From contig CM074823.1 in the NCBI GenBank assembly GCA_037447605.1, positions 496,001 through 560,000 of the forward strand: a stretch of 64,000 nt of DNA, written 5' to 3'. The translations under genes were made by a program, and so were the position numbers. Positions 1 through 64,000 of the stretch are shown here, piece after piece. The notes beneath the pieces were generated by a model. It saw only the letters and a program-made list of their open reading frames with translations, had not been told where the DNA came from and ran no database searches. Numbering within the stretch: position 1 is the first letter of the stretch; the number at the start of each line of letters is the position of its first letter. The DNA comes from Zygnema circumcarinatum SAG 698-1b (taxonomy: Eukaryota; Plantae; Zygnematophyceae).

Positions 1-700
1 GAAGGGATGGTCAGAAAACGACAAAAGACGAGGGAGATGGAGGACCAAAAAACGACAAACCAAGGAGGGAGAGGAAGGGAGGATCAGAAAAACGACAAAA
101 GGCGAGAAAGGGAGGACCAGAAAACGAAACAAAAAAGGAGGGAGAGGAAGGGAGGGTCAGAAAACGACAAAGTAAAAGTAGGAGAGGAAGGCCCAACAAA
201 CGACAAAAGAAGAGGGAGAGAAAGAGAGGGCCAGAAAACGACAAAAGACGAGGGAGAGGGGGGCAGAGGGTAGGAGGGGAGGGAAAGAGTAAGGAACGGA
301 AAGTAGAAAGTGGGGAAGTGCTCAGTTACGGATATTAGGATTATCCTTTTACGAGAGGGAGAGAGGGAGGAAGGGAGAGAGGGAGAAAGGGAGAGGGAGA
401 GATAGGATTGAAGGCGAGAAGGGGAGCGCAGAGAGAATGGCGGACAGGATGGGAGAGAGGGCATACGGAAGCTGTGGGAGAGGGAGAGGGAGANNNNNNN
501 NNNGGGAGAGGGAGAGGGAGAGGGAGAGGGAGAGGGAGAGCGAGAGGGAGAGGGAGAGGGAGTGGGATAACCAACCCAAAGAGCGAGGAGAGGGAGTGGG
601 TGGGAGGACGAGAAAAAGAGAGAGAGAGGAGGGGGAGGAACCAACCCTAACTCTTTAACGCTAAACAAAAAGTAAAGAGGGGGAGACAACTGAGTGGGCG

Positions 701-732
<32 letters not shown>

Positions 733-832
733 ACACAGCGAGAGAGAGGGTGAGAGAGAGAGACAGCGAGAGCGAGAGAGAGAGAGAGAGAGGAGCCAAG
801 AAACCCTAATTTCCTGAACCCTAAAAACTCAC

Positions 833-3148
833 CACAACTGCCCTGGTCACGAACATAGTCGAAAAGGTTGGACCAATCGACCGAATCGGGGACGTCGGTG
901 ACGCTCTCGAACCGAAAATTTTTGTTCAAATTTTTAACGGAGAGGGAGCGCTGATAGGAGTACTCGAGATTGAATTGGAGCCCAGAAGTGAAATTATTTT
1001 TGAGGGACAAAGCAGAGGGCGGAGGGGGGCTGAACCCGGTCGGGCAGTTCACCAATTTTGGAATATCGCAATGGCCGGAATTTTGGTCATACAAAAGAAT
1101 TCCGTCACATTTATCCGAACCCACTTGGGTGTTGTTCACACACGTGCAGAAAAATCTGCAAGAAAAAGAAAAAGGGGGAAAAAAAATTGAAGAAAAATGG
1201 AGTGCAGGGAAGGAGAGGGAGAGAGGAAAGAGAGACGGGGTTTAGGGTTTTTAGGGTTTGACTTGGGATCCTGAGTTGTCAGAAACCCTAGAATTTTTTG
1301 AATATCAAGACGCAGAGATTACAGTGGTAGTGACTCTCTCCCTCTCCCATCCACTATCTCTCTCTCGCTCTTTCTCTCTCCCTCTCTCTCTCTCTCTCTC
1401 CCCCTCCCCCTCCCCCTCTCTCTCTTTCTCTCTCTCTCTCTCCCTCTCTCTCTCTCTCTCTGTCTCTCTCTCACCCTCTCTCGCTCTCACTCTCTCTCTC
1501 TCTTGCGCTTTCTCTCTCTTTCTCCCCCTTTCCTCGAAACCCCTCCCCCTCCCCACCCTCCCTCCCTTCCCCCTCCCCACCCTCCCTCCCTCCGTGACGT
1601 CAGCACTACCTGCAGGGAGGCTGCTGCTTCACATCGGCAAAAGTTCCCGTTCCCTTTCCGTCGCAGCAGTTTGGAAAAATCTGCAGCAAAAAAAAAATTA
1701 TAGAAAATCCAAGAAACAAAAAATATTAATAACTCAACAAACTAACTCTTCGACTGCTATGATGCTTTTACTACTTTTCGAGAAACTTAGGGTTCGGAGA
1801 AATACACATTAAAAAAGGGTTTCAAATTCAGTTTTCACTTCTTAGAAAACCTTACGATTTAGAGTTTCAAAAAAAATCGTTTTTAGTTTGTTCATGGTAT
1901 TTTCTAAAAATTAAGATCTTTTGATCTTCAGGAGTTCCAATTTTTCCAAATTTTAGGGTTTCCTTAAAAGCTAAATTCCCTCCTTCCCTCCCCTGCCCTC
2001 CCTCCCCTCCTCCCTCCCTCCCCTTCCCTCCCTTCCATCCCCTGCCCTCCCTTCCCTTCCCTCCCTCCCTTCCCTCCCTTTCCCTCCCTCCCCTCCTCCC
2101 TCCCTCCCCTTCCCTCCCTCTTCTTCCCTCCCTCCCCTTCCCTCCATCCCTTCCCTCCCCTCCCTCCCTCCCCTCCTCCCTCCCTTCCCTTCCCTCCCTC
2201 CCCTTCCCTCCCCTCCCTCCACTCCCTCCCTCCCTCCCTCCCTTCCCTCCCTCCCCCTTCGCTCCCCCTAAAATCCTAAAACCTTACTTTTATTAATTTC
2301 ATCATTCATATTTCTGAGAAGTGAGAGGTCATTTTCTTACCGAGATCGGAGGAGGAGGCACTGCGGGAGGGAAGGGAGGGAAGGGAGGGAATGTGAGAGG
2401 AGAGGGAGAGAATGGAGAGAGAGAGAGTGAAGAGGGAGAGAGAGGAGAGGAAGAGGGAGGAGGAGGAGAGAGAGGAGAGGGAGGAGTTAATGGAATATTT
2501 TCGATCCCTACGTTGGAGATACTTCCGGGACTCGTCTCGGTCCCATTTAACTGCAAAGATGAGAAAAAAAAAAGAAAAAAGAAAAAAATGTAAATAGAAC
2601 AATATGAATATTCAAATTATAAACAGATTTACAAGAATCTAACCAACAAATATTCATATATAGATATATATTGCAGAAAGAAGAGAGGAACGAAAGAAGA
2701 AAGGGAGAGGAACGATGCGAGAGACGGAGAGAAAAGAGTAGAGCCGGTGAGAGAGCAAGAGATAGAGAGAGAAGAAAGAAAGAAATAAGTGACGAGAGAG
2801 TGGGAGAGAGGAGCGGAGGTGGGAGAGGACGCGTGGGAGGAGAGAGAAAGAGGGAACCGAGAGAGCGGGAGAGACAGACAGAAGGAGAGGCATGAACGAG
2901 AGAGAGACGAGAGAGAGAGAAGAGAGAGAGGGGCGGAGAGGGAAATGAGAGAGTAGACGAGAGGCAGAACAGAGAGGAGAGCGAGAGAAAGGGGAAGTGG
3001 TAGAGGGGAGAGGGAGAGCAGTCAGAAAGGACAAGAGAACTCAATGAAGACAGAAATGAAGAGGGAGGGAGAGAGTGGGAGGGGAGTGAGCTCGAGGATA
3101 CAAGAGAAGAACATGCCCTTCAATATGTACTTCAACTTCAGTCCCGTG

Positions 3149-3190
<42 letters not shown>

Positions 3191-3724
3191 NNNNNNNNNN
3201 CCTCCCTTCCATCCCCTGCCCTCCCTTCCCTTCCCTCCCTCCCTTCCCTCCCTTTCCCTCCCTCCCCTCCTCCCTCCCTCCCCTTCCCTCCCTCTTCTTC
3301 CCTCCCTCCCCTTCCCTCCATCCCTTCCCTCCCCTCCCTCCCTCCCCTCCTCCCTCCCTTCCCTTCCCTCCCTCCCCTTCCCTCCCCTCCCTCCACTCCC
3401 TCCCTCCCTCCCTCCCTTCCCTCCCTCCCCCTTCGCTCCCCCTAAAATCCTAAAACCTTACTTTTATTAATTTCATCATTCATATTTCTGAGAAGTGAGA
3501 GGTCATTTTCTTACCGAGATCGGAGGAGGAGGCACTGCGGGAGGGAAGGGAGGGAAGGGAGGGAATGTGAGAGGAGAGGGAGAGAATGGAGAGAGAGAGA
3601 GTGAAGAGGGAGAGAGAGGAGAGGAAGAGGGAGGAGGAGGAGAGAGAGGAGAGGGAGGAGTTAATGGAATATTTTCGATCCCTACGTTGGAGATACTTCC
3701 GGGACTCGTCTCGGTCCCATTTAA
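833..3724 (-). CDS. Partial multi-exon gene: Pro/Ser-rich linker + CBM14 (peritrophin-A/ChtBD2) chitin-binding domain + start of papain-family (C1A) cysteine protease; 3' exons lie left of the window
   Basis: GT-AG exons 2550-2341 (duplicated at 3724-3515), 1680-1610 and 1155-833 splice in frame (phases 0, 2, 1). Product: LNGTETSPGSISNVGIENIPLTPPSP...PPPPIS|IFPNCCDGKGTGTFADVKQQPPCR|FFCTCVNNTQVGSDKCDGILLYDQNSGHCDIPKLVNC...VTDVPDSVDWSNLFDYVRDQGSCG. Cys spacing C-x16-C-x5-C-x10-C-x12-C-x7-C fits CBM14; PDSVDW...RDQGSCG is the N-terminus of a mature papain domain. Start codon and catalytic Cys exon not seen. Confidence 0.8.
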
Positions 3725-4322
3725 CTGCAAAGATGAGAAAAAAAAAAGAAAAAAGAAAAAAATGTAAATAGAACAATATGAATATTCAAATTATAAACAG
3801 ATTTACAAGAATCTAACCAACAAATATTCATATATAGATATATATTGCAGAAAGAAGAGAGGAACGAAAGAAGAAAGGGAGAGGAACGATGCGAGAGACG
3901 GAGAGAAAAGAGTAGAGCCGGTGAGAGAGCAAGAGATAGAGAGAGAAGAAAGAAAGAAATAAGTGACGAGAGAGTGGGAGAGAGGAGCGGAGGTGGGAGA
4001 GGACGCGTGGGAGGAGAGAGAAAGAGGGAACCGAGAGAGCGGGAGAGACAGACAGAAGGAGAGGCATGAACGAGAGAGAGACGAGAGAGAGAGAAGAGAG
4101 AGAGGGGCGGAGAGGGAAATGAGAGAGTAGACGAGAGGCAGAACAGAGAGGAGAGCGAGAGAAAGGGGAAGTGGTAGAGGGGAGAGGGAGAGCAGTCAGA
4201 AAGGACAAGAGAACTCAATGAAGACAGAAATGAAGAGGGAGGGAGAGAGTGGGAGGGGAGTGAGCTCGAGGATACAAGAGAAGAACATGCCCTTCAATAT
4301 GTACTTCAACTTCAGTCCCGTG

Positions 4323-4365
<43 letters not shown>
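1975..4365. repeat. ~1.17-kb direct duplication around the 10-N gap at 3191-3200 (probable assembly overlap)
   Basis: Unique sequence and ORFs recur with a constant 1174-bp offset (e.g. 2306 vs 3480, 2547 vs 3721) and appear identical. Confidence 0.85.
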
Positions 4366-4368
<3 letters not shown>

Positions 4369-4613
4369 CCCCCTCTCTCTCTCTCTCTCTTTTTCTCTCT
4401 CTCTCTCTCTCTCTCTCCACCTCGCTCGCATCCCCACCTCCCCTGTCTCTACTCTTTCCCCCCTTCGCTCTCTCTTCGTCTCTTCCCCCTTTCTCTCCAT
4501 TTTGTCATCCCTCCCCCCTTCTCTCTCCCCTCCTCTCTCTCTCTCCCCCTCCCTCCCTCTACTCCCTCTCCCCCCCTCTCCTCCCTCTCCCCCCCTCCCA
4601 ATTCCCAGTTTAC

Positions 4614-4890
4614 CAAATCCTCCTGCAGAAATCTGAAACTTTGCACAGTCGCCGCCGTTCCATGTGTGCCAAAAACGCCAAAATTCGGAAAATTTGTTCC
4701 GTTGTACAGGACGGTAAACAGAGCCAAAATGCCGCCAACGGAAATCAAGGAAATTTTTGCATGGAGCGTCAGTTTGGACCAACGGAATCCGTTGCAGCTG
4801 ACGGAGTGGCCTCCATGGGAACACATTTTCGCATGCTCGCAGTTCTGTGAAACCCCACGCTCACTTCCGATCCGTTGGTAAATGAAAACC
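4614..4890 (-). other. Candidate upstream exon of the CBM14-protease gene
   Basis: Unique-sequence island with a phase-0 GTAAAC donor at 4613, followed on the sense strand by a GA-then-CT intron like the others. An open frame (...VLYNGTNFPNFGVFGTHGTAATVQSFRFLQEDL) would join exon 3724 in phase. No recognisable domain; acceptor or start not established. Confidence 0.3.
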
Positions 4891-4976
4891 CTAACAAAAA
4901 TCTCCAAAACTTTAAATCTCTGAAAGCATGAATTACTGAGATCCTAAAATTCAAAAACCAATCAAGAGTAGAACGT

Positions 4977-5039
<63 letters not shown>

Positions 5040-6424
5040 GTAGCGATCTATTTCGCTTTATTCCCCGCATCCCCCCATCCACTCTCTCTCTTCCTTCCCC
5101 CCTCCTCTCTCACTCTGTTCCTCCTCGACCTCTCTCTCCCTCTCCCTCCATCTCCTCCCTCGCCCGCCCTCTCCCTCCTTCGTCCTCTCCCTTTTCCCTC
5201 CCTCTCCTCCCTCTCTCTCCTTCTCCCTCCTTCGCCCTTTTCCCTTTCTCTCCTCCCTCTCCCTCCATCTCCTCCCTCTCCCTCCTTCTCCCTCTCCTCC
5301 CTCTCCCTCCTCCCTCTCCTTCCTCCCTCTCCCATTTCCCTCCCTCTCCTCCCTCTCTCTCCCTCTCCCTCCTCCCTTTTCCCTTCCTCACCTCCGTCTC
5401 CCTCCCTCTCCCTCTCCCTCCCTCTCCAGCCCCCCCCCTCTCTGACCCCCCCTTCCTCTCTCCCTCCCTTTCCCTCTCTCTCCCCCATTCTCTCTAGGAG
5501 AAATCAATTAATTTGCGATCGAGAATATCCCAACTTCGAAAGATATTAGAATTTTGGTTTCCTCGAGTTCAAACAATTTAAGGTCTAGCGCAGAAAAAAA
5601 CATAAATTTTAAAGATATTTACATGCGCGGTCCTCCTTTGTGCTTCAATATATAAAGTGAACGCCCCCAAAAAAAAAGGGGGGGGGGGGGGTGGGAAAAG
5701 GAAAAATTTCAGGAAAGCTAACGATGCCGAAAATTTTAGAAAGTGAAAATTTCAAGAGAGGGAAAAAGAACAAAAAAAAAGGGGAGACCCAAAATGGAAT
5801 ACTTTTGAATCTGAAATTTTTATTTTCCAAATTTTTGACATTAAGAAGTGTATAGAAGTGGGGATGGTTTCTGGGGGAACCTCTGGCGTTGACCCGTTGA
5901 CCAGCGTTGACTTTTGTTGACTGCCGATGACTTTCGTTAGCCCCCGGTAGAGAGAGGGAGAGAGAAGGGAGGGAGAGGGAAGGAGGGAGGGAGGGAGGGT
6001 GAGAGAGAGAGATGGATGGAGAGAGCGAGAGGGGGAGAGAGAGGGAGAGAGGGAGAGACTGCGAGAGAGTCAGGGAGGTAGAGAAGGAGAGTAAGGGAGG
6101 CAGAGGGAGGAAGAGGGAGGGAGAGAGATATGGAGGGAAAGGGAGAGGGAGAGAGAGAGAGAGGGAGAAATAGGGAGAGAGGGAGAGAGGGAGGAGAGCG
6201 AGAGGGAGAGGGAAGGAGACCTACTGTCGATGTCTGAGCTGTAAAAATGATGGTTCTTCATTTTCGCCCATAGTGAACGTCTGCCAATGGGCCTGCACAA
6301 CGTGGCAGAAACTGTGCACGTGGCGATTTCTTATTGGAAGACGATCCACTGTTGGCTCGCAAATGGAAAACGACCACGACAAGTCCGTACGAATCCGTAC
6401 TATTATATACTACCGTACTTGTAA

Positions 6425-6510
6425 GTGTACTATTTCGTACGTATGGGTGTACTATTTCGTACTTACGGGTGTACTATTTCGTACGTATGCGTGCACGATT
6501 TCGTACAACG
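6425..6510 (+). repeat. 22-bp tandem repeat x4 (GTGTACTATTTCGTACGTATGG)
   Basis: Units start at 6425, 6447, 6469 and 6491; the core ATTTCGTAC is the reverse complement of the GTACGAAAT motif in the 8165-8370 MITE. Confidence 0.8.
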
Positions 6511-6700
6511 CGGATTGGCTGAGGGATTCAGGAAACGCCTGTGGCCGGCTCGATGTGGCTCTTCGTGGTTTCCCGTTTGGCCATGTGTGCTTGATGGCGG
6601 CGCCGCCTGGAGATCCAGACCGAATCTCTTCGGATCTGCAAAAGGAAATGCATGTGCGCTACACATCGAAACAGTGTACGGATTGGTGCGGTGTTTGTTA

Positions 6701-7152
6701 CAGTACTCCCCCTAATATTTTCGCCATGGTTTCGGCAAATATTGGGCAAAAATCTTGGAATTTGAAAATATAAGGAAGTCCGTGTTAACAATAGGCGGGC
6801 GGTATTATGTTAGAGTCTGGCCTGCGGCCGTACTGTTTCTCTCTGTACGGAGGCGCATTGCCGCCCGGCGGGCCCTGTTGCGAGCTCCTATTGGTGCCGT
6901 ACATTTATCTACACGAGCTCCTATTGGTGCCGTACATATACCGTACGATTTGGAAATTTTGATTCGTACTCACCGTATAGAGGAATAGCGGGACCCATGT
7001 TCAAAATCCGTTTCGATTAACAGATTTTGTATTGAAATATGGCCAGGTAAGGTTAACATCCCTTATACAATAACACAGACTTACCGTACTAAAAGTGGTT
7101 TCCTCAAAATCAGGGCGAATTTCTTGGGTGGAAAAAATTGAGGGGGGTACTG
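6701..7152. mobile_element. Related pogo-like MITE, ~450 bp
   Basis: TIRs CAGTACTCCCCCTAATATTTT / AAAAAATTGAGGGGGGTACTG; left TA present, right flank AA. Blocks (TATTTTCGCCATGGTTT..GGCAAATAT; ACACAGA.TTACCGTAC..AAAGTGGTTTC..CAAAATC.GGGCGAATTTCTTGGG) are shared with 11101-12477. Confidence 0.65.
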
Positions 7153-8164
7153 AACGAATGATGGGAAAGGTGTACAAAATAAGTACTAATGGAGATTTTC
7201 TAAGACCCGGCTTGACCGTATCAGATTGTCTGAGATTCGGACGTTGCACGGATAAAGAGGAGATGTACGGCTTGGTTTTATAAAGCGTTTGTTGGTATCC
7301 CAAACAACAAGTACCTGACGTAAGACAGCTAATGTTTGATTAAGATTTTGGCGCTAGTGTTGTCGTCGCGACATGACGGAAGGATCGGATGCGTTCAAGG
7401 ACCGAATCGTGTCGAAAGGACAGTAACAAGTAATGTTTGTCGTTTCCTAGAAAGTAATAATATGATTTGGTGGTTGTGATGATGCTCTGTGGCGTTTTGT
7501 GGCTCGATTTTGGACGGTACCAACTGCTGGACCTACAACGTGGCAGTGGCAATTTTTTGCAAAAAAAGCAGTTGCGATCAGATACGATTTTTGTCAGGTA
7601 CTTCAAAAAAATATCAAGTATGTGATAACCGGAAATTTTTTGAGCACCTACTCGAATCTTGCAGAAGCAATGGGGATGTGCCACGTTTTACATTTTGACA
7701 CGTGGCGTTGTTTCATTGGAGTCTTTGTCACTGTTTAGATTTCGTACCAGCGAAAGGCCCAGTCGGAAAAAATTCCAAATCATTGCGAGTTCGTGATGAA
7801 ATCTGGACGCTCCAAATTTGTTTGGGACGGTCAAGATGCATCCAACTCGTAGATTTTTTGTTTTGCTTTTTGGCGTTTTGTATGGTTTGGGATGCACTAC
7901 AAAACCGAGATTTTCGGGAGCCTTTTTTTGTCGCGACCCGTCATCGGTCTGACAGCCCACCCTGTCCTTACAGTGCCTTGGCCGGGCGGGATCGTTGTCG
8001 TTTCTGCGTAAATCGCGATCCTCGATATCATCGGAACGCCGAGTTGACCGCGGCGGAACCTCGACGCCACTCCTTAGTCAGAATTAGTCAGAATTCTGAC
8101 CAGAACTTAGTCTAAATTCTGACCAGAATTAGGCAAAAAATTCAAACCAAAATTACCGGTAGTA

Positions 8165-8370
8165 GGGGGGGGCAGACTTAAGCGCGGAGCGTACGAAATT
8201 CCCGAATTCAGTACTGTATACGAAAAGTCACTTTTTTCGTTTACGAAATTTCGGTTCGGGATCCGCGGCTCCGCCAAACCTAGCTGTATCGAAATGCGTA
8301 CCTAGCCAATGCGAAACACGCCCGGCAGGCGTACGAAATTCATTTGGCCATGTCTTAAGTCTGACCCCCC
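8165..8370. mobile_element. Small MITE (~205 bp) with GGGGGG.CAGACTTAAG TIRs
   Basis: TA-GGGGGGGGCAGACTTAAG ... CTTAAGTCTGACCCCCC-TA; internal repeated GTACGAAATT motifs. Confidence 0.65.
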
Positions 8371-8584
8371 TACAATATGTAAGTTTACGGTTTTTAGGGG
8401 TTTTAGGGTTTTTAGGGTATTTAGCTGCACTAGGAATCTCAAAGGACGCCAAACTCTATGTGAAGGTTAAAATCAACAAGAAATACTAATGGTGATTAAA
8501 AAACTGACTAAGTCGGTCCTTTTCGTTGTGACTATGACTTAAGAAAAAAAAAAACAAACAAACAATAGGAAAATAATAAAAAAT

Positions 8585-10578
8585 GGAGAACTATATACCG
8601 CCCCCCTTGTATGGTTATCCCGCCACTGTTTTTTTGAAATCCGACCCTCCCATTTCGGCTATTCTGCCCCTCCCCCATTTTGGATATTCCGGGAGGAAAT
8701 CGCCCCCCTGTTTTGAATATTTCTTTCCCGCGCCTCCCGTCCTCTCCCCGCCCCTCCCCTGCCCTCCCCCTCCCCTTCCCTTCCCTTCCCTTCCTCTTTC
8801 TCAGAAAGAAAGTGAAAGAGAGTGAGAGAGAGAGAGAGCAGAGTGAGAGCAGAGGAGAGGGACTACAGGAGAGAGCAAAGGAGAGAGAAGAGAGAGAGAG
8901 AGCAAAGGAGCGAGAGCCGAGGAGAAAGAGTATAGAGGAGAGAGAAAGAGCAGAGGAGTGAGAGAAGAGGAGAGAGAGACTACAGGAGAGAGCAAAGGAG
9001 AGAGAGAATGAGCAGAGGAGAGAGCAAAGGAGAGAGAGAGAGTGAGTAGAGTGAGAGCAAAGGAGAGAGAGACTAGAGGAGAGAGCACAGGAGAGAGCAA
9101 AGGCGAAAGAGAGAATGAGCAGAGGAGAGAGAGTAGGAGAGAGAAAGACTAGAGGAGAGAGAGCAGAGGAGNNNNNNNNNNCTCCTCTGCTCTCTCTCCT
9201 CTAGTCTTTCTCTCTCCTACTCTCTCTCCTCTGCTCATTCTCTCTTTCGCCTTTGCTCTCTCCTGTGCTCTCTCCTCTAGTCTCTCTCTCCTTTGCTCTC
9301 ACTCTACTCACTCTCTCTCTCTCCTTTGCTCTCTCCTCTGCTCATTCTCTCTCTCCTTTGCTCTCTCCTGTAGTCTCTCTCTCCTCTTCTCTCACTCCTC
9401 TGCTCTTTCTCTCTCCTCTATACTCTTTCTCCTCGGCTCTCGCTCCTTTGCTCTCTCTCTCTCTTCTCTCTCCTTTGCTCTCTCCTGTAGTCCCTCTCCT
9501 CTGCTCTCACTCTGCTCTCTCTCTCTCTCACTCTCTTTCACTTTCTTTCTGAGAAAGAGGAAGGGAAGGGAAGGGAAGGGGAGGGGGAGGGCAGGGGAGG
9601 GGCGGGGAGAGGACGGGAGGCGCGGGAAAGAAATATTCAAAACAGGGGGGCGATTTCCTCCCGGAATATCCAAAATGGGGGAGGGGCAGAATAGCCGAAA
9701 TGGGAGGGTCGGATTTCAAAAAAACAGTGGCGGGATAACCATACAAGGGGGGCGGTATATAGTTCTCCATTTTTTATTATTTTCCTATTGTTTGTTTGTT
9801 TTTTTTTTTCTTAAGTCATAGTCACAACGAAAAGGACCGACTTAGTCAGTTTTTTAATCACCATTAGTATTTCTTGTTGATTTTAACCTTCACATAGAGT
9901 TTGGCGTCCTTTGAGATTCCTAGTGCAGCTAAATACCCTAAAAACCCTAAAACCCCTAAAAACCGTAAACTTACATATTGTAGGGGGGTCAGACTTAAGA
10001 CATGGCCANNNNNNNNNNCTCTCTTTCGCCTTTGCTCTCTCCTGTGCTCTCTCCTCTAGTCTCTCTCTCCTTTGCTCTCACTCTACTCACTCTCTCTCTC
10101 TCCTTTGCTCTCTCCTCTGCTCATTCTCTCTCTCCTTTGCTCTCTCCTGTAGTCTCTCTCTCCTCTTCTCTCACTCCTCTGCTCTTTCTCTCTCCTCTAT
10201 ACTCTTTCTCCTCGGCTCTCGCTCCTTTGCTCTCTCTCTCTCTTCTCTCTCCTTTGCTCTCTCCTGTAGTCCCTCTCCTCTGCTCTCACTCTGCTCTCTC
10301 TCTCTCTCACTCTCTTTCACTTTCTTTCTGAGAAAGAGGAAGGGAAGGGAAGGGAAGGGGAGGGGGAGGGCAGGGGAGGGGCGGGGAGAGGACGGGAGGC
10401 GCGGGAAAGAAATATTCAAAACAGGGGGGCGATTTCCTCCCGGAATATCCAAAATGGGGGAGGGGCAGAATAGCCGAAATGGGAGGGTCGGATTTCAAAA
10501 AAACAGTGGCGGGATAACCAAAAAAGGGGGGCGGTATATAGTTCTCCTAAAAAAAGGGGGGGCGGTATATAGTTCTCC
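8585..10578. mobile_element. Non-autonomous Mutator-like (MULE) element, copy 1, interrupted by gaps and an inverted duplicate
   Basis: Long TIR GGAGAACTATATACCGCCCCCC...GTTATCCCGCCACTGTTTTTTTGAAATCCGACCCTCCCATTTCGGCTATTCTGCCCC at both ends; exact 8-bp TSD TAAAAAAT (8577-8584, 10579-10586); CT/GA subterminal repeats; ~30-bp duplication of the right tip. Confidence 0.75.
9182..10008. repeat. Inverted duplicate of ~8345-9171 bounded by two 10-N gaps (probable misassembly)
   Basis: Reverse complement of the preceding contig end, including sequence outside the MULE TIR and the right end of the 8165-8370 MITE; flanked exactly by gaps. Confidence 0.8.
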
Positions 10579-11100
10579 TAAAAAATAGGCTTCAGGCCCG
10601 TCCCATGCTGCGCTTCCCATGAACGCCAACTGCAAACTAGGATCACCCAAATCCAGACAATTTTGCATGCCGAGCAACAGCCAATGATGATCCGCCACGT
10701 GTACACTTCTATCCACGTAGCATTGGATGATGGCGACAGCTCAGCAACTCATCCACATCCCATTTCCATGCTTTTAGCGTGAGAATCCTTCCAGCCGTCG
10801 AACAGTTTTACTGACAGACCGAAATTCTTCAAACAAAGCCTAAAAACCCTAGAAACCCTAAAACCCTGAACTAAACCCTAAAAACCCTTAAAACTCTAGA
10901 AACGCCATTTGCATGGAACAACATCGTCCATGCAGTTTCCAAAACCACCAATCCCTAACACCGTGTGCATAGATCGTTGTTCACCGTTCCGTGAAACATC
11001 ACCGTTTGTACACATTTGTACCAGTACGTACATCTTCGTACACATTCTTACCAGTTCGTACATATTCGTAAATGTCCGTACTGTACATATTCTTACAGTA

Positions 11101-12477
11101 CAGTCAACAGTCCTCATATTTTCGCCATGGTTTTGGCAAATATGAGGCGAAAATATTGATTTTTGCAAATAGAAGGTTCGTGTTACCAATAGACGGGCGG
11201 TATTGTTAGAGTTCATGTTACAGTTCATGTTGGACCGTACGTATCGTACCGTACCATGTCGTACCGTGTCGTACCGTGTCGTTCAGTATCATATCGTATC
11301 GTGTCGTATCGGAGCCAAAAAGGAGGAAAGACGAGCGAGCGCCTCTTACGGCGGCACGTGCGGGAAGATTCGGTGAGTTTTGCTGAAGCCCGTAACGGCT
11401 AGTACAGCAAGTACGGCAAGTACGACAAGTACGGCTAGTACGGTTTCTAGGATTTCTAGGGTTTTAGGGTTTTAGGCAGGGTTCTTCAAATAGGGGAGAT
11501 CCCCTAAATATCGTAAATAGCTTATTTATGTAAGATTTTGAGATTAGTTTACGTGATTTCAACTTAAATACCACACAAGCCCCAAAAAAGCATTTTTTTG
11601 GTTAAAAACAAAAAGGAAATGAATTGCATTTTTGCAACCACGATAGCAATGATGTATATGAACTTTACTTGTTGGTATAACAACACGGCTTTAGAAACTG
11701 GTGCAACCTCTTCGACTCTTATAGATTGGTAAATTTTACCAATCAATTAGAACAACTGTGCATTTGGCAATCACAATATATAGTTGCTTATTCAAAAACC
11801 CAATTGCACGGAAACTTTGTAGATCTAATCCTAAGCTCTCTATTTCTTTTTCCATCCATCATTAATTACTCCAAGTATCACTTTAGAATCCATCATAGTC
11901 TTGAAATTTCCTCACAAAAACTCTATTCCAAATCATAACCTCTGAAATTCTAGGTGTAGTCACAAAAGAAAAACTGAAATAGGAACTAAAATTAGAAATG
12001 AAATGAAAAATGGTCTCACTCCCTTAAGAGTTTTAGGCTGAACAAGACAGCTATAGAAGTGATGCAAATTACTCAAAGAGACCCTCAAAGAGCAGTCAAA
12101 CTATCAAACTGTTTGCAGTGAAGAATGCCTTCCAATGAAAAGTCTGTCAACCTCTTTCGAAACTCTGTCTTTCTCCCATCCAATTACTGAAAAATCAGAC
12201 TCGACGGTAGCAGTGTTGGGAAATGATGAACGTCCGTACGTGCACGGTTTCGTCCGTACAGTCCATATTTACGTGTTTTTACAAAACCAAGTTAGGGGAC
12301 AGTCCCCTATCTTAAGCCGAAATCCCCTATTTGAAGAACCCTGGTTTTAGGGGTACGGGTAGTACGGGTAGTACGGCTAACACAGAGTTACCGTACAAAA
12401 AAGTGGTTTCGGCAAAATCGGGGCGAATTTCTTGGGGACGCACTGTACAGGGTGGAAAATATGAGGACTGCTGACTG
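11101..12477. mobile_element. Tc1/mariner (pogo-like) non-autonomous element, ~1.4 kb
   Basis: TIRs CAGTCAACAGTCCTCATATTTTC ... GAAAATATGAGGACTGCTGACTG with TA on both flanks. Subterminal sequences match those of the 6701-7152 element. Confidence 0.75.
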
Positions 12478-12594
12478 TACCATCTCCGTATATTTTCGTA
12501 CACTTTCGTACACGTCCGCCTCAGGCTTGGCGGCCGCCACGCGTCGTCTCTATCTCCAAGGTTCGCTTTTTGCGAGGGCGACCTAAAGCTCGAC

Positions 12595-12660
12595 ACTGGC
12601 CAATGGGGACACACCACGTGTAAAATGCATCACGTGGCGGATCGCCATTGGATGAGCTCC
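12595..12660 (+). promoter_or_regulatory. Candidate proximal promoter module of DHQ-SDH (CCAAT plus two G-box CACGTG)
   Basis: GCCAATGGGGACACACCACGTGTAAAATGCATCACGTGGCGG, ~300 bp upstream of the ATG. Motif match only. Confidence 0.35.
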
Positions 12661-12928
12661 AGCGTGTTTTTTTCGCAATGGATCTAAAACCTCAAAGGTT
12701 GAACTCGGCGCCAAAACCCTGACAGCTGTGCGCTCGTACTGGATCAGGAGGGAGAGAGGGGAGAGAGGGGAGAGAGGGAGAGAGGGAGAGAGGGAGAGGG
12801 AGAAGGGAGAGGGAGGGAGAAGAGTGGGAGAGGGAGAGGGAGAGGGAGAGGGAGTGAGGGAGGGAGAGAGAAGGAGAGGGAGAGTGGGAGTGGGAGAGAG
12901 AGGGACAGAGAGAGAGGGAGGGCGAGCC

Positions 12929-15905
12929 ATGGCGGCGTCCACGTGTCGACTGTGCGCGACGTTGACGGCGGAGAGCGTGGAGGGCATGTTGGAGCAGGCG
13001 GCGGAGGCTGCTGACGGCGGCGCTGACGTCATGGAGTTTCGCCTCGACAAACTGGCGAGGTTCGAGCCCGCGCGCGACCTCGCGACGCTGCTCCGAAGGA
13101 GGAGGCTGCCCGCCATAGTGACGTACAGGTGGGCGGGGGGAAGGGGGGGGAGGGGGGGAGAGGGGGAGGGGTGGAGAGGAGTGGGGGAGGGGGTGAGAAA
13201 GAGGGGGTGGGAGGGGGGGAAGGGGGAGGGGGAGAGGGGGAGTGGGGGAGGGGGTGAGAGAGGGGGGGGCGGGGGGAGAGGGGGAGCGGGGGAGAGAGGA
13301 GAGGGGGAAGAGGGGGAGAGGGGGAGGGGAGAGGGAGAGGGGAGGGGGAGAGGGGAGGGGGAGAGGGGAGGGGGAGTGGGAAGAGGGGGAAGAGGGGGAG
13401 GGGGAGGGGGGAGGGAGGAGGGAGAGGGAGAGGAGGAGAGGGGGAGAGGGGGAGAGGGGGAGAGGGGAGGGGGAGAGGGAGAGGGGGAGAGGGAGAGGGA
13501 GAGGGGAGGGGGAGGGGGAGAAGGAGAGGGGAGGGGGAGGGAGGGTGGGAGGGGTAATCCGGTTCCATTTGTTTTGGTTTGCCGGGAGAAGCTTTTGATG
13601 AGGGGTAAGAGGGGAGGGGGGAAGGGGGAAGAGGGGAGGGGGGGAGGGGGGAGAGGGGGAGGGAGAAGAGGGGGAGGGGGAGTGAGGGAGATGGAAGAGG
13701 GGGAGTAGGGGAGTGGGGGAGGCGGGAATGGAGAGGTGGAGGAGACTCTCGTTGGCACACTCTCTCTCCCTCATGCACACGCACTCGTCCTCGCTCCCTC
13801 TGTGCTCCTTGTCTGTCGTCGGGTTTCTCGCTCGCCCTCTCTCCCTCTACGTCCCTCCCTCCCTTTCTCCTCTTTGGCTCTCCGTCNNNNNNNNNNNNNN
13901 NNNNNNNNNNNNNNNNNNNNNNNNNNNNNNNNNNNNNNNNNNNNNNNNNNNNNNNNNNNNNNNNNNNNNNNNNNNNNNNNNNNNNNACAGATGGAGAACA
14001 GGCGCATGAATTTGAGAGAAGGAGAGAGGGGGAGAGGAGAAAGGAGAGGGAGGGGGGGTACAAAGCCGTTACGGTTCTACGCACAACATTTAAATAAAGA
14101 AAAAGTAAAAAGTATAATCGGTGGAGGGGGAGATTACAGAGACTGGGACAAGTTGTTGAGAGTAATGTGGGTTGGAAATGACTATTGTTAACTTCTCCCT
14201 CCCATTCCACTCTCTGTCACTCTCGCTCTCCCACTCTCGCCCTCTCCCTCTCTCGTTTTTTTCTCTCACTCGCTTTCACTCACTATCTCTCGTACCTCTC
14301 TCACTCGATTTCCCTCTCTCTTCCTCTCTCACTCGTTTTGTCTCTCTCGCCACCTCTCTTACTCGTTTTCTCTCTCTCGCTACCTCTCTCACTCGCTTCC
14401 TCTCTCTCTCGCTACTTCTCACTCGTTTTTTCTCTCTCTTGCTACCTCTCTCTTCTCTCTCCCCCCTCTCTCTCTCCCTCCCTCTCCCTCTCCCTCCCTC
14501 TCCCTCAGGCTATAGGTGCCGTAAACACAATCGTTCGGAGGCCAAGTGACGGAAAATTGATCGGATACAACACTGACGCCGGAGCGGCAATTTCCGCAAT
14601 AGAGGAAGGGCTCATTCAAAGAGAAGGTCAGGAAATTTGAACGGACGGAATTCAGAATTTACGGATTTACAGCCTAGATTACGGAACTGCTATTCAACGT
14701 TAAACGTGATGATTTAAAATTGCTGAATCCACTCAAAAGTCTCTTCAGAAAGCAATTTTTTTCACTAGTTTTTTGACAACTAATCTTCATTTCTGCTTGT
14801 TGTTCTGTCAGTTTTTATGATTTTGGGTCTTCTATGCTTTTTAATGAACAGGAGGAGGTGAAGTACTGTCACAGTTTCAGTTATCTGTCCAATTTGTAGA
14901 ATTTTGGAACTTTTCAAGGTCTTAAAGTTTGTAGAGTTTTAGGGATTTTACGGCTGAACGGAGCGTGGGTGCATGGAGATGGTGGTGCAGGGAGGGACGA
15001 GAGTGGGAGGGGCCCCTTGGAGGGGAGACTTGTGGTAGTGTTGGGAGCGGGAGGGGCAGGGAGAGCTATCGCATTCGGAGCAAAACAGAAAGGAGCAAGA
15101 GTGATTATTGCGAACAGAGGATTCGGTGAGTGAGAGAGAGAAAGAGAGGGAGGGAGGGAGGGAGGAGATTGTGGGAAAGAGTGGTGGGAGGGAGGGAGGG
15201 AGAGGAGGGAGGGAGGAGAGAGGTTGGGAGGAGGGAAATTGTGGGAGAGATAGAGAGGTGGAAGGGAGAGGGAGGGGGAAGCAGGAGGAGATTCTGGGGA
15301 GATAGAGAGATGGAAGGGAAAGTGGAAGCGAGGGAGAGTGAGGAAGAGGGTGAGGGAGAGGGAGAGGGAAGAGAAGCAGGAGGAAATTGTGGCAAGAGGG
15401 AAAAGGGAGAGAGCAGGTGAGGGAGGGTAAGAGGACGAGGGAGAGGGAGGACTGCAGGGAGGAGATTTCGGGAGAGGAGGGAGAGAGCGAGAGAGAGAGT
15501 GAGGAGAGCAGATGCTGGAAGGAAAGAGAGTGAGATGAGGGAGAGGGCAAGCGGGGAGAGTGGGAGAGAGGAGTGAGAGAAAGGGAAGGAGGAAAGAGGT
15601 TGCGTAAGAGAGACACAGTGATATGAAGAACTAGCAAGAAAGAGAAGCAAAGAGGGAAATTGAGAAATCATAATCAAAATTGGGTCGCGACTTTGACAGT
15701 AATCAAAAGAGAGGGAGAGGGAGGGGATGCGAGTTGGAGATCAACTGACGGAGAGGGGCAGAGAAAGACAGCGAGAGGGAGAGAGCATGCGTAGGAGAGG
15801 AAGGGAGTAGGCAGAGCAAGCAAGCGAGCGTTACGTACAGGACGAGAGCCAGAGAGAGTGAGAGAGTGAGAGAGAGAGAGAGTGAGAGAGAGTGAGAGAG
15901 AGAGA

Positions 15906-15978
<73 letters not shown>

Positions 15979-18161
15979 GCGGTTTCTGAGTTGGGATATA
16001 TACTGCGCTGCACCTCGCAGAGAGGGCGCAAGAGTTGGCCCGCAGTGTGGGAGCGGAGGCCATCCCTCTCTCCGACCTGCGGGAGGCTCCCCCCGCGGGA
16101 GAGGGAGGGAGAGGGCCCGTCCTCGCGAACACGACCTCTGTGGGCATGCACCCTCACGGAGACGAGATTCCCGTGCCGCCGGTGAGCCCAAGGGGGGGCT
16201 GGTTTGTGGGTTGTGGGTTGTGGGTTGTGGGTTGTGGGTTGTGGGTTGTGGGTTGTGGGTTGTGGGTTGTGGGTTGTGGGTTGTGGGTTGTGGGTTGTGG
16301 GTTGTGGGTTGTGGGTTGTGGGTTGTGGGTTGTGGGTTGTGGGTTGTGGGTTGTGGGTTGTGGGTTGTGGGTTGTGGGTTGTGGGTTGTGGGTTGTGGGT
16401 TGTGGGTTGTGGGTTGTGGGTTGTGGGTTGTGGGTTGTGGGTTTTGATGGATTTTCTCGACCTCCCTCCCTCCCCTCCTTCGTCCCTCCTCCCCTCCGTC
16501 CTCCCTCCCTCCTCCTCTCTCCTTCCTCCCCACTCTCCTTCCTCTCCCTTTCTCCTCACCTCCCTCCCTTCTCTCACCTCTTCTTCCCTCCTCCTCTTCC
16601 TCCTCCTCCTCATTACTCTCCTCCTCCCCTCCTCCCTCCCTCCCCCTCCTTCCCTCCCCTCCCCCCTTCCTCCCCATCCCTCCTCCTCCTCCTCTCCCTC
16701 CCTCTCTTTCCCTCTCCCTCCTCCTAACCCCTCCCTCCCATCCTTCCCCTTCTTCCCTCCTTTTCCTCCCTCCCCCTCTACTGCTCCTCCTCTTCTTCCT
16801 TCTTTCTCCCTCCCTCCCTCCATTTACCCTCCTCCCTCCTCCATTTACCCTCCTCCTCCCTACTCCCCTCCTCTTTCTTCCCTCCCTCCTTACTCTTCCT
16901 CTCCTCCCTCCCTCCCTCCCTGGGTGGCCAGTCTTGTCTCTCCGGGTGGGCCGCCGTGTTCGACGCGGTGTACACGCCCATGCGCACGGCCCTCCTCCTC
17001 GAGGCCGCCGCCCGCGGGGCCGCGCCGGTCAGCGGGGTCGAAATGTTCGTCGGGCAGGCGGCCGCGCAGGTCCGCCTCTTCACGGGCAGGGCAGGTCCGT
17101 ACATGCGTCAGCCCTACACCCGCAACCCTACTGAACCCTAAACCCAACTAAACCCTAAACCCTACTAAACCCTACACCCTACTAAACCCTAAACCCTACT
17201 AAACCCTAAACCTTACTAAACCCTGAACCGTACTAAACCCTAAACCCAACCAAACCCTAAACCCTACTAAACCTGAACCCAACTTAACCCTAAACCCAAC
17301 TAAACCCTAAACCCAACTAAACCTGAACCCTACTAAACCCTGAACCCTACTAAACCCTAAACCCTACTAAACCCTAAACCCTACTAAACCTGAACCCTAC
17401 TAAACCCTGAACCCTACTAAACCCTAAACCTTACTAAACCCTGAACCCTACTAAACCCTAAACCCAACTAAACCCTAAACCCTAAACCCTACTAAACCTG
17501 AACCCAACTTAACCCTAAACCCAACTAAACCCTAAACCCAACTAAACCTGAACCCTACTAAACCCTGAACCCTACTAAACCCTAAACCCTACTAAACCCT
17601 AAACCCTACTAAACCCTGAACCCTACTAAACCCTAAACCCTACTAAACCCTAAACCCTACTAAACCCTAAACCCTACTAAACCCTACTAAACCCTAAACC
17701 CTACTAAACCCTAAACCCTACTAAACCCTGAACCCTACTAAACCCTAAACCCTACTAAACCCTAAACCCTACTAAACCCTGAACCCTACTAAACCCTTGC
17801 TCCGCCCTGCACCCTAAACCATACTGAACTCTAAACTCTAAAACCTTAAATTCTAAAGCCTAAACCTGACACCTTCAACCAACCTTAAAACCTGAACCCT
17901 AAATCGTAAACTCTTAACCCTAAACCTTACTAAACCCTAAACCCTACTAAACCTTAAACCCTAATCCGTCCCCCTTCCTTCCGCCTCAAGCCCAAAACCC
18001 CATTTTGAAGGGGCACAATTTTCTTCCCTTTTTTTTTCGAGTGCTTGTACTTTGATTGTTCTGTACTTCAATTTAACAGTTCTATGTTTTTTTTCTCCGT
18101 TTCTGTTGCAGCTCCCGTTGACCTGATGAGGGAAGTCGTCGTACGGAGTTTGACCCCTTGA
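12929..18161 (+). CDS. EMB3004: Bifunctional 3-dehydroquinate dehydratase / shikimate dehydrogenase (plant DHQ-SDH type); internal exons missing in the N gap
   Basis: Exons 12929-13128 ([12 protein letters not shown]...ADVMEFRLD...LPAIVTYR), [gap 13887-13987], 14509-14626 ([23 protein letters not shown]), 14991 (or 14943)-15125 ([30 protein letters not shown]), 16021-16181 ([12 protein letters not shown]), 16932-17094 (VFDAVYTP...[10 protein letters not shown]), 18112-18161 ([16 protein letters not shown]). All are GT-AG with consistent phases. Confidence 0.93.
16204..16443 (+). repeat. Perfect (TTGTGGG)n telomere-variant array, ~34 copies, intronic
   Basis: Direct reading; begins ~22 nt after the DHQ-SDH donor at 16182. 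Confidence 0.95.
17125..17962 (+). repeat. Degenerate interstitial telomere-like array (AAACCCT interleaved with AAACCCTACT), intronic
   Basis: Direct reading; fills most of the last DHQ-SDH intron. Confidence 0.9.
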
Positions 18162-18588
18162 GGGGCACAAAAAAAAAAAAAAACGCGCAGGAATTTTTTG
18201 GGAACAAAAACAGTCGATGAACAAAAAGTTCATAGACGGGCAGAGGAAAAAGTTTGGAGTGCTGGAATTTGCCTCCCTTCTGTCAAAATATTTTCGGGCT
18301 GCCCGCGACATTTTTGACACACTGCGTTGACGGCGTAAATAGCAGCGGAAAATGTGAAGCGGAGAGAGAGAGGGTTAGAGAGGGGGTGAGAGAGAGGAGA
18401 GAGAGGAAGTGGGTTAGAGAGGGGAGAGAGAGAGGGGTAGAGAGACAGGGAGGGAGTGGGTTAGAGGGGAGAGAGCGAGAGAGAGTGAGTGGGTTAGAGA
18501 GAGAAGTATAGAGAGTCAGTGCTTTATAACAGTGTAGATAATGATTTCCCGGGCTATCCCCAGGGCCTATAGAGAGTCAAGAGAGGGA

Positions 18589-18635
<47 letters not shown>

Positions 18636-19650
18636 GGAGTAGTGTAGTTCAGCTTTATACCGTTCCAACCGTTCGGTACAATAAAATATTAGGTGTTAAG
18701 CCGTAAGGTTTATGACAATAAACCAGGTTTTTCCTTTGACCTTTTTGGTTTGCTATTTCAGTGCAGTCTTTAGCGCAAATTTCGCTCTCTTAATTTATAA
18801 AAACTTTTATCCGTTGGCTCCAACCTCCAACCTTTGAAAGCCTTCGAGTTGCGATTTTGCTTTCTGGGTATAATGGTTTCTGGTTTTTGGTTTTTGGTTT
18901 TTGGTTTGTGGTTAAACCTAAAAACAATTCTATTTATATAGCGCATATTTCCTTACATTTAGATATACTTTTAGTTTCTAATTACAGAGTTTGTCAGTGT
19001 CTTAGTTAGCTCCTGTCATATTTGCTTTGTTAGTCACCTATTTACTTAGATAATGATACTTAAGTTATCAAAGAAAAAAGAAAAAAAATGAATGTGCTCA
19101 AGCTTGATCCCGTGTGAAGCCTTTTTGCATTTGCAGTTGATTCTGATGAAAGTAAATCAAACTTTAATCTCCCTCAAAGTATTCAATCGAGTTCTTTGGG
19201 GTTTGGAAATAGAAGAAGAAGAAGCAGGGTAGTGAGAGAATGAAGGAATGCTTCTACCTTTTTTCTTTTTTTTTTTTTTTTTTTTGTAGCAGAGTGAATT
19301 AAGCATATGGGCATCTCAAGCGTTTTTTAATTCCATGTTTTTTTTTTGGTCCTCTCTTAATTGTGATGTGATGGGCTTAACTGGGAAAGGGCAGGTGCCA
19401 ATGGTTGGCAACCATTCGAATGGTTGCCAACCATTGGACCGGAACAACCATTGGCAATTGTCGATAATCTCCATTTTTCTGAATCTCTTCAAACAAAAAC
19501 ACAACAAAACTGTAAATCTAAAGAACCCAAAAACCAAAAAACCAAAATACTAGCTAAGAAACCAGAAACCGAAAAACTTCGACAAGTTTTCATCGACCAG
19601 TCAGTTCACACAAAACCCAAAACCAAAAAATCTCTTGAAATCCTGCAGAT

Positions 19651-19681
<31 letters not shown>

Positions 19682-19728
19682 AAGGACCCCTAAAACCCCA
19701 AACCCACAAACCCTAATTTTCAGCTGCT

Positions 19729-20635
19729 TTACAGACGAAGCGGCAGCGACATCGAAGGGGACTGACTGGCCGGGTCGGCGGTGGTCCCCTCCTTGATGAC
19801 ATCATCATCATCGTTGCTGACACTATCATCGTCGTCGCTGACGTCATCATCATCACTCCCTCCCTCCCGTGTCATCTCCTCCGTCTCCTCATCTCCCACT
19901 ATCCCGCTTCTCTCTCTCTCCCTCTTCCTCCCTCTCTCTCCCCCACTCTCTCGCCCTCTGTCTCTCCCTCTCCTCCCTCCCATCGAGTCCGGCTCTATTA
20001 TCCTTATCATCTTCGTAATGAACATTGACTGTTGGGAGTCAACAAGTCTCCCTCCCTCTCCCTCTCCCACTCCCACTCCCACACCTCGTCCAGGAGCCCA
20101 CTCTCCTTCTCTCTCTCCATAAGAATCCAAATTACCACCAACTTGGCTACCTCCTCTCAGTCTGAAAGCCTCTCCCTCTCCCTCTCCCTCTCCCTCTCCC
20201 TCTCCCTCTCCCTCTNNNNNNNNNNCCTCTCCCTCTCCCTCTCCCTCTCCCTCTCCCTCTCCCTCTCCCTCTGCCTCTCCCTCTCCCTCTCCCTCTCCCT
20301 CACCTCCGCTCCCTCTTTCTCTCTCTGCCCTCTGAAAACTCGATGAGAGAGAGTGATCACAGCTCCTACTAACCTCTCCCACAAAAGGAGGCCCTTCTGA
20401 TTGGCTTCCGTGAATTAAAGGATGTCGATAAAAAGCAGGCGTCGCAGTTTCCATGTGAAATCCGTTCAACGGATTTTCTAACTGCTGCATAGAGCCTCCC
20501 TCTGCCTCCTTCCCCTCCCTTTTCTCACTCCCTCGTCCTCCTCTCACTTCCTCCCTCTTTTCAGCTTCCCCAATCGAGACACACTCCTCCTTTCCCCCTC
20601 TCTCCCTCTCCCTCTCCCTCTCCCTNNNNNNNNNN

Positions 20636-20680
<45 letters not shown>

Positions 20681-23600
20681 TCCCTCTCCCTCTCTCTCTC
20701 CCTCTCTCTCTCCCTCTCCTCCTCGTTGTGAAGACGCTCCACCCAAGCATTGTTGACTCCTATTTTCTCCTTCACCCCATTTTCAGCAATCCCATTTTCT
20801 GGTATTTGGGTATCTCCTTCCATTGGGAGAGTCTCTCCTGCTAAAGGACAAATTTCTTTCAGAGGAAAAAACTGTACCTCTGAAAGGAGTTGTGTTCCCT
20901 CTAATTGTGAAGGATGTGGAGCCTCTCCCTCTCCCATACACTGAGAAGGAGGCCCTCTCTCTCTCCTGTCTCCTCTCTCTTCTCTCTCTCCTTGCTCTCT
21001 TCTCTCGTTCTCTCTCACTCCTCCCTCTTGTGGTTCTGTCTCTCCTTCATCCTCATGCCCTCCTCCTTCCCTCTCTCCTTCCTCCCTTTCTGAACCCCCC
21101 CCATCCTCTCCTTCTTCTCCTCTCTCTCCCTTCCCCTCCGCTCCGTCCTGTTCAGTATCTCCTTCATCCCCTCCCTCTTCCTTTCTCTCTCCTCCTTTCT
21201 GTTCCTTATCTCCCCCATCCTCTCCTCCTCCCGCGGGTTCCGTCTCTCCTCCCATCTCTCCCTCTCCTCCCTCTCCCTCTCCCTCTCCCTCTCCCACTCC
21301 CACTCTCTCTCTCTCTCCCACTCGCACTCCCCCTCTCACTCCCTCTCCCTCTCCCGCTCCCTCTCCCTCTCCCTCTTCCTCTCCCTCTCCTCCACCTCCC
21401 TCTCCCTCTCCCTCCATCTGTGTATCCCCCTCAGCATCTACCAGATCTGCCACCTGTCCCTGTTCCATGTGCTCGATCCCTTCCGTACGACCACACTCAG
21501 CCGCCGTTCCATGTCGGAAAACTCCGTTCAGTTCCGTTGCCCTTTCTGTTACCGGCTTTGTTGCAGTTTCTATGCTTGTTCGTTTTACGGTTTCAGTTTC
21601 GTCCTCAGTTTCGTCCTCCAAATTCCGAATAAGAGTCTGCATTTGTTCCTGCAATCGAATTTGAAGAGTCGAAATTTCCGAAGCAGATGCGTGAAACGCC
21701 CGCAACTGAGTTTCTCTGTGAACAAAATCACAAAAAAAAAAAAAAAAATTATAAAAGAGAATCAGAATTGATCCCTGAATTAATCGTTTCAGACAATATT
21801 TAAAAAAAAAAAAAAAAAAAATTAACGACTTCGTATTTTACCGTAACATGATTTTTTCTTTGGCTCCCTCCAATCGATGTTGTTCCATAGAAAGGCTCCG
21901 GATATATGCGGCGTTCCGTTCCGTTGAAATTTTTATTTGGAGCTCCGCCGCATGGAGAGAGGCCTGAGAGGGAAGCACTGAGAGGAGGAGTTAAGGGAGG
22001 GAGAGGAGAGGGAGGGAGAGGAGGAAGGAGAGAGGAAGAGAAGGAGAGAGAAGCAGAGGGAGGATAGGGAGAAGAGGGAGGGGAGGAGGAGTGGAGAGGA
22101 GAGGGCGGAGCAGGGAGCGGAGGAGGAGAAGAGAGGAGGGAGAGGGAGGAGTAGGAGAGAAAGGACAGGGAGGAGGGGAGGGAGAGGGAGGAGGAGAGAA
22201 AGGAGAGGGAGGAGAGGTGGGAGAGGGAAAGGACAGGGAGGAGGGGAGGGAGAGGGAGGAGGAGAGAAAGGAGAGGGAGGAGAGGTGGGAGAGGGAGGAG
22301 GAGAGGAAGGAGGAGGTGGGAGGGGAGGAGGAGAGAAAGGAGAGGGAGGAGAGGTGGGAGAGGGAGGAGGAGAGAAAGGAGAGGGAGGAGAGGTGGGAGA
22401 GGGAGGAGGAGAGAAAGGAGAGGGAGGAGAGGTGGGAGAGGGAGGAGGAGAGAAAGGAGAGGGAGGAGAGGTGGGAGAGAGGTGGGAGAGGGAGGAGGAG
22501 AGAAAGGAGAGGGAGGAGAGGTGGGAGAGGGAGGAGGAGGGAAAGGAGAGGGAGGGGAGAGGTGGGAGAGGGGGAGGTGGGAGAGGGAAGGAGGGGGAGG
22601 AGGAGGAGGGGTGGGAGAGGGAGGAGGAGAGAAAGGAGAGGGAGGAGAGGTGGGAGAGGGAGGAGGAGAGAAAGGAGAGGGAGGAGAGGTGGGAGAGGGA
22701 GGAGGAGAGAAAGGAGAGGGAGGAGAGGTGGGAGAGGGAGGAGGAGAGAAAGGAGAGGGAGGAGAGGTGGGAGAGGGAGGAGGAGAGAAAGGAGAGGGAG
22801 GAGAGGTGGGAGAGGGAGGAGGAGAGAAAGGAGAGGGAGGAGAGGTGGGAGAGGGAGGAGGAGAGAAAGGAGAGGGAGGAGGGAGGAGAGGTGGGAGGAG
22901 GAGGAGAGGAGAGGGAGGAGAGGTGGGAGAGGGAGGAGGAGAGAAAGGAGAGGGAGGAGAGGTGGGAGAGGGAGGAGGAGAGAAAGGAGAGGGAGGAGAG
23001 GTGGGAGAGGGAGGAGGAGAGAAAGGAGAGGGAGGAGAGGTGGGAGAGGGAGGAGGAGAGAAAGGAGAGGGAGGAGAGGTGGGAGAGGGAGGAGGAGAGA
23101 GAGGTGGGAGAGGGAGGAGGAGAGAAAGGAGAGGGAGGAGAGGTGGGAGAGGGAGGAGGAGAGAAAGGAGAGGGAGGAGAGGTGGGAGAGGGAGGAGGAG
23201 AGAAAGGAGAGGGAGGAGAGGTGGGAGAGGGAGGAGGAGAGAAAGGAGAGGGAGGAGAGGTGGGAGAGGGAGGAGGAGAGAAGGAGAGGTGGAAGGAGAG
23301 GTGAGGGAGAGGGAGGAGGAGAGAAAGAGAGGAGAGGGAGGAGAGGTGGGAGAGGGAGGAGGAGAGAAAGGAGAGGCAGGAGAGGTGGGAGAGGGAGGAG
23401 GAGAGAAAGGAGAGGCAGGAGAGGTGGGAGAGGGAGGAGGAGAGAAAGGAGAGGGAGGAGAGGTGGGAGAGGGAGGAGGAGAGAAAGGAGAGGGAGGAGA
23501 GGTGGGAGAGGGAGGAGGAGAGAAAGGAGAGGGAGGAGAGGTGGGAGAGGGAGGAGGAGAGAAAGGAGAGGGGGAGGGGAGGAGGAGAGAAAGAGAGGGA

Positions 23601-26600
23601 GGATAGGGAGAAGAGGGAGGGGAGGAGGAGTGGAGAGGAGAGGGCGGAGCAGGGAGCGGAGGAGGAGAAGAGAGGAGGGAGAGGGAGGAGTAGGAGAGAA
23701 AGGACAGGGAGGAGGGGAGGGAGAGGGAGGAGGAGAGAAAGGAGAGGGAGGAGAGAGAAAGGAGAGGGAGGAGAGGTGGGAGAGGGAGGAGGAGAGAGGA
23801 GAGGTGGGAGAGGGAGGAGGAGAGAAAGGAGAGGGAGGAGAGGTGGGAGAGGGAGGAGGAGAGAAAGGAGAGGGAGGAGAGGTGGGAGAGGGAGGAGGAG
23901 AGAAAGGAGAGGGAGGAGAGGTGGGAGAGGGAAGAGAGAGAAAGGAGAGGGAGGGGAGGTGGGAGGGGGGGGAGGAGAGAAAGGAGAGGGAGGAGAGGTG
24001 GGAGAGGGAGGAGGAGAGGAAGGAGAGGGAGGAGAGGTGGGAGAGGGAGGAGGAGAGAAAGGAGAGGGAGGAGAGGTTGGAGAGGGAGGAGGAGAGAAAG
24101 GAGAGGGAGGGAGAGGTGGGAGAGGGAGGAGGAGAGAAAGGAGAGGGAGGGAGAGGTGGGAGAGGGAGGAGGAGAGAAAGGAGGGGGAGGAGAGGTGAGA
24201 AAGGAGGAGAGGGGGAGGAGAGGTGGGAGAGGGAGGAGGAGAGAAAGGAGAGGGAGGAGAGGTGGGAGAGGGAGGAGGAGAGAAAGGAGAGGGAGGAGGA
24301 GAGGTGGGAGAGGGAGGAGGAGGAGGAGAGAAAGGAGAGGGAGGAGAGGTGGGAGAGGGAGGAGGAGAGAAAGGAGAGGGAGGAGAGGTGGGAGAGGGAG
24401 GAGGAGAGAAAGGAGAGGGAGGAGAGGTGGGAGAGGGAGGAGGAGAGAAAGGAGAGGGAGGAGAGGTGGGAGAGGGAGGAGGAGAGAAAGGAGAGGGAGG
24501 AGAGGTGGGAGAGGGAGGAGGAGAGAAAGGAGAGGGAGGAGAGGTGGGAGAGGGAGGAGGAGAGAAAGGAGAGGGAGGAGAGGTGGGAGAGGGAGGAGGA
24601 GAGAAAGGAGAGGGAGGAGAGGTGGAGAGGGAGGAGGAGAGAGAGGGAGGAGAGGTGGGAGAGGGAGGAGGAGAGAAAGGAGAGGGAGGAGAGGGAGAAG
24701 AGGGAGAAAGGAGAGGGAGGATAGGGAGAAGAGGGAGGGGAGGAGGAGTGGAGAGGAGAGGGCGGAGCAGGGAGCGGAGGAGGAGAAGAGAGGAGGGAGA
24801 GGGAGGAGTAGGAGAGAAAGGACAGGGAGGAGGGGAGGGAGAGGGAGGAGGAGAGAAAGGAGAGGGAGGAGAGGTGGGAGAGGGAGGAGGAGAGAAAGGA
24901 GAGGGAGGAGAGGTGGGAGAGGGAGGAGGAGAGAAAGGAGAGGGAGGAGAGGTGGGAGAGGGAGGAGGAGAGAAAGGAGAGGGAGGTGGGAGAGGGAGGA
25001 GGAGAGAAAGGAGAGGGAGGAGAGGTGGGAGGGGAGGAGGAGAGAAAGGAGGGAGGAGGGGTGGGAGAGGGAGGAGGAGAGAAAGGAGAGGGAGGGAGAG
25101 GTGGGAGAGGGAGAGGAGAGAAAGGAGGAGGAGGAGAGGGGTGGGGAGAGGGAGGAGGAGAGAAAGGAGAGGCAGGAGAGGGAGAGGAGGAGAGAGAAAG
25201 GAGAGGGAGGAGAGGGAGAGGGAGGAGGAGAGAAAGGAGAGGGAGGAGAGGTGGAAGAGAGGAGGAGGAGGAGAGAAAGGAGAGGGAGGAGAGAGAAAGG
25301 AGAGGGAGGAGAGGTGGGAGAGGGAGGAGGAGAGAAAGGAGAGGGAGGAGAGGTGGGAGAGGGAGGAGGAGAGAAAGGAGAGGGAGGAGAGGTGGGAGAG
25401 GGAGGAGGAGAGAAAGGAGAGGGAGGAGAGGTGGGAGAGGGAGGAGGAGAGAAAGGAGAGGGAGGATAGGGAGAAGAGGGAGGGGAGGAGGAGAGGAGGA
25501 GAGGGAGGAGGAGGGAGAGGGAGGAGAAAGGAGAGGGAGGGAGAGGGAGGAGAGGAGAGAAAGGAGAGGGAGGGAGAGGTGGGAGAGAGGGAGGAGGAGA
25601 GAAAGGAGAGGGAGGAGAGGTGGGAGAGGGAGGAGGAGAGAAAGAGAGGGAGGAGAGGGGGAGGGAGGAGAGAGAAAAGGAGAGGGAGGAGAGGTGGGAG
25701 AGGGAGGAGGAGAGAAAGGAGAGGGAGGAGAGGTGGGAGAGGGAGGAGGAGAGAAAGGAGAGGGAGGAGAGGTGGGAGAGGGAGGAGAGGGGGGAGGAGA
25801 GGTGGGAGAGGGAGGAGGAGAGAAAGGAGAGGGAGGAGAGGTGGGAGAGGGAGGAGGAGAGAAAGGAGAGGGAGGAGAGGTGGGAGAGGGAGGAGGAGAG
25901 AAAGGAGAGGGAGGAGAGGTGGGAGAGGGAGGAGGAGAGAAAGGAGAGGGAGGAGAGGTGGGAGAGGGAGGAGGAGAGAAGGGGGGGAGGGGAGGGGGGG
26001 GAGAGGGAGAGAGGAGGAGGAAGGGGAGGGAGGAGAGGTGGAAGAGGGAGGAGGAGAGAAAGGAGAGGGAGGAGAGGTGGGAGAGGGAGGAGGAGAGAAA
26101 GGAGAGGGAGGAGAGGTGGGAGACGGAGGAGGAGAGAAAGGAGAGGGAGGAGAGAGGAGGGGTCATGTAGGTGGTCACCTGACTCATCTGCAGCTCACTG
26201 TTCACACGTGCGAAGTTTCCCTCAGCCTCTTCAAACCTCTGTTTCAAAGCCACCCCCAAAGAAAAAAAAATACAAAAATAAATAAACAAACAAGATAACA
26301 TAGAATAAAAAAACAATGACATACAAATGTATCGTGAGATTTAAATCAGAATCGCCGCGCTTTTTAAAATTCATCTATCCAAATTGTCCGTCGTTATATA
26401 TTCTATGCTTATCTTTTTACTTGTTTTATTATTTTTTTTTCATGTTTTGTATTTTCCAGTCGGATAAAAATAGAACCTTGACAGCCGAAGCAGAGGCCTC
26501 TCTCTCTCCCTCCAAAAGCTTCCCCAAATGACGCTCTCTCTCCTGCGCCGCTACCACCGCCTCTCTCTCCCTCTCCTGCACTCGCAGGAGGGAGAGTGGT

Positions 26601-28723
26601 CAGAAAGAGAGAGGGGGAGGGAGTGGGAGGGAGAGAGAGAGGGGTCAATGAGAGAGAGAGGGAGGGAGAGAGAGAGGTCAGCGAGAGAGAGAGAGAGCAA
26701 GGGAGAGAGAGCGAAAGAGAGAGATCAGAGAGAGGGATCATAGAGAGAGGGAGGGAGAGAGAGAGAGGTCAGAGAGAGTAAGGGAGGGAGAGAGAGAGGT
26801 CAGAGAAAGAGAGGGAGGGAGAGAGAGAGGGAGAGAGGGAGTGGTCAGAGAGAGAGAGGCTCCTCCCCAAGAGAAAGTCTCCTCCCTCACCAGCTTCCCT
26901 CGCAGCGCTTCCACGAGGACGCTCTGTTTTTGCTCCGCCGCCTGCTTGCACCCTCGCACGTGTGAGCCTGTCATTTGATTCGCTCAATTCATAATTTTTT
27001 TCTTTTATTCTCCCCTGACCCTAAACCCGAAACCCTAAACTTTAACCCTAAACCCTAAATCCAAAATCCTAAATCCTAAACCCTACACTCTAAACCCTAA
27101 ACCCTAAACCCTAAACCCTACACTCTAAACCCTAAACCCTAAACCCTANNNNNNNNNNACCCTACACCCTACACCCTACACCCTACACCCTACACCCTAC
27201 ACCCTAAACCCTAAACCCTAACCCCTAAACCCTAAACCCTACACCCTAAACCCTAACCCCTAAACCCTACACCCTAAACCCTAACCCCTAAATCCTAACC
27301 CTTAACCCCTTAAACCCTAAACCCTAAACCCTACCTTTGCATTCTCCACCTGCTCCTGTAGTTGCCTTTGCGCTTTTTGAGCTGCTTCCGCCCTCCTCCC
27401 CATCTCCTCCTCTGCCCCCAATCGGAGTCTCTCTACCACACTCCTCTTCTCTCCCTCTGCCTCCTCTCTCTCTCTCTCCCTCTCTCTCTGCTCCTCCTGA
27501 ACTCTCCTCTTTAGCTCCGCAACTTCGTTCTTCTGCCTGCAGTTGGGGTCATCATATAAATATCATCAGAATATGTATAAATTTATTTAAATACTCATTT
27601 GCTTACTTAGTAATTTAGTCCTTAAGTTATTCTCTCTCCCCTATCGCTCCCTCCCTCGCCCCTCACTCCTCCCCTGCCCCTTTCAGTCTGCCTGACTCAC
27701 TCCCTCTCTCATCAACCTCCCTCTCCCACCTCTCTCTTCCCCCCTTCCCCTCCCTCTCTCACCGACCACCCCTTTCCGCCCCCCTCCCTTCTCTTCCCCT
27801 CCCTCTCCCCCAACCTCGCTCCCCTCCCCCTCCCCCTCCCCCTCTCCCTCCTCACCCACCCTCTCTTCCCTCTCCCTTCCTCCTCCCCCTCTCTACTTTT
27901 CCGCCTCCCTCTCCCCTCCCTCTCTCCCCTCTCTCTTCCCCTCTCTCTCTCCCATCTCTCCTCTCTCTGTCCTCTCCTTCCCTTCTCTCTCTCCCCTCTC
28001 TCCCCCCTCTCACTCTCCCCTCTCTCTCCCCCCTCTCTCTCTGCCCTCTCTTTCCCCTCTCTCTCCCCTCTCTCTCCCCTCGCTCTCTCCCCTCTCTCTC
28101 TGCCCTCTCTCCTTCCCCTCTCTCTCTCCCCTCTCACCCCCCTCTCTCGCCCCTCTCTCTCTCTCTCCTCTATATCTCTCCCTTCTCTCTCTTCCCTCTC
28201 TCCCCTCTCTCTCTCTCACCTCTCGATTACTGCCTCCGCCTCCTCTCTCGACTGCGCCGCTATCGCCATCCTCTCCCGCAGATCCTCCAACTCGCTCTCC
28301 CTCTCCGCCACGTGTCCTGCTCTCATTCGCGCCTCACACGTCATCTTCTCCTTCTCCTCCTCCGCTCTCTCCCACTTCTCCCTCCACTCTCTCTCAATCT
28401 CCGCACATGCCTCCTGCAGAGCCTGCTTCAAAAAAATCAAAATAAATAAAGAAATAACAGCTGATAACAAAATTTTCAAGTATTAAAGAAAATTAGGATA
28501 GTACGATCAGCATAACTGGTAGGAATGTACGGGAGGAGTTTCTTCACTTTATTTTATTTTATTTTCTTTATGTTAGATAAAAGTTAGGGTTTCCTCACGA
28601 GAGAGTGCTTCTCCTGCACACTTCGCTGAGCCAATGTCATCTCCTCCGACTTTTTCGATTCCACTTCCAATTGCTGCCTTAGATCCTGTCCATCAGAGAG
28701 AGGGAGAGAGAGAGAGAGAGAGG

Positions 28724-28774
<51 letters not shown>

Positions 28775-31606
28775 AGGGAGAGACAGAGACACACAGAGAG
28801 GGAAGACAGGAGAGTGAGAGAGAGGGGAGGGGAGGGGGAGGGGCATCAAGAGGGGGGGAAGAAAAGAGAGAGAGAAGAGAGGAGAGAGAGGGGAGGGGAG
28901 GGGGGAGGGGCGGGAGAGAGAGAGAGTGAAGAGATAGGGGAGGAAACAGGAGGGGGAAGGGGGGAGACAGAGAGAGAGAGAGATGAGAGAGAGGGCAGGG
29001 GAGGGGGGAGGGGGAAGAGAGAGAGGGGAGGGGAGGGAAGGGGGAAGGGAGAGAGGGAGAGAGTAAAAATAGATATAGGGAAAGAATGTATCTCTCCCTC
29101 CCCCCGTTTCTCAAAAACCTCGGTCAGCAACGGCAGAATTTCCCGAAAATAAAGAAAAATCTAAAACCCGAAAGAAAAAAAAAAAAAAAGGGGTTACAAA
29201 AAATTCTGTATGCATCTAATCTTGACTTTTTATTTCATCTTGGATTTTACCTCATTGGCTTTTTGAAGGGAGCGAAATTCGGCCAATGAGACGACGCCAT
29301 CTGGCGCGGCAGATCCGACCAATCGGAGCCGCTTTCCTTCCGTTTTTGTCTCTTCTGCGAGAGGAAGAGTTGGCTCCTCCGATTCTGTCGGCCCATAGAG
29401 GAGAGAGAGAGAGAGTGAGTCACTCACTCCCTCTTACTCTCTCTCTCCCTCTCTCTTTCACTTCACCCTCTCTCTCTCCCTCTCTCGCACTCTCTCCCTC
29501 CATTCTCTTTCTCTATTAACCTCTCCCTCCTGCCCTCGTCCTGTCTAAATCTCTCTCCCACTCACTCTCTCTCTCGCTCTTCCTCTCTCATTCACTCTCT
29601 CTCTCTCCCTCTCTCGGTCCCCCTCTCTCCCACTCTCTCCCTCCATTCTCTTTCTCTGTTAACCTCTCTCTCCTGCCCTCGACCTGTCTAAACCTCTCCC
29701 CCTCTCCCTCTCCCTCCTCTCCCTCATGCCTGAAACCCCAAAGAGCTTCACCCCCCAAACCTTAACCCCTAACCCTAAACCCTAAACCCTAAACCAGAAC
29801 CCTAAACCCTAAACCTCAAACCCTAACCCCTAAACATTAAACCCTAAACCCTCACTTGAGAAGGACAGCCTCCGCTTCAATGACTTTGACGCTGACACGG
29901 GCAGAGACGATATATCTCGATACACAAAGGAGAGCGCCGGATCTGCATACACACATCAAGGATGAAAAAAAAACAAAAAAATGTAAGGAGAAAGTGGGAA
30001 GTACAAGTGGAGTCAAAGTCTGATGGATCACAAAAATGTTGTGATTTTAAGCGAGACACAAAAGAAGTGCAGATTCTCTCTCTCTCTCTCTCTCTCTCCC
30101 TCTCACTCTCTCACACTCTCTCTCTAATCCTCTCCCACTTCCTCTCCAATTGTCCTCCCTGCCCCCCTCCGTCTCCCTCCTCCCATCCTCCCTCTCCTCC
30201 TTACCCACTCCACCTTCCCTCCCTGCCCTCTCCTTTTCCCCTCCCTCTGCCTCTCCCTACCGCCCTCTCCCCTCACGCCTCTCCCTCTCTCCCTCCATCT
30301 CCACGCATACCTAGCCCTTCTCCCTCTCCCCTTCCTCCCTCCCTGCCCCTACATTTCCCTTTCCCTCCCCTCTCCCTCTCCCTCCCCTCTCCTCTCTTCC
30401 ACTCCCTCTCCCAATTTCCCCCTCCCTCGCCCCTCTTACCTCTCTCCTCCCCCCCTCTCTATCTCCCTGTCCCTCTCCCTCCCCCCCTTCAATTTCCTTC
30501 TCCCTCTCCCTCTCTCCACTCCCCCTCTCTCCCACTCCCTCTCCCTTTCCCTTTCCCTCCCCTCTTCCTCCCCCTACCCTCTCCTTCTCTCCTCCTTCCT
30601 CTATCCTCCCCTCCCCTCACCCTCTCCCTCTCCCATTCCCTCTCCCTCCCCTCTCCCTGTTCTCCCCCCCTTCCCCTCTCCTCCCCCCCTCTCACCCTCT
30701 CCCTCTCCCTTTCCCTCTCCCTCCNNNNNNNNNNCTCTCCCTCTCCCTTTCCCTCTCCCTCCCCTCTCCCTCTTCTCTCCCCCTTCCTCTCTCCTCCCCC
30801 CCTCTCACCCTCTCCCTCTCCCGTTCCCACTCCCTCCCCTCTCCCTCGTCTCCCCCCCTTCCTCTCTCCTCCCCCCCGCTCACCCACTCCCTCTCCCATT
30901 CCCTCTCCCTTTCCTCTCCCTCTTCTCCCCCCTTCCTCTCCCTCCCCCCTCTCCCTCTCCCTCTCCCTCTCCCCCCCCTCTCAACACCCCTCCCTCTCTC
31001 CCTCTACCTGCCACATTCTCTCCCACCACAATCCCCGGCAACGCCACCAGCGACAGCACGTCTCCATGTCTCAGTTCCACCTCCGTTCCGTTCCGTTCCA
31101 GCCGCGTTCCGTTGATCCATGTCCCGTTCGAACTGCAGTCCTTCACCCACACCTCAAATTCGTCCGAATTTTTTAAATTTTGGCGCCGAAAAATTTTACA
31201 ATGTCGCCCGCTGACGGCGGCGGCATCGAATCCGTACGGCCCCGCGGCGCCGCGGCCCAAACAGTGCTGCTCCGCCCTCAGAACTATGTCGGGGCCCTGC
31301 AGACAAACAAAGGGCATCGATTTTTCAATAGATTAAAAAAACATCTAAAAAAATAAGGAAGAGTAAAAATCAACATTTTTTGTTTTTCTAACGTTAAGAG
31401 TTTAACAATTTTTTTCGGGAAAAAAAGAAAAAAAAAAAAAACCCCTCGCACACCTGAGAGCGTTCAATGGCTGCCGTGGAGAGAGCGGTGAGGAGGCCCC
31501 ATTGGCCGGGGGTGACAGCTGTCACGGGCTGCTTGGCGAGGCCCAAGGCAGCGTTCCGTATGGAGAGAAACCCGGCGATGGGAGAGGAGGGGGGGGAGGG
31601 AGACAT
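19729..31606 (-). CDS. FHA-domain / long coiled-coil protein resembling Arabidopsis At2g45460 (SMAD/FHA family), 12 exons
   Basis: Exons 31606-31454, 31296-31008 (FHA: HCLGRG...[11 protein letters not shown]...[13 protein letters not shown]...LRHGDVLSL), 29942-29856, 29384-29251 ([14 protein letters not shown]), 28685-28599, 28422-28220, 27536-27335, 26941-26891, 26575-26477, 26238-26179, 21963-21842 ([13 protein letters not shown]), 21715-19729 ([15 protein letters not shown]...). All phases are consistent. The last exon crosses two 10-N gaps, so its internal structure is less certain. Confidence 0.88.
22060..26160 (+). repeat. ~4.1-kb purine-rich 39-bp minisatellite (GGAGAGGGAGGAGAGGTGGGAGAGGGAGGAGGAGAGAAA) in FHA-gene intron 10
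   Basis: The 13-aa period [13 protein letters not shown] in the ORF track matches a 39-bp unit. A longer interrupting block recurs at ~22060, ~23600 and ~24720. Confidence 0.9.
27020..27332 (+). repeat. Interstitial (CCCTAAA)n / (CCCTACA)n array in FHA-gene intron 7
   Basis: Direct reading; on the sense (minus) strand it starts at the donor itself (AAG|GTAGGGTTTAGGG). Contains a 10-N gap. Confidence 0.9.
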
Positions 31607-33136
31607 GGGAGGGAGAGGGAGGGAGGGAGGGAGGGAGGGAGGGAGGGGGAGAAGAGAGAGGGGGTGGAAGGGAGAGAGAGAGAGAGAGGGGATAGAAGGG
31701 AGAGGGAGAGAAGGAGAGAGAGAGAGAGAGATGGGGTGGAAGAGAGAGAGAGCGAGAGAGGGGGGGAGAGAGACGGAGGGAGGAGGGCAGGACGCGTGAG
31801 AATGACGCGCGGACGCCATCAACGGTCGAATTTTTGAATGTTTGCGCATAAAGCGTCGTCGGGTGAAACGGAACTCTGCGACATGTAGTCGCCCGTCACG
31901 ATCACGTTGACGCTGGCGTCACGTTTCGTCACGTCACAGCTTTGGCTGGCAGACGTCACGTATGTCACGGAACGGTTTCCAACACAAAATTGACAAAATT
32001 GAAACATACAAAAATTATCACTACTGTCCCCCCTCCCTCCCCCTCTCCCTCTCTCTCTCCCACTCGCGCCCTCTCTGCCCTTTGGCCCTCCATTCCCTCA
32101 CTCCCTCTCTCCCTCCTATCTGCCTCTCGCTCTCACTTTCCCTCATTTCTCCCCTTCCCCTCACCTCCCTCCCTGCCTCTCTCTTCTCTCTCCCTTCCTC
32201 CGTCTCCCACTGCCTCTTGCACTCTCCCTCTCTATCTCTTTGACCCCTCCCCTCCCCTCCCCTTCCCCCCTCCCCCTCTCGCCCATCTTCCCTCCCTCCG
32301 TCGCTCTCTCCGTCGCTCCCTCCCTCCCTCCCTCCCCATGCCCTCTCCGCTGAAGTGCGTGCTCCCATGGCAATCCATGTGCCCCTATGCATCTCTCCCA
32401 TTTCGCGGCGCTCCTCGGGGGGTGCCCGTAGCCGCTCTCTCTCGCCGTCGAATCCATGCAAATGTCAGTTCAGTTCTCAGTTTCCGTTATCATCAAGCAA
32501 TTCCAAAACAGAAAAACCCGACAAACTGAAAGAGCTCAAAACCCAAAACCCAAAAAAATTAGAAACCCAAAAACTGAATAAAACCAGTACCCTAAAAAAT
32601 TAAAACCCAGAAACCCAAAATAGCATAATGACCAAATGAGTGCCATGAGCTCATTGTGGAGAACAGGACGAGTGGGAAAGAGGGAGGAGTGGGAGAGGGA
32701 GGAGAGAGAGAGAGAGAGAGCGAGAAAGGTGTGAGGAGGGGGATGGAGGAGAGTGAAAGAGAAGGGGAGAGACAGAGAGGGCAGAGTGACAGGGAGAGGG
32801 AGTAGGAGACGGCTGGGGGGATTCTGGAAAGGGAAATCAGGAAGAAAGAGAGAGATACAGAGGGCAAGAGAGTGAGGGAAAGAGAGGGGCCGAGAGCGAG
32901 GTGGAGAGAGAGTGGGAGAGAGAAGATGGGTGAGAGAGAGAGGGGGGAAAGAGGGGGTTGAGAGGGAGTGGGAGAGAGGGAGGGGGAGAGGGAGAGGGAG
33001 AGACAGGGGGTGAGGGTAGGGGTATTCTAGTTATGTGCAATTTTCGCCAATGTTGAGTTCTCTCACACCAAAGAAGTAACTGTGGGAATGTGGGGGACAG
33101 GGTCCAGCGCTGACCAATCCCAGGCTGCCACCTGGA

Positions 33137-38113
<4,977 letters not shown>

Positions 38114-39143
38114 AAAAAAAAATTGTCTTGGAAACTGAAATGTCTTTTTGTTGCCCGAAGCTTGTTCTTTTATTTCTTTTACTTTCACCTGCCCATCTCT
38201 CTCCCCCTCTTCCCCCCCACCCCATCTCTCTCCCTCCCCCCCCACCCTTTCCCTCGCTCCCCACCCTCTTCCTCCCTCCCCACCCTCTCCCCCCTCCCTC
38301 ACCCTCTCCCTCCTCCCCCACTCTCTCCCTTTCCCTTCACCCTCTCCCTTTCCCCCCACCCACTCCCTCCTACCCCACCCCCTCCCTCCTAGCCCACCTC
38401 CTCCCTCCCCCCCCACCCTCTCCCTCCTCCCCACCCTCTCCCTCCCTACCCTCTTCCTCCTCCCCCACCCTCTCCCTCCCCCCCCACCCTCTCCCTATTC
38501 CCCAACTCCCTCCCTTTCCCCCCACCCTCTCCCTCCCTCCCCACCCCCTCCCTCCTCCCCCCAATTCTAAGGTGATGGACGGTGGGTTGGCTTGTTGTTG
38601 AGGTTCAATGTCACCCCGTATGCGATGTGTGCAGTATTCCACCTCTCGTTATTCCAAATGTTTACATTTGTGCCGCAATGTGAACTCCGATGACATGCTC
38701 CAACGAAGTGGCCAATGCCGGATGTCAAACTGTTGAATTTTTATTTTTTATCTGAGTTCAAACTAAATAATATCGCTTTTAGCCGCTCGGCCTCTCTTGA
38801 CTAAGTATACACAGTTCACGTTCTCTCGCTCTCTCTCTTTCCCTCTCACTCTCCACTCTCTCTCTCTCTCTCTCGGCCCTCTCTCTCTCGCTCCCCCTAC
38901 CCCTCCCTTCCAATTTCCTTCTTAATCCCTTTTCCCTCTCCCTATCTTCCTCTCTCTCTACCTTTCCCTCCCTCCCTAGCCACCCCTAAACCCTAGCCCT
39001 AAAACTTCGTGCCCAGACCTGATTCCGACTTTCTCCGGTCAACAAAACAAGAAACTAAAAAAAACCAAACTGTTTTACCCGTTCAACAATATTTCGCCAT
39101 CGTTTTTATTTACTATTTTTCTGCCCTGAAATTTTGAAAATTT

Positions 39144-42100
39144 TTAGTCCGATGGAATTTCCACTTCCATTTTCACGCTCGATCCAAGAACCTGCGGAAA
39201 TAAAAAAAGACGTTAAGAAAACATTCCAAATTTAAAGGAAAAACTTAGCCACCTTGCTATATTCAGATAGCAACCCCCTTAAAGCCCATTTATGCCCCAT
39301 ATGCACCCCTTTTTATACTCCATTTGGACCCCGTTTATAGCCCATACTATACCCCATATGTACCCCAGTTTATACCCCATTTGTATACCCCATATATACC
39401 CCATTTATACCCCATTTATACCCCATTTATACCCCATTTATATCCCATTTATACCCTATAAAAGGAGGAGAAAAACTGACTTGGCAGAAGTCCGAAAAGG
39501 AGAGGGAGCAGTCCTGAGGGAAGCCGGCTTCGAGCAGAGCGCGGGACGCAACTTTCTGGAAAGGGACAGGTTAATGGCGTGAGGTGGGAGGGAGAGAGAC
39601 AGAGAGAGAGAGGGGGGGAGAGAGGGAGAGAGAGGGGGAGAAAGAAAGAAAAAGCGAGAGTCAGAGGGAGAGAGAGAGAGAGGGAGGGTGAGGGGGGAGG
39701 GGACAGAGAGAGAGAGCGGGGAGAGATGGAGGGGGGGGGAGAGGGGGTGCGGAGAGAGGAAGAAAGAGGGAGAGATAGAGGGGGAGAGAAGGGGGTGAAG
39801 GGAAGAGAGACAGGGGAGAGGGAGAGAGGAGGGGTGAGAGAAGAAAGAAGGAGAGGGTGAGGGGGGGCGCAGAGAGAGAGAGCGGGGAGAGAGATGGAGG
39901 GGGGGAGAGAGGGGTTGCAGAGAGGGAGAAAGAGAGAGAGATAGAGGGGGAGAGGGGGGGCAGGGGGAAGAGACAAGGGGGAGGGAGAGAGGAGGGGTCA
40001 GTGAAGAGAGAGGCACGGGGGAAGAGAGGGAGAAAAAAGGGAGAGGTGGGGAGGGAGGAAGAGAGAGAGGGAGGAAGGCAGAGGGGGAAAGGGGCGAGAG
40101 AGTGATTGGAAGAAAGTGAACGAAAGAAAGACCCCTCTCCCTCTCTCTCTCCCCCTAGCTCTCTCCCTCCCCCTCTCTCCCTCTCTCCTTCTCCCTCTCT
40201 CCTCTCTCTCTCCCCCTCACTCGCCCTCCCTCTATCTCCCTCTCTCTCTCCCAATATCTCTCCCTCTCTCTCCCTATCTCTCCCTCTCCCTCTCTCTCTC
40301 CCTCTCTCCCTCTCTCTCTCTCTCCCTCTCTCTCTCCCTCTCTCCTCTCTATCTCCCCCTCACTCGCCCTCCCTCTCTCTCTCCCAATATCACCCTCTCT
40401 CTCTCCCAATATCACCCTCTCTCTCTCTCCCTCTTATCTCCCCCTCTCTCTCCCCCCTCTCTCTCCCTCTCTCTCCCTCTCCCTCTCTCTCTCTCCCTCT
40501 CTCTCTCTCTCTCAGTTTCTACCTGGCGCTGCTCATCCGACAGGAAGGATCCGGAGAGATCACGGAGGACCGATTCTATGTCCTCCCGAGAGACACGTCC
40601 GTTTCCGTCGACGTCGTAAAGACGGAAAATGACTGCATGGAACCGCCGTTCAGTTTCACTTCCAGTTTCAGTTCCAGTGCTAAAATCCGTTACACGACTC
40701 GGCAGACATTCTCCCATACACTTCTAGAACCCCAAAATGTCTAATCTCAACAAATAAGAAGAAAAAAAAAAGTTAAATAAAAATGAACTGAATGAAATGA
40801 TAATCAAAGAAGTAAATAAAACTTAGTAACTCAATTTAGAACGAATAAAATTATGGTTAAAATTAGGGTAAGAAGGACTCACGGCGAACTTTATCTTCAG
40901 AACTCGCTTTGGCACTAAACGCCGAAAGTAGCGCCACGAAGTCTTTGAAATTTACTGCTTCCAACATTCGCAGCAGCCTCTGCAATAGCCAAAGAAGTCA
41001 ACAAAGTCAAACCCAGTCAAGCAAAGTCGGCAAAGTCAAAGAAGTCTAGAAAGGCAAAGAAGTTTAGAAAGTCTTCGAAGTCAAGAATGTCAATGAACTT
41101 AGAACACTAAAGCAGGAGGGAAAAGGGGAAGGACATGAGGGAGGCAGCGGTGAGAGACCAAGAGAGAGAGAGGGGGGCAGAGAGGGAGAGATAAGGAGAA
41201 AGAGGGAGGGAGATAGAGAGGCGAGAAAGAGAGGCGAGAAAGTGAGAGGGAGAGGGGGTGAGAGACCGCGAGAGAGAGAGAGAGAGGGAGAGAGAAAGGG
41301 AAAGAAGCGAGAGAATGAGAGAGAGACGAGAAAGAGAGAGGGAGAGATCTTTACGGTTTCTAGGGCTACTAGGGTCATTCCAACAATACTTTGATTCATC
41401 AGTAGACATTATTCAGTTTAGTCAATCAATCGGTTAGTCATTAGTCATTTCTTAATCCCTAAACCCTAAAACGGGAGCGCTAAACCCCAAAACCTAAACC
41501 CTAAACCCTAAACCCCTAAAACACTAAAACCCTAAAACCCTAAAACCATAGAACCCTAAAACCCTAAAACCCTAAAACCCTAGACCCACCTGCGCGAGCG
41601 GGTTGAGAGCAAATTCCGGAATGGCCATGAACTCGTCCGCCGTGATGTAGCCCTTCCCGCTGCGATCAAGGGCGCAGAATCGCTCATAGAGCGCCACAAT
41701 TTCCTGTTGGGAAACTGAACGGAAACGGTAACAGAAAACCAACATGTGAACGAACACACATGGTTAGAAAGGCCATCCGAGGTTTTGTAAGTGCAGTATT
41801 TTTCTGCTTCGATGCATGAGAGACCAGAGAACATGCATACATACAAGTATGAGGGAGGGAGGGAAGGGAGGGGAGGGAGGGGAGGGAGGGAGGGAGGGAG
41901 GGAGGGAGGGAGGGAAGGAGATGGCATGCATGGAGTCCATCCACTGATTCTCTGCATGCATACTCTCATACCCCCTTGAATGCATGACCTGACCACATGC
42001 ATGCACGCATGACATGACAGCCTGCATGGAAGCTATGATGTATGCATGCATGACATGACCACATGCAAGCATAACACGACAAACATGCATGGAGCTCATG

Positions 42101-42427
42101 TATGCATTGACACATATACATGCGTAACATGATCACATGCATAACTGACATGGGGGAGGAGGGGCAGTAGGAGGGGCAGGGAGGGAGAGACAAAGGGACG
42201 AGGGAAAGGGGCAATGAGAGAGCAAGCAGTGGGAGTGGGGCATACCTGCATGCATTGTAAAAAGTCATGCATGCCAATACAAACACATCCGTACATGCAT
42301 CCATACATCCATACATCCTACATGCATCCATGCATCGATGCATGCATGCATACGCACATTTTCCACCCACATGCTGCTGAACCTCCTCAATGTCGTACTG
42401 AGTCAGCAGGGAGGACGCGCTGCCCAT
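39144..42427 (-). CDS. Calcineurin B-like / CHP-type EF-hand calcium-binding protein (similar to Arabidopsis At3g18430), ~174 aa, N-myristoylation motif
   Basis: Six exons: 42427-42358 (MGSASSLLTQYDIEEVQQHVGGK), 41714-41590 (FSQQEIVALYERFCALDRSGKGYITADEF...NPLAQ), 40979-40883, 40632-40523 (IFRLYDVDGNGRVSREDI, EF-hand), 39555-39481, 39191-39144 (VLGSSVKMEVEIPSD*). Complete, in frame, GT-AG. Confidence 0.93.
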
Positions 42428-43296
42428 CGTCTGAGCAGTTCTATGCGACAATTTCAGTTGCAGTTTAAGTTGCAAAAAGTACTTTCAGTTTCAGTTTTAC
42501 AGTTCCAAGTTCGTTTCAGTTTCGGTTTCAGTATACTTCCGCTTTCCAGTTTTCTTTTAGATTTAAAGAAAAAAGGAACCGAAGGGAAGAAGAGCAAAAG
42601 ATCCTCTCTCAACCTCTCCTCTCTTTCTCACTTTCCTCTCCTACTGTCGCTCTCTCTCCCTCTCTCTCCTTCTCCCTCCCTCCCTCCCTCCCTCCCTCCC
42701 TCCCTCCCTCTCCCCCTTCCTCCCTCCCTCCTCTCTCTCCCTCCCCTCACTCTCCCTCTCCCTCTGCGTGTCCCTCCCCTCCCATCCACTCCCCCACGAA
42801 GTTTATTACGTAATGACGTCACATATAGTCATGGTTAGTATCTACATGATGTCATGTAGTTGCACCTTAAAACCGTTTGGACGCGCTACAAAAAATGAAA
42901 CTTTCACGGGCCAAATCTTTGGCAGCTAATCAGGGATCGTTCAGAGATCGTGCTGACGTGGCTAGATGCGACTTAGGCGCCTGACGCACAGCACAAAAGT
43001 CAAAGCACAACACGCCGTAGGTCCTCCCGGCCACGGCTAATACGACAAACTTGCTGCCCGATTATGGCGCTACCGTACGAAACTTATGTAGTGTTCCTAT
43101 TTTCCTACGTGGCAGCACTTGCAACCTCTGATTGGCTGGAATGAATGACGTGTCATTGCTGTCCAGCCAGCACGATCTCTGGACGACATCTGATTGGCGG
43201 TCTCAGATGTGGTGACGTAAGGGTTTCGTTTTTTTGTACAGTAATGCGCGAAGCGATTCTCGTACTTGTAACATGTTCACACTGACAATGACAAAT

Positions 43297-43542
43297 ATTT
43301 CACAGGTCGGACCGTTGGATTGGCCACCATTGGACAACGATTGGATCGCAATGGTTGATGTCCAATTGTTCGCAACCATTCGAATGGTTGGCAACCATTG
43401 GCATCCAATGGTTGCGACCTTTGGCAATGGTTGTTTCGATCCGGCGGCAATGATCCGCAACCATTGGCAATGGTTGGCTTGGTCGCGAAACAATGGTTCG
43501 CGACCATTGCAATGGTTGATCCAATGTTCGACCTGTGAAAGA
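43297..43542. mobile_element. Hairpin MITE-like element filled with CAACCATT/AATGGTTG palindromes
   Basis: Ends TTTCACAGGTCGGACCGTTGGAT ... ATCCAATGTTCGACCTGTGAAA are inverted repeats; many internal CAACCATT(N2)AATGGTTG dyads. Related motifs occur at ~19385-19455 and ~63160-63365. Confidence 0.55.
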
Positions 43543-43643
43543 CTCTAAGTGTGAGCAGCTTAGCGTGTTGGAAGCGTTGTTGCGCCTAGGCGTAGTTCTC
43601 CGCTCTGAGCTTTTTTCTTTTGTGCTTAGGTCCTTTGTGATCA

Positions 43644-44120
43644 GTTCCTCGTGGTTCCCCATGATGCTGATTTTGGCCATGTACATGTGATGGCATCATC
43701 GCCATCGTGAGATTAATGCCAAACCCCATTGCATGCCATGTACTTGCCATATGATGGCATGTGCCATTGAGACCAGTTAGTTCCTCGTGGTTCCCCATGA
43801 TGCTGATTTTTTCCATGTACATGTGATGGCATCATCGCCATCTTGAGATCAATGCCACCCCCATTGCATGCCATGTACATGCCATATGATGGCATGTGCC
43901 GTTGCAACCAGTTCCTCGTGGTTTCCCATGATGCTGATTTTGTCCATGTACATGTGATGGCATCATCGCCATCGTGAGATCAATGCCACCCCCATTGCAT
44001 GCCATGTACATGCCATATGCTGGCATGTGCCGTTGCAACCAGTTCCTCGTGGTTTCCCATGCTGATGTTGTCCATGCAAACATTTGATGGCATCATCGCC
44101 ATCGTGAGATCAATGCCACA
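43644..44120 (+). repeat. ~131-bp tandem repeat x3.5, rich in CATG dyads
   Basis: GTTCCTCGTGGTT.CCCATGATGCTGATTTT..CCATGTACATGTGATGGCATCATCGCCATC recurs at 43644, 43780, 43911 and 44042. Confidence 0.85.
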
Positions 44121-45943
44121 TTCTTTCTCTGCTTAGTGCGATCTAAATCAAACCAAGACCTGCTCACACGTGCGAGCAATTAGAGACAATCACAGAGTCC
44201 GGCGGCGCGGACGCAGTCACGTCACGTCACGAACACGGTGTGTATCTTTGGTTTGACACTACAAAGATATGTTTGTATGAAAACGACACTGTAAATTCAC
44301 TTATTATTAAGTAACACATTGACCAGCAGAACCAAAATTGCTTACAGTGAAACATGGGTTAGTGGTTGTTTGCTTGCTTTTCTTGTTTATTGGCTGTTGA
44401 AAAATAATGAAACGCGTTCGAGAGCTCAATTTTTACGGACGTTGACTCGAAAAGTTGCGGAAAGTTCGTCGATCAGTATTACGGACTTTGTTTTAAGTCT
44501 GACAATTCCTATTGGGGGGTATCAGACTTAACGCCAGTATGATTGAAACCAGAACGAGTGAAATCGTGATTCCGAGGAGAGCCGATTCCGATTCCAATAA
44601 TAATCTTGATTCAGAGGAGTAATTTTGTAACTTTCATTTTCCGCAATTTTTTGTGAAGTTCTGATACCCCCTAACGGGGACTCCGGAAGGGCCACGTCAG
44701 CAATTTCTGTTGACATGGTAAAATATGATTGGATCCGATTTTTCTGGGACTCCGTACGGCCAATTTTCCTCCTAAAGGACTTCCGAAATTTATTGCAAAT
44801 TCAAATATAAGATTCGGTCAAATGGACTTGCATACGTCATTTGCTACATAATATGGCGTCATGACATGAGATCGATGATTGATGACTCTCTCAATTTGTT
44901 TCGAACAGATGTTAGGGTCTGGTTCTGACGTCATTTTGAATGGTAAGCTAGACGACAAACTTGTCGCCATGTGCAGAGCCGTCCGTACAATTTGTCTTTT
45001 TGGTCTGGCGGCGTACGAACGATGTGCCAGCCAGACTGGCAAAATTATTCTCTAAAATTTTTCTGTCCATTCCGGATTCTGATTGGTGGAACGAATTCGG
45101 GCAGCCATTGAACGTTTTTCCTGGACCAAAAATTTGGAACTATCTGGCAGCGGATTTTCGCAGGACTGCAACTTCGTTCTTTCAGGACAGTGGCCGCAAA
45201 TAATAACAAATCTTCCTCCTCACGAACTGAAAGTTTTCCCCTCTGACCAAACAAGGATTTCCGCACTTCGGATTGGTTGGATTCCCTGACGGCAACCCTA
45301 AAATGTTCTGCTTCGATACAATTTTTAATTTTCCTTCAATTTTCTGCCTTAGGCGCCCCCCCCCGTTCCATGGCTTCCTGCGGCCCTTCGTAACATCACC
45401 GCCATGGCGGACATCTCCTCCGGAGCCTCCGACATCACCCGCATCCGCTACATCACTTTCCTGCAACATCTCCTCCACCATACATGCATGCCAGGCCCCA
45501 TCATTTCTTCAGCAAAAGAGCAAAAATGACTCATTTTCTCTGAGGGAAAAGTGTTAAAAAACTCTCAAATAACCTCATTATTGGCATTTTCGCATGGTTT
45601 GGCAACACATGATGTTTTACGCTGCAGTTTATGTCTAAAACCTGCAGTTTTGAACAGAAAACCTGCAGACAGCTGTCACTATTTATCAGATAATCACGGT
45701 TTTAGGGCTGCAGGAAGGCTAGGGTTTCATTGGAAGCATCAATATTCATCAGTAGTCATCAATAGTGATCAGAAGGGGTCTTTGGTTAACAAAAGGGATC
45801 AACCATTGTGTAGCTAATAGGTTTGACTATTTTGGTCAGGATTCAGTGTGCGCAGCAGCATTGGACCATTCAGTTGACCAACTTTTAGGGTTTTGGAGTC
45901 GATTAGGGTTGTGAATTTTTTAGGGTTTCGAGAAGCTCTGGCC

Positions 45944-48459
45944 ATGGGGGTGCCGGAGTGGTTCAGAGGATTTCTGCGGAGGAGATCGTCATCGAAGAAG
46001 GGGAAAGGAGGGAAGCAGGTACTGAGATGTGAAGGAGAGAGAGGAAGGCAGGGTGGGAGGCAGGGTTAGGAAGGAAGGGAGGGAGGGAGGGAGGGAGGGA
46101 AGGGGGAGAAGGAGGGAGGGAGGGAGGGAGGGAGGAGGGGGGAGGCAGGGAGGGAGGGAGGGGAAGGATGGAAAAGGAGAGGAAGAGGGGAAGGGGGGGA
46201 GGTGATGAGGGAGACGGAGGGGAAGGGGGAAAGGAAGTGGAGGGAGGGAGAGAGAGGGGAGGGACTACAGGGGGAGGGGGGTGAGGGGAAGAAGGGGTAA
46301 GAGGAGAGGTAGGGGAAGGGGATGAGAAGAGAGAGGGAGGAGAAGGGAAAGGAAGGGTGAGACGTGAAGGGAGAGGGCTATGGGAAAAGGAGGGGGGAAA
46401 GGAGTTGCGGAGGGGGATGGAGGGAAGGATGGAGGAGAGAGAGGGAAAGGGAGGGAGAGGGGGTGGAGGTAGATATAGGAATAGTGGCTGTGGATGGAGC
46501 ATGCGGGCTGAAATTATAGAGTTAAAGGCAGTTGGAGAAGGAAAGGGAGAGGGAGGTGAGAGGGAGAAAGACGGGGCGGAGGGATAGGTGGCTGAGGGAG
46601 AGCGAGGGGGAAGGGGGGGAGAAGGGAGATGGCGGTGTTGGTAACGGCTGGGAGACAGGAGGGAGGTGAGAGGCCGATGAGAGAGAGAGATGGGAGGGAA
46701 ATGAGGGAGCGAGGAAGGAGGTCAGGAAAAAGCGAGAAGTGAGGTAACGGTTGGTGGAGTGTGGGAGGGGGGAGAGAGAGTGAGGTAGAGAGTGAGAAAG
46801 AAAACGAGAGCTAGGGACAAAACGTTGGCGTGGCGATGGGATTCTGTGCTAGAGTAAGTTGGGGTGGGGAAAGGGTGAGAGGGGAGAAGAGGGAGTGGAG
46901 GGAGAGGAAAAGATGGAGAGGAGAGGAGAAATATTTGGGAATGAACTAGAAAGGGAGAGAGAGAATGTGTGAGGGAGATGGTGTAGAGTTGACGCAGTGT
47001 AACGTGAATTGCATACTGGTTACACTTATGTTGTGATAGGTACATCCTCGTTGCGTTCTGAGTGTACGTTCCTCCCTCCCTCTCTCCCTTCCTCCCTCCC
47101 TCCCTCCCTCCCTCCCTCCCTCCCTGCCTCCCCTCCCGCCGGCTCTCCCTCCCTACCTTCTGCAGACCCCGGAAGTACCCACCGCCCCTCCAACCGGAAC
47201 GACCCTCCTAAAGGGGTCCAAGAAAGGGGAGGCGCTACCGAGTGCCCCTAGAGACTCCCTTGTGGCGGGGCGGAATGGGGGCACATACGTACCCAAAAAT
47301 GGGTTTGAGCCAGGGATGTCTATGGAGGACTGGGCGGCGGTAAAGATACAGACGGCTTTTCGAGGCTACTTGGTATGCAATTTTTTCTTTTGCCTACCTT
47401 TCACTTCGTCCCTGGGATTCAATATAAATAAAGAAGTAATCAGCCTATCTTTACAGTTGTTTAAAAAGTTGATGAAGAATCGGATATAGCGTCTCTGTTG
47501 AAGAAGTGCGAGTGCTTGATATGCTTGTAACCGCATCGCCTCTTGATTCCTTTGCTGACAAGATATGAAAGAATCGATTTACGCTTCTAGTTTCAAGCCC
47601 AAATCCTTCAATTTGATGCTCTCTCTCGCTCTTCTCTCTAGCCCTACACATCTGTCATTCTGACTCTCCTTGTTCCTTTGCTTGTCCTTTCCTTTTCTGT
47701 CTCTCCTCCTCTCCCCTTTCCCTCTTTCTCTATCCCTCTCCCTCTGTCCACCCTCCCGCTGTCCTTTCTCCATTCATCCCTCTGCCCCTATTCCTCCTCC
47801 TCACTACCCCTCACTCCCCTCACCCCTCGCTCCCCCTCTCCCCCCTCTCNNNNNNNNNNGGGGAGCGGGTGGGAGGGGATGAGGGAAAGGGAGGGGAGGG
47901 AGAGAGGGTGGGAGGGGGGATTGGCCAGGGGGGGGAGGAGTGCGAGAAGGGGGGAGGAGCGATGGGGGGGAGGGGGAAGTGGATTAGGGAGAGGTAGTAA
48001 GGGGGAGACGGGGGCGGGGATGGGGGGTTAGATAAGGGAGTGGCGGTGAGTTGGGGGACAAGGGTGGAAGTGGGGGAGAGGGGAAGGTGAGTGAGGTTGG
48101 ACGCAGAGTGAGTGGGGGAAGGAGCTGGAGGTGGAAACGGGAGGGGTGGGTGGGGGGACGTCGAAGACGGTGTGAGAGAGGGAAGGTGGGGTGTGGGAGG
48201 TTGACGGTGGGGGAAGGTTCTTGATTGGAGTGGTCTTAGAGTCCTATTTTGGGGTTTTAGGTTTTGGGTCTCTTGCTTTGATCGTTTCAGCCATTGGGGC
48301 TCTGTCGCTCGCTCTCTCTCTCTCTTCTCTCCCGTCTCCCCACCTCCTTCCTTCCCCCTCTTCCTGCCCTCTCCTCTTTCCCCCTCTCCCCCTCCCCCCC
48401 CTGGCCCTTCCCCTCCCCCTCCCCCTCCGCCTCCGTTCCTCTCTCCTCCCTCCCTCCCT

Positions 48460-48536
<77 letters not shown>

Positions 48537-49659
48537 TCTGAATTGTCGTTTGTGTGGGGGAAAAAAATGCAGGGAAGGCTTACTGGTACAGCGGCAAATT
48601 GAGTTAATTTCTGACAACCAGAAGCTGGACGTTAACCTGAAGAAGAACGAAGTCAGTTCTCTCTCTTGCCTCTCTCCCTCTCCCTCCTCCTCTCTAGTTT
48701 TTTCTCGTCCTCACTCCTGAGTCTCCATCCTTTCCTTCTGTGCCCTCCTCTTTCCTACCACCTCTCTCCCTCTCTCGCCCCCTTCTTTCCAGCCTTCCAA
48801 ACCCCATTTCTCATTACTCCAAACACAAAAACTCCAAACTTTGAGATTGCCCGAAACAACAATTTTATTTAGCTAATTTTTAAATTGTGTGGAACTAATC
48901 AACTTCAATCAAAATTTTAATAAATTCTGACAGAACCGTATCTGCATGGATGCCACCTAAATAATAGAATTGTAATTAGATGGAATTATGGAAAAATGGA
49001 ATTTTTTGGAACCTCTCTAAGTGGAATACTCCCTAAATAAATATTACCGTAGAGTTTCCTTTTATTCCATTAGAGAGGTTCAGTCGAAACCCCTCTAAAT
49101 GAATCTAGTCCTGATCCCGACCTCTATTCACTTACGAGGGGTGCTACTCTACCCTTGAATGAAACATCAACCAAACTTCACTGAAAACTTTCCATTTTTG
49201 TCGATCTAAACGAATCTAACTCAACTTTTTCCAATCTAACACTAGTTAATTGCCTCCAATTCAAGTTAACCTTCCTTAATTCAATTTTATTTTAATGAAA
49301 TTCAATGGAATTATAATGATGTTACATTAAGGGTTCATGCAGGCTGGATGGTGTGGTATGGGCGGCACTCTGGAGGAGCTGCAGACAAAGCTTCAGAACA
49401 AGCAGGAGGGAGTGATCAAGAGAGAGAGAGCAGCCGCATATGCGCTTTCCCATGCGGTAAAAAATTGGCTCACTAATTGGCTAACTAATTGGCTAAACTA
49501 GTTTTGGTTGGCGAACTCCAAAACTCTTAGTTTTTGGTTACGTCTTAAACCCTAATTAGGGTTAGCTCTCAAAAAAACCTAATTTTCTTTAGACCCCTTA
49601 TCTTGGTAAAACTTCAATGCTGAGGTTCAGGCCCCATCAAACTTGTAACTGCTTAAAAG

Positions 49660-49753
<94 letters not shown>

Positions 49754-51491
49754 ATGGGAAATCTTGACCAAACTTGAGTGAACATGAAAACTTTGAGTGC
49801 TAGAAAAGTTTGAAACTGAAAACCTAGACCTTGGAAAGCTCGAATCGTTTAACCGAAAACTCGGACAAACTCAAAAACTAAAAAAAAAAAAAACTCGACA
49901 ACTTAAGGTTTGAAACTTGACAACTTCAAGAAGCTAAGAACTTACCTTAAACCGGAAATTGAAAAACTGGAAACTGCAAACTTCTGAAAACGAATTCATC
50001 CTTTCTTTCATTCGTTGAAACTTTCATTCATCGATACTTTCATTTCCTTCTCCTTCCTTATTTCTTTTGATTCTTTCCTCTTTCTCCTTTATTTTTATTA
50101 TTCTTGTCTCTACTTTTATTTTTATAATTTCATGTTTTCCCTTTTTCTATTTAATCAATAATCTCCCCTCTCTCTTGCTCTCCCTCTGGCCTTTCTCTCT
50201 CTCCCCTCCCCTCCCTCCCCTCCCCTCCCTCCCCTCCCCCTCCCCTCCCCTCCTCCCCTCCCCTCCCCTCCCCCTCCCCTCCCCTCCCCTCCCCTCCCCC
50301 TCCCCCTCCCCTCCCTCCCCTCCCCTCCCCTCCCCTCCCCTCCCCTCCCCTCCCCCTCCCCTCCCTCCCCTCCCCTCCCCTCCCCATCCCCTCCCCCTCC
50401 CCTCCCACTCACATTCTTACGCTCTCCCTCTCCCTCTCCCTCTCCCTCTCTCTCTCCAGCGATGGGCCAAGCTTCCCAAGCAACAGCGTTCTTTGGTGTA
50501 CATCGACTGCGAGCCCGACAAAGGAGGGTGGGGTTGGAGTTGGCTCGAGAGATGGATGGTGGCCCGGCCCTGGGAGAATCGCATCATGATGGACGGAGCG
50601 GGAGGGAGGGAGAGGGAGAGAGAGGGAGAGGGAGTGAGAGAGGGAGACGGAGAGGTCGGAGGGGGGAGGGACAGGGACAGCGGCGGGAGGCTCGACTTCA
50701 AGCAGTTGTCGGAGTATGGTGGAAGGGGAGCAGGAGGAGGAGTGTTGGGAGGAGAGATGGATTTGGTAGTGGCCGGAAAATGCAAGTCGTGTGGGAGGAG
50801 AATTAGGGTTAAGGGCACTCCTGTGAGAGACCAGGTTTCCGGTCAAACCCAAAACTTTCAAACTCGAGATATGTGTCATATCTGCCTCCCTACTGCTTCA
50901 TGGCAGGCAAAGGTGGGGACTTTCCCTACCACTCCCTCTACCACTACTCCCATAAACTACCCCAAAGGGAGAGGAGCCCTACATTCACCCGGATCACGCC
51001 CTTTAAGTCCTGCACATGAACTTCCTCTTATTCTTACTCCAAATATGAGTGCTGTTCCTTCTGCTCCCTCCCAATCTCTCTCTCTCTCTCTCCCGGAAGG
51101 CGAAGAATTGACAGAAGAAAGCCCTCAGACTGTAGAGAGAGCGGCTCCCAATATGCCCAAGAGAGGGAGTATGAGTGGTGGTAGTGGTAGTGGAAATTCT
51201 GCCTCCCCCAAAATGCCGCGATTTATGGCTTCTACTGAATCTGCTAAGGCTAAGACCAGGTCCAATAGTACTCCAAAAGATCGGTCCGGGGCTGCATTTT
51301 CTTCTAGTCAAAGTTCTAAGTCGGTCAAACGGCTAAGTTATCCGGGTGAGGGAGGAGGAGGAGGAGGAGGAGGGGGAGGAGGAGGATCAGGGAGACTGAG
51401 AACGGGAAGGAGGACGGAGCCGATACTTGGGCCGAGAGGGGTTGGGGCTGGAGGGAGTCTTGGTCGGAAGGAGGGGAGAATGTTAGGGTGA
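45944..51491 (+). CDS. IQD: IQ67-domain (IQD) calmodulin-binding protein with C-terminal DUF4005-like motif; one exon probably lost in gap 47850-47859
   Basis: Exons 45944-46018 (MGVPEWFRGFLRRRSSSKKGK), 47166-47372 (EDWAAVKIQTAFRGYL, phase-0 intron typical of IQ67), [missing ARRALRALxGLVRLQALVRG-type exon], 48573-48651, 49343-49456 (GWCG...KQEGVIKRERAAAYALSHA), 50460-51491 (WGWSWLERWMVARPWENR...PRFMASTESAKAKTRS). Confidence 0.88.
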
Positions 51492-52594
51492 GGGAGAGAG
51501 GGAGGGAGGGAGGGAGGAAGGGAGGGAGAGAGTGAGAGGGTGGGAAGACGATGATGTGAGTGATGTGATGAGAGATGATGAGTGATGTGGAGGGCACAGC
51601 CGGGAGAGAGGGAGAGGAGAGGGAGAGGAGAATGGTGGACGGGGACAATGGAGAGGGGGAGGGAGCGGGTGAATGAGAGAGGAGTGGGTAGAAAGGATGT
51701 TGACGGAGCGAGGAGAGAGAGGAAGAGGGGCTTGTTTGTGATTGGGAGTCGTTTATACATGTGAAGGGCATCCTTATGTTTTGTTTCCGTTGCCATGAGC
51801 GAGAAAAAGAAAGAGTGGGGGGGAGAGAGAAAGAGCGAGAGAGAGGGAGAGGGAGAGAGAGGTGAAGGCATGGGATGTCAACAAGGTGTGCTTGAATCAG
51901 TCGGTTTGAAGGAGCATGTGGATTGGAGCAAAGGGTGTGATGACCCATCGAGAGAACCTGAAATGGTAGAGAAGGGAGATGTGAGAGTTACTCAGGAGGG
52001 AGAAGGGAAGGAGAGAGAGTGGGAGAGAGAGGTGGGAGACGAATTGGGGAGATGAAAGAGACGGGAAGTTGAAAGTTGGAAGCGAAGGAGGCCTTCACCT
52101 TTGTTAGATTTACAACGACAAACTCAGTTCTACGCAGAAAACTGAAAACTGAAAACTGGAAACGGAAAACTGAAAACTGGGAACTGGGCATTGGAAAGTG
52201 AAGGCTGCAGATTGGAAACTGGTTAGCAGAATTATTTTATTTTTACAGATCTGAGGTGTATGCATCTCTCTCTATGCATGGGCCTATGAAGTAATAAGTA
52301 TCGGTCTCTCGTATGGCTTTGAAGGTTAATGAGCGGAGCTTAGCTCAGGTGGGTGGAACCAAATCTATGTCAGTTGCCGTTATAGTTTCATTTTTTTTAC
52401 TTACCTTTTTTTTTCTCTTTTTCTTTTTTCTTGTTTTTGGATTAAAGAAGAGGTTCCATGTGCACGGTTCTTTGCAACACCGTAGTGCGAGAAACTGCAA
52501 TTCCATGTGACAGAGGATGTGCGGGAGGGGGTTGGGAGAGGTCTATCTCTCTTTCAGAAGGAAATGCAATTTTAATTGCATGGGGCATTGTTGG

Positions 52595-52930
52595 AGATGG
52601 CCTGTGGACTGTTGGTACTCTCTCTCTTTATGTCTCTCTCCCTCTCTCTATCTCTCTCTCCCTCTCTCAGTCTCCCCTGTGGACTGTGGGTACTCGCTCT
52701 CTCTATCTCTCTCTTCCTCTCTATCTCTCTCCCCCTCTCTCTGTCTCCCCTGTGGACTGTGGGTACTCTCTCTATCTCTTTCTCCCTCTCTCTCTGTCTC
52801 CCCTGTGGACTGTGGGTACTCTCTCTATCTCTCTCTCCCTCTCTCTCTGTCTCCCCTGTGGACTGTGGGTACTCTCTCTATCTCTCTCTCCCTCTCTCTC
52901 TGTCTCCCCTGTGGACTGTGGGTACTCTCT
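52595..52930 (+). repeat. Six copies of a 25-bp core (TCTCCCCTGTGGACTGTGGGTACTC) separated by CT-microsatellite linkers
   Basis: Cores at ~52600 (degenerate), 52671, 52743, 52797, 52850 and 52903; period ~53-72 bp. Confidence 0.85.
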
Positions 52931-53533
52931 CATCTATCTCTCTCCCTCTCTCCCTCCCTTCCTCCCTCCCTCCCTCCCTCCCTCTCTCCTCCCTGCCTCT
53001 CCTCTCTAGGTACAAATTTCTTCTGCCTTGCCTCTGTGTGCTAACGTAACAATCACCAAAAAACGGCAGTTTCGAAGTTCGTACTCTGTTAAGCAAAAGC
53101 TAATCAGACTTTGCCACGTCAAGGTGATTGCTGACGTGTCGGATTATGATTGGTCCGATTCCTGCAAAAAAAAAACAAAAAAAATATATGCCCAATGGCA
53201 TCATTTCTTTGCACGCGTGTCCAGCGACAACCAACCACAGGCTACCACGTCCGATGCTGAGTTGGACTGCCACGTTGACCCAAACTAATGAACGTAATTG
53301 CCTCATTTTTTTATTTTTTCTTTCTTAAAATTTTCCATACGGTTGAATTCAATGACAACCTTATCGTTGGACAACTGGTCGATACAATACTTGTAGTCTA
53401 GGGGACTCATTAATGCTGCAGTGCTGTGGACACGACAGAACACGACAGGACCGTACATGAAAAGTACTCTTTCGTTCTTTACTTTGTCGTTTAAAACTGA
53501 CTGTATCGAAATATGGCCAATACAATATTTTAT

Positions 53534-54143
53534 GGAGAACTATATACCGCCCCCCTTTTATGGTTATCCCGCCACTGTTTTTTTGAAATCCGACCCTCCC
53601 ATTTCGGCTATTCTGCCCCCCTCCCCCATTTTGGATATTTCGGGAGGAGATCGCCCCCCCGTTTTGAATATTCCTTTCCCGCCCCTCCCGTCCTCTCNNN
53701 NNNNNNNTACAAGAAGGAAGGTTTTCACATCAAGATCGGCAAGCATAGCGATAGCCGCTGACTCTACCTGCAATGCTTTAGCGGGGGGACTTACGAGGAC
53801 AGAGGTCTGGAAGAGAGTAGTAAGAAGAGGAATATATCTCCTCTGCTCTCTCTGCTCTAGTCTTTCTCTCCTCTACTCTCTCTCCTCTGCTCATTCTCTC
53901 TCTCTCCTTTGCTCTCTCTTGTGCTCTCTCCTCTAGTCTCTCTCTCCTTTGCTCTCACTCCTCTACTCACTCTCTTTCTCTCCTTTGCTCTCTCCTCTAG
54001 TCTCTCTCTCCTCTACTCTCACTCCTCTGCTCGTTCTCTCTCCTCTATACTCTCTCTCCTCAGCACTCGCTCATTTGCTCTCTCTCTCTCTCTTCTCTCT
54101 CCTTTGCTCTCTCCTGTAGTCTCTCTCCTCTGCTCTCACTCTG

Positions 54144-54182
<39 letters not shown>

Positions 54183-54495
54183 CTCTGCTCTCTCTCCTCT
54201 AGTTTTTCTCTCCTCTACTCTCTCTCCTTTGCTCTCTCCTGTGCTCTCTACTCTAGTCTCTCTCTCCTTTGCTCTCACTCCTCTGCTCACTCTCTTTCTC
54301 TCCTTTGCTCTCTCTCTCGAACGTTGCGCTGATGTGTGCGCTGATGTGTGAGAAGGAGAAAACGGGGGGGGATATCCAAAATGGGGGGGGGCGGGATATT
54401 TCAAAACAGGGGGCAGAATAGCCGAAATGGGAGGGTCGGATTTCAAAAAAACAGTGGCGGGATAACCAAAAAAGGGGGGCGGTATATAGTTCTCC
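53534..54495. mobile_element. Same MULE-like family, copy 2, with a possible transposase relic
   Basis: Same ~95-bp TIRs; 8-bp TSD TATTTTAT/TATTTCAT (one mismatch). Internal 53708-53820 reads YKKEGFHIKIGKHSDSR*LYLQCFSGGTYED, resembling the N-terminal FAR1/WRKY-GCM1-like region of MULE transposases. Confidence 0.75.
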
Positions 54496-56043
54496 TATTT
54501 CATACAATATTTTCTGGCTGATAGGTCCACGACATAAACATAAACATAAACGACATAAAGGACAGAATGTCTTTGGCCAAAATCAAATGTTCGTACATAA
54601 AGAAAATCTGTCGATCTTCTATAGATCCGATATTTGTCGTTTTTGACCCGCCGTACAATGTAGGGATGCAGGTATAGGGCAGGATCGAAATTTATACACT
54701 TTCCTTTACAGCCGATCCAGCCAATCAGCGGCGGCTAACGACGAGCTGAGCATTTTTCCTGACCAGAAAACAAACATTTTCTGACCGTTTATGTACGGAC
54801 GACAACACCCTTATCCCCTGCGGACAAAATCGCGAATCCGAATATCACAATATATCGTAAATATCGATAATATTGGGAAATTCTAATTTAAAAATTAAGT
54901 CTACAATTTTTCCCCTTTGAATACTATTTCCAATAGAGGGCCCCGGGTCCTGCTGCTCCTCACAGAAGCCTCCACCTGCCCCTCCCGGGGAAACCCTAAC
55001 TCTCTCCCTCTCTCTCTCCCCCCCACTCTCTCTGTCGCGCGCGCTCTCTCTCTCTCGCTGTCCTTCTTTCTCGCTCTCTCTCTTTCTCGCTCTTTCTCTT
55101 GCCACCCCTCTCACTTGCTACTTGTCTTTCTCTCTCTCACTCGCTCTCTGTCTCTCTCTCTCTCGTGCGCTCTCACTCTCTTGCTGCCTCTCTCTTGCTT
55201 CTGTGTCTCTCTCTCTCGTTCTCTGTATCGTGCGCTCTCGCTCGCTCGCTCGCTCGCTCGTTGTATCTCTCTCTCTTTCTCTCGTCCTCTACGTCTTCCT
55301 TTCCTCTCCGTGTTGTTCTCCCTCCCTCCCTCCCTTCCTCCCTCCCTCCCTCTCACTCCCTCATTGTTCTCTCTCTGAATTTCCCTTCCTCCTCTCCTCT
55401 CTCTCACACATCTCTCATACTCTTAATCTTCTACATTCTCCTCCGCGTCCATTACATTTCTCCCTCTTTGTTTCTCTCACTCTCTCTCTCCTCCGTTTCT
55501 CTCACTCTCTTTCTCCTCCCCCACTCGCTCTCCCTCTCCTCCCCCACTCGCTCTCCCTCTCTTTATTCTCTCTCTAAGCATGCCCCGGCACATCCCCCCC
55601 TCATAGCCATACCCCCCCCTCTCCCCAAACTTTTATATACATCCATTCCGCACATCGTCAAAGCCTCTGAGAAGCTCTCTCTTCCTCTCTCTCTCTCTCT
55701 CTCTCTCTCCCTCCTCCGTTCCCTGTACTCCTCCGTTCCGTTCCAAGCTGTTCCAATGGATCGTTCCAATTCTCGCGGAGGTCCTCCAGGGGACCGAATA
55801 GTGGGGAGGGGAGGAGAGGAGGTGTGGGGGAGAGAGAGAGACGGGAGGGAGAGGGAGTGGGAGAGGGAGAGGGAGAGAGAAAGGGAGAGGGAGAGGGAGA
55901 GAGAAAGGGAGAGGGAGAGGGAGAGGGAGAGAGAAAGGGAGAGGGAGAGGGAGAGGGAGAGAGAGAGGGAGAGGGAGAGGGGAAGAGGGAGGGAGAGGGA
56001 GAGAGGAGGCACCATGTATCGCACTCGATCTGGAGGGAAGGAG

Positions 56044-57627
56044 ATGGAGATTGCGCGCCTGCAGAGGCAGCTCACGGAGCTCACAGACAACATGTTTGCA
56101 GAGGTAGGGGGAGTGGGAGAGAGGGAGAGAGGGACGAGGGGAGCGGGGGGGAGGAAGAAAGATGTAGAGAGAGAGGAAGGAGTAAGGAGGTAGTGAGCGA
56201 GAAAAGGTAGTTATTTAGTTTCTCTTTCCCTCTATTCTTGGTTTATGTCTTCCCTCTCTTCCCTTACTTTATCCTCCTCCAGATTCTGTCCCCCTTTTTT
56301 CCCTCTCTCCCGCTCTCTCTCTCCACACCTCTCTCTCCCTATCTCTTTCTCTTCCCCCTTCTCTCCCTCTCTTTCATACTCTCTCCTCCCCCCTCCCGCC
56401 TCTCTCTCCCCCTCTCACTCTCCTACCGCACTTTCTCCCGCTTTTCTCACTCCCCACCTTTCACATCCTCCTCCTCTCTCCCCCCCCTCACCTCCCCCCT
56501 CTCCGTCCCCCTCTCTCACTCCCCCCTCTCGTTGTGCATAAGAAACCTTAATTGACTGAGAAAGTGCCATATGATGTATGCAGCAATCTCTTCCTCTCCT
56601 TCTTCCAACCACCTCAGTAGGAAATGTGATGTCCATTCATGTGTACTCTGACATAATTCACTATTTGCAGAATATGGATTTTGCATTTCACTTTTCTCCT
56701 ACTTGGAGTTCTGCAGAAAAAAATAGGGTTTGTAGATATCCCATCGCGCAATACAGATGATCCAGAATCTTTCAACCCTGAAGAGATTATTCTTCCTAGG
56801 AATCTCTTCCCTTTCCCTCTCTCTGTGCTCTCTCTCTCTCTCTCTCCATCTCTCTCCCCCCCACTTGCTATTTCTTCGTCTCTTCTACTTTCTATCTCTC
56901 TCTCCTTTCCTGTCTCCGTCTCTCTCTGTCTCCCACATCCCTGTATCATTCTCTCTCCTCTCTCCTTTCTCTATGTCTCTCTTCCGCTCCATCTCTATCC
57001 TTATCTCTATCTCCCATATCCTTCCCTGCCTTTCTCTCTCTCCCCTCAATATCTCTCTTCCCTTCCCTTTCGCTCTCCCCCTCTCTCCATCCCTTCCCCA
57101 CTCTCCATATCTCTTTCCCCCTCGTTCCATTTCTCTCTCTCTCTCCTCCATTTCTCTCGTTCTCTCCTTCCCTTTCGCTCTTCCCCTCTCTCTCTCTCTT
57201 TCCACTTTCCTTTCCTTCTGCTACTTTTAACCAGTTCACTTATGCTATTTTTAAATGTTTATGTTAAAGGCACTTTTCATTTTTAGTATAAACATATTTT
57301 TGTTTCATACATTTCCTTCAGAGATTAGTGAATTTCTTGCTTTCTTTTCTTTTTCTTTGTTTTTATTCGTGATTACGAAGGTATGGCATGTTTCTTCATT
57401 CACTTTCTCACTCACTACTTTAATTTCCCCTCTCCCTCCCTCCCTCCCTCCCTCCCTCCCACTTTCTCTCCCTCTATCTCTCCCTCCCGCAGGGCCTGCT
57501 AGACGACCAGTTCACGCAGCTCCAACAGCTGCAGGACGAGAGCAATCCCGAGTTCGTAGGAGAAGTCATTGGGCTTTTTTTTGAGGACTCGGAGAAGCTT
57601 CTGGAGGAGTTGACACAAGAAGTGTGA

Positions 57628-57673
<46 letters not shown>

Positions 57674-60600
57674 ATTTCTTGCTTCCATTTGTCTCTCCCA
57701 TTGCTCCCTCTCTCCTTCTTTTTCCCCACCTCTGCGCTCTCTCCTTTTCATCTCCCTCCCTGTTCTGTTCTTTTTAACTTGTTCTCTCCCTCTCACCTGC
57801 TCAATCCCTTCCCCTCTGCCCCCCCCCCCCTCCCCTCTTTCTCCCTCTTCCTCAGTATCCTAAAAGCCCCAATACCTACCTTTCGCTATCACTTTATTTT
57901 CCTCTCTCGCCTCATCCGTTCTCCTTTGTTCACTTCTCCCTCTCTCCCTCCCTCCCTCATTGAATTCTCCCCTCTCTCTCTCTCACCCTCTCCCTGCAGT
58001 GAAGCCGATTCGATTGATTTCAAGAAAGTGGATGCACATGTGCATCAGTTCAAAGGCAGCAGTTCGAGGTTTGTTCAAACCCTAAAAGCCCAAAAACTAG
58101 AAACCGAAAAACCCTAATCCATAAAACACTTCTTCAGTTTTCAACCAGATTTTACCTTTCTAATGTTCTCCTTCAATGAAAATTCAACAACCTTAGCTAC
58201 CGAAATTTATTTACCAGATTTTCCGTCCTTTTTTTCGATGATTTGGTTGTTCCGACTTCTCTGTGTTGTTGTTCTCTGTTCTCTTTATTACTTATATATT
58301 CCTTACCATGTTCAAGTAAGCTGTTTTTGGGGTGCAGCATTGGAGCTCAGCGGGTGAAGGGAGTTTGCATCGCTTTTCGGAACTACTGCGAAGAGCAGGA
58401 CTCGGAAGGGTCAGTTCCGGGGGGCCATTGGAAGGGAGAGAGGGAGAGCAGGGAGAGGGAGAGGGAGAGGCAGAGCAGGAAAGGAGAGAGAAAGAAAAGC
58501 AGAGAGAAAGAAAGGAAACAAGAAGGAAGAAGAGAAAAGAGAGAAAACAAGCTGAAAAGAGAGAGAAAGGAAGAGAAAACAAAAAGGGAAAGAAGGAGCA
58601 AAGGAGAGAAAGAGAAGGAGAGAAAGGAAAGAAAGAGAGAAACAAAAGAGAGAAGAAACAAAAGAGAAAAAGAGAGAAACAAGGAGAGGAGGAGCAAGAG
58701 AGGGAGAAGAGGAGAGGGAGGAGAGGAAGGGAGAGCAGGGGAGAGGGAGAAGGAGAAACAGAGGAGGGAGGGAGAGGGAGAGGAGAGCAGGGGAGAGGGA
58801 GAAGGGGAGAGGGCATGGAGGAAGAGGGGAGGAGAGCAGGGAGAGGGAGGAGGGAGGAGGAAGCAGGAGTGAGGAAAAGCAGAGCTTAGCAGGGAGAAAG
58901 AGGGAGAGCAGAAGGGAGAGGGAGGAGAGCAGGGAGGGAGAACAAGGGTGAGGAGGGAGAGAGCAGGAGAAAGTGAGGGAGAGCAGGGAGAGGGAGAGGG
59001 AGAGCAGGGAGAGGGGAGAGGGAGAGAAGGGAGAGCAGGGAGAGGGAGAGAGAGAGGGAGAGGGAGAGGAGAGGGAGAGCAGGGAGAGGGAGAGGAGAGG
59101 GGAGAGGGAGAGCAGGGAGAGGGAGGAGGGAGGCAGAGCAGGGAGGGAGAGGGAGAGGGAGAGGGAGGAGAGCAGGGAGAGGAGAGCAGGGAGGAGAGGG
59201 AGAGGGAGAGAGCAGGGAGAGGAAGCAGGGAGAGGAGAGGGAGAGCAGAGGAGAGGAGAGAGAGGAAACGAGAGAGGGAGAGGAGAGGGAGAGGAGAGCA
59301 GGGAGAGGGAGAAGGGAGGAGCAGGAGGAGGGAGAGGAGAAAGGGAGGCAAGGGAGAGGGAGAGGAGAGCAGGGAGAGGGAGGAGGGAGAGCAGGAGGAG
59401 GAGGGAGAGGAGAGCAGGGTGAGGAAAGGGGAGAGCAGAAGGGGAGAAAGAGAGGGAAAGAGAGGGAGAGGGAGGAGAGCAGGAGAGGGAGAGAACAGGG
59501 TGAGGGAGAGGGAGAGCAGGGAGAAAGTGAGGGAGAGCAGGGAGAGGGAGAGGGAGAGCAGGGAGAGCAGGGAGAGAGGGAGGAAAGGAGGGAAGCAGGG
59601 AGAGGGAGGGAGGAGCAGAACAGGGAGAGGAGAGGGAGAGGAGAAGAGCAGGGAGGGAGAGGGAGAGGAAACAGGGAGAGGGAGAGCAGGGAGAGGGGGA
59701 GAGGAGAGCAGGGAGAGGGAGAGGGAGAGCAGGGAGAGGGAGAGGGAGAGCAGGGAGAGGGAGAGGGAGAGGGAGAGGGAGAGGGAGAGCAGGGAGAGGG
59801 AGAAGGGAGAGCAGGAGGAGGGAGAGGGAGAAGGGAGAGCGGGGAGAGGGAGAGGGAGAGCATGGAGAGGGAGAGGGAGAGCAGGGAGAGGGAGAGGGAG
59901 AGCAGGGTGAGGAAAAGGGAGAGCAGGGAGAAAGAGAGGGAGAGCAGGGAGAGGGAGGGGAGAGGGGGGGGAGGGAGGGGGGGAGCAGGGAGAGGGAGAG
60001 GGAGAACAGGGAGAGGGAGAGGGAGAGCAGGGAGAGGGAGAGGGAGAGCAGGGAGAGGGAGAGGGAGAGCAGAGCAGGGAGAGGGAGAGCAGGGAGAGGG
60101 AGAGAGAGAGCAGGGAGAGGGAGAGGGAGAGCAGGGAGAGGGAGAGGGAGAGCAGGGAGAGCAGGAGAGGGAGAGGGAGAGCAGGGAGAGGGAGAGAGAG
60201 CAGGGAGAGGGAGAGGGAGAGCAGGGAGAGGGAGAGGGAGAGCAGGGAGAGGGAGAGAGAGAACAGGGTGAGGGAGAGGGAGAGCAGGGAGAAAGTGAGG
60301 GAGAGCAGGGAGAGGGAGAGGGAGAGGAGAGCAGGGAGAGGGAGAGGGAGAGAGAGAGCAGGAGAGCAGGGAGAGGCAGAGCAGGGAGAGGGAGAGGGAG
60401 AGAGAGAGCAGGAAGTGGGAGAGGTAAAGCAGGGAGAGGGAGAGGGAGAGCAGGGAGAGGGAGGGGTAAAACAGGGAGAGGGAGGAGGGAGAGCAGGAGG
60501 AGGGAGAGTGAGGAGGAGGGAGGGAGGGAGCTGGGAGGAGGGAGAGGGAGGGAGGCAGAGGGAGAAGGGGAGAGGAGAGCAGGGAGAGGGAGGGGTAAAA

Positions 60601-61582
60601 CAGGGAGAGGGAGAGGGAGAGCAGGGAGAGGGAGAGGGAGAGCAGGGAGAGGGAGAGGGGAGCGCAGGGAGAGGGAGAGGGAGAGCAGGGAGAGGGAGAG
60701 GGAGAGCAGGGAGAGGGAGAGGGAGTGGCAGAAAGGAGAAGAATGAGGAGGGTGAGAGAGGGGATGGGTTGTGGGAGAGTCGGGAATGGGAGTGGGGATA
60801 GGCGAGAGGGATTAAGTGGGGGACTGTGTGGGGAGAGAGAGAGAGAGGGATGTTAAAGGAGACAGACGGGGTGAGAGGTGGAGGTAAAGGAAGTTGCGAT
60901 AGGCGTTTACGGTCGTAGGTATAGAGACATAGATATAAAGGTAAAGGGCGGAGAGGGAGGGTGTGGGAGGGAGGGAGAAGGATGGAGTGGGGGAGAGAGA
61001 GAGGGGGAAGAGGGAGAGGAACGAGGAACTTTTCAGTCAGCTGGTGCACTTCGATTTCACTAAAAACAAAAAGGGGGTAGTGGGAGGGAGAGAGATAGAG
61101 AGAGAGAGAGAGTGAGGAGGGGGGCGAGAATACAAGCCTTACGAGAAAATAGGAGGCTCTATGTATAGCTTTTTGGAAACAAAAGCAAGCAGTATCCGTC
61201 CCTCTTTCTCTATCTCTCACTCTCGCTATCTTGCGCTCTCTCTCGTTCTCCCTCGCTTTCCCTCGTTTTCCCTCTCTCCCTCTTCCTCCTTCCTCGCTCT
61301 CTTCCCTCCCCCTCTCCATCTTTCTCCCTCACTCTCCCTCCCTCTCCCTCCCTCTCCCTCCCTATCCTTACCTCTCCTCTTGCATTCTCCCTCTCCTTCT
61401 CTCTCTCCTCCTCCTCCCTCCCTCTCCCTCCTCTCCTCCCTGTCCCTCATTCTCCCTCTCCCTTCCTTTCTTTGGAGTTTCTTGCGTGCAGTTGTCGGCA
61501 GGCCCTTGAGCAGGTGAAGGAGGAGTATCTATTGGTTAAAGCCAAGCTTGAACGCATGCTTCAGGTCCGTCTTCTCTCTCTC

Positions 61583-61614
<32 letters not shown>

Positions 61615-62229
61615 GCTCTCTCTCTCCCTCTCTCTCTCTCTCTCCCTCTCTCTCTCCTTCTCTCTTCCTTCCCCCTACTCTCCCTCACTCTCGCTCTCCT
61701 CTTTCTCCCACCGTCTCCTCTCACTCCCTCTCTACTCTTTCTCTCTTACTTTGTCCGTGCACTCTTGCTCCCCCCCTCTTTTTCTCTCCCAACACACACT
61801 GCCTCTCTTCCCCCCTCCCTCCTGCCTACTCCCTCCCACTCGCCCCATCGCTCTCCCTCTCTTTCTCTCCTCTCTCCCCTTCTCACGCTCGCCTCTCTCT
61901 CTCTCTCCCACTCCCCCTCTCCCTTGCCTCTCTCCCCTCCACTCTCTCTCCCTGTCTCTCCCCCTTCCGCATCTTCTCTCTATACCTTCCCTACTCTCTC
62001 TCTCTTAGTATATACCCCTTTTAAAAGGATAAATACGGTTGATATTTAGTTATTCTATGTTCAATAGGTTTTATATGCATATATGTGTATACTTATGTGT
62101 GTATAAATTACTTTTTTGTGTTTCAAGGGAGCTGACGGAGGTCCTTTCCATGCATTCCGTTCCGTGGTTTTGCAGTTGGAACAGAAAATTCTGTCAAAGG
62201 GAGGGCAACTTCCTTTTATGATGGGCTAA
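56044..62229 (+). CDS. AHP: Histidine-containing phosphotransfer protein (AHP/HPt) of multistep two-component signalling
   Basis: Exons 56044-56103 ([20 protein letters not shown]; in-frame ATGs also at 56014 and 55756), 57493-57623 ([22 protein letters not shown]), 58000-58068 ([13 protein letters not shown], phospho-accepting His present), 58338-58409 ([10 protein letters not shown]), 61492-61564, 62176-62229 ([17 protein letters not shown]). Confidence 0.93.
58430..60720 (+). repeat. ~2.3-kb degenerate GA-rich minisatellite (GGGAGAGGGAGAGCA-type units) in AHP intron 4
   Basis: Direct reading; it is the source of the long low-complexity ORFs on both strands. Confidence 0.85.
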
Positions 62230-63899
62230 AAGAAGAGCTGTTCCATGCAACGGAATGGAAACTTGAGAGGAAAAGAATTGGGCATCTTGCGTTTACATGA
62301 ACAAACTCCGTGAAATAGAACAGATTCAGGCCTCTTCTTCTCCCTCTCCCTATCCCTCTCCTCCTCCTCCCCCTCCCCCTCCTCTCCTCCCCCTCCTCCC
62401 CCTCCCCCTCCTCCTCCTCTCCCTCCTCCTATAGCCGCTCCCTACCATGGCCCCAATGCAGCTTAGGCTGTTCCATGTGACAGCTTCTGTTCCTGGTGTG
62501 ACTGATTCCGTCCTCTCCAACGGATCACTTTCTCAGTGAAGAAGAAGAAAAAGTAGCAACATTTTGGAAATGTTGGAAATTTGAGCCATAATGGGTTGTC
62601 TGTGCTATAGTGGAAGGTGACCATGTAGAGGAATAGAGCTCTCCCTCTCCCTCTCCCTCTCCGTCTCCCCCTCCCTCTACCTCTCCCACATTTCCTAGCT
62701 CTCTCTAGAACACTCTCTCCCTTTGTCACTGTCGCACACGCTCTCTCTCGTTTGGGAGATTTTAAGTGGGGGATATGGGAGGGGGTTTTGGGGTTCAGAG
62801 CCGCGCCAGTGCTTGAGCTGGTTAAAGAATTTTTAGGGTTAGGGTTTAAGGGCTTAGAAGGAGCCAAAGGGGGGAGGGAGGGAGGGAGGGAGGGAATTGG
62901 GGAATTGAAATTCTGAATTTCGTAAATGGATAGAAACGGCCCCGCCCGAAAGCTCAAATGGCTTTTAATGTTTAAAAGTAGCGCCTCTTTTGACCTCATT
63001 TGGCTTAAGTTGGTTGGATTAACTTTGGTTGACCAGGTTTGACCAGGTTTGACCAGGTTTGACCAGGTTTGACTGTGGCAGTTGAGAATGTGAGGATGTG
63101 GAACTGCTCTGATGCATACATGCATGCACATGCACATGCAGTTATCCATTGATCGGATCAATCATTGGCAATGTTTCCCAAGTATTGATTTGTGGCAAAG
63201 CCAACCATTGGTAATGGTTCCACTTATTGGTTATGGAGTTTTGTTATTCAAATTGGGTTTGCAATGTCATAAGTTCATCGGCTTATTATGGTTGAAAGTA
63301 GGTCGTTTTTAACACTGCGAGGAATGAAGACCATCCAATGGTTGATCCAATGGTTGGCGATCCCATGGGCCCCCATGCGTTGCGGACCCGTCAACCAATC
63401 ATAACAAAACAAAATTCCATAGAAAACTGTTTTTGTTGAGACAAATAATTTATTTAAAAAGAAAAGAAAAGTAAAAACGAGCGAAAGGTCCCACTCTATA
63501 TCCTTTTTTCTCGCCCATTTTTGCCCCAAACTTTCCATTTGGCTACCACTGCTCAACAGCATTTTCATGACCCTCCAATTGTGCTCCATGTTGACCAGTT
63601 CCAGTTACCGTTGCTCACAACGGAACTGGAACGGAGTACGGACACATACGACCTATGACACCTCAACGGCCTACAGTACTTCCCAACTGCTGTCCGTACA
63701 ACGGAATGGTAACAGAACGGAAACGGAACGGCCACATGGAACGCCCCTCAGACCACTCCCTGCTCCTTCATGGCCTTCGCCACTTTTAGAAATCCGGCGA
63801 TGTTGGCCCCCGCCATCAGCGCGCTGAAAATTTCAACAAAGAAAAAAAAAAAAAAAAGGGGGAGGGGTGAGACGCAAGTGAAAGACATGAAAAACAAGC

Positions 63900-64000
63900 A
63901 GCTTAGGGTTTTAGGGTCTTTAGGGTTTTAAGGTTGTAGGGATGTAGGGTTGTAGGGTTGTAGGGTTGTAGGGATTTAGGGTTGTAGGGATTTAGGGTTT
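63900..64000 (+). repeat. Telomere-like TTTAGGG/TGTAGGG tract running off the window end
   Basis: Direct reading. Confidence 0.8.

Follow-up and report, generated by a model that had tools for sequence, protein, structure and literature searches.

Does a chitin-binding module stand ahead of a papain-like protease in one and the same gene of a plant-type genome, and if so, what would it do at the place where such enzymes usually carry their prodomain? The question is raised by the left end of the window, the 64 kb stretch of DNA analysed here, where a sequence-only reading had spliced three exons into an extensin-like stalk, a CBM14 domain, a linker and the beginning of a papain-type mature enzyme. 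Plant immunity depends centrally on papain-like proteases, whose I29 prodomain is, to our knowledge, regarded as close to universal. The families of both components, CBM14 and C1A, are known, the former being predominantly found in animals and fungi according to PMC5122149, which cites Chang and Stergiopoulos 2015. Whether their combination had already been described was a point raised by the sequence-only reading, and no paper came to light in which CBM14 takes the place of I29 ahead of C1A. Literature searches likewise returned no paper that brings together CBM14 and Zygnematophyceae, a peritrophin and a papain-like protein of an alga, or chitin binding and a cysteine protease of a streptophyte alga; the three publications that name both Peptidase_C1 and CBM_14 are, to judge by title and abstract, two insect transcriptome studies and one proteobacterial domain survey.

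Three exons at the left end of the window

The 5′ part of the gene reads directly from the sequence as three exons on the minus strand, with GT-AG borders and matching phases. Exon A (2341-2550; 210 nt) is an internal exon without a start codon and runs from phase 0 to phase 0; its acceptor (...tctttgcag/TTA) is a strong one, placed behind a long pyrimidine tract, and its donor is TCG/gtaaga. It is separated by an intron of 660 nt (1681-2340) from exon B (1610-1680; 71 nt, phase 0 to 2; acceptor tgctgcag/ATT, donor GCAG/gtagtg), which encodes the N-terminal third of CBM14 (IFPNCC...PPC plus two bases). The following intron (1156-1609; 454 nt) leads to exon C (833-1155; 323 nt, phase 2 to 1; acceptor tcttgcag/ATT, donor TGTG/gtgagt). 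Positions 1-832 hold the start of the next intron, again on the minus strand, with its GTGAGT donor, GA/CT low-complexity sequence and an N gap at 494-503. No further exon was found in these 832 positions, and the C1 exons of the relatives described below gave no tblastn match to the window. The rest of the gene, including its catalytic exons, lies past the left end of the window, and 20 residues of the protease are inside. Other exons of the window encode an FHA domain and an IQ motif.

The translation of exon A is a Pro/Ser-rich, extensin-like stalk segment of 70 aa with 24 Pro, 16 Ser and one SPPPP. A second frame of this CT-rich tract is likewise open, so that the open frame of exon A by itself counts as no evidence. 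The Pro-rich frame was chosen because it is the sole one that is phase-compatible with exon B, and the frame of exon B is in turn fixed by the Cys pattern, which runs on into exon C. A Pro-rich run in phase 0 also stands right before the CBM14 exon in exon 1 of a related locus, L003. Canonical borders, compatible phases and the comparison with relatives all point to the predicted junctions and to this assignment of exon A. The proposed splicing of three exons into a product that runs from the stalk through CBM14 and the linker to PDSVDW..RDQGSCG is thereby borne out by GT-AG borders and phases.

Upstream of exon A we searched for the start codon and signal peptide of the window copy and found neither. 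A candidate first exon on the minus strand (4614-4826; 71 codons, from ATG to TTG/gtaaac, phase 0) matches no Pfam family, and its hydrophobic stretch (residues 25-41) is atypical and unlike a classic signal peptide.

It could be argued that the locus is dead or owes its form to the assembly, the exons being a 5′ remnant in satellite-rich DNA and exon A a mere open CT-rich tract. Low-complexity arrays and gaps do fill the window, positions 1-832 consisting of nothing else, and exon A has its other open frame. Moreover, an exact copy of the segment 2027-3190 stands at 3201-4364, on the other side of an N gap (3191-3200), with identity at 1164 of 1164 bases. Most likely this is a contig overlap left unmerged and no real duplication; for this reason the second copy of exon A that falls within it (3515-3724, minus strand) is not taken as a real duplicate. 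Word-index protein searches also failed to return any protein containing exon C: there were no hits either with exon C itself (candidates of 59-187 aa) or with residues 1-103 of the open frame 84-1139 (candidates of 193-614 aa). However, exons B and C are intact: no conserved Cys or motif is missing, their splice sites follow the consensus and their phases are conserved. In addition, about 0.5 of the words sampled from 800-2600 are contained in sequencing runs of three studies, and 0.31 of them in a run of a fourth study (X1). The latter value is about the exonic share and gives a weak hint of a spliced transcript. We therefore regard a dead fragment or an artefact as a very improbable explanation.

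A CBM14 domain split between two exons

Read together, exons B and C of the window copy have the six-Cys pattern of peritrophin-A/CBM14 domains, C-x16-C-x5-C-x10-C-x12-C-x7-C, plus two extra Cys, just as the sequence-only reading had described it; the translations of the two exons confirm this spacing. The C-terminal two-thirds of the domain, with four core Cys plus one extra, are encoded by the first part of exon C (1044-1155, minus strand), and the preceding intron interrupts the domain after its second core Cys, at the same position as in L003. Since exon C encodes both this part of CBM14 and the papain-type start PDSVDW...QGSC, the two belong to one gene, and the claim that they do holds.

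The Pfam assignment, which had been suggested as a check, came out only in part. Exon C alone matches CBM_14 (PF01607) over profile positions 18-53 of 53 with 19.3 bits (E 1.2e-3). This is just under the gathering cut-off of 22.1 bits, as the first third of the domain is encoded by exon B. The homologous exon pieces of the related loci L001 and L003 score 22.3 and 20.5 bits (E 1.5e-4 and 5.4e-4, respectively). Among PDB sequences, the CBM14 of the solved chitinase 6g9c was weakly matched by a profile of the three homologues (E 0.19). In the ESM Atlas, the clusters nearest to exon C are all CBM_14 and of arthropod origin, with scores of 0.82-0.85, all below 0.9. An AF2 model of exon C from the three-row alignment was uninformative (pLDDT 43).

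One CBM14 was found in the window. A regular-expression scan of the 64 kb in six frames detected no second credible CBM14 half-domain, the other matches being satellite translations, and no second CBM14 was found upstream of exon A.

The domain is thus similar in Cys spacing and in its Pfam CBM_14 matches to the domains of insect peritrophins and obstructors, the C-terminal domains of chitinases and Cladosporium Avr4. In contrast to these, it occurs in a plant-type host, has two extra Cys and is split by a conserved intron. Furthermore, it is located N-terminally to a papain fold and not beside a chitinase or in mucin-like arrays.

The arthropod character of the ESM Atlas neighbours, together with the predominance of CBM14 in animals and fungi mentioned above (PMC5122149), might be taken to mean that animal or fungal DNA has contaminated the assembly. 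Yet the plant-type AAACCCT repeat AAACCCTAA has 72 matches in the window, compared with 0.64 expected, some of them inside the introns of the gene, and these introns share GA/CT satellites as well with the rest of the window, which is plant-type DNA. The stalk is extensin-like (SPPPP), exon C has no close animal or fungal homologue, and its sole specific relatives have the same algal-style architecture. Contamination is, in our judgement, scarcely credible.

Relatives with the same exon layout

To HMMER, exon C yielded ten hits among 1.84 billion representative proteins. Two of them are specific, P0001 (E 1.5e-11) and P0002 (E 5.6e-10); both are exon-sized ORF calls on short contigs from one sequencing run of another sample, and P0001 is also present in an ENA metagenome. 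The remaining hits, P0003-P0010, were rejected as kin, being generic CBM14, fn2 or bacterial Ig-like proteins, or a repetitive protein. Searches with an alignment profile found no relatives in JGI metagenome contigs, viral contigs or prokaryote genomes. There is therefore no sign of a viral or bacterial donor in the viral and prokaryote collections.

The most complete picture comes from L003, a contig of 6.5 kb that carries signal peptide, stalk, CBM14 and later C1 exons all together. Its exon 1 (3282-4211), which ends in phase 0, opens with a classic signal peptide and continues as a long tract rich in Gly/Pro and Pro/Ser. Exon 2 (4273-4343; 71 nt) equals exon B of the window in length, phases and C-x16-C. 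Exon 3 (4402-4754) encodes the rest of CBM14, a PPPP hinge, a spacer and LPSSVDW...RSQGSC, and ends in phase 1, in the same codon as its counterpart in the window. Intron positions and phases of L003 thus match those of the window. The later exons match Peptidase_C1 over profile positions 26-90 (E 1.4e-7) and 165-212 (E 1.8e-14). In L001, exon 3 and the next C1 exon are arranged as in L003 (Peptidase_C1 E 9.1e-6).

The three homologues of exon C, from the window, L003 and L001, are 41-42% identical. Their alignment is invariant in the four shared core Cys, PPPP, an N-x-T sequon and VDW..LF..VR.QGSC; the Cys of exon C are conserved across all three, and one extra Cys of this exon is common to the window and L001. 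According to these comparisons, the layout of CBM14 and protease is conserved in the genome of another organism. The C1 exon of L003 best matches cathepsin-L-like and dionain structures, and on this ground an initial reading as cathepsin B, based on RDQGSC, was dropped.

The relatives also bear on the proposal that the protein is secreted and stalked. Such a protein is plausible, given that L003 opens with a signal peptide and a long Pro-rich stretch.

A propeptide-like tail and no detected I29

The part of exon C downstream of CBM14 has three sections, all on the minus strand. The first (999-1043) encodes a short SPPPP hinge, GFSPPPPS, of which PPPP is invariant in the three-way alignment. 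The second (894-998) is a conserved spacer of about 35 aa with the N-x-T sequon; in the alignment its invariant residues are N54, T56, G58, L59, R69, N79 and R81, and it is a candidate leftover of a propeptide tail. The third (833-893) is the start of a papain-type mature domain, VPDSVDW...RDQGSC, comprising the first 20 residues and then one base. The sequence VPDSVDWSNLFDYVRDQGSC at 834-893 is the mature N-terminus, and the base that follows, G, is the first of a split codon. This start displays the N-terminal motif of Peptidase C1A (PF00112), P-x-S-V-D-W ... Q-G-x-C. The fusion of CBM14 to a papain-like domain, which the sequence-only reading had called direct, is upheld as a fusion; its directness is not, for the conserved spacer lies in between and its end resembles a propeptide tail.

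This resemblance became visible when the profile of the three homologues was compared with PDB sequences. It matched the propeptide-to-mature junction of papain-like cysteine protease (PLCP) zymogens, namely triticain-alpha (8zlq, E 0.02), procathepsin S (E 0.14) and procaricain (E 1.1), and the single window sequence matched the same junction of 5ef4 (E 0.31). The alignment covers only some 30 residues at the end of a propeptide-like tail. Although weak, the matches agree with one another, and they suggest that the end of the spacer is a vestige of the propeptide tail, the segment passing through the active-site cleft.

No I29 was detected where one would normally be. Exons A-C gave no match at E values up to 10, and exons 1 and 3 of L003 none at E up to 1; nor did the ORFs tested over some 6 kb upstream of exon A, with an E limit of 0.1. 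The claim that the protein lacks I29 thus withstood searches of both loci, and CBM14 appears, from the order of domains along the sequence, to occupy the place where I29 normally sits.

Both the similarities to and the differences from plant papain-like cysteine proteases (MEROPS C1A; triticain-alpha, caricain and papain zymogens) can now be stated. Shared features are (V/L)P-x-S-V-D-W...Q-G-S-C with a propeptide-tail-like segment before it and, in the relatives, downstream exons that match Peptidase_C1. Unlike in plant C1A enzymes, no I29 (ERFNIN) is detected here and a Pro-rich stalk with CBM14 stands at the N-terminus instead; the segment from W to V-R-D-Q is shorter and unusual (SNLFDY); and in L003 and L001 the nucleophile position is occupied by Ser, as described in the next section.

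In C1A enzymes, activation normally removes everything N-terminal of the (L/V)P-x-S-V-D-W junction. Given that the spacer end resembles a propeptide tail, CBM14 may be shed upon activation if the protein is processed like other C1A enzymes; its role may then be to tether or regulate the latent form and not to direct the mature enzyme. Taken further, the same evidence could mean that CBM14 is a replacement prodomain, a folding aid or inhibitor that is discarded on activation, leaving a mature enzyme without a chitin anchor. Such a role would agree with the usual stripping of all that precedes the junction, with the alignment of the spacer end to propeptide tails and with the location of CBM14 where I29 usually is. 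It is less easily reconciled with the Cys pattern, since the window copy preserves its six core Cys and each of the three exon-C homologues the four that are visible there; a long, glycosylatable stalk in front is also more readily understood if the module is tethered to a surface. We consider a mere prodomain role possible, though on the unlikely side.

Serine at the nucleophile position of the relatives

The exon that follows GSC in both L003 and L001 starts with N-G-S-W-A-[YF]-S, giving QGSC-N-G-S-W, in which Ser replaces the catalytic Cys; Pfam aligns this Ser in both loci to profile position 26, that of the catalytic Cys. L003 keeps the His (VDHALL) and the Asn (NSWG). Ser is encoded by AGT in one relative and by TCT in the other, and a single step separates either codon from TGT. 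Since both nearest relatives carry Ser at the position of the catalytic Cys, protease activity is not to be assumed, and the label 'protease' may be inapt for the family as a whole.

Papain folds with Ser at the nucleophile position also occur in Plasmodium SERA5 and sponge silicatein. The likeness concerns the relatives L003 and L001, which, however, have no kinship with these proteins beyond the fold family.

The window copy, too, might be no cysteine protease. With a Ser nucleophile it would be a Ser-nucleophile hydrolase, or a non-catalytic binder on a papain fold, with CBM14 as its glycan attachment. Ser in both relatives, combined with His and Asn in L003, speaks for this possibility, and the two different codons, AGT and TCT, each a single step from TGT, suggest that Ser has been kept by selection. 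On the other hand, the split codon after GSC begins with G in the window, fitting the canonical C-G-S-C-W, and with A in the relatives, where it gives Asn. The G of the window would fit a cysteine protease and proves nothing. On balance, a Ser nucleophile in the window copy seems doubtful to us.

A broader scenario would bring these features together. Streptophyte algae may have evolved papain-fold zymogens with CBM14 in the place of I29, whose latency or release is tied to a chitin-bearing surface, for example the wall of a parasite, and in which the switch from Cys to Ser took place more than once, in keeping with the different Ser codons of the two relatives. As a whole, this scenario is a speculative and rather improbable one. 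If it were true, this class of proteins would offer a natural experiment on how the nucleophile of the papain fold can be exchanged.

Discussion

The reading that we favour, and hold to be probable, is that the window contains the 5′ part of a real gene from a lineage-restricted family of secreted papain-fold proteins (MEROPS C1A, cathepsin-L-like), in which I29 has been replaced by a Pro/Hyp-rich stalk and CBM14, followed by an SPPPP hinge and a propeptide-tail-like spacer. The exon structure, the CBM14 signature and the papain-type N-terminus are present in the window itself, and the conserved exon structure with Peptidase_C1 exons downstream is present in the two related loci. The window copy may in addition be catalytically competent.

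The arrangement suggests how such a protein might work. The window copy would be secreted, and its stalk and CBM14 would hold the latent form on a GlcNAc-containing polymer, possibly the chitin of an invading fungus or chytrid, possibly a wall glycan of the alga itself. Until the chain is cut near VPDSVDW, the propeptide-like tail would lie in the active-site cleft; this cut would free the catalytic domain from CBM14. The targeting to chitin and the defence role that the sequence-only reading had envisaged are putative, and its interpretation overall is partly supported.

A parallel in construction is offered by plant PLCPs of the RD21 type, in which a C-terminal granulin is joined through a Pro-rich linker and coexists with I29. 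These enzymes similarly carry a Cys-rich accessory module and a Pro-rich linker on a PLCP. Unlike in RD21-type enzymes, the module found here is N-terminal, is a CBM14 and replaces I29.

Being partial, the window copy carries modest weight of its own. The relatives with Ser in place of Cys bear on how a nucleophile can change on a fixed fold. The exchange of I29 for a chitin-binding module in the algal sister lineage of land plants would indicate an alternative mechanism of latency and, in addition, an early form of chitin recognition in the plant lineage that depends on neither LysM nor hevein domains.

Repeats and assembly of the window

Much of the window, including the introns of the minus-strand CBM14 gene, is occupied by blocks of nearly pure purine or pyrimidine composition, comparable to a homopurine satellite of ~4.1 kb at 21994-26161 (39-bp unit, ~104 copies, 85% matches; GC skew 0.98-0.99, AT skew 0.87-0.88). 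The plant-type telomere-like repeat AAACCCTAA has 72 exact matches in the window, against 0.64 expected. It is found both as interstitial arrays (17150-17965, 27030-27327, 29777-29847 and 41461-41575, with others scattered) and as lone copies within the CBM14 gene introns (801, 1242, 1251 and 1953).

Positions 2027-3190 and 3201-4364, which flank an N gap (3191-3200), are identical over all 1164 bases. This repeat looks like two overlapping contig ends left unmerged, in which case the intron upstream of the stalk-encoding exon A (2341-2550) is inflated and exon A is present twice. The two following exons, which encode the CBM14 domain, open with an identical heptamer at the acceptor junction (cag|ATTTTTC, at 1680 and 1155 on the minus strand). 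Exons of other genes in the window encode an FHA domain (30883-31332, minus strand; Pfam E-value = 6.3e-14) and an IQ calmodulin-binding motif (47040-47486, plus strand; Pfam E-value = 1.1e-3), the latter with a stretch, AAVKIQTAFRGYL, similar to plant IQD proteins.

Active site and C-terminal region of the nearest relatives

In both nearest relatives the position of the papain catalytic Cys is occupied by Ser (L003:4820-4830 and L001:470-480), within the motif C-N-G-S-W-A-[YF]-S. The Ser is encoded by AGT in one and TCT in the other, either codon being one step from TGT. As a sequence motif, N-G-S doubles as an N-glycosylation sequon located at the active site. Downstream of the Peptidase_C1 exons of L003 lies a Cys-containing ORF of ~79 aa (L003:6146-6385). 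It has no Pfam match and may represent a C-terminal accessory module other than EGF or LysM.
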